DNA of 64,000 nucleotides from a virus (lineage: Duplodnaviria > Heunggongvirae > Uroviricota > Caudoviricetes): the IMG/VR virus record IMGVR_UViG_3300049489_000540; one strand, written 5' to 3'. Positions 1 through 64,000 of the stretch are shown here, piece after piece; position 1 is the stretch's first letter; every line of letters begins with the position of its first letter. Both the position numbers and the translations under genes were made by a program. The notes beneath the pieces were generated by a model. That model saw only the letters and a program-made list of their open reading frames with translations. It did not search any database and was not told the origin of the DNA.

Positions 1-26
1 GTATAAATAGTAGTAGGTAAAATTAC

Positions 27-2111
27 ATGCCACAGCTTCCTTCGTATAAAGACGGTCAATGGAATGTTCAGCTTATAAATGTTTACACATTTAGCGCAAA
101 TGATATTCAGCTTATCGGTGGACCTGGCTTCGACTCTGGTTGGATAGGACCACCAAACGGTCCACAAACACGCACCGTCATTAGTAAAATATCGTCAAAG
201 TGCAATATTCAGAAATGTTTTGAAGGTCTATCAAGCAACTCAAGTATCTCAAGCAAATCGAGCAACTCAAGCTCATGGTCATCGTCCAGTAAATCGTCGC
301 AATCGGGCTTTTCAATATCTTCTCTTTCGTCACCAAGTTCAGTTTCCTCACCTAGTTCCTTTTCGTCACCGAGTTCACTTTCATCACCAAGTTCAAAATC
401 GTCTACATCGTCATCAAGTTTCTCAAGTAAATCCAGTAGCTCAAAGTCGAGTAGCTCAAAATCTTCAAGTAGCTCATCTGGACCACAGATTAACGGATAT
501 ACGGTATCTGGTTCGTGTGTTGATGGTCTATTTGTCCAAGCTGGTTACGGTGAATGGAATGGTTCATTTATTTTTGGCGGTAGCTTCCCATACTACACCA
601 GCACACTAGATCCTAATTTCGCTATATTTTTTCATTCGGGCGCTGGTTGTTGGGTTTTAGATTATTACTTGTCATATGCTGGTGATTGTCCATATTGTGG
701 TTACAGTTGTACATATGCATTTACACCACCAGAAGGAACATGGTCATCGTGTGGAATTGGATCCCCGACTGTTACAGCATACCCACCACCGCCACCCCCA
801 CCTCCTGTTGTTGGCTATACGGTAGTTGGATCGGACTCCTGTGATGGTACATATTTGGCGGCTGGATATGGTTATATACAAAGTTGGTCATATTCTTTCA
901 TTCCTGGCGGAACATATCAATACTTTGTCAACCAAGCGAATCCTAATCAAGCAATCATATATGTGCCAGATTGGGGATGCTGGTACATCGACAACTATCT
1001 CTCGTTTACTGCTAATTGTGCATGTGGTTATGATTGCAGTTATTCTCAGACCCCATACTCAGGTATGTGGTATTCGTGTGGAATGGGTTATCCAACCGTA
1101 ACACAAATAACTGATAATAATTCATCAAGCTCCTCAAGTAGCACGTTACAGCAACAGTCATCAAGCAACTCATCCAGTTCATCGTCATCAAGCTCATCAA
1201 GCTCTTCGTCATCAAGCTCATCCAGTTCATCATCAAGTTCACTTGATAATGATGTTATGATCGTTGAATACCGCAACTTTAATGGTTGCGATTTGATTAC
1301 AAAAACATTGTTACCAAACGGTGCTGATGTTGGTTGGTCATGTGGATACACAGGAACATGCGCTTCTCTCACAACCATACCAGTTTCGGCATGTGTTTCT
1401 ATTGATCAAGTATCTATAGACATGAATTGCTTAAGGACAACAGATCCTTCTGGAAGAATATATCTCAATGCATGCTGGGGAACAACCGTTTCACCAAGCT
1501 CGTTTAAGATTGATGTTTGGTGGAATAGCGTTCATCAGACAATCAATGTCACAACACCATTGCAGATGATAACATGCTGTGATAACCAAGTCGCATATAT
1601 CGATTACTACGCAAACGATGTTTACAATCTTGTAAAGCTTAACAGAAAGCCACACATTTCCAATGGACCAACGAATGCTATAGTTACTGCAACACCATCA
1701 GCATACCCAACACAAGATGTCGATGTCATATTAGCACCAACATTTGAATTACCAAACATTTCGATATATGTACCATATCTCGTTGTTGGTGGTTCCTTTG
1801 AAAATGCACTTCCAACATACGATCCTAATATTCTTGTATACGATGAAGAATTTACAGTCAACATATCAGGCAGTAACTATGGAGATTGGATACTTCCTTC
1901 GTATGTGGTTGGTGCTTCCGGTCAGTTTATAAATGCACCAGTTGTTTCTGGACCATATATCGTACCTGATTACGACATCATTATTGAGGTACTTGACCTC
2001 CATCCCGATAATGATTTCGTTATTGATATAAGCACATCGAGCAACTCAAGCTCAAGCGATTCAAGCTCAAGTGATTCAAGCAGTTCGAGTAATTCAAGTT
2101 CATCTAGTTAA
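27..2111 (+). CDS. Ser-rich putative structural/adhesin protein with two tandem ~95-aa Cys/aromatic-rich domains separated by a poly-Pro (P9) linker
   Basis: 694-aa ORF with ATG at 27; poly-Ser low-complexity linkers at both ends; internal duplication GYTVSGSCVDG...CGIGSPTVTAY vs GYTVVGSDSCDG...CGMGYPTVTQI; no catalytic motif seen. Confidence 0.55.
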   Translation: MPQLPSYKDGQWNVQLINVYTFSANDIQLIGGPGFDSGWIGPPNGPQTRTVISKISSKCNIQKCFEGLSSNSSISSKSSNSSSWSSSSKSSQSGFSISSLSSPSSVSSPSSFSSPSSLSSPSSKSSTSSSSFSSKSSSSKSSSSKSSSSSSGPQINGYTVSGSCVDGLFVQAGYGEWNGSFIFGGSFPYYTSTLDPNFAIFFHSGAGCWVLDYYLSYAGDCPYCGYSCTYAFTPPEGTWSSCGIGSPTVTAYPPPPPPPPVVGYTVVGSDSCDGTYLAAGYGYIQSWSYSFIPGGTYQYFVNQANPNQAIIYVPDWGCWYIDNYLSFTANCACGYDCSYSQTPYSGMWYSCGMGYPTVTQITDNNSSSSSSSTLQQQSSSNSSSSSSSSSSSSSSSSSSSSSSSSLDNDVMIVEYRNFNGCDLITKTLLPNGADVGWSCGYTGTCASLTTIPVSACVSIDQVSIDMNCLRTTDPSGRIYLNACWGTTVSPSSFKIDVWWNSVHQTINVTTPLQMITCCDNQVAYIDYYANDVYNLVKLNRKPHISNGPTNAIVTATPSAYPTQDVDVILAPTFELPNISIYVPYLVVGGSFENALPTYDPNILVYDEEFTVNISGSNYGDWILPSYVVGASGQFINAPVVSGPYIVPDYDIIIEVLDLHPDNDFVIDISTSSNSSSSDSSSSDSSSSSNSSSSS

Positions 2112-2138
2112 TAAATATAAATAGTCATAGGAGTTATT

Positions 2139-4394
2139 ATGGCAGACTTCGTAAATTATAGAGGTGTCAGTCACCAAGTTGTATATGTTGACCCAACATT
2201 AGGTTCGGGTCTTAATGACGGAACGACAACGGCTGACGCATTTCAGCAACTTCCACACACGGTTTCCTTGTCTGGAAATGCTCTCTATTTACTTCGTCGT
2301 TCAAATACTCCAGTAATAGCACAAAAAGGTAATTGTCCAAATAGCCACGTTTTGGTTGTCGGTATGCCAGCAACCTCTGGACAAATGTTCTTTACCGATT
2401 TACCAGCAACTGTCAGAAATACATGGGGTCTTGATAGCGAACCTAGTGTTACTGTATTTGTGAGTGGAGCCGCCGCAAATACACCTTGGCGTTTTGGTTT
2501 GTCTGATTCAAACGCTGGTTATGGTTTATTTAATTTGTTCATTCATACATCACCAACCATAAATCAAAAATATGGAATGGTTCACATTTATGGACCAAAT
2601 GTTACTGTTGATAGCTGCACATTTACGATATCTGGAACGCCAATTTCTGGAAATGCATCGTCATCCTTGACTGAATGGACCGGTTTACATATAAGTAATG
2701 GTGATGGCTGTTCCATTAATAATATAGATACTATTTCATATGGTTATGGAGATAGTTATTCGGACCCAAACAGCTATCAAATGCCTAGTGCTTTATTCGT
2801 TGAAAACTACTACTCTGGTGGCATGTCAAATGCATGTATATCAAACTCAACCTTCAGATGCATAACGAACCCATCAGTTAACTCAAGAACATATGGATTG
2901 AATATAAGAGGCTGGTCATATGCCAGTGTATTCAAAAACTTAAAGTTCTACACAAACTTATCGTATACGGGAAATAGTAACTCTTACACACTCATGCGCC
3001 TTGGAAGTATTTCAAATGCATGTGTCGTTGACGGTATTTCTGGATGGTGTGGATTCAATCATAAAAATCCCGCACAGAACCAAACTGGATATGGCATATA
3101 TGTCGATTATGGTGTTAACGCAACAAGCGAAAGCTACATGCACAGAAAAGTTTCAAAGCACACATTTAAAAATATCTACTTCGATGACCAATCAGATTAC
3201 TACGGATGTTTCTGTGGTATTCGTTTAGGTGATTACTGGCAAGATTGCACATTTGATAACATAAAGCTATATTCACCAAATGCATCAAATCTTTTAGGAA
3301 CTCCTATATTTTCTATCGGTGCATACACAAACCATCTTACATTCGATAACATAGATTTAGACGCTGGAAGTAACTTATCACAGCCTATTCCAAATAATAA
3401 CAACATTCATGGTTTATACATTGGTGGTGATATAAACCAGCAAAGATCAGCTAAGAGCTACCTGAAAAATTCAAGAATAAAGTCCAGCAAGTTAGGAATT
3501 TATTCTCTAGGAAGTCTGGATATCAGCAACACATCGGTAACTGGTGGTGTATATGTGTATGGTGATGCTGTAGAATTAAATACTTTGGCAGCACCTCTAT
3601 CAAGCGGAAGATTCTCGTCAGCACCAAATCTTCTATACCATATTGGTGGCTCTGGTGACGAAAGATGGGCAACAAATTCGGTCATAAAAATTAATGAATT
3701 AGTTAATAGAAGTATAATTGGACACTCTATTAATTTCGGATCAGCATTAGTTGCTGTTGAATGTATGTCGGCTGCTGGCGTTTTAAATTCAATTGGCGGT
3801 CCAACATACGATACAACTGTTCCAAATGCTGGTGCAATATATGTGAACAATTTCCCACAAGATGGATACTGGCTTGGTCAAAATGCATGGCATCGCTTTA
3901 GCACATCAGTTGTACAATTTACAACGGCAAATAGCGTAAATTCTGGATTTAGTCTTGAATACATGCAAATTACATCATCGAACTTTACTGGCGCGGTCGA
4001 ACAAGCATTTGAAATATCCCCACCGCCATACAAAGGAAATGAAGTTTCGACCACAACATTAGCAGCACAAAGACAATATAAAGCTGTCTTGTATTTCGCA
4101 ACAAAATACGCTACAGCAGTAACCAGCAGCGAATTGTGGTTCGAGATAGAGATACCAAGTGGAGTTTCTGGAACAGACACCAGAATCATGACCACCAGAG
4201 GAATGCTTGATGGTGTGCAAGTTGATAATACAGGAACCGTATGGCTTGGTGAATCACCACTAAGTATTTACAGGATCGTGTTACCATTCATTCTTGATCG
4301 TCAAGAAAGCATATACACAAGAATATTCTGGAACAAGACATTCGGACCACCGGGCAAGGCATTCATTGCTCCAAGAATAATTATCGAAGAGTAG
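2139..4394 (+). CDS. putative tail spike/fiber-like protein (Asn/Gly/Ser-rich, beta-helix-like repeats)
   Basis: 751-aa ORF 27 nt after the previous gene; many short N/G/S/I-rich repeats consistent with a right-handed beta-helix; function inferred from composition only. Confidence 0.5.
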   Translation: MADFVNYRGVSHQVVYVDPTLGSGLNDGTTTADAFQQLPHTVSLSGNALYLLRRSNTPVIAQKGNCPNSHVLVVGMPATSGQMFFTDLPATVRNTWGLDSEPSVTVFVSGAAANTPWRFGLSDSNAGYGLFNLFIHTSPTINQKYGMVHIYGPNVTVDSCTFTISGTPISGNASSSLTEWTGLHISNGDGCSINNIDTISYGYGDSYSDPNSYQMPSALFVENYYSGGMSNACISNSTFRCITNPSVNSRTYGLNIRGWSYASVFKNLKFYTNLSYTGNSNSYTLMRLGSISNACVVDGISGWCGFNHKNPAQNQTGYGIYVDYGVNATSESYMHRKVSKHTFKNIYFDDQSDYYGCFCGIRLGDYWQDCTFDNIKLYSPNASNLLGTPIFSIGAYTNHLTFDNIDLDAGSNLSQPIPNNNNIHGLYIGGDINQQRSAKSYLKNSRIKSSKLGIYSLGSLDISNTSVTGGVYVYGDAVELNTLAAPLSSGRFSSAPNLLYHIGGSGDERWATNSVIKINELVNRSIIGHSINFGSALVAVECMSAAGVLNSIGGPTYDTTVPNAGAIYVNNFPQDGYWLGQNAWHRFSTSVVQFTTANSVNSGFSLEYMQITSSNFTGAVEQAFEISPPPYKGNEVSTTTLAAQRQYKAVLYFATKYATAVTSSELWFEIEIPSGVSGTDTRIMTTRGMLDGVQVDNTGTVWLGESPLSIYRIVLPFILDRQESIYTRIFWNKTFGPPGKAFIAPRIIIEE

Positions 4395-4398
4395 TAAG

Positions 4399-5814
4399 TT
4401 ATATAAAAGCACTTACGGTTGGGTCACACGCATAGCTGTACCATTCGAAACCAGCGTCATACCTATAATGTTGTAATGATGCTCCACCGGCAACTGGTTG
4501 ACTAAAATAAGTCGTGACTACACGCGAACTTGTAAAACCAATCTTCATAATTTGGAATACAGTTATTTGATATGTCCAACCAGCGGGTAATGTGCCGCTA
4601 AAACATACACAATTAGAGTTCGGTCCATATGTTTGTACGGGTGGACATGGTGCTAAGTTTGTGTTGTTACAGTAAAGAGAAACACTAATAGTACCACGGT
4701 AATTATTTTCCCATGGGGCATTTTCGAATACGGTATAAGAACCAGAATTGTTGTTCATTTCTATTCCAAATGTTCCGTTCATTCGTGGATCGTATTCACT
4801 AGATCCAGCCGTATTAATAGTTACCGATACATAACCAATTGGTGGCATCGACGGACATACTGCTGGTGGAGTAGATGTTGGCGAACATGTTAAGCATGTT
4901 TGGCTAGGCGCAACTGCTGGTTCTCCACATGATCCGGTCGCCCCCGGTCCACTACCAGAATTCCTTGTTAACCAATATATCTTATCATCGGCACATGTTT
5001 CTACATTATTCCAATCTTTTAATGGTTGCTTATTTAAAAGTGGTCCAAGTGGGGCTGATTGATAAACATCCCATATAACCGTCGATCCGCTGCACGCAAC
5101 ACCAGCATTACAAGCAACACGATAGTAATCACAGCAACCTTCACCCGGAGAAATTGTTGGATCAGCCTCGGAAGGAATTGTACAATCACCATCAACCAAA
5201 CACGCAGATCCTTTAACCACTTTAGTTGCTTGACAAGGTGATCCGTCAATTTGCCAACCATGGATCGTGTGGGCATTATCTAGGTCACATGATTTCGTCG
5301 GCACTCCTTGAGTCCATACCGAAGAATTACAATCATATGTTGCCGTATAGAAGTACCAGCATACCAAACCATCACTTGATGGACTACTTGGGTTTGGACT
5401 GCTCGAACTGCTTGGACTACTTGGGCTATTTGGTGATTCACTTTGTGATAAGCTCATCGATTCACTTGGCGACATGCTCTGTGAAATACTTTCACTTGGC
5501 GACATGCTCTGTGAAATACTTTCACTTGGTGATTCGCTTTGTGATTCGCTTTGTGATAAACTTTCACTCTCGGATTGTGAGCTATTACTTGACTCTTGTG
5601 TTCGTCTCCACACATAGACGCAGTAGCAGCAACAACCGTCCGTGTTTTCTGGATGGTCAAAAGGTATATCTGGACATGCTTCCGTATAAATTGGATCTGG
5701 TGGTACAACGGTCCTTGTATAAACACAATTTCCACCAACCCATCCCGTATCAGTACCAGGAACGACTTGATGAGGCTTGACTTTTCTAACAACCAGCTTC
5801 CTAATCCATGCCAT
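4399..5814 (-). CDS. Cys-rich putative adhesin/structural protein with Ser/Glu-rich repeat linker
   Basis: 471-aa ORF convergent with the previous gene; >40 Cys; central linker SESESLSQSESQSESPSESISQSMSPSESISQSMSPSE encoded by tandem DNA repeats. Confidence 0.5.
   Translation of the reverse strand: MAWIRKLVVRKVKPHQVVPGTDTGWVGGNCVYTRTVVPPDPIYTEACPDIPFDHPENTDGCCCYCVYVWRRTQESSNSSQSESESLSQSESQSESPSESISQSMSPSESISQSMSPSESMSLSQSESPNSPSSPSSSSSPNPSSPSSDGLVCWYFYTATYDCNSSVWTQGVPTKSCDLDNAHTIHGWQIDGSPCQATKVVKGSACLVDGDCTIPSEADPTISPGEGCCDYYRVACNAGVACSGSTVIWDVYQSAPLGPLLNKQPLKDWNNVETCADDKIYWLTRNSGSGPGATGSCGEPAVAPSQTCLTCSPTSTPPAVCPSMPPIGYVSVTINTAGSSEYDPRMNGTFGIEMNNNSGSYTVFENAPWENNYRGTISVSLYCNNTNLAPCPPVQTYGPNSNCVCFSGTLPAGWTYQITVFQIMKIGFTSSRVVTTYFSQPVAGGASLQHYRYDAGFEWYSYACDPTVSAFI
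5461..5553. repeat. perfect 30-nt tandem repeat x2 (plus partial third copy) followed by 12-nt x2 repeat, inside the 4399..5814 CDS
   Basis: ttcacttggcgacatgctctgtgaaatact at 5461-5490 and 5491-5520, partial 5521-5529; tgattcgctttg x2 at 5530-5553; in-frame, encodes the Ser-rich linker. Confidence 0.85.
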
Positions 5815-5831
5815 ATCACTATTTATAAAAA

Positions 5832-6266
5832 CTAATTATTTTTCTTAATACTTTTCAAAATCTTCATAGTGTCTTCTATTTCTTTTTTATCTTCAAAAAC
5901 CCACTGATCGCCGTAGGACATCTGTGTTGTGTACTTCACAGGAGAATATGGAACGATTAACATTCCTGTTATACAAAAATACTTAAAGTCAAATCCATCT
6001 TTTTCAAATCTCTTTTTGAAATCTTTTCTAAAACTACTCCAGTGTCTTTTTAAATGCTTGCATGCTTCAAGGCTGTCACGAAATTGAAGGTCATCGGTCC
6101 ATGGCACACCAATAAGATGACCATTAACCCGCATGAATAGGGCAATAGAATAAGATTTCTGCCGACCCAACAGATCGCTGTAGTGTTCATTTAGTTTTTG
6201 TGATTCAGCAAGAAGAGCTTGTAGCTCTTCATTCTGCTTCTCGATATCCTCGACATACTTACTCAT
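5832..6266 (-). CDS. family-1 small protein (conserved N-terminal LE-x3-EELQE-x-LA motif)
   Basis: N-term MSKYVEDIEKQNEELQALLAESQ from the internal Met at 6266; the longer ORF start at 6302 precedes the motif. Confidence 0.65.
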   Translation of the reverse strand: MSKYVEDIEKQNEELQALLAESQKLNEHYSDLLGRQKSYSIALFMRVNGHLIGVPWTDDLQFRDSLEACKHLKRHWSSFRKDFKKRFEKDGFDFKYFCITGMLIVPYSPVKYTTQMSYGDQWVFEDKKEIEDTMKILKSIKKNN

Positions 6267-6456
6267 GCGACCGTTCCTCGTCGCACATGTCTTGGATATC
6301 ACCTATACATGATCCACACCGAGTTCCAGCGGGACAATGCTTTTGAACATCTTTATAGGTTACACACTTATGTTTTCGAATGACCTCTTGAATATCAATA
6401 TATGGAATATTCAAACAGACACATAAACGAGGCACTTCTAGTGGTATCATGACCAC
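6259..6456 (-). CDS. small Cys-rich (CxxC-type, Zn-binding-like) protein
   Basis: 65 aa; CPAGTRCGSCIGDIQDMC; tightly packed between family-1 genes. Confidence 0.4.
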   Translation of the reverse strand: MVMIPLEVPRLCVCLNIPYIDIQEVIRKHKCVTYKDVQKHCPAGTRCGSCIGDIQDMCDEERSHE

Positions 6457-6472
6457 TAGATTATATCATAAA

Positions 6473-6880
6473 TTATCTTTTATCTAATGAGTGTTCGAAA
6501 AATTCTGGCTCTTTTTCTAAGTAGCCCGCCTCTTTTATGGCATATACGACCGCATCACGAATATCACCTACATAGCGTCCAGTTTTCGTCCGTCTGTCTG
6601 TAAACGGTTTGCCTTCCTCATACTCAGCACCATACAATATCTGCCACGCTTTTCCCATGCGGTGGATAACACACAAACCGATAGATTTGGCGTTGTCGCC
6701 AGTATACATGCCCTTGGAATTATGATATTTCGCATACAAGTAGATAACGGCGAACTTAGGTTCATTTTTTAAATTATAAATCGCCGCCACCAGGCTGATC
6801 TGGTGTTCGTAGGCTAGGACTTTTTCTTGGAGAATCTCACAACGTTCTTCAAGTTCTTCAATATACTTCTTAGTGTCCAT
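6473..6880 (-). CDS. family-1 small protein
   Basis: N-term MDTKKYIEELEERCEILQEKVLAYEHQ; overlaps the upstream gene's 3' end by 67 nt. Confidence 0.6.
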   Translation of the reverse strand: MDTKKYIEELEERCEILQEKVLAYEHQISLVAAIYNLKNEPKFAVIYLYAKYHNSKGMYTGDNAKSIGLCVIHRMGKAWQILYGAEYEEGKPFTDRRTKTGRYVGDIRDAVVYAIKEAGYLEKEPEFFEHSLDKR

Positions 6881-7482
6881 GGTGACGATTCTACAGGCTT
6901 TTCTGATTTTGCAACGAATTTTTTCATGTTGTCTATTACTTCATCTGTGAAAATTTCATTGAATTTCTTAAGATTTACAAGGTTTTTACCAAGTTCATCA
7001 TATGACATCGAATCAGCTTGTGAATTGGAAGTAATACTGATATTCCCATATGTCGTAAAAGAACCACTTGAATCTGAATACGCTAACAATCCTTTAAGCA
7101 TATTGTGATCTGTTTTAGCTTTGACATCTTTGGACGTTGTATATCCAAGTGCTGCAAGACCAGTATACTCCATAGCGTACTGGATAACTTCATCGTAGCT
7201 ACATTCTTTTACAACTTCTGTAGTATCTTTTGTATCATTTTGAAAATATATATGCCACTTTTTATCTGGATTTTTAATGGTACATGCGGTATTCTTATAA
7301 CCTAATCTACGAGAAGCATCACTAAAAAAGCTCATACTTATGGTAATTTCATCTACTGTTGTCTCGTCCGATTCATATATGGTATACACATGAACATGAA
7401 CAAACTTTCCAATATTGGCATACGATGCTAATTTTTCTTCTAGTTCTTCACAGCGTTTTTCCAACTCATGTACATATGTCAT
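6814..7482 (-). CDS. family-1 protein (222 aa)
   Basis: N-term MTYVHELEKRCEELEEKLASYANIG. Confidence 0.65.
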   Translation of the reverse strand: MTYVHELEKRCEELEEKLASYANIGKFVHVHVYTIYESDETTVDEITISMSFFSDASRRLGYKNTACTIKNPDKKWHIYFQNDTKDTTEVVKECSYDEVIQYAMEYTGLAALGYTTSKDVKAKTDHNMLKGLLAYSDSSGSFTTYGNISITSNSQADSMSYDELGKNLVNLKKFNEIFTDEVIDNMKKFVAKSEKPVESSPWTLRSILKNLKNVVRFSKKKS

Positions 7483-7838
7483 CGTAGTATCTCCACCTTA
7501 TAGGTAATGCCCGTCATGTGCATTATATCTAATATTTTTTCAATATAATACTGCACGGGTTGATTGTCTTTTATATCTTTTTCCACCTGACCAAATGCAT
7601 CCGTTGAGAATACCCATTTCCTATTGCTTTTTGCCAATGAAGCCAAATACAAACTATCATCCAGAGCGGCTTCGTGTCCCATCATAAAGCTGATATCTTT
7701 TACTTTATTATTATGAACTTTACATACGAAACTAAATGTTACTTTTTTATAAACTTCTAATAAACGCTCTGTGCATGCAAGCTGCTCTTGAAGCTCTTCG
7801 ATGTTCTTTTCCAATGATGCCGTATACGAAATACTCAT
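7479..7838 (-). CDS. family-1 small protein
   Basis: N-term MSISYTASLEKNIEELQEQLACTERLL; ATGA overlap with upstream gene. Confidence 0.65.
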   Translation of the reverse strand: MSISYTASLEKNIEELQEQLACTERLLEVYKKVTFSFVCKVHNNKVKDISFMMGHEAALDDSLYLASLAKSNRKWVFSTDAFGQVEKDIKDNQPVQYYIEKILDIMHMTGITYKVEILR

Positions 7839-8170
7839 GCTTTAAAAGAATATCTAACCTTGATGCCACGCAAGTTATAGGATTCTAAAATCTTCTCTAC
7901 AACATCTTGGATAGTCAGCCTCCTATCATAATACTTATCTTTTTTACTGGTCATGGTCCACACCCAAACAGGCTTTTCATCAAGTGTCGTATCAATAATG
8001 GTAAATAGCGGCTCTATATGACTTTCAAACAACGACATAGTTAATTCACATCTATATACCTTGCCGCTTTTTGTGATAACAGCAGAAAACATGGAACGCA
8101 ACGAAGCCGCTTCCATAAGCTGCTCTTGTAATTCCTCGCAGCGTTTTTCAAGCTCCGTCACATAGCTCAT
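7835..8170 (-). CDS. family-1 small protein
   Basis: N-term MSYVTELEKRCEELQEQLMEAASLRS; ATGA overlap. Confidence 0.65.
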   Translation of the reverse strand: MSYVTELEKRCEELQEQLMEAASLRSMFSAVITKSGKVYRCELTMSLFESHIEPLFTIIDTTLDEKPVWVWTMTSKKDKYYDRRLTIQDVVEKILESYNLRGIKVRYSFKA

Positions 8171-8760
8171 TATCGTTTAGCTTTTTCAACGGTTATTGGT
8201 GGTTGGTTTGCATTGACAACCATGACAACACCAGCGGTGTATACGAAGAGTACAAACAAACATGCCGCTACATATCCCAAGATTTTGGCGATATGCTTTC
8301 TAGCGTTCCACGAAACAATAATATATTCTTCATTGTTATTGTCGTATCTTATCCAAAATTTCCGTCTTTTTAGCTCTTTTAAAACTTGTTTTTGTGCGCC
8401 TGGTGAAAGCGTCTGTAAAGACACCCATGCTTCAAACTCTCCACGAAGCGAACATTTTGCAATGTAGGTGCAAATAGCATCCATACACTTTTTATAATCA
8501 TCGGGATCGTATGTATATTTAATACGACATGATTCTTTAAAGGCATCTTCGGCAGTAAACGAATCTGGATTGACTTCGACTTCTTTCGGCTTCATATCTT
8601 TTAAAAGAGCTTCGGCTTCTTTCTCTTTTAATTTTTGTAGACGAATTTCTTCCATTCGTGCTGTATAGGGATCGATATTCGAAGCCCCATTTTTCAGCAT
8701 TTTAGACCATGCATCGTAGTTTCTGCGTATATCGTCGGTTGACATTGCCATAATACGCAA
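8170..8760 (-). CDS. hypothetical protein with coiled-coil and C-terminal transmembrane helix
   Basis: 196-aa ORF; C-term ILGYVAACLFVLFVYTAGVVMVV hydrophobic segment. Confidence 0.5.
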   Translation of the reverse strand: MRIMAMSTDDIRRNYDAWSKMLKNGASNIDPYTARMEEIRLQKLKEKEAEALLKDMKPKEVEVNPDSFTAEDAFKESCRIKYTYDPDDYKKCMDAICTYIAKCSLRGEFEAWVSLQTLSPGAQKQVLKELKRRKFWIRYDNNNEEYIIVSWNARKHIAKILGYVAACLFVLFVYTAGVVMVVNANQPPITVEKAKR

Positions 8761-8790
8761 AGTATAAGAATGAATTAATATTATTCAATA

Positions 8791-8825
8791 GACGAGCGGC
8801 TGGTCTAAAAAACCAGCCGCTCGTC
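8791..8825 (-). terminator. 13-bp perfect hairpin downstream of rIIB (likely bidirectional)
   Basis: gacgagcggctgg-tctaaaaaa-ccagccgctcgtc; AT/T-rich on both flanks. Confidence 0.55.
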
Positions 8826-8847
8826 GTAGCATCACCGCACGGTGTTT

Positions 8848-9786
8848 TTAGTGCTTACGGATGAAGTGCCCGTGAGCATCGCGGGGCTGCCGCAGATGGT
8901 TCTTGTCGGTCGGACGGTGACCATCGGCGCGGAGCCGCCGCGCACCCACCTTGTCAGCGACCGCACTATCACCAAGCACGAAGAGCGGCTGTTCCTCGGG
9001 CGTCTTTTGCGCTTCCGCCTGGTTATCGACACCAGCATTGTAGACGGGCTTGGTGATGGGCTTGCTCACATCCACCATGACTTCCAGAACATCGTACCCA
9101 CAAGTACGCATCTTGGTCATGTTGTAGTCGGGCGGGATCGCGCACACATTCTTCGGATGGACCTTGATGGCGATCAGCACACCACAGCCGCTCTGGTACT
9201 GGTCACGCGCATATTCCAGCGAAGCGACATGCAGACCACGCGAACAAGTGTTCTTCGGATTGCAGTCAACCTCGTTGCGAGGCATGGACGGACTTACACC
9301 CACGGAGTTGTCGATGGTGCCCGTATAGTGGTCGGTGAAGTTATCACGGACACGCTTGTAGGCGATGAAGCAGCCATCATCGGTGATCGGATGCTGGCGA
9401 CGATCAAGGAAGGTATACAGATCCTTCACAGCGACGGGATCGGGATTCATCTTGATGTTCGCCCACAGCGCGAGCAGCGGTCGGACATTCAGACCAAGAT
9501 CCGCCATTTCCAGCGCCCGCTTGGCGAAGAGGTCGGGAGTGCGCTCACCGTTGATGTAGACGCCGCCATTGCAGACATCGAACAGACCGCACGCATGCGC
9601 CTTGATACGCATGGACGGGTCGAGGAAGGTCAGAATTTCCTCAGTCGTGGCGGGATTGTCCTCGCGCAGCATTTCGATCAGCTTGGGGAAAGCCGCATCG
9701 GTTCGTGCCACCGTCTTGGTAACCGTACCGAAGTAGACGGCGATGGGACCATTGGAAGTCAAGATGAAGTAAGGCTTGATAGCCAT
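8848..9786 (-). CDS. rIIB: rIIB-like protein
   Basis: 312 aa (same length as T4 rIIB), immediately downstream of and co-oriented with the rIIA-like gene; ~50% GC island. Confidence 0.8.
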   Translation of the reverse strand: MAIKPYFILTSNGPIAVYFGTVTKTVARTDAAFPKLIEMLREDNPATTEEILTFLDPSMRIKAHACGLFDVCNGGVYINGERTPDLFAKRALEMADLGLNVRPLLALWANIKMNPDPVAVKDLYTFLDRRQHPITDDGCFIAYKRVRDNFTDHYTGTIDNSVGVSPSMPRNEVDCNPKNTCSRGLHVASLEYARDQYQSGCGVLIAIKVHPKNVCAIPPDYNMTKMRTCGYDVLEVMVDVSKPITKPVYNAGVDNQAEAQKTPEEQPLFVLGDSAVADKVGARRLRADGHRPTDKNHLRQPRDAHGHFIRKH

Positions 9787-9843
9787 GGGTTGCTCCTTGC
9801 GTATGGGTTTGATGTTAGCTTGGTTTCTCGGAATGTCAATCTT

Positions 9844-11991
9844 TTACTTAAGTCCGTTCGCAGCATCGACTAGCATGATGTAGTTGAGCAGGTCTTTCGT
9901 GGCGACCTTATCTAGCGTAAGGTACTTCATCATGGGATAGGTGCTGGTGACTTGATTGTGGAAGCGCACAACCTCATGTTGGGGGGTGGTCGTTTCATTG
10001 ATCACCTTCACCCTCTTGAGGTTTGCAATGGCTGCGGTGCAGCACGAACCATCCACATACAGCGTACCCAGCGCCAACTTATTCTGCTTGAATTTGATAA
10101 CAGCCTCCAGCCACAGCCGCATGGGCGAATCGGCATGAAGAGCATTTGGATCAATCTTGATGTATGTGTTGTCAACAGCAGTATCAACACCATTACTTCC
10201 TCTGGTCGCCTGATATGTTTCGATATCATTCATAACATCGTCATTATCAACGATTTCGTGCAGCGGCTTCCAGTTTTTTGGATTCAGAAACTTGACATTA
10301 CCAGGCGCGACACCGACAATCTGAATCTTGAATGCGCTCTGCACATCATGCATACTACGGTTATCCATGGTGCGACCATTTCCGAGAATCGCATTCGAAT
10401 GATCATTCTTTTTATCATACAAGAAGTAATAGCCGTGATCGTCATTATTATCGTAATCGAATTCACCACAGACTTCAAACTTCCGACGCCACGAATTCGA
10501 AGCCTTCCACTTATTGATCGTCTTGGTGGGTCTGACATACTGACCCTTCACCCGCTTTGCCTTGACATATCCGCATGTATCGATATCGAACATGGTCGGA
10601 ATGACTTCTTCCAAGTTATTATCACTCAGGAAGCTATCAACATTGTGTCTAGCACCCTTGAAGATAACCATCTGCTGGTTGCGCCAATTCAGACCCAGCT
10701 TGCTGAACGCAAACTTGATGCATGCGACATCGTAGGTCTTGGAAGTATAGAAAACGGGAATGTTAGCCTTCTTCATGTTGACGAACATTTCGATTTGTGC
10801 GGAATCATACTTCTTGCCACACATCTTGTTGTCATAGTCGATAGCGAAGGTCATGCATGACACGGGCATCTTTTTCTTGTCGTATGCATCACCAAAAGCA
10901 TTGCACTTGGGTGCCGAGACGCTGTATACGATCCTTACACCGTTCCATGTCACATCAGTATGGCTATCAAGCCAATTCGCATCACGCAGCAGCTTGACAT
11001 AATTCCATGCGTCAAGGTAGGTCTTTTGCGAATCGATGATGCGGAACAGATGTTCCTTGATGGTCGCAAGTGCCTCATTGAATCGATTGTTGATCTTGAT
11101 CTTCGCATCATCATCGATCTGGAGCGATTCGCGGTTCAGTGTCGGCAGCAATTCACCGATACCGAAGTGAAGGAAGATATTTCCAGCAAACGCCTTGTTG
11201 TTGATGACACTGGAATGGATGGGATACTTGATGCCGTTCACAACGGCATATAGCTCTGATTCGTAGCATCGGCTTGACATGACGAAATCAAACGCCTCAC
11301 AGCGGTGCATCCAATTGCGCTCAGGATACGTCAGTTCATTTTCAGCAGCACCCGTAATGGTCGGGCGAACCTTCCAGAATTCGGTCTTGGCAAGGACGGC
11401 ATTCCGTACTTCACCGAAATCCTCGGGCTTGACGGGAATGGTGATGGAAGTGCCAGTGTGCTGATCACCCTCGGGATCGGATGAATTCACGATATGCGGC
11501 TCACCGAGTTCAAGCAGCTTGATGGAGAAGTCATCCCGCTTCACCACAGCATAAAGGCGGCGAACCAGATTGTCATCTTCACGAACGACCGTCTTGACGG
11601 TAAACTGATCAGTGTAGGCGAGGGGGATTTTCGAACCGATGCCGAATGTACCATCGCTCTTATCATCCTCACGCTTCGTGGAATTACCAATCAGCACGAA
11701 CACCGTATGCATACGGTGCGGTGAGATACCAATGCCATGGTCGGAAATGATAAGGTTATTGTCGAGTGTGCTTGGCACTTGGATCTGAATAGGAACATCG
11801 GGATTACCAGACTCCACATTCGCATCGCGGGCATTGCTTGCGATTTCCTGCACCATCGTGATTTTCGGATACTGATAAACACTCTTCACAAGGTGATGGA
11901 TGATGATGCGCGGATCACCGACTCCCATATCGGTTTCAACCATTTCACCGCCGCCCACGAACAGGTCATTGATTTTGAGGGACATCTTCAT
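9844..11991 (-). CDS. rIIA: rIIA-like protein with N-terminal GHKL (histidine-kinase-like) ATPase domain
   Basis: 715 aa; GHKL motifs EIASNARDA (N-box), DHGIGIS (G1), GTFGIGSK (G2); IQVP...LD pattern as in T4 rIIA. Confidence 0.9.
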   Translation of the reverse strand: MKMSLKINDLFVGGGEMVETDMGVGDPRIIIHHLVKSVYQYPKITMVQEIASNARDANVESGNPDVPIQIQVPSTLDNNLIISDHGIGISPHRMHTVFVLIGNSTKREDDKSDGTFGIGSKIPLAYTDQFTVKTVVREDDNLVRRLYAVVKRDDFSIKLLELGEPHIVNSSDPEGDQHTGTSITIPVKPEDFGEVRNAVLAKTEFWKVRPTITGAAENELTYPERNWMHRCEAFDFVMSSRCYESELYAVVNGIKYPIHSSVINNKAFAGNIFLHFGIGELLPTLNRESLQIDDDAKIKINNRFNEALATIKEHLFRIIDSQKTYLDAWNYVKLLRDANWLDSHTDVTWNGVRIVYSVSAPKCNAFGDAYDKKKMPVSCMTFAIDYDNKMCGKKYDSAQIEMFVNMKKANIPVFYTSKTYDVACIKFAFSKLGLNWRNQQMVIFKGARHNVDSFLSDNNLEEVIPTMFDIDTCGYVKAKRVKGQYVRPTKTINKWKASNSWRRKFEVCGEFDYDNNDDHGYYFLYDKKNDHSNAILGNGRTMDNRSMHDVQSAFKIQIVGVAPGNVKFLNPKNWKPLHEIVDNDDVMNDIETYQATRGSNGVDTAVDNTYIKIDPNALHADSPMRLWLEAVIKFKQNKLALGTLYVDGSCCTAAIANLKRVKVINETTTPQHEVVRFHNQVTSTYPMMKYLTLDKVATKDLLNYIMLVDAANGLK

Positions 11992-12081
11992 GGTTGTTGT
12001 TCCTTATGCCCGTACATTAGCAGCGTATTCGAAAAATGAAAGAGTATGTGTTGGTTGGTAAGATGCGTGTATCACACAGAC

Positions 12082-12510
12082 TTAGATGCCACCCTTGACC
12101 ATATCAGCGCAAATCTCTAAAGCCATGTCGTATGTCAGCTTATACTTGGTTCTTTTCATCGTCCATGCCTCAAAAATGCCAGTCGGATATAGGAAGATTT
12201 TCCGTTGCATGACCAATTCGCTGATTTCCGACATATGTACTTCATTTAAGTTTTCGTCTTCATTGATTTTAAGATACTCGTAAATATCAGAACCCATTAA
12301 AACATTAAATTCGCCTGGATTGAATGCGAAGAATTCAATCAAATGATGTGTTAGAATCTCGGTATCAAGAAAACGTTTATGGGCGATGATCATGGTAGCC
12401 AAATAATCTGTATCTGGAACACCATCTCTATCAGACAGACTAAAATCTTTCCGCCGCCGCCTATGAACAGCTTCAATTTCTTTTTTCAACTTCTTGTGTA
12501 TCAGGTCCAT
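12082..12510 (-). CDS. hypothetical protein
   Basis: 142-aa ORF upstream of rIIA, same strand. Confidence 0.5.
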   Translation of the reverse strand: MDLIHKKLKKEIEAVHRRRRKDFSLSDRDGVPDTDYLATMIIAHKRFLDTEILTHHLIEFFAFNPGEFNVLMGSDIYEYLKINEDENLNEVHMSEISELVMQRKIFLYPTGIFEAWTMKRTKYKLTYDMALEICADMVKGGI

Positions 12511-12932
12511 AAGTATTTTCTCAGTGCTATGAGTCGAGTGAGTTTTTCGTTTTCTATATCATAAGTTTCATACATACCCTTTTTTTGAAACTCAGGATAT
12601 TCCTTTTTCCACCAATCATATAGTGCCATGATTTCTTTTAAATCATTATTTTCTTTTGTAAAACTAACCTCGTCACCAGGAATGGTCGCATCATTCATGT
12701 CACGGAACGGTGGGTTATTATGCCACTCCCCCTCTACAAATTCGACCAGTATGGCGAAACTCGCATGTAGTAATGCATAGTCACGATCACAGAAACCAGG
12801 CTCAAGTGTCGGCACTTTTATAGTATGGTGACTTTCAAACCCCATGATGATGTCTTGTAATTCCTCGCAACGAATTTCCAATTCTTTTATATACAAATCC
12901 TTATTCATGCGACTGACAAGCATATCAGCCAC
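12501..12932 (-). CDS. family-1 protein (motif slightly internal)
   Basis: ...DLYIKELEIRCEELQDIIMGFESHH near N-terminus. Confidence 0.55.
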   Translation of the reverse strand: MADMLVSRMNKDLYIKELEIRCEELQDIIMGFESHHTIKVPTLEPGFCDRDYALLHASFAILVEFVEGEWHNNPPFRDMNDATIPGDEVSFTKENNDLKEIMALYDWWKKEYPEFQKKGMYETYDIENEKLTRLIALRKYLWT

Positions 12933-12956
12933 ATCATAGATATCAAATAAAAGCTT

Positions 12957-13904
12957 TTAGAGCGTCTTTACATGTTGAAACATGGTGTCAATGGTATCAC
13001 TGACATCAAAACGCCGCATGTCTGTCGATGATTTGGCGTATTTCTTTTCAATGGCATCGACATACATGGTGAATTGTCCATCGTCACCCATATAAAAAGA
13101 GTCCCATTCGTCTTGTAAAAGCATACGACGGACTTTGAGTTGCTGAATTGCCAAGTTATCGAACGACACGACTTTAAATTCGCGCCGAATCCACGGCAGC
13201 ATATCGTACATGTCTTTCATGCGCTGATCTACTTCGGCATTGTGATAGGAAGCACCACGCCGAATATCCTTATAGCCCAATATAAGGATCTTGCGTCCAT
13301 ACAGTGGTTCAAGATCCTTTGGATCGACTACGCCGTTGATAACATGGAAAACCACATTATCTGATTCAATGACATTGATCACATCCTTTTTACCAAAGTA
13401 TGAAATACCAAGTCCTCGAATCAGATTCTCACGCATCAGCTTGTTGATGATGGATGGTTTCAAGGAATTTTGATGCATGGTCAAGTTGCACAACACACCT
13501 TGATCCTTCATATCATTCAGAAATTGAAAGATATGGGGATGGAGCATCGGATTTCCACCACCAATAGCTAGCTCTGTGCCTGGTCGTAGAGTCTTGAAGA
13601 ACGGTAGATGTAAATCTCCGTGTTTTCCAGTTGGAACGGAGCCTTCATGACAGAAATGACATGCCTGCTCACACGCATTGGTGATTTTCACATCAATGTT
13701 TTCTGGAAACGCTACATTGAAGTTGCTATCATTTGTCTGACGGATCTTCGTACCATCAGCATAAATCGTAATAACACTGTTTCCGTTTTCGTAGGTACGA
13801 ATGACGGGACTAGTGGTTATCGTTGTCGATAACGATGGTGTACTTCCGATTGAAGATAAGCTCTCCGATGTCATTCTTGAAATCTTCATCGGTTTTTCCT
13901 TCAC
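12957..13904 (-). CDS. radical SAM domain protein
   Basis: CxxxCxxC cluster (NACEQACHFCHEG) and Gly-rich SAM motif AIGGGNP; 315 aa. Confidence 0.7.
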   Translation of the reverse strand: MKEKPMKISRMTSESLSSIGSTPSLSTTITTSPVIRTYENGNSVITIYADGTKIRQTNDSNFNVAFPENIDVKITNACEQACHFCHEGSVPTGKHGDLHLPFFKTLRPGTELAIGGGNPMLHPHIFQFLNDMKDQGVLCNLTMHQNSLKPSIINKLMRENLIRGLGISYFGKKDVINVIESDNVVFHVINGVVDPKDLEPLYGRKILILGYKDIRRGASYHNAEVDQRMKDMYDMLPWIRREFKVVSFDNLAIQQLKVRRMLLQDEWDSFYMGDDGQFTMYVDAIEKKYAKSSTDMRRFDVSDTIDTMFQHVKTL

Positions 13905-14373
13905 TCAAATAGTCGCTTAATGTGTCATGAGATTGGTGGTCAATGTAACCATATGGATGGTAGCCTTGAAGCTTTTGTAAATTGACGCTCAATCCAGTGA
14001 AGTCAGCAACGACTTCCTTTACGAGCCGATACTGGCGATTATTTTCAACATCGCTTATTTCTGGAGTATCATTCATATGACTGATGATACTAGTCACAAC
14101 ATAAGAAAGCTTGGAATCCCACGATTCACATGTGTCTGGACCCCAGCCAAATTCACCACATGTAAGGGTAAATTCTCTGTCTTTTCCCTTGGTCTTGAAC
14201 GAAACATATCCGTCTTGCTCGACACTCATGGAAATGGAATGTACGGAGCTAGAATTTGTTTCAAAAACATTCTTTCTTATAACGGTCTTCATATATGCGT
14301 CCTTTGTAGATAGGATAATAGCACAAGTTTCGGGAAAGTAAACTACTTTTCGCTTAGACGCTTTTCGACCCAT
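13810..14373 (-). CDS. hypothetical protein
   Basis: 187-aa ORF; 3' end overlaps the radical-SAM ORF start region so one of the two boundaries is uncertain. Confidence 0.45.
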   Translation of the reverse strand: MGRKASKRKVVYFPETCAIILSTKDAYMKTVIRKNVFETNSSSVHSISMSVEQDGYVSFKTKGKDREFTLTCGEFGWGPDTCESWDSKLSYVVTSIISHMNDTPEISDVENNRQYRLVKEVVADFTGLSVNLQKLQGYHPYGYIDHQSHDTLSDYLSEGKTDEDFKNDIGELIFNRKYTIVIDNDNH

Positions 14374-14615
14374 GCCATAGCGTCTTTTTTGCTTTTAAAA
14401 TCACTAACTGTCTTACCATCATCAATTTGCATTGTTAAGACGGCTCTCCAGGTTGATGCCTTTATTTTATTAACAAAGGCTACTTTGATTTTATAGATAC
14501 CAAAGTACCACAAGCCATCACCTTCATGCCACTGTAAGTACCAGCGTTCCGTGGTGGCTAGCCGCTCTTGCAATTCCTCGTTATGTTTTTCCAATTCTTC
14601 GCTATATTTTCCCAT
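14343..14615 (-). CDS. family-1 small protein
   Basis: N-term MGKYSEELEKHNEELQERLATTERWYLQW. Confidence 0.65.
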   Translation of the reverse strand: MGKYSEELEKHNEELQERLATTERWYLQWHEGDGLWYFGIYKIKVAFVNKIKASTWRAVLTMQIDDGKTVSDFKSKKDAMAWVEKRLSEK

Positions 14616-14931
14616 TGTTCTCGTTTCTTAGGTAAAGGTCATGTGAAATAACTGAAAAAATAACCGATGGTTTGAGTGTACATGCAAGCATAAAAGCTAA
14701 AAAGATGCGCCAATCACCAGCCACTCTACGGCATTGCTGTATATATCTCCATACGGGTTTGCGTGCCGTCATTGGTGGTATATCATCCTTGAGTTTATAG
14801 GTAATCCAGATGATGTTATCAATAAAATCGTGGACGCCGCGCCGATACACAAACACATACAAGGTCAGAATGATTGGTCCAGTGGATATATAAATGCCGA
14901 TGATAATCAGGAAGCAATATAAAAATATCAT
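14602..14931 (-). CDS. small integral membrane protein
   Basis: 109 aa; N-terminal hydrophobic helices FLYCFLIIIGIYISTGPIILTLYVFV; ATGA overlap with upstream RHH gene. Confidence 0.5.
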   Translation of the reverse strand: MIFLYCFLIIIGIYISTGPIILTLYVFVYRRGVHDFIDNIIWITYKLKDDIPPMTARKPVWRYIQQCRRVAGDWRIFLAFMLACTLKPSVIFSVISHDLYLRNENNGKI

Positions 14932-15071
14932 TTTCTCTTGGTTCGTTTAATGTGTTTGTTTAATAGCTTAACGATTAGAGCATTAAGGGTGATCCGCCGC
15001 TCATGTGCCATCAGCGCCAATTTAAGCAGCAAATCATCGTCAATATCAATCGTTATGGTGACTTGTTTCAT
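14928..15071 (-). CDS. small ribbon-helix-helix (CopG/Arc-like) DNA-binding protein, not in ORF track
   Basis: 47 aa MKQVTITIDIDDDLLLKLALMAHERRITLNALIVKLLNKHIKRTKRK; ATGA overlaps at both ends (15068-15071 and 14928-14931). Confidence 0.55.
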   Translation of the reverse strand: MKQVTITIDIDDDLLLKLALMAHERRITLNALIVKLLNKHIKRTKRK

Positions 15072-15769
15072 TTCACTTTCACCTTCACTTTGTTACTTTT
15101 GACTTTTTTGAAGTAATCGTGTAAAAACTTACTTGCCACAAATTCATCGTCCCACAAGAATGCTGCTGCTGGCGGTGATGTATTATTGTTGAATCCATTT
15201 AGTACATACTGTAAATCCAAATATGCATACGGATATGTATCTACTGAATGTGTATAGATGCACCACTTACTAGAAGTCTTGTGTTTGTGAATGGTAAACG
15301 CATATTTGCTATATGCAGCAGTTGGTTCGATAATCACATAATTCAAGTTAACGATTTTTTTGATATGATCAGCTAACGTAAATGGTTTCTTCTTTTTGTG
15401 CTTCTTCGTCACATCTTCCAATTTCTTGGCTTCAAGAAGATTACCATCCAAAAATTTGAATTGAAGTGTAATTGAACGGGTTACGCGGGAATCACCATTC
15501 TTGTATGTTTTTAATGTCTGGTAATCGTAGATTTCAACGATGCCAGTATGGTTACAAAAGACCCAACGATCAGGCAATGTCGGTGTTACATCCTCATTGG
15601 ATGTTTCCAATCGCATCAATTTACGGGTTGCGCTAATTTTATACTGCCACAGCAAATTTTCTAATGACTTCGTTTGATAGTCGTATTTACTGTATGTATT
15701 AAGCAGCTTTCCCATGTCATCTGCGATGACCAAAGGTGGCTCTATGGTAACTGAATCAAACATACCCAT
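15068..15769 (-). CDS. hypothetical protein
   Basis: 233-aa ORF; Lys-rich tail; translationally coupled to the RHH gene. Confidence 0.5.
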   Translation of the reverse strand: MGMFDSVTIEPPLVIADDMGKLLNTYSKYDYQTKSLENLLWQYKISATRKLMRLETSNEDVTPTLPDRWVFCNHTGIVEIYDYQTLKTYKNGDSRVTRSITLQFKFLDGNLLEAKKLEDVTKKHKKKKPFTLADHIKKIVNLNYVIIEPTAAYSKYAFTIHKHKTSSKWCIYTHSVDTYPYAYLDLQYVLNGFNNNTSPPAAAFLWDDEFVASKFLHDYFKKVKSNKVKVKVK

Positions 15770-15770
15770 G

Positions 15771-16103
15771 TTACTGTATCTCTAAAAATCTTGGTGAAAT
15801 CAACGCAATATCTTCTGGTGTTGGCGGCACACCTTGAGTGATTAGATCGTATTTTTTTAATTCCTTATGAGGAATAACTTCAAGAATATACGAATCGTTT
15901 TCCATTCTTTTCATAAGTACATCACCAGGATACATCTTACAAACAATGAGGTCATCGTCGCAAATATAGATGACTTCTGACGAATGACCACTATCATGGT
16001 GGGTTACCGTATATTCGTCGCTTACAAATTCACTGATATTTTCACTATGTCCAGATATAAACATTTCAGCATCATATGTTTGGTTAGGACGGATCTTAAG
16101 CAT
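15771..16103 (-). CDS. hypothetical protein
   Basis: 110-aa ORF, 1-nt spacing to next gene. Confidence 0.5.
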   Translation of the reverse strand: MLKIRPNQTYDAEMFISGHSENISEFVSDEYTVTHHDSGHSSEVIYICDDDLIVCKMYPGDVLMKRMENDSYILEVIPHKELKKYDLITQGVPPTPEDIALISPRFLEIQ

Positions 16104-16171
16104 GGTCCCAATTCTAGGTGTTTTTTTAATAAGTCAATGAATATTCTACTTGATTATTTTTAGATACTTAT

Positions 16172-16510
16172 ATGATGGTCGCTATGGCAAAGAACGATCC
16201 AGTTGACTCGTCCGATGAATACAAGGTATTTCGAGTACATCTTTTTGACTATAATAGGCTTACCCAGCCACAAAAGAACTTCCTTCAAGAGTATGAAACT
16301 ATTGAGTTTTATCCGAATGGTCGTAAACACGGAAAGAAAATTGATAAAGTGAAAGAGTTACTTGCCAGAAACAAAGAGCGGCTACGCATACAGAAGAAAA
16401 ACAAAAACAAAGAAAGTAACGAAGAATGCATATGCGTCTCGATTATGTTAGAATTAATGGAGCGCATGCTTCTAAAAGATTTTAGGCGCATACACATATC
16501 AGGAAAGTAA
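16172..16510 (+). CDS. hypothetical basic protein
   Basis: 112-aa ORF, Lys/Arg-rich centre. Confidence 0.45.
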   Translation: MMVAMAKNDPVDSSDEYKVFRVHLFDYNRLTQPQKNFLQEYETIEFYPNGRKHGKKIDKVKELLARNKERLRIQKKNKNKESNEECICVSIMLELMERMLLKDFRRIHISGK

Positions 16511-16924
16511 ATGAATCCAAATTTTCAACATGAATTGTTCAGCCAATTTCCACAGTTATATCGGCATCGTATTTTGCCCGATACGGAGTCTCGTATGTGT
16601 GAGGGATTCTGTTGTGGTGATGGCTGGTATAAGCTGCTGTATGGTTTGTCAGAAACCATAGACAGGATCTGTCAACAATATAACTTGCGTGGCGAGACAT
16701 ACCCTACGGTTTTCCAGGTGAAAGAGAAGTATGGTGGTCTGCGTTTCTACATAGATACACACAAGAAAACACCAAAGGCGGCGTACCTTGCCATTCGAGA
16801 AGCCGTACACTATATCGAAATAAAGTCAGAAGAAACATGTGAAGTATGTGGTGCCAAGGGTCGCATTGTCGAAGTCAGGAATTGGATCTTCACCCGATGT
16901 GACCAACACATTCCAGCCGAGTAA
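16511..16924 (+). CDS. hypothetical Cys-rich protein
   Basis: 137 aa; CEGFCCGDGW and CEVCG...RCDQH; abuts previous gene. Confidence 0.5.
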   Translation: MNPNFQHELFSQFPQLYRHRILPDTESRMCEGFCCGDGWYKLLYGLSETIDRICQQYNLRGETYPTVFQVKEKYGGLRFYIDTHKKTPKAAYLAIREAVHYIEIKSEETCEVCGAKGRIVEVRNWIFTRCDQHIPAE

Positions 16925-16927
16925 TAC

Positions 16928-17167
16928 TTACTCAACAGAAATTGATATTTTGAGCTTATTTGTCCCATTAAAAAATACATGTGGGTAAATCAGCATATAG
17001 TCTTGTTTGATGTAGGGTAGTCCAGATTCTTGGGCAAGTATCTGCTGATAGTCAATTTCAGCGTCATATGCCTTTTTACCCATAAGTGCAATGTATGTTT
17101 CTTTATCGACTTTGAAACAAAAACATTCGCCGTCACCAGAAGGTATAGCTTCGAATTTATAATGCAT
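16928..17167 (-). CDS. hypothetical protein
   Basis: 79-aa ORF. Confidence 0.4.
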   Translation of the reverse strand: MHYKFEAIPSGDGECFCFKVDKETYIALMGKKAYDAEIDYQQILAQESGLPYIKQDYMLIYPHVFFNGTNKLKISISVE

Positions 17168-17168
17168 G

Positions 17169-17462
17169 TTAATTCCTTAAGCGAAAAACTTCGCGTTGAT
17201 GATCGAGAGATACTTCGAATTTCGTGCGTTCATCACTTGTCATGGCTACAATCGCATCACCAATAATGACATTGAATATAATCAAATCAACTGGAGTGAT
17301 GAATTTCTCTCGCAGAAGAATATCATAGGCTTCCATGAACAGCAGCTTGGATTTCAACTCATCGGGTTCGTCCAATGACTTCTGTAGACTCTTCACAAAC
17401 ACATCCGGTATACCAGGCTTGGAATACGCTGTAACTATTTTTTGAAGATTATCGTGCCACAT
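17169..17462 (-). CDS. hypothetical protein
   Basis: 97-aa ORF, 1-nt gap to previous. Confidence 0.45.
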   Translation of the reverse strand: MWHDNLQKIVTAYSKPGIPDVFVKSLQKSLDEPDELKSKLLFMEAYDILLREKFITPVDLIIFNVIIGDAIVAMTSDERTKFEVSLDHQREVFRLRN

Positions 17463-17715
17463 TGAAAATACTCACTTGAGAAAAATATCTGCGATCTGGT
17501 CGGTGTGTTAATACAGCATATACATTTGTTCTTCCGTTACCCACAAATTCAAAACCAGGGATGCGTTGAAGGTCGCAAAAATTTTCCAGATGCTTTTCGT
17601 TTTTAAACTTGTATCCCGCGACAACAATAGGACCATCATTTATAAAAATAGTCCAGTCATCAAAATGCTTTTTTAAATCATCTGGTATTGGCGAGTATTT
17701 TGGCTCGGTAACCAT
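17449..17715 (-). CDS. hypothetical protein
   Basis: 88-aa ORF. Confidence 0.45.
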   Translation of the reverse strand: MVTEPKYSPIPDDLKKHFDDWTIFINDGPIVVAGYKFKNEKHLENFCDLQRIPGFEFVGNGRTNVYAVLTHRPDRRYFSQVSIFNVAR

Positions 17716-17750
17716 ACACGAATTATATCTTTGGATTTATAAATGCAATA

Positions 17751-17777
17751 TTGATTTCATAAAACAGTCTATATAAT
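17751..17777 (+). promoter_or_regulatory. sigma70-like promoter TTGATT-N15-TATAAT
   Basis: ttgatttcataaaacagtctatataat; the -10 overlaps the annotated ATG at 17776, so the gene may be translated leaderless from the in-frame GTG at 17785 (MPTYVHELEQ). Confidence 0.4.
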
Positions 17778-18267
17778 GGCTACGGTGCCTACCTATGTTC
17801 ATGAATTGGAGCAGCGAGTTGACGAATTGGAAAATTTGTTAGGTCATCTTTCAAAAAGACACGAAGACTTACAAAATCGATATGCTCTATTAGACGAGTA
17901 TTCAAAGCAATGGTGTGCGTTTCTAAAAGCCGATAATTCATATATAAATTACACACAATTTGAATATCATACAATAAAGGCGGCTAGTTTATGTAATATG
18001 CTGCGAAAGCTCGGTTGTTGGCGAAAGAAAAGTGAGACATTAGCTTTAACCATCGGTAAACGGGGTGTGCCATGTTGGCATGTTATATTTGTGAAAGTGA
18101 GAGATAAAAAAACACGCGACATATGGACATATGAGTTAACTATATTCGGTGATAAAGATGTTACGCCATTACCTAGAAAATATGTAAAAACCGGTGAGGT
18201 ATCATGGAGACAAATTATAGCATGGGCTAAAAAACGTTGGTTAAATCGAGACGGAGTATTACCATGA
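17776..18267 (+). CDS. family-1 protein
   Basis: N-term MATVPTYVHELEQRVDELENLL; ATGA overlap with next gene at 18264-18267. Confidence 0.65.
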   Translation: MATVPTYVHELEQRVDELENLLGHLSKRHEDLQNRYALLDEYSKQWCAFLKADNSYINYTQFEYHTIKAASLCNMLRKLGCWRKKSETLALTIGKRGVPCWHVIFVKVRDKKTRDIWTYELTIFGDKDVTPLPRKYVKTGEVSWRQIIAWAKKRWLNRDGVLP

Positions 18268-18614
18268 CCTACACACATGATCTTGAAAAGCATGTCGAAG
18301 AGTTACAAGAAAAGCTAGCAGAGGCTGAATTGTATATATCGTCAGTTAAAAATTTACATATTCGTTTAAAACCATCTAGTTTCGCATACGGTACAAAAGA
18401 AATTATTGGATATAAATTTATGATTGGACGATTTGAAGTTGGATCTATCTGCCAACATAATAACAAGTCTAAGAGATGGTTTGGAAATTTATATGTTGGA
18501 CAACGATTCTTAGAACTAGGTGGCGGCGCGGTGTATGGTCGTGGTCACAACACACCACAAGAAGCTATGAACGAGCTTGAACAACTGCTATCGTTCAATC
18601 CTTCAGAAGCTTGA
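18264..18614 (+). CDS. family-1 small protein
   Basis: N-term MTYTHDLEKHVEELQEKLAEAELYIS; ATG at 18264 overlaps previous TGA. Confidence 0.7.
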   Translation: MTYTHDLEKHVEELQEKLAEAELYISSVKNLHIRLKPSSFAYGTKEIIGYKFMIGRFEVGSICQHNNKSKRWFGNLYVGQRFLELGGGAVYGRGHNTPQEAMNELEQLLSFNPSEA

Positions 18615-18867
18615 AAAATTCAGTCAACTCTCTGATTTCGCGTTCTTCGCTATGATCACCAGAATCAACCCATTCGATAGTATGGGCTATTTCAGCCACC
18701 TTGCGCATATGATCAACAAATTTTTGCCGCATATCTAGATGCTCTTTCGTATAGCCAGGCGACCAATCACCTTTTTCGGGATTTCTAAAATTGGCTATTT
18801 CATGATCCATTTCGTCACACAATTCCATGACTTTGAAAGATTTATAGTCGTAGTGTCCACCGCTCAT
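18595..18867 (-). CDS. hypothetical acidic protein
   Basis: 90-aa ORF, ATGA overlap with the upstream family-1 gene. Confidence 0.45.
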   Translation of the reverse strand: MSGGHYDYKSFKVMELCDEMDHEIANFRNPEKGDWSPGYTKEHLDMRQKFVDHMRKVAEIAHTIEWVDSGDHSEEREIRELTEFFKLLKD

Positions 18868-19154
18868 ACAAACTCCTTTTCGTATTTCTTTTTATATGTA
18901 TCTTTTACACTGAAAATTTCTTGCATGATTGTAAATGCAGCAAAATTCGCTTGTCTACGAGTTTTTATAAATTTTCCATCTATTAACGACATGGCGATAT
19001 TACAGTGAAATGTCCACGCATAGTCTGGATCTTTATCTAATCGTTCGCATAAATTGATATATGGATTGGACAATTTAGCAAGGGTCGTTTCCGCTTGAGT
19101 CAGTTTCTCTTGCAGTTCTTCAACATGCTGTTCAAGTGACTCGTTATATTTCAT
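18864..19154 (-). CDS. family-1 small protein
   Basis: N-term MKYNESLEQHVEELQEKLTQAETTLAKL. Confidence 0.65.
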   Translation of the reverse strand: MKYNESLEQHVEELQEKLTQAETTLAKLSNPYINLCERLDKDPDYAWTFHCNIAMSLIDGKFIKTRRQANFAAFTIMQEIFSVKDTYKKKYEKEFV

Positions 19155-19534
19155 TCTGGATTTTTCCTGACGAGATTAAGATACTCCAACAGAACAGACT
19201 CCAAAAATTCCGAAAAAGCTTCATAATTATCGGATGAAAGCGGCATATGGTAATGTCGAAGATTGGTCGCTGGTAACGGTGTTTTCCCCCAATATTCATC
19301 TACAACTTTTCTACAACCAATATTTTCAATATATTGAACAAATGGTACTATATATTTACCAGATAAATCTTTTTTCGCGTTTTTATGGTACTGGTCGGCA
19401 AAATACATGAGGATGAAATCGCGGACAAGTAGATTTGAAGCATGTGTAGATTCAACTTCCTTTTCCTTTTCAGCCAACCGCTCCATCAATTCTTCATTCT
19501 GCTTTTCTAACTCATGTGTATATTTTCTTTTCAT
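19151..19534 (-). CDS. family-1 small protein
   Basis: N-term MKRKYTHELEKQNEELMERLAEKEKEVE. Confidence 0.65.
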   Translation of the reverse strand: MKRKYTHELEKQNEELMERLAEKEKEVESTHASNLLVRDFILMYFADQYHKNAKKDLSGKYIVPFVQYIENIGCRKVVDEYWGKTPLPATNLRHYHMPLSSDNYEAFSEFLESVLLEYLNLVRKNPE

Positions 19535-20145
19535 TCTTTATTCTTCTCCAAAAATTCTTCTATTTCCTCCCGGTTCCACAAACCTTGTATCTTGGGTGCG
19601 AACCATGCGACATAGGGAAAGATCAGTCCCGAATCAATCGCTTTACGATATTTCATCCATACGAAGTTGATGAGACGATCTTTACCTTCATCTGTACATG
19701 GGCAGCCAATATGTCCTCCACCCATTCCAAATCCCCTGTCTGTTATGATATAACCCATCTTTACAAGGTCTTTGGATACTTGGGCAATAACTCCATTGCT
19801 TGAGTATTCTGTGAATTTTTGCGGATCATCAAGTAAAAGTTGTAGTTTATTGATGACCACATCTTCATCTTCGTCGCCACATTCTATAGGCTTGCCGAAA
19901 GGTATCTCTGATCCGAATCGTATATCAACCATCCATGGTGACATGATATGACGCAAATGTGGAGTGGAATAAATGTACTTACCGATCTTTTCCAGATCAT
20001 GTTCAATAGTTTTTGTAATGATGTTAGCGTTTTCATCTTGTGTATCCGGCGAACAACATCCACCACCACCATTCTTGTCGTACATATTCAGCAACTCCAG
20101 GCGCTTTTTCGCCCACATGATACGAGCTTGTAATTCAGTGATCAT
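19531..20145 (-). CDS. hypothetical protein (weak family-1-like N-terminus)
   Basis: 204 aa; N-term MITELQARIMWAKKRLELL; Gly/Cys-rich segments GGGGCC, GGGHIGCPC. Confidence 0.5.
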   Translation of the reverse strand: MITELQARIMWAKKRLELLNMYDKNGGGGCCSPDTQDENANIITKTIEHDLEKIGKYIYSTPHLRHIMSPWMVDIRFGSEIPFGKPIECGDEDEDVVINKLQLLLDDPQKFTEYSSNGVIAQVSKDLVKMGYIITDRGFGMGGGHIGCPCTDEGKDRLINFVWMKYRKAIDSGLIFPYVAWFAPKIQGLWNREEIEEFLEKNKE

Positions 20146-20588
20146 TTGTGAGGCTCCTTCTCTTCGGGTTCGGTATTGCGTATGATAATGCGTCCAAGTA
20201 TATTGATACCGTTTTGCATGGTTGCTTCCAGATGCTTGGCGTACTTATCAAGATCCTCTGGATTATCGAAATTCAACTTGTCGGCTTGCATCCTCTTGCT
20301 GTCACCCAAAAAGCGAATGAAGTCACCAAGTAAGTTGGCATTGTATTGGGCGGTCGATTCTTGCTTATAACCAATAGCTTCCTTAGCGATATCTCGCTCG
20401 ATACGAAGCTGATTGTTCAGTGACAGTTGCTTACGATACTCAAGAGTAGCTTCTTCAAGCTGCTGGTGTTGAACAGCTAATTCTGCTTGCAATTTGGTAA
20501 TTTTTATAGCTAGCATCGAAACGACTATGCCACCCACAAACGAAAAACATATAAGAAGGAGTAAAAAACTTCGTTCGGGTTTGTGCAT
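20142..20588 (-). CDS. type-II membrane protein with periplasmic coiled coil (i-spanin-like)
   Basis: 148 aa; N-terminal TM FLLLLICFSFVGGIVVSMLAI followed by long coiled coil KLQAELAVQHQQLEEATLEYRKQL. Confidence 0.45.
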   Translation of the reverse strand: MHKPERSFLLLLICFSFVGGIVVSMLAIKITKLQAELAVQHQQLEEATLEYRKQLSLNNQLRIERDIAKEAIGYKQESTAQYNANLLGDFIRFLGDSKRMQADKLNFDNPEDLDKYAKHLEATMQNGINILGRIIIRNTEPEEKEPHK

Positions 20589-20633
20589 AGAATCCTCAAG
20601 CCACGGATTCTACATTGCAATTTTTATACGCAA

Positions 20634-21260
20634 CTATATTTTTATATCTAAAACTTTTGGAAACTTATCGGGATTTGCATAGCACATGATTTTATTGGCA
20701 CCATCTTCTGGATCATGCACAAGCTTTACAACAACACTATAATCCCGATCCCGTGTGAAATCATTTGGAGCAGTACCATCACTCCACCTATTCGCATTCG
20801 GTTTATATTGAAGTAGCTCATAAAACTTTTCAACGGCTGCTGTCATCTTCTCAACCAATGCCTTTTTATCCAGCAATATGACGCGATTATCAATAGTCTT
20901 TACGGAGTAGTATCGAGCTTGACTCAATAGATCACGACCAGGCTTCTTGGTTTTGTAGTCTTTATAGAATTCAAAAATGATGTCTTTACCAGTTTTCTTG
21001 TCTAGGCGACTTTTTAAAGTTACGGACAAGCGTTTATCATCGGACAGAATGATCCAGCCATCGATTTTTTGTTTATGATCTTCGGCATGTGAGCTATGGA
21101 CAACATTTTTAATCTTGCCTGGAAACTTCGCTTGTAAGCCTTTGCGCAAAGCATGTAGGATGACTTCTTCATCACGATTGCCGATACCCGTGGCGTCGAT
21201 GAATCCCGCTTCAAGTGCAAGATAAGCCTCTTGGAGTTGGCGGAATAATATGTCACTCAT
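20634..21260 (-). CDS. hypothetical protein; N-terminus resembles the family-2 C-terminal motif
   Basis: 208 aa; starts MSDILFRQLQEAYLALEAG (compare SQLEAAYLALERI). Confidence 0.5.
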   Translation of the reverse strand: MSDILFRQLQEAYLALEAGFIDATGIGNRDEEVILHALRKGLQAKFPGKIKNVVHSSHAEDHKQKIDGWIILSDDKRLSVTLKSRLDKKTGKDIIFEFYKDYKTKKPGRDLLSQARYYSVKTIDNRVILLDKKALVEKMTAAVEKFYELLQYKPNANRWSDGTAPNDFTRDRDYSVVVKLVHDPEDGANKIMCYANPDKFPKVLDIKI

Positions 21261-21269
21261 GTAACATAT

Positions 21270-21788
21270 TTATATTTTATAACCGTATCTCCTTAAAAAT
21301 TTATTGTATGGTGCAATGGGGTGGGATGCCCAATTCGGGCTGGTGCAGATAACCAATTTATCAATGTGATCCAAGTTGAGTTTCGCAATGGTTTCCAGTT
21401 TTGTATACTTCACATGCGTTATCTTAGGCACGGCTCGATTGCCTATACATATGCCTTCTCTGCGGCGTATACACTCGGTCTTGTCGGGGTATATCCATAC
21501 GAATTCTTTGACAGCTTTTGGAATGAAGTTGCCCCATGTTCCTTCATTCAAATCCAGAGTCGGATCAACATCAACTACATCATTATGAAAATCGATGTTA
21601 TAAATGATTTCAGTATCTTTTGGAATAAGCCGCTTGGTCACAACATGATGGTGATAGCGCACCACCCGAGATACTTTTGAAATTTCTATAAGATACTCTA
21701 GATAATTCGTATGCGCTTTGTCGTACTCGTTTAAAATCGTCCAGTAATCCAGATCAATCGTCACGAAATTTTTTCTCATAAGGCGCAT
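21270..21788 (-). CDS. hypothetical protein
   Basis: 172-aa ORF. Confidence 0.5.
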   Translation of the reverse strand: MRLMRKNFVTIDLDYWTILNEYDKAHTNYLEYLIEISKVSRVVRYHHHVVTKRLIPKDTEIIYNIDFHNDVVDVDPTLDLNEGTWGNFIPKAVKEFVWIYPDKTECIRRREGICIGNRAVPKITHVKYTKLETIAKLNLDHIDKLVICTSPNWASHPIAPYNKFLRRYGYKI

Positions 21789-21833
21789 GAGTGTATGCGC
21801 CTGGTATGTGATGTAAAGAAATATGTATAAAAA

Positions 21834-22613
21834 TTACATCATTACGGTAAGTGTGGTTCCGTCGATGTGTACAGCCTTGTCGGAAAATATCTCCAACAGC
21901 TTCGCAAAAATTCTTTTAGTGTTTTCGACGCTGTAGGTTGATGTCAGACGAAAGGTATTTCCGTGCCAAGCATACGATATGCCACCCGAATCTGGCTGAA
22001 TCAACAGACCCAATTTCCGTTGAGCATAGACGATAATATCCTGTCGAACGCGCCAATCATCGACAGTAGGAACCCTGTCGTTACACTCTTTCATAAAATG
22101 ATTGAATTCTGTTTCGGACAAGGACTTTGTTTCCTTCTCACATATGAATATGTCGTATTTAAAAATATAGAGATTATCTTTCAAGTCCCATGCTGGCGTT
22201 GATGCCACTTGAAACCTGTGCCGCAGTAATATGTTGCGCAGCTTAGACAATATCACATGAAAAATAACATTATCATCAGTCGATATGCGACAATGATGAA
22301 AGCCGCTCGTCTTAAAATGATCGGTATGTTCTAAAATGTCATATTTTGGTATGTTAGATATGTTCTTATCATGTATCGAGCAGAAATCTGATGCATGAAT
22401 AGACCATGTTCCCTTTTGATATGTGACTGACGCGGCGTACTCACCAAGCACATCCCGTAACTCACACAAGGCGGCTACGAGTGTCTTCTTATCATGTTCT
22501 TTTAATTGTATTTGCGCTTTGGCGTTGATGTGGCTCTCATCATCACTCTTCTTAACCGCTATGTGCATCAATGACTCCGACTTACAACTATATTCTTCAT
22601 TTTTAGAACGCAA
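21834..22613 (-). CDS. hypothetical protein
   Basis: 259-aa ORF. Confidence 0.5.
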   Translation of the reverse strand: MRSKNEEYSCKSESLMHIAVKKSDDESHINAKAQIQLKEHDKKTLVAALCELRDVLGEYAASVTYQKGTWSIHASDFCSIHDKNISNIPKYDILEHTDHFKTSGFHHCRISTDDNVIFHVILSKLRNILLRHRFQVASTPAWDLKDNLYIFKYDIFICEKETKSLSETEFNHFMKECNDRVPTVDDWRVRQDIIVYAQRKLGLLIQPDSGGISYAWHGNTFRLTSTYSVENTKRIFAKLLEIFSDKAVHIDGTTLTVMM

Positions 22614-22689
22614 TCCATATATTTATGAGTACCTTGTAAATATGTTAGAACGCCCATTCTATGTAAAAAGTCACATATGTCAATACCCA

Positions 22690-22716
22690 TTGACTTTTAT
22701 GGCTGATTGTTAGACT
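22690..22716 (+). promoter_or_regulatory. sigma70-like promoter TTGACTT-N15-TAGACT
   Basis: ttgacttttatggctgattgttagact; same consensus as the GC-rich-module promoters; -10 ends 8 nt before the ATG at 22725. Confidence 0.5.
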
Positions 22717-22724
22717 GCATGCCT

Positions 22725-23153
22725 ATGGCATCATACGCACAAGGATTAGAAGAGCAAATTGAGGTTTTACAAGAGAAACTTGCTAACTCTGAAATGACTA
22801 CGCAAGTTATTGCTAAGATGCTTCTAAAATTACATGAAAGTCTTGTGCTAGCCAACAACGGAACACTTCGATTAAATGCCCCATTACAATTCAACAAACA
22901 AGAAGTAGATAATATTTTAAAACAAATGAATGATGAATGGAAACCGATTTTTAAAAAATCGTTCGATGATCTACAGAAAAAGATAGAAAAGAGTCCATCG
23001 CCACCTTGGAAGATGCCTTCTCCATCTCCATCAGTACCAACACAAGCAGAAATTGCGAAAAAATATTTTGATCACATATCCCAATACACAGCAGACAAAA
23101 ATGAACAATTTCGTAAGATAGAACAATTCCGTAAGATTTTCTTACAGCCCTAA
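22725..23153 (+). CDS. family-1 protein
   Basis: N-term MASYAQGLEEQIEVLQEKLANSE; start moved from the TTG at 22707 to the ATG at 22725 after the promoter, so possibly leaderless; ATG 22719 is the alternative. Confidence 0.55.
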   Translation: MASYAQGLEEQIEVLQEKLANSEMTTQVIAKMLLKLHESLVLANNGTLRLNAPLQFNKQEVDNILKQMNDEWKPIFKKSFDDLQKKIEKSPSPPWKMPSPSPSVPTQAEIAKKYFDHISQYTADKNEQFRKIEQFRKIFLQP

Positions 23154-23750
23154 CTGCGAACGAATCTTATCTCGGAATTCGTCTATCTTCTTTTTCTTAT
23201 CAACTTTCTTGTCATTGATAAGGTTCTGAATTTTTGCTATTTTAGCGTCAACAGAACCGTGATCATTGAAGCCAACCACTTGCTTGCCACCATTTTTGGT
23301 AATCAATTCAAAGACCAAACCATAGAAACCATACTCAGCAAGTATATCTTTAATGGTTCTGATTTGTGCGTCAGTGAGTGTCAGACCACCACTAAATGCA
23401 TCGGTTTCTGGTGACCAACGCACCCAGCCTGTTGCCTTATAAAAATCATCAAGGCGACGGAAGCCGGTATAGCCCATTTCATGCACAGATTGGTCGTGTC
23501 CCATTCCACCAATTTCAATAATCTTTCCTTCAGGATCAATGAATCCTCGACGATCACGGTATGGTTTGACATCGGCTCCACCCAAGTCAGGAGCCTTAGA
23601 CCGGTTATACTGCACTTCAAATTCATTTGATTTGCGCAATGCTTCTAAATCTTCTGGCGACATGCCACCAAGGTAATCACCTGGATCATCATATTCAACA
23701 ATATCAGCTTCGACAAATAGCTTGCGTAGGGAGTTAGTGCGGTCACTCAT
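23142..23750 (-). CDS. hypothetical protein
   Basis: 202-aa ORF. Confidence 0.5.
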   Translation of the reverse strand: MSDRTNSLRKLFVEADIVEYDDPGDYLGGMSPEDLEALRKSNEFEVQYNRSKAPDLGGADVKPYRDRRGFIDPEGKIIEIGGMGHDQSVHEMGYTGFRRLDDFYKATGWVRWSPETDAFSGGLTLTDAQIRTIKDILAEYGFYGLVFELITKNGGKQVVGFNDHGSVDAKIAKIQNLINDKKVDKKKKIDEFRDKIRSQLGL

Positions 23751-23795
23751 ATTATCTTATTTATAAGCTCTTGCTTTTTAAAAACTCACGATAAC

Positions 23796-24179
23796 ATGTC
23801 CTACGGCATGACTGTATATACTGAGGAATTGGAAAAGACCGTTAATGAGCTACAAGACAGGCTGACACAAGCTGCTTGTTGGGAGCCTCAGTGGGTGCGT
23901 GATAAGAAAAACCATTTAAAAGTAGAGCCATGGTTTCAAGATAAAGAATGCCGTATACATTATTACATGTCACAGTACATCATATATGCATATGTGATGC
24001 CCGTGGTCAGAGATAACGATAATGGAAAATCTGTATTAATATACGCAGCAAACACTATTCAAGCAGTTACTGATTTTCAGAAGTCACCCCATAGGCAATT
24101 TACGGACATGCTTCAAGCTATGTCGTGGGTGGAAACACATATGAAAACAATGTTTTCAGGTATTACAATACAGTATTAA
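23796..24179 (+). CDS. family-1 protein
   Basis: N-term MSYGMTVYTEELEKTVNELQDRLTQAACWEPQW. Confidence 0.65.
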   Translation: MSYGMTVYTEELEKTVNELQDRLTQAACWEPQWVRDKKNHLKVEPWFQDKECRIHYYMSQYIIYAYVMPVVRDNDNGKSVLIYAANTIQAVTDFQKSPHRQFTDMLQAMSWVETHMKTMFSGITIQY

Positions 24180-24181
24180 CT

Positions 24182-24709
24182 ATGCCGACATACATTGAAG
24201 AATTAGAGAAACAAAATGAAGAATTGCAAGAGAAGCTTGCAATAGCCGAAAAGTTTATTGCGGAACACAACATATGCATCGAAAATGGTGATGGTAAGCC
24301 GTATGCACCTTCATCAACAGAAATCGTTCGTGGTTGGCATTTACATGATATCAAACGCACATGCTACGAATGGGGCGTAGTCATTACTTGTAAAAAATCT
24401 TCTAAGACCTGGCTGGGCAAGACTAATGTTTCTTTATATTCGTTTGTATGTAAAATAAAGTTTGCTGCCAATACGACAAATTTTTCTGTCACCTATGCCA
24501 CATATCCTTCAAACGAATCCATATATCTAACACATGAAGAAAAATTCTGTGAATCAATGTTTGAAATGGCTCGACACAATCGCTTTGTGTTCATTGGAAC
24601 GATAAATAGTAAATCCACTGTTTTAGATTATGTTCAAATTGAAAAAAATGGAAAAACTTTTCACCGATGTCTTGAAAACGGTATAATACGATTAAAGTTA
24701 CCTTCATGA
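24182..24709 (+). CDS. family-1 protein
   Basis: N-term MPTYIEELEKQNEELQEKLAIAEKFIAEH from the ATG at 24182; the longer ORF from 24125 precedes the motif. Confidence 0.65.
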   Translation: MPTYIEELEKQNEELQEKLAIAEKFIAEHNICIENGDGKPYAPSSTEIVRGWHLHDIKRTCYEWGVVITCKKSSKTWLGKTNVSLYSFVCKIKFAANTTNFSVTYATYPSNESIYLTHEEKFCESMFEMARHNRFVFIGTINSKSTVLDYVQIEKNGKTFHRCLENGIIRLKLPS

Positions 24710-25260
24710 ACTATACACGGCAGTTAGAGCAACATGTCGAAGAGCTTCAAGAGAAGCTTACACATGCACATGATGTGATACATATGCATGAGAATAAAGA
24801 AAAGTTGCTAAAGAATTCATACATGTATTGTCCGTTTTATGTGCGTGTGGTACGATTCGATCAAGTTGCAAGTAAATTAGACACCAAGGAAGAAAGATAC
24901 GGTTGCATAGATTCTTTATTGTTAAATTTATCATTTTTAACACTTGATAAACGAGTGGTAGCTATACATATAACCAAATATGGTTTATTCAGTAAATTAG
25001 TATTTCATACGCTAGCTTTTCCACCAGAAGTTGCATTGCTCTCAACATCCATGTTATCATCTACGGAGAAGAAATGTAATCATAAAACATTTGCGTTTTA
25101 TGTGAAATATTCTGGTGATCCCATTCTAGATGCCATGGGTGGCAAATATATACATATATTAGACCACAATCCAACAGCCCACACCGTAACGCATTTTATT
25201 GATTTACATGAGATTTTGAAGAAGCGTTACCAGAGGCGAGGCGATCCTCTATCTCTTTAA
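24706..25260 (+). CDS. family-1 protein
   Basis: N-term MNYTRQLEQHVEELQEKLTHAHDVIHMHE; ATGA overlap with previous gene. Confidence 0.65.
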   Translation: MNYTRQLEQHVEELQEKLTHAHDVIHMHENKEKLLKNSYMYCPFYVRVVRFDQVASKLDTKEERYGCIDSLLLNLSFLTLDKRVVAIHITKYGLFSKLVFHTLAFPPEVALLSTSMLSSTEKKCNHKTFAFYVKYSGDPILDAMGGKYIHILDHNPTAHTVTHFIDLHEILKKRYQRRGDPLSL

Positions 25261-25459
25261 TGACCAACATCGTCATGGCATGCATATAGAAAAATTCTTG
25301 AATTGAAACGACTTTGTTAAGTGTTGGATCAAAAACGGTACGCTGCGGATTGCAGCGCATATCACGAATGACATGACGCTGAACAATGATCGATTCATCG
25401 TCAGTCGGGCATGGTATTTCTTCACCATCACTTTGACCATCGGGATAACGGACGATCAT
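25196..25459 (-). CDS. hypothetical protein
   Basis: 87-aa ORF; 3' end overlaps the convergent family-1 gene by 65 nt. Confidence 0.35.
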   Translation of the reverse strand: MIVRYPDGQSDGEEIPCPTDDESIIVQRHVIRDMRCNPQRTVFDPTLNKVVSIQEFFYMHAMTMLVIKEIEDRLASGNASSKSHVNQ

Positions 25460-25710
25460 AATTGTTTAAATTCTAAAAAAGTATCGTACATATCCTTGTC
25501 CATATGATTCCACCATCGACAAAAACAATGTGGGCATTCCCTGGCTATAACAGCGTACCCATTCCAATCATAGAATCCAATGACATACTCGATATGGCAC
25601 GCATCATATGCACATTCAGGACACGCAGAAACAAGTATATTACTGCGTAGACTAGGTACTATACCAAGTCTGTATTTTTTATCAATATCAATATACAGTA
25701 TCATATTCAT
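25456..25710 (-). CDS. small Cys/His-rich (zinc-finger-like) protein
   Basis: 84 aa; CPECAYDACH...CPHCFC; ATGA overlap. Confidence 0.45.
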   Translation of the reverse strand: MNMILYIDIDKKYRLGIVPSLRSNILVSACPECAYDACHIEYVIGFYDWNGYAVIARECPHCFCRWWNHMDKDMYDTFLEFKQL

Positions 25711-26204
25711 CGTTTAGGATGCGTTCGTATAATATACGAATCTACTTCAACATCCTCAAGTCGCTCGAAGTAGCCGATCCATGAACACCATATTTTCCCA
25801 TCATATGGCGTTTTCGGTGTGAATGAATATGACTCTTTTCTATTCTTCCTGGTGTCGTAGTGTTTTTCTATCTCTCTTGCCAATTCCTTCGCCATGTCAT
25901 AGGTATCATAACATGCAACGAACACAAATTTTCCGCTGGTGGTTCCGAATGTGCTTCCCGTCTGATACCGTGCTGTGACGAGATAGCCATCATCACCAAC
26001 TTTAGGCTCAAAAAACGCCTTGACTTCCTCGGCGTAATTGTCCTTTTCGGTGTATAGATGTTTAATCGTCAAGTCAATATATTCGGGTTCGTGGCTTGCC
26101 CATGGACCATCATCCATGGCTTCGCCACCACGCCGAGATTCAGAATAATTGACATACAATGGGTGTACGATCATAGCAAAGATCCAATAAACATCATCTG
26201 CCAC
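25707..26204 (-). CDS. hypothetical protein
   Basis: 165-aa ORF. Confidence 0.5.
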   Translation of the reverse strand: MADDVYWIFAMIVHPLYVNYSESRRGGEAMDDGPWASHEPEYIDLTIKHLYTEKDNYAEEVKAFFEPKVGDDGYLVTARYQTGSTFGTTSGKFVFVACYDTYDMAKELAREIEKHYDTRKNRKESYSFTPKTPYDGKIWCSWIGYFERLEDVEVDSYIIRTHPKR

Positions 26205-26228
26205 ACTTGAAGTATGACAGATGATAGG

Positions 26229-26891
26229 TTAAACGGGCGCAGTAACGGGCGCTACTTCGACCGGCACTTCGACCGGCTTGGTTGCCACTTCGACCGGCAC
26301 GGTCGGAGCCGCCGTAGGAGCCTCGTCCAGCCAGCCGCGACCGCCGCGCTTACGAAGCGGAAGGTCCACTCCACGCTGACGCAGACGGTGTACCTTCTGG
26401 ATGACGGTGCCCTCGGTGGTCTTGAGCGCCTTGGCGATTTCCAAGTACGAAGCGCCAGCATTCCACATTTCGATCAGGCGCTCTTCCTTGCGCTTCGTCT
26501 TTTCCGATCTGATGCGTAGTGCGACCTCGCGCCGATCAACTTCGACGCCCATGATCTGGCGCAGCTTGAATACCTCGTCGTAGCCAAGGTTCAGACCGCC
26601 CTCATACAGCTTCGCCTTCAATTCCTCTTGGGTCAGCCCGAGACGGAGGCACACGCCTTCCAGATAGAATTTGCGCTTGTCACTGATGATGGTGTCGTGC
26701 TGCCGTTCAACCTCCAAGTGGCGGCAGTAGCGGTCTATGACCCACCACTCAAGCCCAAGACGCTCACGGCATTCCGTGGCGAGGCGGTTGCGGGCAGCTT
26801 CAACGCTATCGACATTCAAGGTCTTAAGTGCCTCGGCAATGTTGCGACTGCGCGTATCAGGGGTATTACTCATAGTATTCCTACCTTTCAC
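26229..26891 (-). CDS. DNA-binding regulator with sigma-70 region-4/LuxR-type HTH (paralog of 46841..47749)
   Basis: 220 aa; HTH IEMWNAGASYLEIAKALKTTEGTVIQKVHRLRQRG; N-terminal region alignable with the 47749 paralog; GC-rich; Pro/Val/Ala-rich tail. Confidence 0.65.
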   Translation of the reverse strand: MKGRNTMSNTPDTRSRNIAEALKTLNVDSVEAARNRLATECRERLGLEWWVIDRYCRHLEVERQHDTIISDKRKFYLEGVCLRLGLTQEELKAKLYEGGLNLGYDEVFKLRQIMGVEVDRREVALRIRSEKTKRKEERLIEMWNAGASYLEIAKALKTTEGTVIQKVHRLRQRGVDLPLRKRGGRGWLDEAPTAAPTVPVEVATKPVEVPVEVAPVTAPV

Positions 26892-26986
26892 TGGTCATAT
26901 TACCAGCCTAGCCAACGAATGCAAGCACTTCTTTCTACCATCAACTTGGACAACATGTAACCTCTTATATGGGCTATCTTTAAAAC

Positions 26987-27019
26987 GGCATAAGCGGAGC
27001 CAAAAGCCCCGCTTATGCC
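26987..27019 (-). terminator. 11-bp hairpin downstream of the SPFH gene
   Basis: ggcataagcgg-agccaaaagcc-ccgcttatgcc followed on the minus strand by GTTTTAAAG. Confidence 0.5.
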
Positions 27020-27039
27020 CGTGCGACATGTCCGACTAC

Positions 27040-27999
27040 TTACTTGGAAGTTTTAGTCGGAGTTTTTGGTTCCACGATATTCGGTGGATTCTCTATCCCA
27101 TCGCCCATGTGAAGCAGCGGAACGGGGTACTGTCCCTTGTTGTCGATGAAGAACAGCTTGTGGGCTGGGTTCTTGCTCAACTCGTTCAGCGTCTCCAGTG
27201 CCTTAAGCTGCACATAGACGGGCGATGATGCCGCAGCTTCATTCAGCGTCTTGATCTTATATGCCTCGGCATCGGCTTCGATTCGCATACGAAGTGCGGC
27301 TTGTTCGGCTGCTGTCTTTTCTGCGGTAGCTTGTGCGACCTTCTGTTGCTGTTCGACAGTGAATCGCTGCAATTCAGCCTCTTGTCTGACGGCTGCTTGT
27401 TCGCGTTCTTTCTTCTGCTGCACAGCGGTCGAAATGACGGGTGGCAGCTTGATATCGCGCACCAGCACTTCGCTGATAGTGATGCCCATCGGTTCAAGTG
27501 TCTTCAATTCCGTTTCGATGAAATTCTGTAACTTTGTCTGTGTTTCATTGGTCATGTAATCTTCGGCACGATCAATCGTCTTGGTTGCTTCACGCAGCGC
27601 AGAACGCAACTTTGGTTGTAGAACAATAGCCTTCACACGTTCAATATCTCCAATTTCCTTGAGAATCTTGGGTGCCAGTGCTGGGTTGAGCGTGTATTGA
27701 ACGCTGACATCCAACTGGCTTTGAAGCTGATCGCGGCTCGGAACCGCAACATCATCTTCGGTGTGTGATTGTTGGCGAATATCAAATTCCACGACATGGC
27801 TCATGGGATTGATAGCATGCATGCCTTCACGCAGCGCCTGTTCATTGACGCTACCAAAGGTGACTTGAACACCAGCATGTCCGGGTTCAATGACGGTACA
27901 TGACTTGACCCCAAGGATCAAGAATGCTACGACGATGACCAAGAGAACGATCATGATGACGATATTGCCTTCGGTGAAGGCTCTGCGACTGTGATTCAT
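27040..27999 (-). CDS. SPFH/band-7 (stomatin/prohibitin/HflK-C-like) membrane protein
   Basis: 319 aa; N-terminal TM IVIMIVLLVIVVAFLILGV then VIEPGHAGVQVTFG band-7 start and long Ala/Gln/Glu coiled-coil tail. Confidence 0.7.
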   Translation of the reverse strand: MNHSRRAFTEGNIVIMIVLLVIVVAFLILGVKSCTVIEPGHAGVQVTFGSVNEQALREGMHAINPMSHVVEFDIRQQSHTEDDVAVPSRDQLQSQLDVSVQYTLNPALAPKILKEIGDIERVKAIVLQPKLRSALREATKTIDRAEDYMTNETQTKLQNFIETELKTLEPMGITISEVLVRDIKLPPVISTAVQQKKEREQAAVRQEAELQRFTVEQQQKVAQATAEKTAAEQAALRMRIEADAEAYKIKTLNEAAASSPVYVQLKALETLNELSKNPAHKLFFIDNKGQYPVPLLHMGDGIENPPNIVEPKTPTKTSK

Positions 28000-28002
28000 G
28001 GG

Positions 28003-28104
28003 TTAGTTTTCCTTTTTATTTTGTCCGGCAGTATAGCCAAGACGGTAGGCGACATAAAGCAGACCTGACACGATGATGACGCTGAGTGCGCCGAGAATAA
28101 ACAT
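28003..28104 (-). CDS. tiny single-TM protein directly upstream of the SPFH gene (NfeD/YbbJ-like partner position), not in ORF track
   Basis: 33 aa MFILGALSVIIVSGLLYVAYRLGYTAGQNKKEN; RBS aaggagaagcct; stop 3 nt before the SPFH ATG. Confidence 0.45.
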   Translation of the reverse strand: MFILGALSVIIVSGLLYVAYRLGYTAGQNKKEN

Positions 28105-28160
28105 AGGCTTCTCCTTGTGGATGGGTACTCTACCGATGATTTTTAAACATCAAGATCATT

Positions 28161-28544
28161 TTATATGCAGCCAACAAGCTTCTCAACCATGGCTTTTTCG
28201 ATGATCTTTTTAGAGATTGACAGATGGGGATGGGTCTTGTTCCAATCGAGCATGCCTTCCAGATCGTTTTCACTGATCAACTTCTGGCGCACCACCGCCT
28301 GGTGGTTTGGATCTGATGTGGCTTCGGCTGTCAGCGACCGTTTCTTCAAGATACGGTTTTTGATGGTGTCTTGCACCGCCTTTTCTTCTGGTCGGTACCG
28401 TGGAGAACTGGTCAGATGAAAGTCGCCGCAGCTTGGGCATGCGTACCAATACAATGACTGTCCACGAATTCCCTCGTACAGCAGAGCAGCAGTCGCAACC
28501 GAGTTTTCATCTCGGTAGCCTTGCTTACCGTGACACATGTGCAT
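28161..28544 (-). CDS. hypothetical protein with CxxC motif
   Basis: 127 aa; YACPSCGDFH. Confidence 0.45.
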   Translation of the reverse strand: MHMCHGKQGYRDENSVATAALLYEGIRGQSLYWYACPSCGDFHLTSSPRYRPEEKAVQDTIKNRILKKRSLTAEATSDPNHQAVVRQKLISENDLEGMLDWNKTHPHLSISKKIIEKAMVEKLVGCI

Positions 28545-28643
28545 GGTAACCTTTCGTTACTGGTTTAGGTCATAGTACCATGTGGGGACGAAAATCAATA
28601 AAAATCCATAAGATACAATCTTGTAAGGGTTTGGGTGTTTAAT

Positions 28644-28671
28644 TTGACAATAGCTCAATGATTGCTAGTAT
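28644..28671 (+). promoter_or_regulatory. sigma70-like promoter TTGACA-N16-TAGTAT
   Basis: ttgacaatagctcaatgattgctagtat, then SD aggag 7 nt before the ATG at 28690. Confidence 0.55.
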
Positions 28672-28689
28672 ACCCACTAGGAGTAATAT

Positions 28690-29106
28690 ATGGCAAAAGA
28701 ATTCCATACTGGCGATCTGGTCTGGGTCGATAAAAAGAAAGTGCCATCACATTTTACTGGTGATTGTTATGCACTGGTGTTGGAGAAGTCCAATCATTTA
28801 GATGATTATTCTTTAATGTTACATGGCACGGATTTTCATGCGTGGTATCCAGCCGAATGTCTTGAATTGATTCAAGAGGGTAATTTCCAACTGTTGCAGC
28901 AAAAAGAAAAAGAGTTGAAAGCTGCTAACGAAAAACCATACATCAGCCATGTTGTTGTCTCGACGGAACAAAGATACAATCCCGAATATGGGGATGAACG
29001 CATTTGCACATGTGGTCATGTCTATCGTCGCCACTTCGATACCTACGATAATATGGCAGCTATTGGCTGCAAATATTGCCAGTGCCGTACATTCGTTGAG
29101 GCTTAA
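28690..29106 (+). CDS. hypothetical protein with C-terminal Cys cluster
   Basis: 138 aa; CTCGHVYRRHFDTYDNMAAIGCKYCQC. Confidence 0.5.
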   Translation: MAKEFHTGDLVWVDKKKVPSHFTGDCYALVLEKSNHLDDYSLMLHGTDFHAWYPAECLELIQEGNFQLLQQKEKELKAANEKPYISHVVVSTEQRYNPEYGDERICTCGHVYRRHFDTYDNMAAIGCKYCQCRTFVEA

Positions 29107-29111
29107 CACCG

Positions 29112-29285
29112 ATGATTAAAACATTTGAAGATTTCATCAAGTACGCCAACAAAACTCCAGAATTACTATCATTGCTCTATGATTTGGGGCTTATGCCTGA
29201 GCAACTCAATACTCCCGAAGAAAAGCGAGCATTCTTGGCATGCTGCATTGGCTATGCGTTGGGGAAGGGCGGGAAGGATGAATAA
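29112..29285 (+). CDS. small hypothetical protein (alternative to the track ORF 29125..29316)
   Basis: 57 aa MIKTFEDFIKYANKTPELLSLLYDLGLMPEQLNTPEEKRAFLACCIGYALGKGGKDE reads as a real protein whereas the overlapping-frame track ORF is low-complexity. Confidence 0.35.
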   Translation: MIKTFEDFIKYANKTPELLSLLYDLGLMPEQLNTPEEKRAFLACCIGYALGKGGKDE

Positions 29286-29290
29286 AACCA

Positions 29291-29635
29291 TTACGGCATT
29301 AAATAGAAAACAGTAAGTTGTTTTTCAACATGCTGTTGAGCATCTTCTTTCGTTTTGAACATACCTATTTCAAGTGTTAATACGGCATGGTGATCATCAA
29401 TGTGTGGCATCGGTCGCCCCAACCAATAATCGCCGCGCCTGGTTACAGATCCATGTACATTACCAAGATTCGATGTTGGGCGTATTACCAAATAATACAG
29501 ATCATCTGTATCTTTGACCCACCGCAACATCAAATGCTCGCGTTTTCTAAACTGGTCTACTGTTTTTTCAGCAGCGGCAAGTAGCTCTTGTAATTCTGCA
29601 TTCTGCTTTTCTAGCTGTTCAATGTACTTATTCAT
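29291..29635 (-). CDS. family-1 protein
   Basis: N-term MNKYIEQLEKQNAELQELLAAAEK from the internal ATG at 29635; 8-nt overlap with upstream gene. Confidence 0.6.
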   Translation of the reverse strand: MNKYIEQLEKQNAELQELLAAAEKTVDQFRKREHLMLRWVKDTDDLYYLVIRPTSNLGNVHGSVTRRGDYWLGRPMPHIDDHHAVLTLEIGMFKTKEDAQQHVEKQLTVFYLMP

Positions 29636-29942
29636 TTTTGAGTTTTCGTAAAATAACATTAAACATGACTTTTTCGACATGTTCTTTACATTGTGACAAC
29701 GACTTACCTCTGGTCCCTTCCATGATAATGCCTGTTTCTGTATCGGAAACCAAAACATGCACACCATATGAGATATTATAATTTTTATCAACTTTATATA
29801 TCTGTGCAAGGTGAATACCCATGAAAATATAGGCTCCATTTGACCATCGTGGAGTATATACATGTTGCTTCGTCAACTCATTGGACAGTTGCTCTTGCAA
29901 CTCTTCACACCGCTTCTCAAGCTGCTCTGTGTATTTACTCAA
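29628..29942 (-). CDS. family-1 protein, probable TTG start
   Basis: (M/L)SKYTEQLEKRCEELQEQLSNELTKQ; TTG at 29942 preceded by GAAGGA SD; the track ORF start at 30047 is also TTG and lies upstream of the motif. Confidence 0.5.
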   Translation of the reverse strand: MSKYTEQLEKRCEELQEQLSNELTKQHVYTPRWSNGAYIFMGIHLAQIYKVDKNYNISYGVHVLVSDTETGIIMEGTRGKSLSQCKEHVEKVMFNVILRKLKNE

Positions 29943-30747
29943 AGCGTATCCTTCTAAAGTATCTTGGAGTATATTCGTCAGAACATAGTGCCCGATTGTC
30001 TCCACACGATACAACAGTAGCACCACAATCATTGCCTTTACTTCCAATGTATGTTATCAATGCTGTTTTTTCCGATGTCATTTTCGAATCTACAATGAAA
30101 GAAAATCTGCCTCTTTGCATACTGGAAAATCTGCTATTCACACTAAACTTATGAATATCATTTGTTATGATAGAACTATTATCATATTTAATTATATCAT
30201 CCCAAAGATGTGAGCTTACTAGACATACATTTCCAGCCCCCCTTCTCGTATCTCTGGCAATTTTATTTGACTCAATAACAAATAAGGTCAATGCGTCAGG
30301 TAATTTTGCTAATGGATATGCAGTTAATTCTCCGAAGTTCCAAAATTGTTTGTATACATCAAATGGATTTATGTTTGGTTTAAGAGTACATGCTATTTTG
30401 TGTATTGTAAGTCCCATGTAATTAGTAGTAGCACCATTATTATCATAGACATAACGCAAAAAATAAGCATGCGCCTCCGTGACATCCTTTTGATCTATAA
30501 CTTGTTGAGGTATTATTTTATATACCTCTGCGTGCAATTGATACAAATATGTATCCCATTCCATCAGAAGACTATCAAGGTATTCTATACCAGTTTCGTA
30601 ATGGCTGAATGAACCATCGTGCTGTGGTTGTATGACACCTGTAAATTGTGTGTCTATTGACTTAATGTTGTTTAAGAGTGTTTCTGCACGAAACACTCGT
30701 TGCTGATAAGCCTCTTTCAATTCATGTAAATATTGTTCTTTATACAC
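29935..30747 (-). CDS. hypothetical protein (270 aa; weak family-1-like N-terminus)
   Basis: N-term MYKEQYLHELKEAYQQRVFRAETLL. Confidence 0.5.
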   Translation of the reverse strand: MYKEQYLHELKEAYQQRVFRAETLLNNIKSIDTQFTGVIQPQHDGSFSHYETGIEYLDSLLMEWDTYLYQLHAEVYKIIPQQVIDQKDVTEAHAYFLRYVYDNNGATTNYMGLTIHKIACTLKPNINPFDVYKQFWNFGELTAYPLAKLPDALTLFVIESNKIARDTRRGAGNVCLVSSHLWDDIIKYDNSSIITNDIHKFSVNSRFSSMQRGRFSFIVDSKMTSEKTALITYIGSKGNDCGATVVSCGDNRALCSDEYTPRYFRRIRFE

Positions 30748-31051
30748 GGCGACCTCTTAATTGCTTCATGACTTCTCTTTCAACCCATTCCTTAGCTGTT
30801 TCAACATTGGCATATATATTCGTCACAAACTGATGTACCGCACTGTATCCCATTGCGATATGTCCAGCACGATAGGTATTTTCTTCACACATCAGGTCAT
30901 TGACGTATCCATATGTGCAGACACCATTCGTGTAATCCCACGCATGACCATCTTGATTACACACCCATCGAGGAACCCACATAGCTTGCTCGATGCACAA
31001 CGACTCTAGCTGTTCGCATCGTTTCTCTAGCTGTTCTACATATTCGCTCAT
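30740..31051 (-). CDS. family-1 protein
   Basis: MSEYVEQLEKRCEQLESLCIEQAMWVPRW from the ATG at 31051; ATGA overlap with upstream gene at 31048. Confidence 0.6.
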   Translation of the reverse strand: MSEYVEQLEKRCEQLESLCIEQAMWVPRWVCNQDGHAWDYTNGVCTYGYVNDLMCEENTYRAGHIAMGYSAVHQFVTNIYANVETAKEWVEREVMKQLRGRRV

Positions 31052-31494
31052 GTTGGCTCTTCTGGCATCCATAGGTAAATATTTTTTGGTGGTGTGATTG
31101 GAATTGGAGCCATATATCTAGATCCAGGGACTACCATGCAGGTTCTAGCATCCATAACCTGACACAATACTGCCATTTCTATGAAAAAACTAATTCTTAC
31201 AATTGTATGTGATTCCATGATAAATCGTAATGCAGATGATTCGTTTTTAAAGTATTCAAGTCCTTTAAGTTTGAGTAATTTTATCGTATCTCGAAATTCT
31301 GGTCGAGTCAAACTGAATGTTACACGGTTATATGTACGCACATCTTCCATTTCGACACGCATTGTGTATAAAAAACACCTATTACGCCTACGCCGGTTTT
31401 CATTATCCGAAATATTGATATATGTTAGAGCATCTGCAAGTAGCTCTTGCAACTCGGCATTCTGCTTCTCTAGTTGTTCACAATAGTTAGCCAA
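31048..31494 (-). CDS. family-1 protein
   Basis: N-term MANYCEQLEKQNAELQELLADALTYINIS. Confidence 0.65.
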   Translation of the reverse strand: MANYCEQLEKQNAELQELLADALTYINISDNENRRRRNRCFLYTMRVEMEDVRTYNRVTFSLTRPEFRDTIKLLKLKGLEYFKNESSALRFIMESHTIVRISFFIEMAVLCQVMDARTCMVVPGSRYMAPIPITPPKNIYLWMPEEPT

Positions 31495-31813
31495 GGAATA
31501 TTTTCCTTATAATTAACTTTTCCATAACTCGTTCAACATGATTTTTACATTGAGTCAATGATTTTCCTTTCGTTCCCCCTCTTATAGTACCGGCATTCAA
31601 ATCTTTGGTTTTTAATGGTATACCATATACAATAGTGAAGCTATCTCCATTCGGTAGGATTTCAGCCAGCGATATATCTAAAAATACATAGTGGTGATGA
31701 TTGGCAGTTTTTCTCCATATAGGCACATATTTGCTGTGTTTCGTCATTAATTCTGACAGTTGCTCCTGCAACTCGTCACACCGCTTCTCTAATTCATCAA
31801 CATATATACTCAT
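31487..31813 (-). CDS. family-1 protein
   Basis: N-term MSIYVDELEKRCDELQEQLSELMTKH. Confidence 0.65.
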   Translation of the reverse strand: MSIYVDELEKRCDELQEQLSELMTKHSKYVPIWRKTANHHHYVFLDISLAEILPNGDSFTIVYGIPLKTKDLNAGTIRGGTKGKSLTQCKNHVERVMEKLIIRKIFLG

Positions 31814-31821
31814 AATTTCCT

Positions 31822-32304
31822 TTAAGTCATAACCACGATAGGATGCTTATTTCGTATTATCGAATACAGATGTTGAAAGACTCTATCTTCGTCAATAGTA
31901 TTTAAAAAATTATCAAGCAAATAAAGTTTATATACGACATTTATTCTTTGAAATTCCGAGAATGTTTTCATACCCGGTATAAGTCGTTTCATGCCAGGAA
32001 AAGCCGTACAGAGCAGCGTATTCTCTGGATCCGATGTGTATATGTTTTTTAGGGCTGTCGTATGCCCCTCTCGTCGCCCCATATTAAGTCGAATTGTAAA
32101 CAATTCGCGGACGCGATTTTGATCAATGGAATATGTAGTATTAGTGACAATCTTATCGATACTTTTACGCTTCATGTCGATAGCCATGCGCAGTATATTC
32201 TCAAGCGACGGTTCACGCCGTGCCAATTCAGCTTCTAGCTGCGCTTGTTTCTCTTCTAGCTGCTCAACATGCTGTTCAAGTTGTTCGATATACTTCACGA
32301 TCAA
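31822..32304 (-). CDS. family-1 protein
   Basis: N-term MIVKYIEQLEQHVEQLEEKQAQLEAELARREP. Confidence 0.65.
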   Translation of the reverse strand: MIVKYIEQLEQHVEQLEEKQAQLEAELARREPSLENILRMAIDMKRKSIDKIVTNTTYSIDQNRVRELFTIRLNMGRREGHTTALKNIYTSDPENTLLCTAFPGMKRLIPGMKTFSEFQRINVVYKLYLLDNFLNTIDEDRVFQHLYSIIRNKHPIVVMT

Positions 32305-32629
32305 GTCTCTCTAAGGTTTTAAAATAAAATTTTTGTACGGCATCCATCGCATCGTTGATACATTTATAATCGGATCTTATTGCGCCACCACACCAAAAAT
32401 TTGTTAAGTTACAACTATGTTCGTTCTCTATTACAACTGTAGCGATAAGATTTCCGACACTATTTGTAGCAATATATTTGACACCCATGGGATTTTCTTC
32501 TTTTCGCCAGTGGACACTAGACATCATTTGTCTATATGGCGACAAATCCTCGACCATTTTATGACTGATCGCCAATTCCTCTTCAAGATCATGAATATGC
32601 TGTTCGAGCGCGTTCACATATGACGGCAT
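32276..32629 (-). CDS. family-1 protein
   Basis: N-term MPSYVNALEQHIHDLEEELAISHKMVEDL. Confidence 0.65.
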   Translation of the reverse strand: MPSYVNALEQHIHDLEEELAISHKMVEDLSPYRQMMSSVHWRKEENPMGVKYIATNSVGNLIATVVIENEHSCNLTNFWCGGAIRSDYKCINDAMDAVQKFYFKTLERLDREVYRTT

Positions 32630-32740
32630 CGTGATAGCTTATCTATATATAAAAATTAGCAAGAAGATTATAAAGACATACAACACAAGTCATTAAGCAA
32701 GACATTGACAATATAGAATGATAATGTAATATGCGTCCGC

Positions 32741-33172
32741 TTGCATAGTTATACTACCAATCTTGAGCAGCATGTTGAGCAACTTCAAGAGTTGCTTGCA
32801 GCCGAACAAGCTGCGCACGCTCATACTAAAGTCTGGTCTGATCAGCGTATTGTACTATCATATAAAGCGTACTATATAATCATAACGACACTTAAATCAC
32901 GCATACGATCCAGAGAACTAACACGGGCTGGCGCAAAAGAATGTTTCCGCAACAGAAGATTTACATTATCCGATCAATTGAAAATTATAGGAAGATATTA
33001 CGATGCCAATTTCTATGCCTTTATAAACAGTCTCGATGATGTCTTAAATATACAACTTTCAATATCCAATGTAAAACCCATAAAAAGTTCAGATGGAATT
33101 CATTATAATTACACCGTATCAAATTACACAGAAATATATCTCTACATGAAATCACATGCCGTATACACATGA
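32741..33172 (+). CDS. family-1 protein
   Basis: N-term MHSYTTNLEQHVEQLQELLAAEQAAHAHTKVW. Confidence 0.65.
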   Translation: MHSYTTNLEQHVEQLQELLAAEQAAHAHTKVWSDQRIVLSYKAYYIIITTLKSRIRSRELTRAGAKECFRNRRFTLSDQLKIIGRYYDANFYAFINSLDDVLNIQLSISNVKPIKSSDGIHYNYTVSNYTEIYLYMKSHAVYT

Positions 33173-33551
33173 TCTAGAAAAGCATATTGACGAGTTGCAA
33201 GAGTTGCTTGCAGCCGAACAAGAGCGTTCCAAGTGGCTGGAAGCCTGGGCGGATCAACGAGTCAATTATGGTAAGAAATTTTACTCGATGGTCGCAAACG
33301 TTGGCTACATGCACATACAATCCGCATATTTTACAAAATCCATTGCTAGGTCGTTTTTTTCGCCGGAATTACCACCACCAAGTAATCGTTTATCGACACT
33401 ATTGTCTACATATTTTACTGCTTCGATAAGTGAGAAAAATCTTGTGTCACTTCATTTGATTATAGGCTACCAGAAAATATTCCGTAGAGTTAACCGTCCT
33501 ACATATATTGAAACAAAATCAAAAGAAATATTGCTGTACAAGAAATTTTAA
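33156..33551 (+). CDS. family-1 protein
   Basis: N-term MPYTHDLEKHIDELQELLAAEQERSKWLEAW. Confidence 0.65.
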   Translation: MPYTHDLEKHIDELQELLAAEQERSKWLEAWADQRVNYGKKFYSMVANVGYMHIQSAYFTKSIARSFFSPELPPPSNRLSTLLSTYFTASISEKNLVSLHLIIGYQKIFRRVNRPTYIETKSKEILLYKKF

Positions 33552-33967
33552 GTCGATTGATTTATGTTTTTGATATGAGTATGAATAAGTTTTCTGGTGA
33601 GTTTCGGACACCAATGTATCATGGCAGCTTCGAATTCTTCCTCAATATACTTCTTCATTGAACGAATATCATGTGATTCAACTATGTCTTTCATTGGATT
33701 GATGCTGTTCAAATAAAAAGACTTAATTCTGCATTTACCAGTTCTTTTTTCTTCTGCTAAAATAGCAAATGTACAAACCGATGATTTGAAAATATGTTGA
33801 ACGCTTGGTCTTTCAAAGTCTGGTGATGGTGAAAATGTATCTGGTCCCACATACCATTCAGGTAGCAGCGCCCCAAGCAAGAAAGCATATTCTTCACATA
33901 ATGTGGACTTTTCTTGAAGTTCCTCAATATGACTTTCAAGTTGCTGAATATACGCATCTTTTGACAT
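33548..33967 (-). CDS. family-1 protein
   Basis: MSKDAYIQQLESHIEELQEKSTLCEEY from an internal Met; ATGA overlap with the convergent gene end. Confidence 0.55.
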   Translation of the reverse strand: MSKDAYIQQLESHIEELQEKSTLCEEYAFLLGALLPEWYVGPDTFSPSPDFERPSVQHIFKSSVCTFAILAEEKRTGKCRIKSFYLNSINPMKDIVESHDIRSMKKYIEEEFEAAMIHWCPKLTRKLIHTHIKNINQST

Positions 33968-34085
33968 GGTAAGCATCCTAGCATCTTTGTCGCACATATC
34001 AAGCGTGTCATCCACTATCGGCTTTAAAAAACTTTATGGTGGCTATTTCAGAATATGATGATAAGGTCCGCAGCACGGAGGACGT

Positions 34086-34400
34086 ATGGCAAATATTCAA
34101 TTGAAGTCGATTGGTGAAATCGTCGCATTGGTTAAACAGAAGGCTGAATTACCTGATGAAGTCATCGAAAAGCTGAATACCATGCTATTCAATGCGACCT
34201 ACAATGCCAACACTGACCATGGCATGCAGTACCTTTCCATTCATGCGGAAGACCTCAAACCGGCAAAGAATGTTCCACTTCCACTTATCGCAGCGATTCT
34301 ATGCAATGCTGGCTGGAGCGCCAAGTTCGAATCGTGTCAGCGGGATGGTTCGTGGGTTCATGTCGATCTGCCGCTGATCCCATTGGCAAAGTTAAAGTAA
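34086..34400 (+). CDS. hypothetical protein
   Basis: 104-aa ORF, GC-richer island. Confidence 0.5.
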   Translation: MANIQLKSIGEIVALVKQKAELPDEVIEKLNTMLFNATYNANTDHGMQYLSIHAEDLKPAKNVPLPLIAAILCNAGWSAKFESCQRDGSWVHVDLPLIPLAKLK

Positions 34401-34410
34401 GGACCGCACC

Positions 34411-34617
34411 ATGCTCTATGCTCTTGATCCCGTGAAGGTGCGTGCCACTCCTGAATGCAGAGCAAGCACAGCCATTGCCGAAGCAAAGGCTCTATCATAT
34501 ACGCTCGGTACATGTATTGTTCATTTGTATATACCTGGATCGGGATTGCATATCATCGAAGGTGATAGTGTGAAAATGCAATCAAATCTCAAGTCAAGTG
34601 AGGATTCGGGATTATGA
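34411..34617 (+). CDS. hypothetical small protein
   Basis: 68-aa ORF, ATGA overlap with next. Confidence 0.4.
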   Translation: MLYALDPVKVRATPECRASTAIAEAKALSYTLGTCIVHLYIPGSGLHIIEGDSVKMQSNLKSSEDSGL

Positions 34618-35039
34618 ATTACAATGATTACAAGCTGCATGCTATTCTCTATGCCAAGGGGCATTACAAGCAAGATCGTAAGATGACGGGTCTGCGTATC
34701 ATTGTTGGGCATTATGCATGTATGGATCCCCAACATATTGATGATGAACACTTGATGCATTTCGCACTCATGCTGCTGGAAGAATTCACCCCCGCTTCTA
34801 AAAAGAATGTGAGCGATGTCATATTCGCTACATTCAAAGATTGCTGGATGTGGCGACCACGCCGCAGAGTCTTCAATAGGATTCATCACATCAATCGGCT
34901 GGACATCGTGCAAGGCGTCTTAATGGTGCTGCGCCACATCATGGTCAAGGATCTTCCACCACTTCCGGTTGCTGATGAAAAAGTTGCGCCACTCAAGGTT
35001 AAGGTCAAGTATCCTTTACCAAACAAGGATGTTGATTGA
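34614..35039 (+). CDS. hypothetical protein
   Basis: 141-aa ORF. Confidence 0.5.
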   Translation: MNYNDYKLHAILYAKGHYKQDRKMTGLRIIVGHYACMDPQHIDDEHLMHFALMLLEEFTPASKKNVSDVIFATFKDCWMWRPRRRVFNRIHHINRLDIVQGVLMVLRHIMVKDLPPLPVADEKVAPLKVKVKYPLPNKDVD

Positions 35040-35142
35040 CCATTCAGATCATACAAACCCATTCCAACACACACATTACAAAATCCTCTTGATTCTTTCT
35101 TGATCGTGTTATTATATAGGTCACCCGCCAGAAAGGCATAAT

Positions 35143-35586
35143 ATGAGTACCATTACGGAAACCATCAACGAAATCAGCCAAGCCGCCAAGCCGCGCCAGG
35201 AAATGCGCGTCATCAAGTCGATCCAGCCAGGGCAGATGATCCGCCAAGGCGACATCTATCTCGTCTGCATCAGCGGCATGACGGACATCAAGGTGTTCGA
35301 CAACATCAAGGTCACCGTCGCTGAATACACCAAGCCCGTCAAGACCAACAAGAAGCATCACCAGCTTGTGCCTGGCTCCACCATGGGCAGCCGCCACATG
35401 GTCGATTCCAAGGTCATGATGTCGCTCAACCCCACCAACAAGAGCAGCCTCGTCGGTCCCATCTTACGCTCGGTCGAAGCGTTCGAAGTGACCCACCCCG
35501 AACACGCTCACTTCCGCATGCCCGCTGGTGAATACCTCGTCTGCTACCAGTTGAACGACAAGACGAAGGAACGGGTCAAGGACTAA
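35143..35586 (+). CDS. hypothetical protein (GC-rich)
   Basis: 147-aa ORF, ~55% GC. Confidence 0.55.
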   Translation: MSTITETINEISQAAKPRQEMRVIKSIQPGQMIRQGDIYLVCISGMTDIKVFDNIKVTVAEYTKPVKTNKKHHQLVPGSTMGSRHMVDSKVMMSLNPTNKSSLVGPILRSVEAFEVTHPEHAHFRMPAGEYLVCYQLNDKTKERVKD

Positions 35587-35625
35587 TCGGTTCAAACGCA
35601 GCATCATAGACGCTAAAGGAAAACC

Positions 35626-36540
35626 ATGATCCAGAAGCTGACCGTTGAGCAAATCAACTTGTTCCCCCATTATGTTGAAAAGTGGACCAAGCACGGCTAC
35701 GACACTTCACCACTTGATCCCGTAGCCGTGAAGTCAGCTATCGAAAAGCTGTACACATGCGGCGGCTTGAAGCCACCCGAAAAGATTGTGTTGTGTCGCG
35801 GTCCAATCGAAGCGATCCTCACCGTCAACATGTACTTCTTCAAGAAGGAAAATCCGAAGGCGACGAAGAAGGAAATCATCGCTTTCGCCAAGAAAAACAG
35901 CGTATTCACATCATGTGGCTATGGAAGCTTCGACGCTAGCTGGGTCAGCTTCTATGATTTCTTCCAGAACGAAACCGATATCGGCAATCTGGATATCATC
36001 AATGGTATCAAGGAAACCACGCTTGCGTGTGGCTGGTATTGGGCATATTCTGATATCTGCTTCGTCAGCGAAAAGCCGTACATTCTCAAGGTCAATGATG
36101 TGAATATGCTGCATTGCGAAGATGGTCCAGCCCTGGCATATCACGACGGCACCGAATTGTATTTTTACAACGGTGTTATGATGGACAAGGAAACCATCTG
36201 CAATCACGCTTCGATCACGCCCGAGTCGATCAACAACACCGACAACGAAGAACAGAAGCGCATCAAGATCGAAATCTACGGCGTCAACAAGTACCTCGAA
36301 GATATCAAGGCTGATGTGATCGACATGGATATGGTCAAGATCAACAGCTACGACAAGGACTCCGACGCCATTCCTCGCGCACTGATCAAGGACAAGGACG
36401 GCAACCACTACCTCGTCGGCACGGACGGATCCACGGAACGCACGTACTACATGAACGTGCCGAACACCGTCAAGACTTGTGCCGCAGCCCACAACGCTAT
36501 CGCACCGCTTAAAGAGAGCAACTGCATAGCCTCGTCGTAG
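35626..36540 (+). CDS. hypothetical protein (GC-rich)
   Basis: 304-aa ORF. Confidence 0.55.
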   Translation: MIQKLTVEQINLFPHYVEKWTKHGYDTSPLDPVAVKSAIEKLYTCGGLKPPEKIVLCRGPIEAILTVNMYFFKKENPKATKKEIIAFAKKNSVFTSCGYGSFDASWVSFYDFFQNETDIGNLDIINGIKETTLACGWYWAYSDICFVSEKPYILKVNDVNMLHCEDGPALAYHDGTELYFYNGVMMDKETICNHASITPESINNTDNEEQKRIKIEIYGVNKYLEDIKADVIDMDMVKINSYDKDSDAIPRALIKDKDGNHYLVGTDGSTERTYYMNVPNTVKTCAAAHNAIAPLKESNCIASS

Positions 36541-36547
36541 TGGTCAG

Positions 36548-36817
36548 ATGAAACGCAAAAAATGCTTTCAGAACCGTCTCTGTGATGCTAGTGTCATGGA
36601 GACGGTTTATACAAAACAACTTGATAGCTGTTATGCGAAAAGGCATGATGCTGGATATATTGCTTGGATCCCAGCGAGAGATAATATTTTACACAATGTT
36701 GGAACAAATCTATGGGAAAATATCGCAGAACATATACGCAATAAAGTTTCAGCACATATACTAAAGGATATATACACAAAGTCACAGCTTGAAGCAGCTT
36801 ACGGTAACTTATTATGA
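36548..36817 (+). CDS. family-2 mini-protein (divergent body, conserved C-terminal helix)
   Basis: ends ...TKSQLEAAYGNLL; ATGA overlap with next gene. Confidence 0.6.
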   Translation: MKRKKCFQNRLCDASVMETVYTKQLDSCYAKRHDAGYIAWIPARDNILHNVGTNLWENIAEHIRNKVSAHILKDIYTKSQLEAAYGNLL

Positions 36818-37062
36818 TGATAGTGAGCGATAATGTTTGGTGTAAAATAGCACACGATATTTCGCTTCGTCTTGCTGATATTTTATCAAAAAGGGATATT
36901 GAACATTCTGCTCAATACGATGTTATTAATAATGTCAGGACATTGGTTCATAACAATGTTATAGATAATGTTAAAGACCATGTTAGTACATATGCCAGTT
37001 GTTACACAAAACCAACCAGATCACAGCTTGAAGCAGCTTACAAGGTCTTGGGGCAGATATGA
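36814..37062 (+). CDS. family-2 mini-protein
   Basis: V-x-x-N/H tetrapeptide repeats; ends TRSQLEAAYKVLGQI; ATGA overlap. Confidence 0.65.
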   Translation: MMIVSDNVWCKIAHDISLRLADILSKRDIEHSAQYDVINNVRTLVHNNVIDNVKDHVSTYASCYTKPTRSQLEAAYKVLGQI

Positions 37063-37313
37063 AACTTGTTAGCGTTTATGAAGATGTTAGTGCGAATGTT
37101 TACCAGAATGTCATGACCGCTGTCTGGGATAATATCAGGACTAATGTCAAGGATAATGTCTGGAATACTGTCAGAAATAATGTCTGGAATAATATCTGGA
37201 ATAATATCTGGAATAATACCAAGATTAATGTTGAGGATAATGTCAGGAATACTATCAGAAATGATGTCGTTGCTGATTCGCAGCTTGAAGCAGCTTACGG
37301 TAACTTGTTGTAG
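37059..37313 (+). CDS. family-2 mini-protein
   Basis: VWDNIRTNVKDNVWNTVRNNVWNNIWNNIWNN tetrapeptide repeats; ends DSQLEAAYGNLL. Confidence 0.65.
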   Translation: MKLVSVYEDVSANVYQNVMTAVWDNIRTNVKDNVWNTVRNNVWNNIWNNIWNNTKINVEDNVRNTIRNDVVADSQLEAAYGNLL

Positions 37314-37627
37314 CTCGATCGCGTCTTAAGATACATGATCACCAATAGACCAAGAGCCATTGGTGTAGAAAGCCACCATGGCATCCAATTGTTGCTGATG
37401 ATTTGGATATATTGTTCTTTACCAATAATATCTTGATTTATACTTATTGCGAGTATTCCCACAATTGTTCCAGCATCAAATCCTCGCATGTAGTCTTCTT
37501 GTACTTTTGCGGCTTTGAAGAAGAAATGTCGAAGAATAACAAATATCACAAGAAGTGTTACTATATACATATTATCACTCCTTCGGCTTTTCGACTGATG
37601 CTTTTGGTGTGTATGGCATGATGCCAC
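37295..37627 (-). CDS. small integral membrane protein
   Basis: 110 aa with 3 hydrophobic segments. Confidence 0.45.
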   Translation of the reverse strand: MASCHTHQKHQSKSRRSDNMYIVTLLVIFVILRHFFFKAAKVQEDYMRGFDAGTIVGILAISINQDIIGKEQYIQIISNNWMPWWLSTPMALGLLVIMYLKTRSSYNKLP

Positions 37628-37850
37628 CAGCGGAAGTCATCAAGAATTGCTGTCCTTGTGGATCAGTTAAAAGATATACTTTAGGAGCAGCCACCTTTGG
37701 AATAAGGTCAGTTGTGCATGACCAATCAGGCTGGATTGGTTTTGTTTGCGTTGTTGGTTCTCCTTGCAACATTAATGCCGAAAGGATAACCACGACACAT
37801 GCAGCGACAACGCCAATGGCAATCGCAGCGTCTTTTGTAATTAATGTCAT
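37575..37850 (-). CDS. single-TM protein, paralog of 44091..44369
   Basis: N-terminal TM AIAIGVVAACVVVILSAL; shared C-terminal motif GQQFLM...MPYTPKA versus GQQFMV...LPYTVPA. Confidence 0.5.
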   Translation of the reverse strand: MTLITKDAAIAIGVVAACVVVILSALMLQGEPTTQTKPIQPDWSCTTDLIPKVAAPKVYLLTDPQGQQFLMTSAGGIMPYTPKASVEKPKE

Positions 37851-37988
37851 GGTGATTCCTTGGTTATTTGAATACTATCGAAGTGTTTCTTAGCGGTGTA
37901 TACATGTATTCCGATAACGATACAACTTACCAGGCACACGACAAAAAGCGCATATGCTGATATAAGTACCATTTTCTCATACGGACTC

Positions 37989-38267
37989 TTAAGATGCATC
38001 ATTCTCTTTTTCCTTTAAAAGTTTTGCATACAACATATCTGCATGTCGTATGGCTTGAACCATATTCTTACCATAATCAGCAACAGCAATCTTGGGTCCG
38101 TAGATATGACATATCCAGCCATCTATATAGCGGCGACACCGTACCTTTTTTTTAATTTGCTGGGGGTTTATCGGTCTTGACATGTGCTTCAAATCACGGA
38201 GCATGTTGGAAACAGCCCATTCCATGTCTCGCATTTTGTGAAGCCTTCGACAGTACGCTTGATGCAT
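37989..38267 (-). CDS. hypothetical basic protein
   Basis: 92-aa ORF. Confidence 0.4.
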   Translation of the reverse strand: MHQAYCRRLHKMRDMEWAVSNMLRDLKHMSRPINPQQIKKKVRCRRYIDGWICHIYGPKIAVADYGKNMVQAIRHADMLYAKLLKEKENDAS

Positions 38268-38335
38268 AGTTGTAGTATCCTATCGTCATTTTATAGCTCT
38301 GCAACACTTTAATTATCTGCTATTAATAGCAACCA

Positions 38336-38626
38336 TTAATCACCGAAAATCATTTTCTCAACATACTTTTTTGCTTCTTCAATATCAACAAATCGTATTT
38401 CATCATCATTAAATTTTAAAACACTTTCCAATCGAGGAATGAAATACCCATCTATCGTTTCAATACTGGCAATGTATGCACGACCAATCGCATAGTGCCA
38501 GGTTCCAGCTTGTGTGAGTTCTCGAAGCCACTCTGGCTTATATCGGCTCAATTCTGTTTGAGCAACGGCAAGAGCGTCTTGCAGTTCTGTATTTTGCTTC
38601 TCTAGAGAATCGGTATATTCGCTCAT
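38336..38626 (-). CDS. family-1 protein
   Basis: N-term MSEYTDSLEKQNTELQDALAVAQTELSRYKPEW. Confidence 0.65.
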   Translation of the reverse strand: MSEYTDSLEKQNTELQDALAVAQTELSRYKPEWLRELTQAGTWHYAIGRAYIASIETIDGYFIPRLESVLKFNDDEIRFVDIEEAKKYVEKMIFGD

Positions 38627-38958
38627 GCGTATCGTTTAAGTATTTCTTCTTCAAAGGCTTTCATAGCTTCTGCTGGGGTATCATATACTTTATTATGAGA
38701 TATGTTATCTATGGGTTCATCATCGCGTTTTTTGAAAAAAAGATTATATTTCCTATCTTTTTCTCGTAACCAAACCGACCCAAACGAATAATATCTTTTT
38801 CCATATAGCACATTTGTTGTGACGAATTCATAGTTTTCATCTTTGCATCGTACAGTTTTTATCCACTTGGGTTTCCATTTCGACAAGTCATGTTCAGTCT
38901 CGGCAAGCCGCTGTTCCAGTTCAAGAACATGCTGCTCTAGTGACTCGGTGTAAACCAT
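38623..38958 (-). CDS. family-1 protein
   Basis: N-term MVYTESLEQHVLELEQRLAETEHDLSKWKPKW; ATGA overlap. Confidence 0.65.
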   Translation of the reverse strand: MVYTESLEQHVLELEQRLAETEHDLSKWKPKWIKTVRCKDENYEFVTTNVLYGKRYYSFGSVWLREKDRKYNLFFKKRDDEPIDNISHNKVYDTPAEAMKAFEEEILKRYA

Positions 38959-38997
38959 AAGCAGCTATCCTATACCCTATATGCAGTTTTTCAACAA

Positions 38998-39354
38998 CTA
39001 TTTTTTAGATGTATACGGTACAACAGTACGACCATGGGCATAATTCCTCAACATATCAATGTCATAAATGGACCCACAAGGATTACAACGGTCTTTAACT
39101 GACTTATATAGTCTGCTACTGCTATATGGCGTTGGCGACGATAATGGAACCACATAAACAACGTCCAGCATCGGAACAACCACCAAATCAGCAGTAATAT
39201 TCAAAGCAGCTTCTCTAGAAACATTACCATCACAAATAACAACGAATCGTGTATTGTTTTGTAAATCTTCAACTGTCTTTTGTTGAATAGCAAGCTGCTC
39301 TTGCAGTTCCTCGATGTGTAATTCCAATTGGCGGGTATAGGATTTATGCTGCAT
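38998..39354 (-). CDS. family-1 protein
   Basis: MQHKSYTRQLELHIEELQEQLAIQQKTVEDL from an internal Met; 11-nt overlap with upstream gene. Confidence 0.55.
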   Translation of the reverse strand: MQHKSYTRQLELHIEELQEQLAIQQKTVEDLQNNTRFVVICDGNVSREAALNITADLVVVPMLDVVYVVPLSSPTPYSSSRLYKSVKDRCNPCGSIYDIDMLRNYAHGRTVVPYTSKK

Positions 39355-39667
39355 ATTTAGGTCCAAATAGCACTTCGACATGCGCTTTCGCCTCTTCAAT
39401 CGAAGTAAAAAATTTCTGCACAGGAGGACTCATATCAACATGATATTTACTGTCATCGGTTATTGATTGCCGTATGGTAGCTAAACAGATACCGTTGATC
39501 ATATATTTTGTGTACCAACTGAAAATTGCTCTTGGTGGCTGTGCAGCATCTTCCCATCGCGGAACCAATCGTTGTAGTGCTTCAACTTTAGCTTCCGATA
39601 CTGCAAGCTGCTCTTGCAGTTCTTCAATGTGCTGTTCTAGGTCCAACACATAACTCACAAAACACAT
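39344..39667 (-). CDS. family-1 protein
   Basis: N-term MCFVSYVLDLEQHIEELQEQLAVSEAKVEALQRL. Confidence 0.65.
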   Translation of the reverse strand: MCFVSYVLDLEQHIEELQEQLAVSEAKVEALQRLVPRWEDAAQPPRAIFSWYTKYMINGICLATIRQSITDDSKYHVDMSPPVQKFFTSIEEAKAHVEVLFGPKYAA

Positions 39668-40062
39668 CCTTTGAATAACACGATTTCTTTAAATGTTTCT
39701 TGCATGTACACGGTCCCATCTTCATCTTTTGCCACGCGAGTAAACCCTTGAACACGGATACACGCATGTGCAATCATGAATCCTTGTTGTATGTTTTCTG
39801 CATGCGTCACAAACATATACCATGGGAGATAGTTTGGCAATTCTGGCATATCAACTGTAAATTTACGCTTAATAAGATCATGGGCTACGGATCTTGTTAT
39901 CTCTTCACGCAATCCTGTTATTCCATGTTCTTTGGTGTAATTAATATGAAGTTCGTAGTAATACCGTGGTCTATGCCACAGCCAATCATTGGTTGCTTGC
40001 TCTTTAGCAAGCAACTCTTGTAGCTGCTCAATATGCTCTTCAAGTTGCTTCGAGTAGCTCAT
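39655..40062 (-). CDS. family-1 protein
   Basis: N-term MSYSKQLEEHIEQLQELLAKEQATNDWLW. Confidence 0.65.
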   Translation of the reverse strand: MSYSKQLEEHIEQLQELLAKEQATNDWLWHRPRYYYELHINYTKEHGITGLREEITRSVAHDLIKRKFTVDMPELPNYLPWYMFVTHAENIQQGFMIAHACIRVQGFTRVAKDEDGTVYMQETFKEIVLFKGCVL

Positions 40063-40424
40063 CGGTGTAGCTCATACATAATTTTTATATTTGTTGTTTT
40101 TGCACTCATTCCGTCAAACTCGTCATGGTTATGGTAAGGAAGAGCAACCAATGTGAGCATGAATGTTCTTATATGCTTTTTTGGAAACATAGCCATGAGA
40201 AGGAAATCTATTCCATTCTCTTTAATACTTTTCAGCATGCGAGTCATATGACTTCGAACGATGAATCGCCGTTGAGATTCTTCATCCGTTTCATGAAGCA
40301 TAACATAGTAAAAGTGTAATCTTTGCCTTTCTTTCCAGGCAATGAATGCCCGAGCCTCACTAAGCAACTCTATAAGCTGCTCGTTCTGCTTTTCCAGAGA
40401 TTCAGTGTAGGCTTTAGAGTTCAC
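40059..40424 (-). CDS. family-1 protein
   Basis: N-term MNSKAYTESLEKQNEQLIELLSEARAFIAWKE; ATGA overlap. Confidence 0.65.
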   Translation of the reverse strand: MNSKAYTESLEKQNEQLIELLSEARAFIAWKERQRLHFYYVMLHETDEESQRRFIVRSHMTRMLKSIKENGIDFLLMAMFPKKHIRTFMLTLVALPYHNHDEFDGMSAKTTNIKIMYELHR

Positions 40425-40698
40425 TTGTCTCTTTATTGGTATTACGATTAGCTATACCATAACTCGCCTCTTCGCTCCGTCGATACCGCGCCAGGTACGC
40501 ACCATATAGCCGACCTCGTTCATCTGGACTGTGTGTTGATAGTTTCCGACCCTTAATACGATCCGACAATCGACACCATTCTTCGTAGGTCATCGGTGGC
40601 AATCGTTTCAACAACGGATCATTCTTACGGTATTTAACTACCTTGACCGATCCAAGTCCCCTGGTAGCTCCTACAAAGTTGTGTGAGTGTATGCCCAT
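40414..40698 (-). CDS. hypothetical basic protein
   Basis: 94-aa ORF, Arg/Lys-rich. Confidence 0.4.
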   Translation of the reverse strand: MGIHSHNFVGATRGLGSVKVVKYRKNDPLLKRLPPMTYEEWCRLSDRIKGRKLSTHSPDERGRLYGAYLARYRRSEEASYGIANRNTNKETSEL

Positions 40699-40709
40699 AA
40701 GTTATATCT

Positions 40710-41072
40710 TTATATGTATTTTTCTTTGTACTCTTTATGAACCATATCCATAGCCTTGAAAATTTTCTCCATATGTTGTTTCACTTCGTCAAATGTTCTG
40801 AAATCACTAAATTTAAACTCCCATTTATCATCCGAAAATACTTTATATAAGTCTTCCGAGTAAGAAATACAAAATTTACTACTGGCATGTTGTCGAGTCA
40901 CAGAACAGAGAATTATTGTGGACATATATAATTTTGCTTCAAATACATTGTGTCGTGGTTTTGGATTTATGAACCACTCTGGTGTCCACCTTTCGGCTAC
41001 TGCCAGGCGCTCCGTCAAATCCTCATTCCGCCTTTCTAATTCGGCTACATACTGTTGCATGGGGGTCGGCAT
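40710..41072 (-). CDS. family-1 protein
   Basis: N-term MPTPMQQYVAELERRNEDLTERLAVAERWTPEW. Confidence 0.6.
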   Translation of the reverse strand: MPTPMQQYVAELERRNEDLTERLAVAERWTPEWFINPKPRHNVFEAKLYMSTIILCSVTRQHASSKFCISYSEDLYKVFSDDKWEFKFSDFRTFDEVKQHMEKIFKAMDMVHKEYKEKYI

Positions 41073-41075
41073 ATG

Positions 41076-41348
41076 TTATTTTCCAGAACGCTGCCGCCTC
41101 GGCTTCACGGTACCCCAGCGTGTCTTGTCCCGATCCGGCAGCGTCTTTCGTCCCTTGATCGACACAAACTGCGCCTTGTCAGGAAAGTCAGCGACTCCAA
41201 GATACAAGTGCCGTATGGTATTCAACATAGGATACTTGTCCACATCAAGGTCCATATAATGCAGATACTCACATACCCGCATAAAGGCTATGAATTCCTT
41301 GGTGTCTTTACACTGAATATGCATGGTGAGCCACATGCTACATAACAC
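41076..41348 (-). CDS. hypothetical protein
   Basis: 90-aa ORF. Confidence 0.4.
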   Translation of the reverse strand: MLCSMWLTMHIQCKDTKEFIAFMRVCEYLHYMDLDVDKYPMLNTIRHLYLGVADFPDKAQFVSIKGRKTLPDRDKTRWGTVKPRRQRSGK

Positions 41349-41384
41349 ATGCCATTTTTCAAGACATATTCTAAAAACAGCAGC

Positions 41385-41412
41385 TTGACTATTTCCTAAA
41401 GCCTATTAGTAT
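41385..41412 (+). promoter_or_regulatory. sigma70-like promoter TTGACT-N16-TAGTAT upstream of the + family-2 array; near-duplicate of 43786..43813
   Basis: cttgactatttcctaaagcctattagtatcaacc versus cttgactattttttaaaacctactagtatcacc. Confidence 0.55.
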
Positions 41413-41460
41413 CAACCATGTGTCATTTTATAGGTACTGTGAATTACTCAAAGGATTGAC

Positions 41461-41742
41461 ATGAACATTGTTAAATACAATGCTTGTAGAGACATTTGCC
41501 TTTATCATGTCATGGATAGTGTTAAGAATGATGTTGGCATGCTTATGCATAACGAAATAGAACACAACATTACGAAGTTCGTTACCAGCCTCGTTTTCGA
41601 TAATATTGAAACTCACGTTGAGTCTTCCGTAGACGATAATGTATGGGAACCTGTATGGGATAGTATGTTCAGTAATGTTGTATGTAAAATATTTACGGAT
41701 TCACAGCTTGAAGCGGCATTTGCAGCACTGGAGCGGATATGA
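41461..41742 (+). CDS. family-2 mini-protein (array 2, gene 1)
   Basis: SD aaagga; V-x-x-x-V-x-x-N octad/tetrad repeats; ends DSQLEAAFAALERI; ATGA overlap. Confidence 0.65.
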   Translation: MNIVKYNACRDICLYHVMDSVKNDVGMLMHNEIEHNITKFVTSLVFDNIETHVESSVDDNVWEPVWDSMFSNVVCKIFTDSQLEAAFAALERI

Positions 41743-42005
41743 AATCCATTATTAACGATGTTTGCGATACTCTGGATAAGTTAGATAATGTTGAAGGTAT
41801 CAGAATATATATTCAGGAGCATGCTTCGGTGCGTGCATATAATCCAGTCTGGGACATTGTTCAGTTAACTGTCTGGGATAATGTCTGGGAGAATGTGTTA
41901 AACCATCTTGATGCTGAAATTACAAGCACATTTTGTCATATGAAATATAAAAGATTCACCAAATCACAGCTTCAAGCCGCTTACCAGGCACTGGAGCAGC
42001 TATGA
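41739..42005 (+). CDS. family-2 mini-protein
   Basis: ends KSQLQAAYQALEQL; ATGA overlap. Confidence 0.65.
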   Translation: MKSIINDVCDTLDKLDNVEGIRIYIQEHASVRAYNPVWDIVQLTVWDNVWENVLNHLDAEITSTFCHMKYKRFTKSQLQAAYQALEQL

Positions 42006-42253
42006 AGGATAATGTGAGGGTCCGTATATGGGTTGATGTTCGTAGCAACATCATAGATAATGTTTGGAGTATTCTCAAACGGATCATTAGGGAACATACT
42101 GGTGTTAACGTCAGAAATAGTGTATGGGATAATATTCCAGAGCGCACTACGGATGACATGGAGGGTCTTACGAAGCCACATATCATGCATCATCTATGTA
42201 AGTCAACGGACCAACAGCTTGAAGCTGCTTACTTAGCACTGGAGCGGATATGA
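42002..42253 (+). CDS. family-2 mini-protein
   Basis: ends DQQLEAAYLALERI; ATGA overlap. Confidence 0.65.
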   Translation: MKDNVRVRIWVDVRSNIIDNVWSILKRIIREHTGVNVRNSVWDNIPERTTDDMEGLTKPHIMHHLCKSTDQQLEAAYLALERI

Positions 42254-42513
42254 ACCAGAGCCATCATAGAGATATTGTGATACGCCATGAAATAAAGGAT
42301 TATGTTGGTAGTATTGTCAGAAGTAAAGTTATAAGTCGTTGTGTAGACAAAGTAAAAGCTAATACCTTGGGTAATGTGTATGCTGATGCTACATCACATA
42401 TTCGTGATAATGTTAGGAGTTTTATTGATACAAATACTATAGCTAATGTTGGAAAAAGATCATGTACAGATTCACAGCTTGAAGCAGCTTACCAGTCACT
42501 GGAGCAGATATGA
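42250..42513 (+). CDS. family-2 mini-protein
   Basis: ends DSQLEAAYQSLEQI; ATGA overlap. Confidence 0.65.
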   Translation: MNQSHHRDIVIRHEIKDYVGSIVRSKVISRCVDKVKANTLGNVYADATSHIRDNVRSFIDTNTIANVGKRSCTDSQLEAAYQSLEQI

Positions 42514-42767
42514 TCGAGGATTATATAAAAGATTCTGTCTTGGAAACTATTCGGTCAACAACCAGTAACCGTTTAGATTCTATTATCATGGATAAGGCTT
42601 ATGACATTATGGATATTGTCAGAGAGAATGTTTGGGATCATCTTGATGGCAGTATATGGTCTAATGTCGATATGAATGTTAGGAATCAAATATGTCATGT
42701 TGCCCGTTATCAGTTGTTCACTCATTCACAGCTTGAAGCAGCTTATACCGTATTGGAGCAGATATGA
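42510..42767 (+). CDS. family-2 mini-protein
   Basis: ends HSQLEAAYTVLEQI; ATGA overlap. Confidence 0.65.
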   Translation: MIEDYIKDSVLETIRSTTSNRLDSIIMDKAYDIMDIVRENVWDHLDGSIWSNVDMNVRNQICHVARYQLFTHSQLEAAYTVLEQI

Positions 42768-43015
42768 GTAATGCAAAAAATGAAGAAATTTTATGGTGTA
42801 AACTCTGGAATAAGATCAAACAACGAAGCTGGAGTGTTGTCGCAAATAGTAATAGGGTTCACAATGTTCATGCTCATATCTGGACCAATGTTGATAATAG
42901 GATTGATTCGTGGCTCATGAGACATATACGGTCGGAAGTTAAGGAGACTATTCGTGATCGTAGATATGCTGAATTGCAACTTGAGGCAGCTTACCAGGCA
43001 CTGGAGCAGATATGA
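42764..43015 (+). CDS. family-2 mini-protein
   Basis: ends ELQLEAAYQALEQI; ATGA overlap. Confidence 0.65.
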   Translation: MSNAKNEEILWCKLWNKIKQRSWSVVANSNRVHNVHAHIWTNVDNRIDSWLMRHIRSEVKETIRDRRYAELQLEAAYQALEQI

Positions 43016-43263
43016 AACGTATATATATCCAAGTCAACGAAAAGGTTTGGGATGCGGTTAAGAAAGCAACAGATAGGCATATAAAACAGACATTTAAATA
43101 TGGTGTAGATCCCGTCAGCAGGCATGTTGATGATGTTGTCTACGATAATGTTTGGAATAATGTCTTGATGCATATTCGTATACGAGTAAACCATTCCAAC
43201 ATACGCAGATTATATACTGATTCGCAGCTTGAAGCCGCTTATGAGTCGCTGGAGGGATTATGA
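43012..43263 (+). CDS. family-2 mini-protein
   Basis: ends DSQLEAAYESLEGL; ATGA overlap. Confidence 0.65.
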   Translation: MKRIYIQVNEKVWDAVKKATDRHIKQTFKYGVDPVSRHVDDVVYDNVWNNVLMHIRIRVNHSNIRRLYTDSQLEAAYESLEGL

Positions 43264-43505
43264 ACCGATGTGAAAATACAGCCATCAATGATGTTTGGGA
43301 TAATATCTTATACAAAGCGCGGGAAGCCGTTAGATTCAGCATCGATAATGAATTATTTGAATTTGTTGAACTTCATATCGATATGAGAGTCCACAGTAGT
43401 GTGTGGAGTAACATCGGTGCCCCGACTTTTAACATGAATTTTAAACATATAATATGCACAGATTCGCAGCTTGAAGCCGCTTACCAGGCACTGGAGCAGT
43501 TATGA
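43260..43505 (+). CDS. family-2 mini-protein
   Basis: ends DSQLEAAYQALEQL; ATGA overlap. Confidence 0.65.
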   Translation: MNRCENTAINDVWDNILYKAREAVRFSIDNELFEFVELHIDMRVHSSVWSNIGAPTFNMNFKHIICTDSQLEAAYQALEQL

Positions 43506-43789
43506 TACTGGATGATATTTTCGCGGCTACTACGAATACTTCTGAGGGTACAATTAGACATGGTGTTGCGTCCATTGCCAAGACGAGAATCAAAGATAAT
43601 GTCGATGAGAATGATTATTGGAGCGTGTGGAACAGTGTGTTGGTTAGTAGTAGGAGTAATGTTATGGATAATGTCAATGAACATATCGCTAATAATACTT
43701 TGCGCAAATTCAAATACTTTTTCAGAGATGCGTCAATTACTGATTCGCAGCTTGAGGCTGCATATGCTGCTTTAAAAACTACAACTTGA
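43502..43789 (+). CDS. family-2 mini-protein (last of array; modified C-terminus)
   Basis: ends DSQLEAAYAALKTTT; stop overlaps the duplicated promoter. Confidence 0.6.
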   Translation: MILDDIFAATTNTSEGTIRHGVASIAKTRIKDNVDENDYWSVWNSVLVSSRSNVMDNVNEHIANNTLRKFKYFFRDASITDSQLEAAYAALKTTT

Positions 43790-43813
43790 CTATTTTTTAA
43801 AACCTACTAGTAT
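43786..43813 (+). promoter_or_regulatory. sigma70-like promoter TTGACT-N16-TAGTAT (duplicate of 41385..41412)
   Basis: -10 ends 10 nt before the ATG at 43824, so a near-leaderless transcript. Confidence 0.5.
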
Positions 43814-43823
43814 CACCAGTGTA

Positions 43824-43985
43824 TGACGCTTATCATTAGCACTATCATCGCCTTTATTCTCGTTCGATTCGTTATCTATCTGTTTAGCGATGATGAACAA
43901 ACATCATGCCCGACATGCGACGATGCTCGCTTTCAGAGCAACGATGACAAATGCCCTGTATGCCGCAAGCCTCGCCACCGATAAT
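43824..43985 (+). CDS. small membrane protein with C-terminal zinc ribbon, not in ORF track
   Basis: 53 aa MTLIISTIIAFILVRFVIYLFSDDEQTSCPTCDDARFQSNDDKCPVCRKPRHR. Confidence 0.4.
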
Positions 43986-44090
43986 GCTAAGGAATCTTAT
44001 GATTGGTTTCGTGCTTATTTCAGCATGCTTTATTTTTCTAATCGTCGCTATTCTCTTTATCCTATTTAAATCTGATAGGCAATAACGGGA

Positions 44091-44369
44091 TCAAAATCCC
44101 TTGTGCGGCTCGATCCCAGCGGGCACGGTATATGGCAGCACAACCACGCCCTGCGCCGTTCGCACGACCATGAATTGCTGCCCATAAGCATCAGCAATAA
44201 CCGTGACGAGGAAGTTGAATCCTACCTTATCATCTGAAATGATTTTGAATGCTGATGGGGCTACTTCAACGGGAGCTTCTGGTTTAGATGGGCTAAAAAT
44301 CATATAAATCCAAAAGATAACCACCGACACTATCGCAATCGCTATCAAACAATCAGCGAGGAACCTCAT
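44091..44369 (-). CDS. single-TM protein, paralog of 37575..37850
   Basis: N-terminal TM LIAIAIVSVVIFWIYMIF; C-term GQQFMVVRTAQGVVVLPYTVPAG. Confidence 0.5.
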   Translation of the reverse strand: MRFLADCLIAIAIVSVVIFWIYMIFSPSKPEAPVEVAPSAFKIISDDKVGFNFLVTVIADAYGQQFMVVRTAQGVVVLPYTVPAGIEPHKGF

Positions 44370-44419
44370 AGTTTATTTCTCCGTGCATATTATAGTTGTA
44401 TATGTATAAAGTCAATGGT

Positions 44420-44674
44420 CTACGGTGACTCTTCCATAACTCTGTAAGCTGCTTGAAGTTGTGATTCTGTAAATGATGCGTATTCGAAATGAGCAATAGT
44501 AATAGCTCTAATGTTCCATCCAACATTATTCCAAACATTAATTCCAGTATTATCATCTATATGATCTCCGACTAAAATCCAATCATCCTCACCGACATGA
44601 GTTCTGACAGCACCGTAGCTTTTAACTCTGATACTTATCCCAACATCAGGATCTACATTATGTAGGATTTTCAT
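44420..44674 (-). CDS. family-2 mini-protein (minus array, last gene)
   Basis: ends ESQLQAAYRVMEESP. Confidence 0.6.
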   Translation of the reverse strand: MKILHNVDPDVGISIRVKSYGAVRTHVGEDDWILVGDHIDDNTGINVWNNVGWNIRAITIAHFEYASFTESQLQAAYRVMEESP

Positions 44675-44922
44675 ATCCGCTCAGTCGCTTCATAAGATGC
44701 TCGAAGCTGTGAATCAGTGAACGATGTATATCCGACAGTATCATGAACATTATTCCAGACATTGCGTTTGATATTAATCCATATATTATCATGAATATTA
44801 GCTCTGATATAAGCTCCGACATAAGTTAATGCAATAGTTTCAGCACCACGCCCGATAATACCATGTGCATTGCTCCATATATCAGCCTTGACAGTTTCCA
44901 AGACACTATTTTTAACTCTCAT
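44671..44922 (-). CDS. family-2 mini-protein
   Basis: ends DSQLRASYEATERI; ATGA overlap. Confidence 0.65.
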   Translation of the reverse strand: MRVKNSVLETVKADIWSNAHGIIGRGAETIALTYVGAYIRANIHDNIWINIKRNVWNNVHDTVGYTSFTDSQLRASYEATERI

Positions 44923-45158
44923 ATCCGCTCCAATGCTTCAAATGCCGCTTCAAGTTGTGATTCGACATTCTTTTTACTAATGAATGTAGACGAAACCACA
45001 TGTCCGATATTGCGTCTGACATGATCTATGACATTAGCACTGACATTATTAAATATATTATTCGTGACAATGTGCATGATGTCAGCACCAACATGATTCT
45101 CGGCATTATCAAAGCCATTTTGTAAGATCCGGTTTTTGACAAGATTCCTGACATTCAT
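44919..45158 (-). CDS. family-2 mini-protein
   Basis: ends VESQLEAAFEALERI; ATGA overlap. Confidence 0.65.
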   Translation of the reverse strand: MNVRNLVKNRILQNGFDNAENHVGADIMHIVTNNIFNNVSANVIDHVRRNIGHVVSSTFISKKNVESQLEAAFEALERI

Positions 45159-45394
45159 ATCTGCTCCAATGCTGCATAAGCACCTTCAAGCTGCGAATTG
45201 GTACATGAATTTCTTTTAAACCTAGTCTTGACCGTATCTCTAACATTCATATAGAAATTGGTTCTGACATTGGCTCTGACATGAAACCAGACCTTACCTT
45301 GAAGATTATTTCTGACATTATTCTTGATATAAGACCATGTACTGTCTCTGACATCACTTCTAATATCTTTTGTAATACCTAGCATAATACTCAT
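45155..45394 (-). CDS. family-2 mini-protein
   Basis: ends TNSQLEGAYAALEQI; ATGA overlap. Confidence 0.65.
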   Translation of the reverse strand: MSIMLGITKDIRSDVRDSTWSYIKNNVRNNLQGKVWFHVRANVRTNFYMNVRDTVKTRFKRNSCTNSQLEGAYAALEQI

Positions 45395-45672
45395 ATTTTC
45401 TCCATTGCTGCATACGCTGCTTCAAGCTGCGAATACATGTGTGGTAGTCCGCGTCCGTAGTTGAATCTATTTCTGACATCCTCCCAAACACGATCACCCA
45501 CATTAGCCCATACATTGACTCTGACAGTATTTCTAACATTCATAAAAATAAGAGCAATATTACCATTATTATTTTTATCTATACAAATATCAGCTTTATA
45601 TCGGGCAAGCTTTAAGACAGTATAATCGACACTACCCCAAATATTATCCCAGACATATTCATCTGTACTCAT
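45391..45672 (-). CDS. family-2 mini-protein
   Basis: ends MYSQLEAAYAAMEKI; ATGA overlap. Confidence 0.65.
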   Translation of the reverse strand: MSTDEYVWDNIWGSVDYTVLKLARYKADICIDKNNNGNIALIFMNVRNTVRVNVWANVGDRVWEDVRNRFNYGRGLPHMYSQLEAAYAAMEKI

Positions 45673-45914
45673 ATCCGCTCCAATGCTGCATAAGCGGCTT
45701 CAAGTTGCGAATCATCATGTAGTGATTTGAATGCGAAATTATCTACAGTATCATAATAAACATGACTACCGACATTAGCCCATACGGTATCTCTGACAGT
45801 ATTTCTGATATTAATATAAACATCATTAACATATTCACACTTATCAGCTTTAGATCGAGCAACACCAAAGACATTATCTCTGACATCTTTCCAGCAATTA
45901 TGTCCAAACATCAT
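45669..45914 (-). CDS. family-2 mini-protein
   Basis: ends DDSQLEAAYAALERI; ATGA overlap. Confidence 0.65.
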   Translation of the reverse strand: MMFGHNCWKDVRDNVFGVARSKADKCEYVNDVYINIRNTVRDTVWANVGSHVYYDTVDNFAFKSLHDDSQLEAAYAALERI

Positions 45915-46162
45915 AGCTGCTCCAGTGCTTCGTAAGCTGCTTCAAGCTGCTGGTTTGTATATACTTTACGAATAGTATAACTTTTAACATACATTCTGGC
46001 ATTACTCCTGACATTATCGGAGACATTGGTACTGACAAATGCTAAAATATAATCCACAGCATCGGCTCTGACGCCAATCTCAACATTACTCGCAGAATTT
46101 ATCCTGGCTTGAGCCTTAATACTATCCCAGACATAAGCCAAAACAGATTTATCTACTCTCAT
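45911..46162 (-). CDS. family-2 mini-protein
   Basis: ends NQQLEAAYEALEQL; ATGA overlap. Confidence 0.65.
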   Translation of the reverse strand: MRVDKSVLAYVWDSIKAQARINSASNVEIGVRADAVDYILAFVSTNVSDNVRSNARMYVKSYTIRKVYTNQQLEAAYEALEQL

Positions 46163-46476
46163 ATTTGCTCCAGTGACTTGTAAGCGGCTTCAATCTGCGA
46201 ATCACATTCACATTCAATTTTATATTCAAGATTGGTGTCAACATGTTTAGCCACATGAGCATAAATGTGAGCCTCAACACCAAGCCAAACATTTCTTTCA
46301 ACACGCTCCCAAATATTACTCTCAACAAGGTTGAAGATAGATAGCTTGGTTTGTTTAAAAACAACAGCCTTAGCGGTATGTCCAATGTCAGACCAGACAT
46401 TGACCCGAACATCGTTACGGACAACATGCATGTTGCTACACCTATCGTTGCATTTAAGCTTACGAGTATTCTTCAA
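46159..46476 (-). CDS. family-2 mini-protein (true start may be the internal Met at 46431)
   Basis: ends CDSQIEAAYKSLEQI; NVWxxV repeats. Confidence 0.6.
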   Translation of the reverse strand: MKNTRKLKCNDRCSNMHVVRNDVRVNVWSDIGHTAKAVVFKQTKLSIFNLVESNIWERVERNVWLGVEAHIYAHVAKHVDTNLEYKIECECDSQIEAAYKSLEQI

Positions 46477-46535
46477 AAAGTCAACAATGACTTTTTAAAG
46501 TACCTATGAATGTAAACACATGCAGCTAAAGGTGT

Positions 46536-46844
46536 TTATTCCAATGCGGCATAAGCAGCTTCGAGTTGACTTTCGATATTTGGTGTGTTGAGGAAATTAC
46601 CTCTGATATTTCCGTCAACATTATTACTGACATTTTCAATAACATTATCCCAAACATTCCTATTTACATGAATCTTAACATTATCAAAAACACGAACATT
46701 GGTATTATTCTTGACATGATTCCTGGTACGATTCTTGACACTATCCCAAACCTTTGTCATGACATCGTTCCAGACAGCATTTTTGACATGAAGCCTGGTA
46801 CTGATCTTCATGACATCGTTCCAGACAGCATTTTTGACACTCAT
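46536..46844 (-). CDS. family-2 mini-protein (first gene of minus array; internal 31-nt duplication)
   Basis: ends IESQLEAAYAALE; the VKNAVWNDVM segment appears twice because of the direct repeat catgacatcgttccagacagcatttttgaca; ATGA overlap with the regulator gene. Confidence 0.6.
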   Translation of the reverse strand: MSVKNAVWNDVMKISTRLHVKNAVWNDVMTKVWDSVKNRTRNHVKNNTNVRVFDNVKIHVNRNVWDNVIENVSNNVDGNIRGNFLNTPNIESQLEAAYAALE

Positions 46845-47749
46845 ATCTGCTCACCTTCGACTTCGCGGACATAGGGAATGAGGTCGGGATGCCGCTTACG
46901 CCACCCATACACCAGCGCATGGAAACTCTGTATTTTATCTTCCTTACCAAACGACCTGGCAATATCTGAAATGGATTCACCATTGCGCATGCGCCGACCA
47001 ATATTCTCTGGTGTATATCCTTCGGGGCGAACCCAGCCATATGGCTGACGCTTCGGCATATCAATGCCACGCTTCCGTAAACGGTTCACATGTTGTATGG
47101 CACTACCGATAGAACATTTCATTGCCAGAGCGATTTCTTCGTAGGTCTTGCCTTCATGCCACAGTGCGATCAATCGCTTCTCACGACTAATGGTGCTGAT
47201 TCCTCTGGTCGCCATGCGATACCGAATACGATCAAATTTTACACCCAATGTTTCACGCATGAGAGTTGATTTGTTTGGATCATCGTCCACACACAAATAC
47301 TCCAATCGACGCTTCAATTCTTCCACGCCGATATGCAGCCGCGCACAGACTTCCTTCACAGCAGCTTCACCTTTCTCTCGCTGCCGCTCGACGAACAGAT
47401 CCTTCACATTCATGTCGAATATGCCGCGCAATTCACCAGCCAAGTATCGTGTCAGACCAGCAGGAGCAGGATCTTTCACATGCTCTCGCAATTGATCCTC
47501 AGTCATACCCAGCATCTTGCAGCATCCTTGGACTCGCTTTTCGTTTTGAAATTCCCGCTTGTCCATGAGCCTGGCTGTCTCGTCGGACAGAAAACCATAT
47601 GCTCGTTGTAATGCATGAAAGGTAGCACAGTCGATACCTAGCCGCTGGTTGCACTTGGTCTGTAACAGTCGGATGACAGCAGATGTGTCGGCTGCTCCCG
47701 TATGAGCAGCAATCTTCCGCATCCATGTATCTTTTTTGTCTTTGTTCAT
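46841..47749 (-). CDS. DNA-binding regulator with sigma-70 region-4/LuxR-type HTH (paralog of 26229..26891), first gene of the family-2 minus-array operon
   Basis: 302 aa; HTH LIALWHEGKTYEEIALAMKCSIGSAIQHVNRLRKRG; ~50% GC; stop overlaps the ATG of 46536..46844. Confidence 0.65.
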   Translation of the reverse strand: MNKDKKDTWMRKIAAHTGAADTSAVIRLLQTKCNQRLGIDCATFHALQRAYGFLSDETARLMDKREFQNEKRVQGCCKMLGMTEDQLREHVKDPAPAGLTRYLAGELRGIFDMNVKDLFVERQREKGEAAVKEVCARLHIGVEELKRRLEYLCVDDDPNKSTLMRETLGVKFDRIRYRMATRGISTISREKRLIALWHEGKTYEEIALAMKCSIGSAIQHVNRLRKRGIDMPKRQPYGWVRPEGYTPENIGRRMRNGESISDIARSFGKEDKIQSFHALVYGWRKRHPDLIPYVREVEGEQI

Positions 47750-47770
47750 GTGGGTATTTCTTGCTTATTA

Positions 47771-48010
47771 CTACTGAATGACTGATAGAATCTCGTTCCA
47801 CTGATTATCGGGAATTCGTAGTTGCTTTCCAGCGTGTCGTTCAATTTCTTTAACCAGTGATCGCAACAAGGACACATCGCTGTAACCTGGACCAATATCA
47901 GGATTTGCGTCATCATCGCTTTTCTTATATTTGAGAGCGACTTTGAGCATTGCTAATTCCGTAGGAGTTAGTGCATCATCGTCTTCAACTTCTCCTGCCG
48001 ACATAATCAT
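47771..48010 (-). CDS. small acidic protein
   Basis: 79-aa ORF. Confidence 0.4.
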   Translation of the reverse strand: MIMSAGEVEDDDALTPTELAMLKVALKYKKSDDDANPDIGPGYSDVSLLRSLVKEIERHAGKQLRIPDNQWNEILSVIQ

Positions 48011-48116
48011 GCTCCTTGAGCCACCACTCTACAGACCCCATGCTATTTTTCAAGTGCGTATTTTCGCTTGCTTTTTTAAAGACTTCTCTAACATATAGGG
48101 CTGAAGGGGCACTATC

Positions 48117-48356
48117 ATGGCTACCAATAAGCATGAGCGGAATTACCTGAGATTTGTCGAAGCTCAACAGAACGAGGTCATCAATGAACGGAACCGATTC
48201 CAGACCCAGCTAACGCTGTCGATTTACGATCTGGAAACCATCATCTGCCTTCTGCCGCCCGGCAGACTCAGTGCCAAACTCCAAGGTGCGCTCAAGCATG
48301 CTGAACAACAGTTCAAAATACGAGATGTCGATTTCGGTGATTTGAAAGAGGACTGA
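48117..48356 (+). CDS. hypothetical small protein
   Basis: 79 aa; stop overlaps the next gene's ATG at 48356. Confidence 0.45.
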   Translation: MATNKHERNYLRFVEAQQNEVINERNRFQTQLTLSIYDLETIICLLPPGRLSAKLQGALKHAEQQFKIRDVDFGDLKED

Positions 48357-48640
48357 TGAAGTCCTATACGCAGCAGCTTGAGGAACATATTGAGCAGCTA
48401 CAACAGTCGCTTGCCAAGACGCAAGCACATTCGTTACAGTGGTATAAGGTTTCACCACGACTATACGAATTCCGTGTAGGTGCATATGCCATTGGTAAAG
48501 TCGAAAAATACAATGATCATTGGGTAGCTATGATCATTGCAAAAGGATTCAATAACGGATCGGGTGGATTCTGCGTACATCAGACGCCGGAAGCCGCCAA
48601 GATGGATGTAGAGGAAACCATATTCAGTACCATACCATGA
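48356..48640 (+). CDS. family-1 protein
   Basis: N-term MKSYTQQLEEHIEQLQQSLAKTQAHSLQWYKV. Confidence 0.65.
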   Translation: MKSYTQQLEEHIEQLQQSLAKTQAHSLQWYKVSPRLYEFRVGAYAIGKVEKYNDHWVAMIIAKGFNNGSGGFCVHQTPEAAKMDVEETIFSTIP

Positions 48641-49149
48641 GCGAATACACCACAAAACTAGAGAACCATATCGAGCAACTGGAAGAGCAGCTTGCCGATG
48701 CTGAACGGAAACTTGCCAAGTTTCCATCCATCAATAAACGAGATATCAATCCCGAGTATATGACCAGCCCCATGTATCCATTCTTGCAAAAGCTGCATGC
48801 GCTGCCAGGAATCATGGTTGATTGGGTACATCCACATGCACCTATTATTGAAAGTTTTGCAATTAAAATAGGTTTTACAGCAATACCATGTTATGACAAT
48901 ATTGGTCTATGGATCTTTCTGCGTGCCATAAACCAGAGATATTGGAATTATGCTGATGATTGGATGTTAGAATCAGCCATAGATGATGTCAGTATCCGCA
49001 CGCGGTTCGTGTTCCTTTCGAAAAAACCATATAAAGAAGCCAAATCCGAATTAGATAATCTTGGACGGCAAATAGATTTCATAGTCAATCATCCGAATTT
49101 ATCTCAAGATTTTGGCATCACCAAAGAACGATTACATGAACCCGTATGA
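48637..49149 (+). CDS. family-1 protein
   Basis: N-term MSEYTTKLENHIEQLEEQLADAERKLAKF; ATGA overlap. Confidence 0.65.
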   Translation: MSEYTTKLENHIEQLEEQLADAERKLAKFPSINKRDINPEYMTSPMYPFLQKLHALPGIMVDWVHPHAPIIESFAIKIGFTAIPCYDNIGLWIFLRAINQRYWNYADDWMLESAIDDVSIRTRFVFLSKKPYKEAKSELDNLGRQIDFIVNHPNLSQDFGITKERLHEPV

Positions 49150-49472
49150 GCAGCTACACACAACAACTAGAAGAACACATCGAGCAGCTACAAGAGAAAC
49201 TTACCCGTGCTGAAACATTACTGCATGCATCTGTTGTCTTAACATGGTATCGACTGCCTAAAAATGAAAACCGATGGGATTTGATGATCATAGGAATTCC
49301 AAATACGCATATTGCGACAATATTACGATTTCAAGATTATTATCAATTATCATGGGCAGGAACAAACCCAATATATATTCCATCGAATTATCCGTCGCTT
49401 AAACAAGCACAAGACGAAGCACGGGAAATTCTCAAGGTACGCGCCGAGTCATACATTAAAATCGCATTGTGA
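49146..49472 (+). CDS. family-1 protein
   Basis: N-term MSSYTQQLEEHIEQLQEKLTRAETLLHAS; ATGA overlap. Confidence 0.65.
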   Translation: MSSYTQQLEEHIEQLQEKLTRAETLLHASVVLTWYRLPKNENRWDLMIIGIPNTHIATILRFQDYYQLSWAGTNPIYIPSNYPSLKQAQDEAREILKVRAESYIKIAL

Positions 49473-49480
49473 TTGTGGCT

Positions 49481-49762
49481 TTACTGCTTATGATCAATAG
49501 ACCATTCAGCTAACAAAGCCATGACCGCATCATGACACCGATGTATGTCCATTTTCGTTACATACCAGTCAAGTTTCCTATTCTGTAGACCATAGAACAA
49601 TTCAATCCAATCCAGACCGCCCCGCTGCGCCAGTTGTTCAAGCGTCTGCCCATGGTTCGATTCAATGCGTGCCCGCGCTGGCTCAACAAATGCCCACGGA
49701 ACCGCCCGCAGCCAGATGTTCTTGTTATATCGCCACGGCGTGAGTATGGGAAACGAACGCAT
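49481..49762 (-). CDS. hypothetical protein
   Basis: 93-aa ORF. Confidence 0.45.
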   Translation of the reverse strand: MRSFPILTPWRYNKNIWLRAVPWAFVEPARARIESNHGQTLEQLAQRGGLDWIELFYGLQNRKLDWYVTKMDIHRCHDAVMALLAEWSIDHKQ

Positions 49763-49763
49763 G

Positions 49764-50222
49764 CTATTTTCGATGTGCTATTTGATCAGCAACTTCGCCA
49801 GTAGCATTTTTGAGAGCCTCGATCTTGATTCCCAGCTTGGTGGATATCTCTTGTAAGTATGCACTCATGCTCACGACCGTTTCACGACCGTCCACCGTAT
49901 AGATCATAACCATATTGGCAGTTGCATACATAGGAAACTCTTGGCTCGCAATTACCCGCAATGCAGCGATTCCCAACATGTCCACACACGGATCATCACG
50001 AACCAATATCACACCACGGATCTTCGCATTCCCCGTAGACTTATGGATGAAACCTAAACAGAGAACCCGCATATCGGAACCATCAGGAGAACCATGCATA
50101 CCATCAATGGAATAGAATTTATGCCTATATGCAGGATCAGCAATCTCTTGGCTCACATGCGAATGCAAGCGAGCGTCCATAACAGCCGTGTACTCGGTGA
50201 GCGGAATGTTGGTGTAGAGCAT
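49764..50222 (-). CDS. hypothetical protein
   Basis: 152-aa ORF, 1-nt gap to previous. Confidence 0.5.
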   Translation of the reverse strand: MLYTNIPLTEYTAVMDARLHSHVSQEIADPAYRHKFYSIDGMHGSPDGSDMRVLCLGFIHKSTGNAKIRGVILVRDDPCVDMLGIAALRVIASQEFPMYATANMVMIYTVDGRETVVSMSAYLQEISTKLGIKIEALKNATGEVADQIAHRK

Positions 50223-50225
50223 GGT

Positions 50226-50501
50226 TCAAACGACCTTGACCGTATAGGTTTTCTGGACTTGAACCTTAACGGGTTTCAGAGCATGGTAACGACAATAGAC
50301 GCATTGCTTGATCCAATCCCTGACTGATTGACGGGTATCCCATATGGCTGCACTTTGAATACGATCCGTGAATTGCAGTCCAGTATATCCATGGTCAGTT
50401 GTAAGCTGCTCATAGAACTTACCACAGTCACTACGGATAGCCCACATGTAGTCCGTTTCGACCGTCGAGTAGACCCAGGCATTGTTCACGGTGCGTTTCA
50501 T
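50226..50501 (-). CDS. hypothetical protein
   Basis: 91-aa ORF. Confidence 0.45.
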   Translation of the reverse strand: MKRTVNNAWVYSTVETDYMWAIRSDCGKFYEQLTTDHGYTGLQFTDRIQSAAIWDTRQSVRDWIKQCVYCRYHALKPVKVQVQKTYTVKVV

Positions 50502-50554
50502 AGGGCACTCCTTGTGCCACTATACTAGCAGCCGTTTTTCAAAACGCAAGAGGC

Positions 50555-50830
50555 TTATTTTTCAGTAACTATTTTATAAGCTGCTTCAAGCTGCGAATCC
50601 GTGAACAATTCATTACTAACATACCCACTGACGCAAGCCCAAACAATGGTCCCAATAATATCCCATACTCTACCTCCAATATTCCTTCGAATATTCGCAC
50701 CAACCAGATCGACAATATCGTTCTCGACACGATACATAACACAATTATACGCCATATCACCGCACTGGTTCCGCACATCACAACCAACATTAAGAACATT
50801 TACAAACACATCCGTTCGTAATTGCTTCAT
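50555..50830 (-). CDS. family-2 mini-protein
   Basis: ends FTDSQLEAAYKIVTEK. Confidence 0.6.
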   Translation of the reverse strand: MKQLRTDVFVNVLNVGCDVRNQCGDMAYNCVMYRVENDIVDLVGANIRRNIGGRVWDIIGTIVWACVSGYVSNELFTDSQLEAAYKIVTEK

Positions 50831-51102
50831 AGCTGCTCCAGTGACTCATAAGCTGCTTCAAGCTGTGAATCCGTATGTGTGTTAGCTTTGATATTATTCC
50901 AAACATGAACATAGACCCTATCCTTGACACTACGTTTGATATTGGTCAACGTATGATCCCGCATATGAGTCAAAGCATAATTCCAAACAGCAGCCTTGGA
51001 ATTACTTTTGACGGCATTCCAGCCGCTGTCCCCGACATATTTCCTGACTAATAAATGAATAGGCGCACTACAAATCATGTCTTCAATAAAGTCACTACTC
51101 AT
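50827..51102 (-). CDS. family-2 mini-protein
   Basis: ends HTDSQLEAAYESLEQL; ATGA overlap. Confidence 0.65.
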   Translation of the reverse strand: MSSDFIEDMICSAPIHLLVRKYVGDSGWNAVKSNSKAAVWNYALTHMRDHTLTNIKRSVKDRVYVHVWNNIKANTHTDSQLEAAYESLEQL

Positions 51103-51401
51103 AGCCGCTCCAATGCCATATATGCTGCTTCAAGCTGCGACTTGGTTACTCTCGCTTCCATATCTTCCACACCAATGTCCCAAATATCATCCCTGATAGC
51201 ATCAATACGCTCGGTAGCATTCCAGACGTTCTCCACAACGAGATTCCAAACAATATTCGTAACATTCTTACCAATATGACTATGGAACGTATTCTTGACT
51301 TTGCGTATAACGCCATCCTCAACGTGATCCCATATACGATCATTGACTCTATCAAGAGTACGCATGCCGTTATACATTACTGTCATCTTTAAAAAGAGCA
51401 A
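51099..51401 (-). CDS. family-2 mini-protein
   Basis: ends TKSQLEAAYMALERL; ATGA overlap. Confidence 0.65.
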   Translation of the reverse strand: MLFLKMTVMYNGMRTLDRVNDRIWDHVEDGVIRKVKNTFHSHIGKNVTNIVWNLVVENVWNATERIDAIRDDIWDIGVEDMEARVTKSQLEAAYMALERL

Positions 51402-51404
51402 GTG

Positions 51405-51671
51405 CTATTTTCGAGGGGCTTTTCTGGCTTGCTCGTAGAGCTTATGGGTTATTTTGCCGCACTCAGACTTCAGTTCACAGTCATTGCAGCCTTGGATGTA
51501 AGCCATTTCGCCACCTTGGGGCTGCGTGCCATAGCAGTCAGGACAGGTATCAATGGTATAGTGCCGTTCGATGGGCTTGAAGTTCTTGACCGCTTGCTTG
51601 GCAAGTTTCTTCCAGCGTTTACAATGGGCAAGGATTGTGTCTGCCATGGTCGGGTTCTCCTTCCATGTCAT
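51405..51671 (-). CDS. small zinc-ribbon protein
   Basis: 88 aa; CPDCYG...CNDCELKSEC. Confidence 0.45.
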   Translation of the reverse strand: MTWKENPTMADTILAHCKRWKKLAKQAVKNFKPIERHYTIDTCPDCYGTQPQGGEMAYIQGCNDCELKSECGKITHKLYEQARKAPRK

Positions 51672-51701
51672 ACTAGCAACGACTTACTGAAAGTCAATGG
51701 T

Positions 51702-53006
51702 CTATTTTAGAGGGTCTATTAAGACCCTCTTTAGCTCTTGTTTTATTTCTTCCCATGTTTGTTTATAGGTAAAATAGAGAAGCTGATATCCATTGTCAGC
51801 AGCCCATGCTTTCTTAATAGCATCATGTCGTTGCCGTTCTTCAAAATTCAATTGAGCATCTTCAGTGGATGAACCAAACACTGGTCTAAAATGCTGCTCA
51901 CCTTGATACTCAATAAGCAACTTGCGCTGATCAATATAAAAATCAAATGGTAACGGTCGAATGTTTCTACATTCTTCAAACTTCTTCTGGTGTACATATG
52001 TAATTTTATGCCTATCTAAAAACTCAAATATGTTCTGCTCTCCTAATGATGACGCACATCGAGGACAACCATATCCTTGTAAAATACTAGTTGGACAAGT
52101 CACCCATTCATGCCCATCAATTAAACACTTCCATGCTATTTTTATTCCAGAATTAACAACATTACCAAGCCGCCGAATGTGCATATCAGCAATTCTCTCA
52201 TCTACACGCTCATTCGTTAGTGGAAGATTACCAGCACACTTCGGACATCCACTTTTATACGATACACTACTTGGAGTAGCCATCCACTCATGCCCATCCA
52301 CTAAACATCTAAATAAAATTCTACTACCAGAATTTATAATGTTACCAAGCCGCTGAATCTGCTTATCCTTAAGCCGCTCGTCCATAATCTCGTTCGTTAT
52401 TGGAAGTTTACCAGCACACTTCGGACATCCTTTACCTTTCGATATATCATTTGGTCGAGCCATCCACTCAAGACCATCAATCGTACATTTCCATAATACG
52501 CATGTTTCTGTATCAACAACCTCACCAAGACGCACGATAGGTCGATTCTTAATCCTCTTGTCCATAATCTCATTTGTTAGCCGCCGTGCTTGTGAGGCTT
52601 GCTTACGCATTAACTTACCACATTTCGGACATCCCTTACCCATCGATATATCATTTGGACTTGCCATCCATTCATGTCCATCAATCGTACACTTCCATAG
52701 TACCTTTGTTTTGCTTGTCGTAACATCACCAAGCCGCTGAATTGGTCTATCCTTAAGCCGCTCATCCATGATTTCGTTCGTTACATGAGCCGTACCAGCA
52801 CACTTCGGACAACCATGACCTTTTGAAACTTCGGATGGTGTAGTCATCCATTCATAACCATCAATTAAACATTTAAATAAAGTCTTTGCCTTACCATGAG
52901 TAACATCACCAAGCCGCTGAATAGGTCTACCTTTAAGTCGTGTATCGATTATCTCATTGGTTAGCTTCCTCATCCATGTATTATAGGAAACCGTCCTAGG
53001 TTTCAA
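51702..53006 (-). CDS. putative endonuclease: five tandem ~55-aa zinc-ribbon repeats plus C-terminal restriction-endonuclease-like (PD-(D/E)xK-type) domain
   Basis: 434 aa; repeat unit TNEIMDERLKDRPIQRLG...W(K/R)C.IDGHEW...GCPKCAG x5; C-term PFDFYIDQRKLLIEYQGEQHF; homing-endonuclease-like architecture inferred. Confidence 0.55.
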   Translation of the reverse strand: MKPRTVSYNTWMRKLTNEIIDTRLKGRPIQRLGDVTHGKAKTLFKCLIDGYEWMTTPSEVSKGHGCPKCAGTAHVTNEIMDERLKDRPIQRLGDVTTSKTKVLWKCTIDGHEWMASPNDISMGKGCPKCGKLMRKQASQARRLTNEIMDKRIKNRPIVRLGEVVDTETCVLWKCTIDGLEWMARPNDISKGKGCPKCAGKLPITNEIMDERLKDKQIQRLGNIINSGSRILFRCLVDGHEWMATPSSVSYKSGCPKCAGNLPLTNERVDERIADMHIRRLGNVVNSGIKIAWKCLIDGHEWVTCPTSILQGYGCPRCASSLGEQNIFEFLDRHKITYVHQKKFEECRNIRPLPFDFYIDQRKLLIEYQGEQHFRPVFGSSTEDAQLNFEERQRHDAIKKAWAADNGYQLLYFTYKQTWEEIKQELKRVLIDPLK

Positions 53007-53041
53007 TACACCAGCTTATTTTTTAATGGCTATTCTTTCAG

Positions 53042-53165
53042 CTATCAAACCGTCTATTTTTTAGAGTCTATTTTGTAGCTGCTTATTTTGTAGCCTTCTA
53101 TTTTGATACATCTATTTTCGCTCGTCTATTTTGAGCCTTCTATTTTCAGCTTACTATTTTTAGAG
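53042..53165. repeat. array of ~9 direct 12-14-nt repeats TCTATTTT(G/T)(A/T)GCC (iteron-like)
   Basis: gtctatttttt agagtctattttgtagc tgcttattttgtagcc ttctattttgataca tctattttcgctcg tctattttgagcc ttctattttcagc ttactattttt; non-coding, at the AT-rich/GC-rich boundary. Confidence 0.7.
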
Positions 53166-53299
53166 AACTATATCTAGTACCCTTCCAAACACTATTCTAT
53201 ATATGGTATGTTCTTATTTATAAAAGATCCCGTGGTTTTTATAAGAGTGCAACTGCCAGCTACTTACAACTACTTGCAACTACCATTATCCCATACCAG

Positions 53300-54040
53300 G
53301 CAATAGACGAAAGAGAGAGGCACTAGAAAGGGCTTGTTCAGTTCCATAGGAAGGCTCATAGATAAAAGAAATAGAACATGCCTCTGGTCGAGTCAGAGAG
53401 GTTACTTCATAGGTCGCTGGATAGGCTGCTGATAGGCTGCTGGTGAAGCTGCTTGTCAAGTTGCTGGATAGGCTGCTGGATAAGCCGCTGGCATAGCTAC
53501 GAACCAAGCTGCTTCTTTCTCGTAAGTATACCTCAAGCAGCTTATACGCCCCTTCCGAGTAACTGAAAAATCCGCCAGGAAATCGGACCAGCAGCTTTAT
53601 AGGGGTCCAAAAGAACCCCTTATGAGCCGCTTGAAGTGATTTCGAGTCCTTGAAAAATCGGAAGGACTTGTCAAGCGGCTTTTCCAGTGTATGACACAGC
53701 CGCTTGGACCAGCAACGTGTAGTGTACCTGGCGGGCGGAACTTTGCAAGCGACTTCCCTGCCGCTCGAAAGCTGCTGTGTGACACACTCGCCCAGGTCCA
53801 TGACACAGCGGACACGCCGGTCCAGGCTGCTCTTGAGAGCAGACTAAGCCACTTACCATGCTCTTGCGAGCAGCTATGCAGTCCCCGTATAGCCGCTTGC
53901 TAGTCCCTCCAAGGACTTACAGGAAATAACACAATACCTGCTATCGGACAAATCGACTGTCAAGCCGCTCGGAAGGGAATGGAAAACTGCTCGGAAGCTG
54001 CTGGCAGAGTGACACACCGGATACGCCCGCCTGGACCTGG
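53300..54040. repeat. non-coding GC-rich zone dense in AAGC(N)GCTT / TCAAGCGGC motifs in both orientations (iteron-like; relics of the family-2 junction repeat)
   Basis: e.g. caagcagcttatacg 53531, gagccgcttgaag 53622, tgtcaagcggctt 53668, cagccgcttgg 53697, tagccgcttgc 53887, tgtcaagccgct 53957; the track ORFs here translate to low-complexity junk. Confidence 0.55.
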
Positions 54041-54050
54041 AATCTCGATG

Positions 54051-54077
54051 TTGACTTTCTACAAAGCATGGTAGGAT
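54051..54077 (+). promoter_or_regulatory. promoter TTGACTT-N15-TAGGAT (early-module consensus)
   Basis: gttgactttctacaaagcatggtaggat; SD aaggag precedes the ATG at 54096. Confidence 0.55.
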
Positions 54078-54095
54078 GATGGGTACAAGGAGCCA

Positions 54096-54545
54096 ATGAC
54101 CATGGGCTACTGCATCGAGATGGATGTCAACGACCTCATCATTCCGCAGAAGCACATGGCAAAGGCTCTCAGTGACATCAATGCGCTGCACAAGGACCAG
54201 GCGACCATCATCAAGAACCATGGTGGCGGCATGTCCACTTGTGGCGGCAAGACCACTTACAGCTACTCCTGGGTCGATCAGCCGCCCGAAGGTGGTTTCA
54301 AGACGCTGGTGGAAGCGTTCGATGCGTGGCGATACGAAGCTCGCATCACCGAGAACGGTGATTGCCTGGTCGATGCGTTCCAAGGTGAGAAGCTGGGTGA
54401 TTGCCATGTGCTGTGGTCGGCAGTCGCCAAGTACGTCAATCCCAAGGCATGGATTCATGTCAAGGGTGAGGACGGTGACCAGTGGAAGTGGGAGTTCAAG
54501 AAGGGGAAGTTCAAGGAGTTCAAGGGCAAAGTTTCTTTCCGTTGA
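54096..54545 (+). CDS. hypothetical protein (GC-rich early-module gene)
   Basis: 149 aa MTMGYCIEMDVNDLIIPQKH... Confidence 0.55.
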   Translation: MTMGYCIEMDVNDLIIPQKHMAKALSDINALHKDQATIIKNHGGGMSTCGGKTTYSYSWVDQPPEGGFKTLVEAFDAWRYEARITENGDCLVDAFQGEKLGDCHVLWSAVAKYVNPKAWIHVKGEDGDQWKWEFKKGKFKEFKGKVSFR

Positions 54546-54569
54546 CTTTCATCCGAAGTCTGATAGAGT
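54542..54569 (+). promoter_or_regulatory. promoter TTGACTT-N16-TAGAGT
   Basis: gttgactttcatccgaagtctgatagagta; SD aaggaa before the ATG at 54598. Confidence 0.55.
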
Positions 54570-54597
54570 ACAAACACAACCAAGGAATCCTTTTCCC

Positions 54598-55092
54598 ATG
54601 AGTACCCGCTCGAACATCGGCTACAAGCATCCCGTCACCGGCAAGTACCACTACTGCTACTGCCATTGGGACGGCTACATGTCATGGAACGGTCGCATCC
54701 TGCGCGACAACTACAAGTCGCTCCAGAAGGTCAAGATGCTGGTCAATCTGGGGGACATTTCGGTTCTCAAGAAGAATGTGCGTCCTCCGAAGAAGCCGAT
54801 GTATGAGGACTACACCAAGCGGGTCGGGAACAAGCGGGTCTATGTGCCCGTGGAGAAGCATTCCTTCGAGACGCCCGACCGCAATACGGTCATCGCGTAC
54901 CATCGGGACCGTGGTGAGCCGCTGAACAAGCCCAAGGTCAGTGACGAATTCCCCGTGGAGCAGGAATGGGCGTACTGCTTCATCGACGGTCGCTGGTTCT
55001 TCAAGTGGGGTCGGATGAAGGAGTGGCACAACATGCCCTCTGGTGACCAGAAGGCATTGCAGGCATTCGAAAAGAACTTATACGGAGACTAG
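54598..55092 (+). CDS. hypothetical protein
   Basis: 164 aa from MSTRSNIGYKHPVTGKYHYCYCHWDGYMSWNG; the upstream part of track ORF 54124..55092 is a spurious alternative frame of gene 54096..54545. Confidence 0.55.
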   Translation: MSTRSNIGYKHPVTGKYHYCYCHWDGYMSWNGRILRDNYKSLQKVKMLVNLGDISVLKKNVRPPKKPMYEDYTKRVGNKRVYVPVEKHSFETPDRNTVIAYHRDRGEPLNKPKVSDEFPVEQEWAYCFIDGRWFFKWGRMKEWHNMPSGDQKALQAFEKNLYGD

Positions 55093-55295
55093 TGCGCTCC
55101 GACCGCATACCGTTACATCCAGGCACCCATCTCTCTGACATGGGGGCACTGGTCAAGCTGCGGGACAAGTGGCTGCACTCGTCCCCAGCGGAGCGGCTTG
55201 CCATAGTGCAAAACATCTGGTACGAGATAGATACCTTCGGGGACATCTATCGCATGGATTTAGAAGGAGACGATGATGGACCAGGCACAGATTGA
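55092..55295 (+). CDS. hypothetical small protein (GTG start; may start at a later ATG)
   Basis: 67-aa ORF, start overlaps the previous stop. Confidence 0.35.
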   Translation: MRSDRIPLHPGTHLSDMGALVKLRDKWLHSSPAERLAIVQNIWYEIDTFGDIYRMDLEGDDDGPGTD

Positions 55296-55548
55296 TCGCA
55301 TCCATGATGCCACGAAGCATGCACGATCCTATGAGCGGTATGGTATGGTTGGCTGGGTTCGAAGTATTACATATCTGTTGAAGTATTTTTCCGAAATTCA
55401 GACAACGAAGATCATGAAATCGCAGTTTCCTCGATGGGCAGCCCAGATCCATATGACTGACAAGCCTTTACGAGAAGACGCACTGGAGTATTACATTGAA
55501 ACGGAAAGCATACGGCACGAATTGCCGTTGATCTTCCCAGACAGTTGA
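55273..55548 (+). CDS. hypothetical protein
   Basis: 91-aa ORF. Confidence 0.45.
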   Translation: MMDQAQIDRIHDATKHARSYERYGMVGWVRSITYLLKYFSEIQTTKIMKSQFPRWAAQIHMTDKPLREDALEYYIETESIRHELPLIFPDS

Positions 55549-55572
55549 CATTCTCGAAGATCCTGGTAGGAT
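55545..55572 (+). promoter_or_regulatory. promoter TTGACA-N16-TAGGAT, 6 nt before the ATG (leaderless)
   Basis: cagttgacattctcgaagatcctggtaggat gtgggc ATG. Confidence 0.5.
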
Positions 55573-55578
55573 GTGGGC

Positions 55579-56148
55579 ATGAACATCGATGAGATCCGTG
55601 CCCACCTCTCCTACCTGGATCGGGAGTTTCCCGACCGTGGGGACTTCAACGAAGCGGTCGGCTGGGACTTTCCCGAGATGGGCGGCGGTCTGTTCCGCAC
55701 CGTCTACGATGCTGGTCCGTATGTGGTCAAGCTGCTGAACACGGTTGGTGAGTTCGAGCGGCATAACATGTTCCATGACCGCCGGGAACTGCATCGTGCC
55801 AATACGCAGGAGTTGAAGGCATGGAAGCAGATCGAACGGAAGTATCCGAGTCTGCTGCCGTTCTTGCTTGAGCCGCATCTGTGGAAGGGTATGTTCAACG
55901 ATGCGATCATCATGGAGAAGGTCGATGTGTTGAAGTATGCGTCCAGCGGTGGTCTGGAGAAGATCAAGCCGCTCTGGTCGGAGCGCATGAAGAAGCAGTA
56001 CAAGTTCATCGAACAGCACTTTGCCGACACCCATGTGGGTAACATCGGCTGGTCGATTGAGCGTGATCGGGTCTGGTTGATCGACTTCAACATGCATTGG
56101 GACGATTACACAACCGAGTGTCTGGAGGAAGCGAAGCTCGTCGCTTGA
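55579..56148 (+). CDS. putative small protein-kinase-like/phosphotransferase-fold protein
   Basis: MNIDEIRAH...; catalytic-loop-like HVGNIGWSIERD and DFG-like LIDFN; start placed at the ATG 6 nt after the -10, whereas the track start 55573 is GTG. Confidence 0.45.
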   Translation: MNIDEIRAHLSYLDREFPDRGDFNEAVGWDFPEMGGGLFRTVYDAGPYVVKLLNTVGEFERHNMFHDRRELHRANTQELKAWKQIERKYPSLLPFLLEPHLWKGMFNDAIIMEKVDVLKYASSGGLEKIKPLWSERMKKQYKFIEQHFADTHVGNIGWSIERDRVWLIDFNMHWDDYTTECLEEAKLVA

Positions 56149-56171
56149 CTTTCCAAATAGCTTGCTAGAAT
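56145..56171 (+). promoter_or_regulatory. promoter TTGACTT-N15-TAGAAT, 6 nt before the ATG (leaderless)
   Basis: gcttgactttccaaatagcttgctagaat acattc ATG(56178). Confidence 0.5.
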
Positions 56172-56177
56172 ACATTC

Positions 56178-56762
56178 ATGATACGACACGACACCCCTTA
56201 CGGTGACCTGATCCAGCGGCTGGAAGAGAAGCTGGTGAGCTTCGGCTACAAGCTGGATCTGGAACTGTGGACGATCGAGATGGATCCACGGCAGCGCACC
56301 AAGGGTGGTTGTTGCTCCGTCAACTTCCACTTCGGCACGGTTCGGCTGCGGCTGAATGAGCGGCTGTTCAAGACGCTGACCGATGAGGAACGCTGGAACA
56401 TTCTGGCGCATGAGGCAGCGCACGGTGTCTGCTTCAAGACGGGTGCTTGGAAGGACGGGCATGGTCCGATCTGGAAGGTGTGGCATCGGCGGCTGGGTGG
56501 TACTGCCGAGCGGTGCCATGATCATGAGGTCAAGCACAATCTGGTGAAGCGGTACATTCTGACGGATCGGACTCGTCCTGGCGTCCACTACTCGGTGAGC
56601 AGCCAGAAGGCACGGAAGTATCTGGCATGGAACGCCATACGCTTCACGCTCGTCGGCATCACTCTCTGTGATCGCAACACCATGACATGGCGCTGGGAAA
56701 AGCTCTACGATGCCAACATGCGTGAGGCTGCGATCTTCACCAAGCTGCGGAGGATTGAATAA
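56178..56762 (+). CDS. SprT-like zinc metalloprotease domain protein
   Basis: 194 aa; HExxH motif NILAHEAAHGV, size and context typical of the SprT family. Confidence 0.55.
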   Translation: MIRHDTPYGDLIQRLEEKLVSFGYKLDLELWTIEMDPRQRTKGGCCSVNFHFGTVRLRLNERLFKTLTDEERWNILAHEAAHGVCFKTGAWKDGHGPIWKVWHRRLGGTAERCHDHEVKHNLVKRYILTDRTRPGVHYSVSSQKARKYLAWNAIRFTLVGITLCDRNTMTWRWEKLYDANMREAAIFTKLRRIE

Positions 56763-56763
56763 C

Positions 56764-57018
56764 ATGTGTGATAATCCCTTCGAACTGTACGCTTCGATGC
56801 CGGGTGTATGTGGTGCTACTCGCTCCATCAAGGCTGCGATCAAGCGGGCGCAGCACAAGGTGATCGAAGGCATGCCTGCCCAGATGGCATATAAGGAGGT
56901 CCGCAAGGTGCTGGACCGCTACACGCACCTGGGTGCGGGCGACTCCGAGCCACGCTGGCATGCTGCCAAGCTGTTCGCTCAAGGCTGCGGTCTGGATCCC
57001 GACGATTTCTACTGCTAG
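56764..57018 (+). CDS. hypothetical small protein
   Basis: 84 aa MCDNPFELYASMPGVCGATRSIKAAIKRAQHK... from the internal ATG of the track ORF. Confidence 0.45.
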   Translation: MCDNPFELYASMPGVCGATRSIKAAIKRAQHKVIEGMPAQMAYKEVRKVLDRYTHLGAGDSEPRWHAAKLFAQGCGLDPDDFYC

Positions 57019-57026
57019 CCGCTGGG

Positions 57027-57060
57027 AAAGCCACTCGTCAAGAGTGGCTTTCTTGGTTTT
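57027..57060 (+). terminator. rho-independent terminator
   Basis: aaagccactc-gtcaa-gagtggcttt cttggtttt. Confidence 0.65.
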
Positions 57061-57112
57061 ATTCGAGAGAGTGATACAGCGGATACGCCAGCCGCCTGGT
57101 CAAGAAACGACA

Positions 57113-57150
57113 AAAGCCACTCCGAAGAGTGGCTTGTCGGTTTGCTTATT
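57113..57150 (+). terminator. second near-identical hairpin, 86 nt downstream (tandem or bidirectional terminator)
   Basis: aaagccactc-cgaa-gagtggctt gtcggtttgctt. Confidence 0.55.
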
Positions 57151-57159
57151 CAGCCGCTA

Positions 57160-57396
57160 TCAGCCTACTGGTTCCAGCTTGAGAACGCTTTCTTGAAGGA
57201 TCTTGCTGGAAATGTAGATCGCAGCACCTTCACGCGCAAACTTGATGTAGGTGGTTTTACCCGCCGCGCCCATGGCAAGCATGTCTTTCAGTTCCTTGAT
57301 TTCATCTGCCGTATGCTCGTTGGGGTCCGAGTAGTAGGTCGAACCTGACGGCAGATGATGAACGACGATGCGGTGTCTGGTCACGGTCGCCATCAA
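57160..57396 (-). CDS. hypothetical protein
   Basis: 78-aa ORF. Confidence 0.45.
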   Translation of the reverse strand: MMATVTRHRIVVHHLPSGSTYYSDPNEHTADEIKELKDMLAMGAAGKTTYIKFAREGAAIYISSKILQESVLKLEPVG

Positions 57397-57590
57397 GCCA
57401 TCTCGCTCAACAGCTTGAGGGCGGTGACCGCCTTGTGCTTCTTGAGGACGCGCTCGACCTTGAACGCCTTGACCTTGCTGGACGGGCGACCGCGCTTGCC
57501 CGTGTGGGAGAGAGCCTTCAGGTGTGGCACGACATCGGGATCGACGGCGCAGACCTTGATGACTTCGTTGAGGTTGAGGATTCGGCTCAT
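57393..57590 (-). CDS. small basic, possibly DNA-binding protein
   Basis: 65 aa, Lys/Arg-rich (GKRGRPSSKVKAFKVERVLKKHK); ATGA overlap. Confidence 0.45.
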   Translation of the reverse strand: MSRILNLNEVIKVCAVDPDVVPHLKALSHTGKRGRPSSKVKAFKVERVLKKHKAVTALKLLSEMA

Positions 57591-57621
57591 GGTATTCCCT
57601 TTCTTGGGATGTTGTGAATTT

Positions 57622-57648
57622 AATTTACCGTAAATTTGAAGAAGTCAA
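57622..57648 (-). promoter_or_regulatory. promoter TTGACTT-N15-TAAATT (minus strand)
   Basis: minus strand reads ttgacttcttcaaatttacggtaaatt; SD aaaggga before the ATG at 57590. Confidence 0.45.
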
Positions 57649-57656
57649 TAGTGTTT

Positions 57657-57989
57657 TTAGAGGCACTTCAGATTTTTGGTATCCCAGCGATCTTCCACGA
57701 TGATGGAATCAATTTCATCGGGAGTCGGGAACTGATTCTGAGCGAGCGACAGATCGATGAAATTGAACGGGATGCCGCGATTCGTCTCGAAGTAGTCGGC
57801 ATTGTGGCGCATGAACTTCGAGAACAGAATCCATTCCGTCTGAGCGACCGAGTAGCGCATGAGCAGCTTCTGGACGCAGCGCCTCCACAGCTTCTCACCG
57901 TAGCGGTCGCGGCTGTAGGCGTCCTCAGTGCGATCCATAATGGACTGCACGATCTGCTTGCCGATCTGGGCATCAAGGCTGTTGCTCAT
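57657..57989 (-). CDS. hypothetical protein
   Basis: 110-aa ORF. Confidence 0.5.
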   Translation of the reverse strand: MSNSLDAQIGKQIVQSIMDRTEDAYSRDRYGEKLWRRCVQKLLMRYSVAQTEWILFSKFMRHNADYFETNRGIPFNFIDLSLAQNQFPTPDEIDSIIVEDRWDTKNLKCL

Positions 57990-57995
57990 GGTTGT

Positions 57996-58023
57996 ACTCT
58001 ACCTTGGTTTTGTAGGAAGTCAA
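57996..58023 (-). promoter_or_regulatory. promoter TTGACTT-N16-TAGAGT, 6 nt before the ATG (leaderless)
   Basis: minus strand reads ttgacttcctacaaaaccaaggtagagt acaacc ATG(57989). Confidence 0.55.
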
Positions 58024-58472
58024 CGATGAATCTTGGGACGGGGCTTCATGCCCTCATCCGTGGATTCGTAGATGCCAGGCACGGTGCAGTTGATACCCGA
58101 CGCATGCAGTTCTGCCACGCTCACATCGGATAGTTCCGACCACATCAATTCCAATTCCCGCTTGCCAATGATCGGATTGCGGAAGGTCGGATTGGCGACT
58201 TGAATGGCACCGAATTCATCGGCAGCGACGATCAGACAGTGACCATGCTGCTGGTGCTTGTCATTGTCACCAGATTCGCCAGCGACTCCCGTGAGCCTCC
58301 AGACACGCAAGGCACCAGGCAGCTTGGAATCGTCCTTGGTCTTGGACGCATCGACCTTGGGCAGCGGCTCACCAGCCATCATGGCACAGACCCACAGCGG
58401 CTTGCGCCCACGCTTGCCGCTGGTCCAGACTTCGCCCGTTTCGGGATGCGTGAGGCTGATGGGGTCAGCCAT
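58020..58472 (-). CDS. hypothetical protein
   Basis: 150-aa ORF. Confidence 0.5.
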   Translation of the reverse strand: MADPISLTHPETGEVWTSGKRGRKPLWVCAMMAGEPLPKVDASKTKDDSKLPGALRVWRLTGVAGESGDNDKHQQHGHCLIVAADEFGAIQVANPTFRNPIIGKRELELMWSELSDVSVAELHASGINCTVPGIYESTDEGMKPRPKIHR

Positions 58473-58656
58473 GGGTGTACATGTCCTTCAAGATGTCATC
58501 GATCAGCGACTGTGCCGACTTGGTAGTATCGACAAAGCCTTCGCGGGTAAGATTTGAAATCTGTGCGCTGTCGGCAGCCTTGATCGTGGCTTCCACCACG
58601 GCAGCCAGAGCCGCCAGTTCCTTGGCGCGAATCTCACGTTCTTGTATGGTTGGCAT
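58465..58656 (-). CDS. hypothetical small protein
   Basis: 63-aa ORF. Confidence 0.45.
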   Translation of the reverse strand: MPTIQEREIRAKELAALAAVVEATIKAADSAQISNLTREGFVDTTKSAQSLIDDILKDMYTHG

Positions 58657-58663
58657 GGTTATT

Positions 58664-58691
58664 ACTCTACCAGAGGTTTCGAGGAAGTCAA
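58664..58691 (-). promoter_or_regulatory. promoter TTGACTT-N16-TAGAGT, 7 nt before the ATG (leaderless); the -35 lies in the 16-bp palindrome GAAGTCAATTGACTTC
   Basis: minus strand reads ttgacttcctcgaaacctctggtagagt aataacc ATG(58656); palindrome at 58684-58699 gives a TTGACTTC on both strands. Confidence 0.55.
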
Positions 58692-58969
58692 TTGACTTCT
58701 GAAAGCGCCATCTTTTTGCGCCGAGCCGCTTCGTTTATCAACTCCGTTTTCATTTTCAGAACGACCAAGCTGACGCGAATGGTATTTGCCATGTCACCAT
58801 TGGCACATGAAGCTGCGCCGATCATCATCACTTGCCAGATCACAGCGCCTTCGGGTAGACTCTTGCAGAGCCGAGCGCAGACCTTCACGATGCGACGGGC
58901 ATATACCCGCTGCTGCTCGTCTTGCTTCTTGAGCATATTACCGAAGGCGAGCAACATGCAGAAGAGCAT
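58688..58969 (-). CDS. hypothetical protein (start uncertain)
   Basis: C-terminal ~93 aa of track ORF 58688..59185 (MLFCMLLAFGNMLKKQDEQQ...); the upstream part overlaps 58984..59220 and looks like an alternative frame. Confidence 0.3.
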   Translation of the reverse strand: MLFCMLLAFGNMLKKQDEQQRVYARRIVKVCARLCKSLPEGAVIWQVMMIGAASCANGDMANTIRVSLVVLKMKTELINEAARRKKMALSEVN

Positions 58970-58983
58970 GTAGTCTTTGAGCG

Positions 58984-59220
58984 TCACTTGCACCGCTCCC
59001 AGAACTTCTTGACGCCTTCCTCTTCGGTCTTGCAGTAGCTGCCATTCTCGTAAGCCCAGCCGCCATTGTACTCGTAGGCGTTGTGGACCACGAAGGGATG
59101 GTAGCCGTCGCACTTGTGCAGCACGGTCTTGACGCGAGTGCGGTAGCCATCGCCAGCAGGGATCACTCCACTGTGGAGAATCCAATCGGCAGGGATGGCG
59201 GGGATGGTGATCGTGTTCAT
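58984..59220 (-). CDS. hypothetical small protein
   Basis: 78 aa from MNTITIPAIPADW; the longer track start at 59280 would overlap its own promoter. Confidence 0.45.
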   Translation of the reverse strand: MNTITIPAIPADWILHSGVIPAGDGYRTRVKTVLHKCDGYHPFVVHNAYEYNGGWAYENGSYCKTEEEGVKKFWERCK

Positions 59221-59227
59221 GTTGGTC

Positions 59228-59255
59228 ACTTTACCACGATCACACCAGAAGTCAA
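59228..59255 (-). promoter_or_regulatory. promoter TTGACTT-N16-TAAAGT, 7 nt before the ATG (leaderless)
   Basis: minus strand reads ttgacttctggtgtgatcgtggtaaagt gaccaac ATG(59220). Confidence 0.5.
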
Positions 59256-59368
59256 TAGAGAGTTTATCACCCATGGGCACATGCTACCAAGGACTATAAA
59301 AATTACAAGAGAGTGATACACCAGAAACGCCGCCCGAATTCAAAATACACTCTAGACTTTTTTCAAAC

Positions 59369-59731
59369 ATGTGCTATGATATTGGCATGAAGACAGCATC
59401 GAAATCTGATCCATCCACCGATCTGCTCAAGCTCAGTGACTTCTGCTGCATCATCAATGCCATAGAGGGAATGGATGCGCTGAATGATGATCGCCCAGCC
59501 AACTGTGGTGATGAAGCGGTCGATGCCTACCATACCAGGCGGCGGAAGCGTCGGACGAACCTGGAACGGCAGCGGCAGATGATCTACGATCTGATGATCG
59601 CCCATGCCAACAAGCTGGTCGCCGCCCAAGTGCCGCTCCCACAACTCGATGCAGCTATTCATGCTGCTGGCTGGACCGATCAGCACTTCATTGCCGATGC
59701 TCGTCCCTCCGTCACGATTGTTGAGAATTGA
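59369..59731 (+). CDS. hypothetical protein
   Basis: 120-aa ORF. Confidence 0.5.
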   Translation: MCYDIGMKTASKSDPSTDLLKLSDFCCIINAIEGMDALNDDRPANCGDEAVDAYHTRRRKRRTNLERQRQMIYDLMIAHANKLVAAQVPLPQLDAAIHAAGWTDQHFIADARPSVTIVEN

Positions 59732-59925
59732 TGCCTATTACGATTGATCGCATCGAGCGGCTGGAAAAGCTGCTGACCCGCACCGATCTTCCCGTCCAGA
59801 AGAAGCAGGGTTTCGACCGCAACATCAATCGCGTCCAGTGGTTGAAGGACAACTTCGATGTACGGAACAAGGATCATCCCAAGCGGGATGAAATTATGAA
59901 ACTGATCGATGATATCTTAAGTTGA
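59728..59925 (+). CDS. hypothetical small protein
   Basis: 65 aa, ATGA overlap. Confidence 0.45.
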   Translation: MMPITIDRIERLEKLLTRTDLPVQKKQGFDRNINRVQWLKDNFDVRNKDHPKRDEIMKLIDDILS

Positions 59926-59945
59926 AAGTTTTTGAAAATAGATGA

Positions 59946-59972
59946 TTGACCTCTAAAAAGGTTTGCTATTAT
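59946..59972 (+). promoter_or_regulatory. promoter TTGACC-N15-TATTAT
   Basis: ttgacctctaaaaaggtttgctattat; SD aggaga before the ATG at 60011. Confidence 0.5.
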
Positions 59973-60010
59973 GAGTGTCTCAATATGCGGCACAGCCGCA
60001 GGAGACACGG

Positions 60011-60352
60011 ATGAAGAAGGCTACAGCTACAAAAGAGAAAACAACTAAAAAGGAACAGGCGGAACCAAAAGCCACGCCGCGTGCCTATACGTTCTACGAT
60101 GTTTTTAGTAAACAGCGTGGATACCTCTGTTCATGTATAGATGAAAATGCTGTACATAAAACGCTCTATGCACTGTTCCGAGAAAATGAAAAGTATTGGC
60201 ACCGTGATCGTTCAGAGGGCAAGAAGTCACGGGCGTTCGATTGCTACGGTATTGCCAGGTGCGGTAACTCCAGTCGTATCATCGAGTTGATGTTCGAGGA
60301 AGAAACCGAAACCGATACCTATGATGATGTGGTGGAGCAGTCGAACAAATGA
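60011..60352 (+). CDS. hypothetical protein
   Basis: 113 aa MKKATATKEKTTKKEQAEPK...; the track ORF starts at the GTG at 59975. Confidence 0.5.
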   Translation: MKKATATKEKTTKKEQAEPKATPRAYTFYDVFSKQRGYLCSCIDENAVHKTLYALFRENEKYWHRDRSEGKKSRAFDCYGIARCGNSSRIIELMFEEETETDTYDDVVEQSNK

Positions 60353-60558
60353 TATATATCGGAATTGTTTCATCGAAAAGCCAGCAAGACGGTAGTGGCA
60401 CATTCAAAGCTATCTACCCCGAAGGGCAAATCGCCATCGTCAATGACAATGGTACCTACGGTGCATACGTTGCTGGGCGAACCGAAGGCATACGCATCGA
60501 AGGTTATCAGGTTTTTGAGAACGCTCAAGATGCATTATCATGGGTGATGCAAAAGTGA
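60349..60558 (+). CDS. hypothetical small protein
   Basis: 69 aa, ATGA overlap. Confidence 0.45.
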   Translation: MIYIGIVSSKSQQDGSGTFKAIYPEGQIAIVNDNGTYGAYVAGRTEGIRIEGYQVFENAQDALSWVMQK

Positions 60559-60610
60559 TTGACACGGTACGGATTTCGTTTACATTACTCCCCTCTCTAC
60601 AAGGAACCGC

Positions 60611-60988
60611 ATGAAGAAATCAGCAGGCAAAGGACACTTCACAGCAACACCACTTGAGTTCCAACTCGATGGTAAGACATATACTTATGCCGGTCGTGGG
60701 CGCTGGTCAGTCCAGCTTGCGACCCGCATTGCCACCGACAAGAAGGCTCCTGTCAAGGCAGAAGATGGAACTTGGACCTGGCGTGATGCCACACCGTCCG
60801 AACTCGCATCGGCTGAGAAGCTGACTGCCAAGGTCGCCAAGTCGTTGGAGGACAAGGCTGCGAAGGCTACTGCCCGCATCGCTCGTAAGGCTGCCAAGGG
60901 TCGCAAGAAGGCGACCGAGGAAGTGCCCGTCGAAGCTGCTGCCGAAGTAGCCGAAGCCGCTCCCGAAGCCGCCAAAGCTGGGGCTTGA
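60611..60988 (+). CDS. hypothetical protein with Ala/Lys-rich (histone-H1-like) C-terminal tail
   Basis: 125 aa; tail AKVAKSLEDKAAKATARIARKAAKGRKKATEE. Confidence 0.5.
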   Translation: MKKSAGKGHFTATPLEFQLDGKTYTYAGRGRWSVQLATRIATDKKAPVKAEDGTWTWRDATPSELASAEKLTAKVAKSLEDKAAKATARIARKAAKGRKKATEEVPVEAAAEVAEAAPEAAKAGA

Positions 60989-61019
60989 TATTTTCTGATG
61001 GTGTGTTAGACTACGCATG

Positions 61020-61320
61020 TCAACATTCCGATAAGCAATGACCGCCGAGTGGGATCAGCCCGCTAGGTCGCTAGAGGATGGCGAACAAGCCCATCGGTCC
61101 ATTAGACTTTAGATCCGGTCGATGTTGACGCTCTTTTTCAACCCAAGGCTAGGTTCAGCAAATCCTAAAATAAAGGACGCCGTAAGGGCACAACGGTCTT
61201 CGATTTCTCCGTGGGCAACGCCAGGAAACTGGTAAAAGCCCTAAATGAAGTAGGCAACTAGCCTGTTTTTCTCTCTCATAAGAATCCGTCAGCAATCCCG
61301 CTCATAGCGGATTCTGTTAA
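61020..61320 (+). ncRNA. candidate structured non-coding RNA in the 350-nt ORF-free gap upstream of the vWA/TROVE-like gene
   Basis: no ORF; long-range complementarity catgtcaacat (61027) with atgttgacg (61121) and local hairpin aatcccgct-cat-agcggatt (61296-61316); strand and extent not determined. Confidence 0.25.
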
Positions 61321-61338
61321 CAAAGGAATATACTACCT

Positions 61339-62709
61339 ATGAGTATCAAGACTGTTACTGCCAATGGCGCTGCTACCTTCAAGTCCACGGGTGATGCGCT
61401 CGTCAACCTCTTCTTCCAGATCGGCGCGAGCCGCAACAATCCAGACGCTGCCAAGCGTCTGTTCGATGCTGCGATGGCTGATGATCTGCTCAAGGCAACC
61501 GCCATTCTCTGCTGGGCGCGTGACGCTCGCGGTGGTGCTGGTGAGCGTAATATCTTCCGTGTGCTGGTGAAGGAGCTTGTCGATTCCGACGAGTCGCTGG
61601 CTCGCAAGGTCGTGAACCTTGTGCCGCGCATCGGTCGTTTCGATGACCTCACCGTGTTCTACGGCACCAAGGTGGAAGCCGACGCCATCAATGTGTGGGT
61701 CGGTGCGCTTCGTTCCGACAATGCGCTCGCTGCGAAGTGGGCGGATCGTAAGGACAAGAAGCTCCAGCGTGCGCTGCGCATGAACGAGGCTGCGCTGCGT
61801 AAGTTCCTGTCGAACATGCGCAAGCACACCATCGTGGAAAACGCGATGTGCCAGAACGAGTGGTCCAACATCGAGTACGGCAAGCTGCCGTCCGTCGCTG
61901 GCATGCGCTACTCCAAGGCGTTCAAGAAGCACGATGAAACCCGCTATGCGGAGTTCATGGGCAACAAGAACACCAAGGTCAATGCTGGTGTCGCGTACCC
62001 ATACGATGTGTACCGTCTGCTCATGGCTGGTCAGAGCGATGCAACCGTGGTCGCAGCGGCTACCAAGTATTGGGAGAATCTGAACAAGCTGTCGGTGGCT
62101 GGCAACATCCTCTGCATGGCTGACGTTTCGGGTTCGATGGCTGGTGCGATAGCATCGGGTTCCGTCACATGCATGGATGTGTCGATTTCCTTGTCCGTGT
62201 TCTTGTCGCAACAGATCAAGGGCGCGTTCAACGGCAAGCTGATGACATTCAGTGAGTCCCCGACGCTGGTGAATCTGCCGTCCAAGGGCAATCTGCTTGA
62301 TCTGTTCCAGTTCACCAGCCGCATGAATTGGGGCATGAACACGAACCTTGAGGCAGCGTTCGCTGCGATTCTCAAGGAGGCGGTGCGCTTCAAGGTCAAG
62401 CCAGCCGACATGCCGACCATGCTGCTGGTTCTCTCCGACATGGAGTTCGACCGTGCGGCTGGTGGAGCGACCCTGAGCGATTCCATGAAGGCGCAGTACA
62501 AGGCTGCTGGCTACGAGCCGCCGAAGATGTGCTGGTGGAATCTGAATGGCAGCGGAAAGAATTTCCCTGTCATGAAGAACGAGAAGGGTTCCTGTCTGGT
62601 GTCTGGTTTCAGCCCGAAGGTGCTGGAAGCGGTCATCGCTGCCAAGGAATTCACGCCGATCAGCGTGGTTGAGGAAGCGATCAAGCCGTACCTTGACCTC
62701 TTGAAGTGA
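61339..62709 (+). CDS. vWA-domain protein (MIDAS motif DxSGS) with N-terminal alpha-helical domain, possibly TROVE/Ro60-like
   Basis: 456 aa; MIDAS CMADVSGSMAG near residue 264; SD aaaggaa. Confidence 0.55.
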   Translation: MSIKTVTANGAATFKSTGDALVNLFFQIGASRNNPDAAKRLFDAAMADDLLKATAILCWARDARGGAGERNIFRVLVKELVDSDESLARKVVNLVPRIGRFDDLTVFYGTKVEADAINVWVGALRSDNALAAKWADRKDKKLQRALRMNEAALRKFLSNMRKHTIVENAMCQNEWSNIEYGKLPSVAGMRYSKAFKKHDETRYAEFMGNKNTKVNAGVAYPYDVYRLLMAGQSDATVVAAATKYWENLNKLSVAGNILCMADVSGSMAGAIASGSVTCMDVSISLSVFLSQQIKGAFNGKLMTFSESPTLVNLPSKGNLLDLFQFTSRMNWGMNTNLEAAFAAILKEAVRFKVKPADMPTMLLVLSDMEFDRAAGGATLSDSMKAQYKAAGYEPPKMCWWNLNGSGKNFPVMKNEKGSCLVSGFSPKVLEAVIAAKEFTPISVVEEAIKPYLDLLK

Positions 62710-62714
62710 TCGTT

Positions 62715-62752
62715 GCAGCTACGATGGGCAACTGTCGTAGCTGCTTCGTTTA
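62715..62752 (+). terminator. rho-independent terminator after the vWA gene
   Basis: gcagctacga-tgggcaact-gtcgtagctgc ttcgttt. Confidence 0.6.
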
Positions 62753-62753
62753 T

Positions 62754-62839
62754 GCCCTTGTGGCGGAATGGTATACGCAAAAGTTTTAAAAACTTTCGGG
62801 GGAAACCCCATGTCGGTTCGAGTCCGACCACCGGCACCA
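62754..62839 (+). tRNA. tRNA-Leu: tRNA-Leu(UAA)-like gene (type II, long variable arm); acceptor stem has two mismatches
   Basis: anticodon stem aaagt/acttt with loop TTTAAAA (anticodon TAA); variable arm ggggg-aaa-cccc; T-arm gtcgg-TTCGAGT-ccgac; 3' caccggc-A-CCA; 5' strand gcccttg pairs only 5/7. Confidence 0.55.
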
Positions 62840-62848
62840 TTTCGTCTA

Positions 62849-62875
62849 TTGACTTCTCCTAGATCATGGTAGAGT
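62849..62875 (+). promoter_or_regulatory. promoter TTGACTT-N15-TAGAGT, 6 nt before the ATG (leaderless)
   Basis: ttgacttctcctagatcatggtagagt acaccc ATG(62882). Confidence 0.55.
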
Positions 62876-62881
62876 ACACCC

Positions 62882-63175
62882 ATGATCGAAGATACCGACC
62901 TCTACAACACCCGCCGCGCCGGTTCCGAAAAGACCGAAGACGGTGATCGCTACTTCTCCTTCGAAGTTCGCGCTAAGGGTTTCGCTGGGGTTCGCGCCTT
63001 TCATGCCGCTGCTGATCGCTTCATTCGGGATTGGACCGCTTGCGGCGATGGCTGGCTCAAGGGCACCTACGGCATCCTGGTCGATGGGGCGGAAATCGCC
63101 ATCGAAGCTCGCAACGACGAGTGGGCTTCCCGTCAGCAGGAAATCGAAGATCACGCTCTCGGATACTGGAGATAA
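62882..63175 (+). CDS. hypothetical protein
   Basis: 97-aa ORF. Confidence 0.5.
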   Translation: MIEDTDLYNTRRAGSEKTEDGDRYFSFEVRAKGFAGVRAFHAAADRFIRDWTACGDGWLKGTYGILVDGAEIAIEARNDEWASRQQEIEDHALGYWR

Positions 63176-63178
63176 ACC

Positions 63179-63427
63179 ATGAGTACCAAATCCTCGATCG
63201 AGTCCGTCTACAAGGTCTATGATGACGGCGAAGGCGTTTCCATCAACGTCGAAAGCGACTGTGATGCGCTGGGATTTGTCCGCATCACAACCGCCGATAA
63301 TCCGAAGTCGGTCGAGTTTTGGGGCAAGATCGACTTCACCATGGCTCCCGAGATTGCTGAAAATCTCGCCAAGGCACTTCTCAAAAAGGTCAAGGACATT
63401 CGGGACGAGGAAAAGACCAATGGATGA
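63179..63427 (+). CDS. hypothetical protein
   Basis: 82-aa ORF. Confidence 0.5.
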   Translation: MSTKSSIESVYKVYDDGEGVSINVESDCDALGFVRITTADNPKSVEFWGKIDFTMAPEIAENLAKALLKKVKDIRDEEKTNG

Positions 63428-63641
63428 TAAAAACATTCTGGATTGGATTCAAGAGCATCTGACGGATTTCCGTGAGACGGTATATGATGGTGTGGATGAC
63501 GATGGAAAGAAAGTCAGCATCTACGATATGGGATGGTTGGACGATGATGGAGTCCATCACAGTGTCAGGGGTAGAAGCCTCCGCGATTGCGTCAAAATCG
63601 CCATCAACCAGAACCCGCCCGTGCCTCCGTGGCTGAAATAA
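63420..63641 (+). CDS. hypothetical small protein
   Basis: 73 aa from MDDKNILDWIQEHLTDF; 8-nt overlap with previous gene; the upstream part of track ORF 63219..63641 is an alternative frame. Confidence 0.45.
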   Translation: MDDKNILDWIQEHLTDFRETVYDGVDDDGKKVSIYDMGWLDDDGVHHSVRGRSLRDCVKIAINQNPPVPPWLK

Positions 63642-63647
63642 GACTCT

Positions 63648-63674
63648 TGACTTCCTTCAACACTCTGGTAGAGT
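63648..63674 (+). promoter_or_regulatory. promoter TTGACTT-N15-TAGAGT, 7 nt before the ATG (leaderless)
   Basis: cttgacttccttcaacactctggtagagt aacaacc ATG(63682). Confidence 0.55.
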
Positions 63675-63681
63675 AACAACC

Positions 63682-64000
63682 ATGACCACCACCCTCTCCC
63701 CCGCCCCTCTCGCCCCCATCGCCACCAAGTACAAGCTGCTCGTTCGCACCCGCAACGATGGCTACATCTACTTGGGTAACGACTTCAAGCTCTACTTCTG
63801 CGATCACAGCGGCGATGACCGCTGGGACAATCCGCAGGGTCCAGAGGCATGCGAGGATAAGCCGTCCCCGCTCGTCATCGAGTCGCTGACGAGGCACGCT
63901 GGCAAGGACTTCTGTGGTCCCATCACCGTCAAGCGTGAGGATGGCTACTCCACGATGCTCACGACCGATGTGTTCCGCCGCACGCTGGATCTGATCAAGC
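63682..64000 (+). CDS. hypothetical protein (3'-truncated by the window end)
   Basis: MTTTLSPAPLAPIATKYKLLVRTRNDGYIYLGN...; ORF still open at the window edge. Confidence 0.5.
   Translation, partial: MTTTLSPAPLAPIATKYKLLVRTRNDGYIYLGNDFKLYFCDHSGDDRWDNPQGPEACEDKPSPLVIESLTRHAGKDFCGPITVKREDGYSTMLTTDVFRRTLDLIK

What the first reader, a model, noticed from the sequence alone, without database searches (positions are those of the whole stretch)
60989..62839. A vWA (MIDAS) / possibly TROVE-like protein sits between a 350-nt ORF-free structured gap and a tRNA, resembling a Ro60-Y RNA-tRNA module
61339..62709 has a clear MIDAS motif (DVSGSMAG) after a ~260-aa helical domain. It is preceded by a 350-nt gap with no ORF but with long-range complementarity (61027/61121) and a local hairpin. 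It is followed by a terminator and a tRNA-Leu-like gene. Bacterial and phage Ro60 (TROVE plus vWA) orthologues are typically encoded next to Y-RNA-like ncRNAs that carry tRNA-like modules. The arrangement here makes it worth testing whether this is an RNA-binding vWA/TROVE protein with a partner ncRNA.
Basis: inference. Interest (0 to 1): 0.6.

Follow-up and report, generated by a model that had tools for sequence, protein, structure and literature searches.

The report
Phage Ro60-like protein with Y-like RNAs
A phage gene for a distant, ring-shaped relative of the Ro60 RNA-binding protein sits directly behind three conserved structured RNA modules and in front of a tRNA gene. Two of the modules carry a 'stem + CAGCAA' signature that recurs beside this gene family in most of the very different phages sampled, which points to an undescribed kind of Ro/Y-RNA particle.

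Summary
ORF 61339-62709 is Pfam DUF2828+DUF7788 and PHROG 850. Sequence searches do not find TROVE, but its AlphaFold model (pLDDT 88) matches only Ro60/Rsr structures over the full length, and the MIDAS motif is invariant.

The 350-nt gap is not an empty leader. A conserved extended -10 promoter drives three stem-closed RNA modules:
- M1, 61019-61129.
- M2, 61146-61264.
- M3, 61281-61315.

M2 and M3 share one signature: a 7-8 bp stem, then 1-3 nt, then CAGCAA. A stem scan found 58 such modules in 52 kb within 1 kb of DUF2828 genes on the gene strand, against about 0.1 per kb elsewhere. They occur upstream or downstream of the gene in Listeria, Staphylococcus, Enterococcus, Mycobacterium, Campylobacter, Vibrio and Felix O1 phages. 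In three cultured relatives the module encloses a YrlA-type tRNA-like domain (sub-threshold Rfam hits in two, read by eye in the third).

The window's own RNAs are not YrlA and match nothing in Rfam. The most likely reading is a divergent Ro60 paralogue with its own Y-like RNAs, and M3 may be an autoregulatory operator. Binding and function are inferred, not shown. The Ro-like annotation is already known; the RNA signature appears to be new.

The parts
60985..61012 (+). Sigma-70-like promoter with extended -10 (TTGATA, 16 nt, TGtTAGACT). The predicted start is about 61018-61020, at the first base of the M1 stem.
   Evidence: Promoter scan. The same TTGAnn / TGnTAnAnT arrangement is conserved at the equivalent place in L001, L003, L005, L009, L011 and L012 (alignment).
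61019..61129 (+). RNA module M1. It is a stem-closed domain (GUCAACAU / AUGUUGAC) with internal hairpins. It carries UAAGCAAUGACC where the other modules have CAGCAA.
   Evidence: The closing stem and two inner hairpins are kept by compensatory changes in L003 and L011 (9 of 26 pairs have double changes, but only 3 sequences). Close relatives L001, L005, L009 and L012 carry a different stem-closed 5' domain at this place. No Rfam match.
61146..61264 (+). RNA module M2 (large Y-like RNA). Its elements are:
- P1: AGGCUAG (61146-61152) pairs with CUAGCCU (61258-61264).
- Signature CAGCAA at 61156-61161.
- P1b: CAGC pairs with GUAG (61250-61253).
- Hairpins 61163-61177 and 61179-61189 (GUAA loop).
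- Conserved hairpin 61193-61212 with loop UCUUCGAUUUCU.
- Hairpin 61213-61241 with an inner GAAA loop.
A GUUUUU run follows at 61265-61270.
   Evidence: 13 homologues were aligned (A4). On the stated structure 91% of cells pair, and 18 cells show a change on both sides against 4.6 in shuffles (0 of 500 shuffles reach this). Slid controls give 22-46% paired. CM R1 scores this copy 89.6 bits. Six copies found by DNA pattern alone all adjoin a DUF2828 gene. MFE z = -2.4.
61281..61317 (+). RNA module M3 (mini module). The stem AGAAUCCG (61281-61288) pairs with CGGAUUCU (61308-61315). CAGCAA lies at 61290-61295, and GU follows the stem. It ends 21 nt before the start codon and 5 nt before the Shine-Dalgarno sequence. 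It is a candidate operator.
   Evidence: The stem covaries in the relatives: GAUUCCG/CGGAAUC in L005, GAUUCGG/CCGAAUC in L009 and L010, GAUGCAG/CUGUAUC in L011. It is the only significant hit of the generic model R2 in all 64 kb (22.4 bits, E 0.005, filters off). z = -4.8. A mini module directly before the start codon recurs in L007, L008, L014, L026, L043, L045, L076, L081 and L082.
61323..61327 (+). Shine-Dalgarno-like AAGGA, 11 nt before the ATG.
   Evidence: Read directly from the sequence. It is aligned with AAGGA or AGGAG in the relatives.
61339..62709 (+). Gene for a 456-aa Ro60-fold protein. It has a helical TROVE-like ring domain (about residues 1-246) and a vWA domain with a complete MIDAS motif (D262, S264, S266, T335, D367). 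It belongs to Pfam DUF2828 + DUF7788 and PHROG 850.
   Evidence: Pfam and PHROG scans. MIDAS residues are invariant in 49 homologues. AF2 model pLDDT 88, pTM 0.88. Foldseek top 8 are all Ro60/Rsr/phage Ro60. 695 phage records encode a homologue.
62715..62744 (+). 13-bp GC-rich hairpin after the stop codon, with a weak U tract. It is a terminator-like or processing/stability element. No promoter fits between it and the tRNA.
   Evidence: Terminator scan. Fold -25.2 kcal/mol, z = -7.4. A hairpin at this place is present in L001, L010, L011 and L012 with different sequences.
62754..62839 (+). tRNA-Leu(UAA) gene with encoded CCA. In this window the acceptor stem has two mismatches (C4.C69, U5.C68).
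   Evidence: ARAGORN. Rfam tRNA 49.7 bits with two non-canonical pairs marked. tRNA-Leu(UAA) follows the gene in all 8 related loci. L001 has the intact stem GCCGGUG/CACCGGC.

Best explanation
The locus is one transcription unit of a large phage. In order it holds a strong promoter, three structured RNA modules (M1, M2, M3), the gene for a divergent Ro60-fold protein (a TROVE-like helical ring plus a vWA/MIDAS domain), a hairpin, and tRNA-Leu.

I propose the following steps.
1. The protein binds RNAs that carry a short closing stem followed on its 5' strand by (A/U)CAGCAA. This would play the role that GGUCCGA plays in animal Y RNAs and GNCGAA plays in bacterial YrlA.
2. M2 is a stable Y-like partner RNA whose variable inner hairpins serve as an effector or tether domain.
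3. M3 is the same recognition element in minimal form. It sits just before the ribosome-binding site, so protein binding there would feed back on translation of its own mRNA.
4. By analogy with Rsr-YrlA-PNPase, and given the constant neighbourhood of tRNA genes, the particle acts on structured RNAs, possibly tRNAs, during infection. It may work by recruiting a host exoribonuclease, and it may counter host defence.

What is shown: the fold, the MIDAS motif, conservation and covariation of the RNAs, and their linkage to the gene.
What is inferred: protein-RNA binding, RNA processing, autoregulation and the cellular target.
For: Protein:
- Ro60-only full-length structural matches from a confident model.
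- Weak vWA_Ro60 and phage TROVE sequence signals.
- Invariant MIDAS residues.

RNA is real:
- Blocks in the gap are nearly identical in relatives whose protein is only 58-67% identical.
- Covariation in P1 and in the inner hairpin.
- A conserved promoter.

Linkage to the gene:
- All 6 M2-type copies found by DNA pattern alone lie next to a DUF2828 gene of 37-41% identity.
- M2 lies upstream of the gene in most loci but directly downstream of the stop codon in L043 and L045.
- Stem+CAGCAA modules: 58 in 52 kb within 1 kb of the gene on its strand, 27 in 230 kb elsewhere on that strand, 25 in 282 kb on the opposite strand, and 9 in 282 kb of shuffles.
- A model trained on some phages finds modules next to the gene in 4 of 7 held-out phages and nowhere else.

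Y-RNA character:
- In mycobacteriophage Acquire49 and Enterococcus phage EA1 the module encloses a sub-threshold Rfam YrlA match (39.8 and 47.8 bits against a gathering score of 69; E 2e-5 and 8e-8).
- In Vibrio phage MS02 and in L026, T-arm and D-arm sequences inside the module were read by eye.

Literature:
- The Bas63 Ro60-like gp130 lies upstream of tRNAs and counters the Ppl defence (PMC11482910).
- Listeria CKA15_055 is Rsr-like by HHpred, and Y RNAs were proposed for it (PMC12282133).
- Thermus phage Ro60 binds two Yrl RNAs encoded upstream of its gene and forms complexes with host PNPase (PMC12135203).
Against: - No expression or binding data exist for this phage.
- The window RNAs match no Rfam family, YrlA and Y_RNA included, at E up to 10.
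- M2 has no D-arm, and its UUCGAU loop has 9-12 nt, not a 7-nt T-loop.
- M1 lacks CAGCAA.
- The whole-gap folding energy is ordinary.
- The stem scan selects for pairing, so pair counts on A6 are circular. Only the enrichment, the strand bias and the held-out test are independent.
- No module was detected beside the gene in 3 of the 13 cultured phages sampled (Aeromonas AsFcp_4, Serratia BF, Citrobacter Ci1).
- The protein is only 11-15% identical to Ro60, and its central cavity and RNA-contact residues were not examined.
Confidence: 0.62

Rival explanations
1. The gap is a purely cis-acting 5' leader of the DUF2828 mRNA, such as an attenuator or riboswitch-like element. On this view the M2 closing stem plus its U-run acts as a conditional terminator, M3 controls ribosome access, and no separate RNA partner exists.
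For: - M2 ends in CUAGCCU followed by GUUUUU.
- No terminator separates the modules from the ORF, so they are co-transcribed.
- M3 abuts the Shine-Dalgarno sequence.
- A mini module directly before the start codon is common.
Against: - The U-run is absent in L033, L043 and L045, which have CUGUUAAA.
- M2 lies downstream of the stop codon in L043 and L045. All modules lie downstream in the Staphylococcus, Mycobacterium, Felix O1 and Klebsiella phages.
- Modules come in tandem arrays of 2-4, some with their own promoter, as in Listeria cka15.
- Some modules contain tRNA-like YrlA domains.
- A 7-bp stem enclosing 105 nt is not a typical intrinsic terminator.
Confidence: 0.12
2. The modules are RNA processing or stability punctuation for a tRNA/mRNA operon, for example RNase E, RNase III or RNase P entry sites. 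They would be recognised by host enzymes, and they sit beside the Ro-like gene only because that gene lies in the tRNA region.
For: - In Felix O1 the four modules are interleaved with tRNA genes.
- DUF2828 genes usually adjoin tRNA clusters.
- Published work shows that YrlA RNAs are substrates of tRNA enzymes (PMC4201824).
Against: - The same signature is kept in phages of Firmicutes, Actinobacteria, Proteobacteria and Campylobacterota, whose processing enzymes differ. The only shared neighbour is the DUF2828 gene.
- In the window clade and in Staphylococcus phage S-CoN_Ph11 the modules are not next to tRNA clusters.
- Within tRNA arrays most tRNAs have no flanking module.
Confidence: 0.12
3. 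The conserved blocks are DNA-level elements, such as protein-binding sites, origin-like repeats or remnants of mobile repeats, rather than RNA.
For: They are short repeated inverted repeats in an ORF-free region beside a homing-endonuclease insertion site. In L003 a DUF723 gene lies between the modules and the Ro-like gene.
Against: - There is a strict strand bias relative to the gene.
- G-U wobble pairs are tolerated only in the RNA sense. One example is the GGUUCG/CGAGCC stem in L012. Another is the invariant G.U pair of P1b.
- Stem sequences differ between copies while the single-stranded CAGCAA is invariant, which is the opposite of a mobile repeat.
- A conserved promoter lies immediately upstream.
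Confidence: 0.04

Closest known systems
Ro60/Rsr with YrlA-type Y RNAs in bacteria and phages (Chen et al. 2014, PMC4201824; Thermus phage phiLo Ro60 with Yrl1/Yrl2, PMC12135203; Rfam RF02553)
   Same: - A ring-shaped helical domain plus a vWA/MIDAS protein fold.
- One to several small structured RNAs encoded beside the gene on the same strand.
- Each RNA is closed by a stem with a short conserved motif on the 5' strand.
- In relatives of this family the RNA encloses a T-arm / stem / D-arm tRNA-like domain that the YrlA model detects.
   Different: - The protein is not detected by Pfam TROVE. It falls in DUF2828/DUF7788 and is only 11-15% identical to solved Ro60s.
- The stem-proximal motif is CAGCAA, not GNCGAAN0-1G.
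- The window's RNAs score nothing with YrlA and lack a D-arm.
- A minimal copy sits at the ribosome-binding site.
Phage DUF2828 / PHROG 850 'RNA-binding protein' / 'Ro-like RNA binding protein' genes (e.g. Felix O1 gp42, mycobacteriophage cluster L gp54, Listeria CKA15_055)
   Same: The window protein is a full-length member (PHROG 850, E 5e-124). It is 30-40% identical to the proteins of cultured phages. The gene neighbourhood with tRNAs is the same.
   Different: The closest cultured phage protein is only 40% identical. The window belongs to an uncultured clade known only from metagenomes. The partner RNAs of this family had been suggested in the literature but not defined (PMC12282133, PMC11482910).
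Autogenous translational operators that mimic the protein's main RNA target (e.g. ribosomal-protein leaders, T4 RegA/gp32-type control)
   Same: A minimal copy of the presumed binding element lies immediately upstream of the protein's own Shine-Dalgarno sequence in many lineages.
   Different: This rests on position only. No binding or repression data exist, and in several phages all modules lie downstream of the gene.

Membership tests
Ro60 / TROVE proteins | Sequence match to the Pfam TROVE domain (PF05731) | tested here: not met
   A Pfam scan at E up to 1 gives DUF7788, DUF2828, a chance DUF3573 hit and vWA_Ro60 at E 0.089. TROVE is not found. A profile search against PDB sequences gives the phage TROVE protein at only E 0.17.
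Ro60 / TROVE proteins | Fold: an alpha-helical repeat ring followed by a vWA domain | tested here: met
   The AF2 model has pLDDT 88. The Foldseek top 8 PDB hits are all Ro60/Rsr/phage Ro60, with about 500 aligned columns and TMq 0.39-0.67. The next hits match the vWA domain only.
Ro60 / TROVE proteins | MIDAS motif (DxSxS...T...D) in the vWA domain | tested here: met
   D262, S264, S266, T335 and D367 are invariant in 49 homologues.
Ro60 / TROVE proteins | Binds Y RNA on the outer surface and single-stranded ends in the central cavity | not testable with these tools
   This needs biochemistry or a complex structure. Only genomic linkage to structured RNAs is shown.
DUF2828/DUF7788 (PHROG 850) | Pfam PF11443 and PF25043 above their gathering scores, and a full-length PHROG 850 match | tested here: met
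   75.3 bits against a cut-off of 29, and 154.4 bits against 27.1. PHROG 850 scores 415.7 bits over residues 4-449.
YrlA (Rfam RF02553) for the gap RNAs | Covariance-model score at or above the gathering score (69 bits) | tested here: not met
   No YrlA or Y_RNA hit at E up to 10 in 60500-63200. Relatives reach 35.8-47.8 bits, which is also below the gathering score.
YrlA (Rfam RF02553) for the gap RNAs | tRNA-like domain with a T-arm and a D-arm | tested here: not met
   M2 has one hairpin with a UUCGAU-containing loop of 9-12 nt and no D-arm. T and D arms are present in modules of L026, L074, L078 and L082.
YrlA (Rfam RF02553) for the gap RNAs | GNCGAAN0-1G motif near the 5' end | tested here: not met
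   The invariant motif is CAGCAA (C15, G17, C18, A19 and A20 invariant in 48 modules). The YrlA consensus is shown.
YrlA (Rfam RF02553) for the gap RNAs | Encoded adjacent to a Ro60 orthologue on the same strand | tested here: met
tRNA-Leu | tRNA covariance model above the gathering score, a long variable arm, and a fully paired acceptor stem | tested here: inconclusive
   49.7 bits against a cut-off of 29, anticodon UAA and a long variable arm. However, 2 of the 7 acceptor pairs are mismatched in the window, unlike in L001.
Intrinsic terminator (62715-62744) | A GC-rich hairpin followed directly by a U-rich tract | tested here: inconclusive
   The stem has 13 bp, but the tail UUCGUUUAUG is interrupted and the tRNA starts 9 nt later with no promoter between them.

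The most novel reading that the evidence does not exclude
DUF2828 proteins are a second, phage-wide lineage of Ro60. They would have their own class of Y-like RNAs, recognised through a closing stem plus CAGCAA. The RNAs would be modular:
- minimal hairpins;
- M2-type RNAs with a UUCGAU hairpin;
- YrlA-type tRNA mimics;
- long pseudo-tRNAs.

One minimal copy would double as a translational operator of the protein's own mRNA. The particle would serve tRNA or structured-RNA surveillance, or counter-defence, during infection.
Probability: 0.45. Interest if true: 0.75.

Novelty: new variant of a known kind. Interest (0 to 1): 0.62.

Why it matters
Homologues of this protein are encoded in 695 of about 50,700 deposited phage genomes. 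These include model and therapy-relevant phages such as Felix O1-like, Listeria P100-like and mycobacteriophage cluster L, as well as staphylococcal, enterococcal and Campylobacter phages. Published work has reached only 'Ro60-like, perhaps with Y RNAs'.

A defined, searchable RNA signature (stem + CAGCAA) gives concrete candidate partner RNAs and a candidate recognition element. It also gives a candidate autoregulatory site. This makes the biochemistry directly testable: gel shifts, RIP-seq and mutagenesis of six nucleotides. It also offers a handle on why large phages couple a Ro-type protein to their tRNA sets, and on how one such protein counters a defence system.

It would also correct annotation. 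In several deposited genomes the modules are currently called as tiny hypothetical proteins.

Tried and rejected
- Thermodynamic stability of the whole gap gave no signal (z = -1.3 and -0.7).
- Rfam at E up to 10 found only the tRNA. The gap RNAs are therefore not Y_RNA, YrlA, a riboswitch, ROOL, GOLLD or any other curated family.
- blastn of the region against 50,697 phage genomes found no DNA match.
- The single-protein viral-contig scan gave only 32-35% relatives.
- The block-B pattern found nothing in viral contigs.
- In metagenome contigs 14 stretches matched the block-B pattern. Four of these are real copies beside a DUF2828 gene: L014, L019, L026, and L015, which is the L005 contig again. 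The rest lack block A and the gene and look like chance.
- The block-A pattern gave 45 viral hits, about what chance predicts. Only 3 close the stem, and all 3 lie next to the gene.
- The local hairpin AGGC/GCCU plus U-run was rejected as a terminator, because it is broken in L003, L005 and L012 while the long-range P1 covaries.
- A first generalised stem scan with a 6-bp window and an obligatory G lost the true sites and was replaced.
- Pair counting on the 48-module alignment A6 was not used as evidence, because the modules had been selected for pairing.
- R2 cannot span the 105-nt interior of M2, so M2 is supported by R1 only.
- The sequence search of the single protein against PDB gave nothing useful.
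- A paper search for 'DUF2828' returned only unrelated plant and tardigrade papers.
- The supplementary tables of Chen et al. 2014 are not held. I therefore could not check whether any DUF2828-type phage was in their YrlA list.
Full report
**1. What is in the sequence**

The window is the early-type region of a large uncultured phage. It has an rIIA-like gene at 9844-11991 (-), an HNH endonuclease at 51702-53006 (-) and many small ORFs.

At the locus in question, ORF 61339-62709 (+) encodes 456 aa with DVSGSMAG at residues 262-269. Upstream, 60989-61338 has no + strand ORF of 40 aa or more. Downstream lie a 13-bp hairpin (62715-62744) and tRNA-Leu(UAA) at 62754-62839. The long-range pairing is at 61019-61026 / 61122-61129.

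**2. The protein**

- Pfam assigns DUF2828 (E 6e-21) and DUF7788 (E 3.5e-45). vWA_Ro60 reaches only E 0.089, and TROVE is not detected.
- PHROG 850 'RNA-binding protein' matches end to end (E 5e-124).
- 695 deposited phage genomes encode a homologue of 26-40% identity. Several are annotated 'Ro-like RNA binding protein'.
- A 49-sequence alignment shows invariant D262, S264, S266, T335 and D367, which is a complete MIDAS motif. It also shows an invariant arginine- and glycine-rich patch at R61, R64, G66, G68 and R70.
- The AlphaFold2 model is confident (pLDDT 88, pTM 0.88).
- Its eight best PDB matches are all Ro60: Xenopus, human, the Deinococcus Rsr and the Thermus phage phiLo protein. They align over about 500 columns (TMq up to 0.67). 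After them come only isolated vWA domains.
- A profile search of PDB sequences also puts the phiLo TROVE protein first, at E 0.17.

Conclusion: the protein has the Ro60 fold, but it is a separate and very divergent sequence family.

**3. The gap is conserved structured RNA**

Contigs of relatives with 58-88% protein identity all have a 300-415-nt ORF-free gap before the gene and tRNA-Leu(UAA) after it. Within the gap, blocks are nearly identical although the proteins have diverged.

A TTGAnn / TGnTAnAnT promoter is conserved at the 5' edge. Three stem-closed modules follow.

- M1 (61019-61129) is shared with L003 and L011 and has compensatory changes in its closing stem. L001, L005, L009 and L012 carry a different 5' domain at this place.
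- M2 (61146-61264) has a 7-bp P1 (AGGCUAG/CUAGCCU). Compensated variants are GGCUGG/CCAGCC and GGUUCG/CGAGCC. It also has a P1b (CWGC/GUAG) and an inner hairpin whose stem covaries freely around the loop YUUCGAUUUC.
- On 13 M2 sequences, 91% of cells pair and 18 cells show a change on both sides, against 4.6 in shuffles (0 of 500). Slid controls give 22-46% paired.
- M3 (61281-61315) is a small hairpin whose stem also covaries. It folds far better than shuffles (z = -4.8).

**4. Linkage to the gene, independent of position**

Pattern searches that used only RNA blocks recovered six further M2-type copies: L014, L019, L026, L033, L043 and L045. Each lies beside a DUF2828 gene of only 37-41% identity. 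In L043 and L045 the RNA lies just after the stop codon, followed by a terminator and a tRNA. This argues against a simple 5' leader.

The covariance model R1 also picked up short tandem copies in other loci. These revealed a generic signature shared by M2 and M3:
- a 7-9-bp stem, usually starting (A/U)AG and ending CU;
- then 1-3 nt;
- then (A/U)CAGCAA;
- with the 3' strand followed by G(U).

A stem scan found this signature in tandem arrays of one to four on the gene strand beside the DUF2828 gene in Felix O1, mycobacteriophage Acquire49, Listeria cka15, Campylobacter F352, Staphylococcus S-CoN_Ph11 and Enterococcus EA1. It also found it in Sinorhizobium phiM7, Vibrio MS02, Bacillus FADO and a Klebsiella phage.

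Densities:

| Region | Modules | Sequence scanned |
|---|---|---|
| Within 1 kb of the gene, gene strand | 58 | 52 kb |
| Elsewhere on the gene strand | 27 | 230 kb |
| Opposite strand | 25 | 282 kb |
| Shuffled sequence | 9 | 282 kb |

A model (R2) built from 48 modules found hits only next to the gene, on its strand, in 4 of 7 held-out phages. In the whole 64-kb window its only significant hit is M3. No module was seen in Aeromonas AsFcp_4, Serratia BF or Citrobacter Ci1. Ci1 has two 115-nt pseudo-tRNAs whose inserts carry ACAGCAA and UUCAGCAU.

**5. Why these are Y-like RNAs**

- In Acquire49 the middle of three modules downstream of the 'Ro-like' gene is a full-length sub-threshold YrlA match (39.8 bits, E 2e-5). 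It is closed by UGGACUC/GAGUCCA, with CAGCAA after the 5' strand.
- In Enterococcus EA1 two of three modules are YrlA matches (47.8 and 35.8 bits).
- In Vibrio MS02 and in L026, modules contain T-arm and D-arm sequences in the YrlA order.
- The YrlA consensus carries GNCGAA where these RNAs carry CAGCAA (PMC4201824).

The family thus looks like Ro/Y-RNA systems in architecture but has a different stem-proximal motif. The window's own M2 has no D-arm and no Rfam match, so it is not a YrlA member.

**6. Mechanism proposed**

The following is inferred, not shown.

- The protein recognises stem+CAGCAA.
- M2, and perhaps M1, is a stable partner RNA with an effector domain.
- M3 lies 5 nt from the Shine-Dalgarno sequence. 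A mini module at this position recurs in at least nine other lineages, so M3 may be an operator for feedback control.
- The constant neighbourhood of tRNA genes, an RtcB-type ligase in Listeria, and an RNA ligase and a CCA-adding enzyme in Serratia BF point to action on tRNAs or other structured RNAs.
- Published data on relatives are compatible with recruitment of host exoribonucleases or with counter-defence: phiLo Ro60 with PNPase, and Bas63 gp130 against Ppl (PMC12135203, PMC11482910).

**7. Rivals**

- A pure cis leader is disfavoured by the downstream copies, the tandem arrays, the separate promoters and the tRNA-like content.
- Host-RNase punctuation is disfavoured because the only shared neighbour across hosts is the DUF2828 gene.
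- DNA-level repeats are disfavoured by the strand bias, the G-U pairs and the pattern of variable stems around an invariant single-stranded motif.

**8. Novelty**

The Ro-like nature of the protein family is already in annotations and in two recent papers, which also guessed at Y RNAs. I found neither a definition of the RNAs nor the CAGCAA signature in Rfam 15 or in the searchable literature. I rate the finding a new variant of a known kind. Binding and function remain to be shown.

Noticed in passing
window 62754-62839: The tRNA-Leu(UAA) has two acceptor-stem mismatches (GCCCUUG against CACCGGC). The 88%-identity relative L001 has the intact stem GCCGGUG/CACCGGC. The window copy may be impaired or decaying, or this may be an assembly variant.
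   Followed up: partly
L003 3215-3997: In one relative a 260-aa DUF723 protein gene is inserted between the RNA modules and the Ro-like gene. It may be a homing-endonuclease type, though that was not tested. A new mini module is retained just before the Ro-like start (3946-3981).
   Followed up: no
L075 2422-2973 (Listeria phage cka15, record 26,195-26,746): The most abundant transcript of phage CKA15 is annotated as three tiny CDS, CKA15_059-061. Its authors discussed it as a possible sRNA or Y RNA. It matches Rfam ROOL RNA over the full model (90.1 bits, E 5e-17, just under the gathering score of 99.1).
   Followed up: partly
L072 4855-4969 and 4976-5089 (Citrobacter phage Ci1): Two pseudo-tRNAs of about 115 nt lie downstream of the DUF2828 gene. 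They keep the acceptor, D and T arms, but the anticodon arm is replaced by a long insert carrying ACAGCAA or UUCAGCAU. They may be a non-permuted form of the Y-like RNA.
   Followed up: no
L073 4713-5545 (Salmonella phage Felix O1 FO1a): Four stem+ACAGCAA modules, all starting GAAGACC, are interleaved with the tRNA genes downstream of gp42. The region is unannotated in the record.
   Followed up: partly
L077 5480-5827 (Staphylococcus phage S-CoN_Ph11): Of the three tandem modules after the Ro-like gene, the first lies within a tiny annotated 'hypothetical protein' CDS and the third touches the next by 2 nt. These CDS calls are therefore probably mis-annotations of RNA.
   Followed up: no
window 60559-60586, 60985-61012, 62848-62876: Similar TTGAYW, 16-17 nt, (TG)nTAnAnT promoter-like sites precede successive small transcription units. 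This suggests a set of strong host-sigma-70-type early promoters in this phage.
   Followed up: no
window 61019-61129 against L001 3660-3780, L005, L009, L012: The first RNA module exists in two unrelated-looking forms among close relatives. Both are closed by a covarying stem and both begin with ...UAAGCA(A/G)YGACC. It looks like modular swapping of an RNA domain.
   Followed up: partly
window 9844-11991 (-), 51702-53006 (-): There is an rIIA-like protein (PHROG 612, E 2e-60) and an HNH/homing endonuclease (PHROG 559, E 3e-88). Three ORFs of 471-751 aa at 27-5814 have no PHROG match.
   Followed up: no
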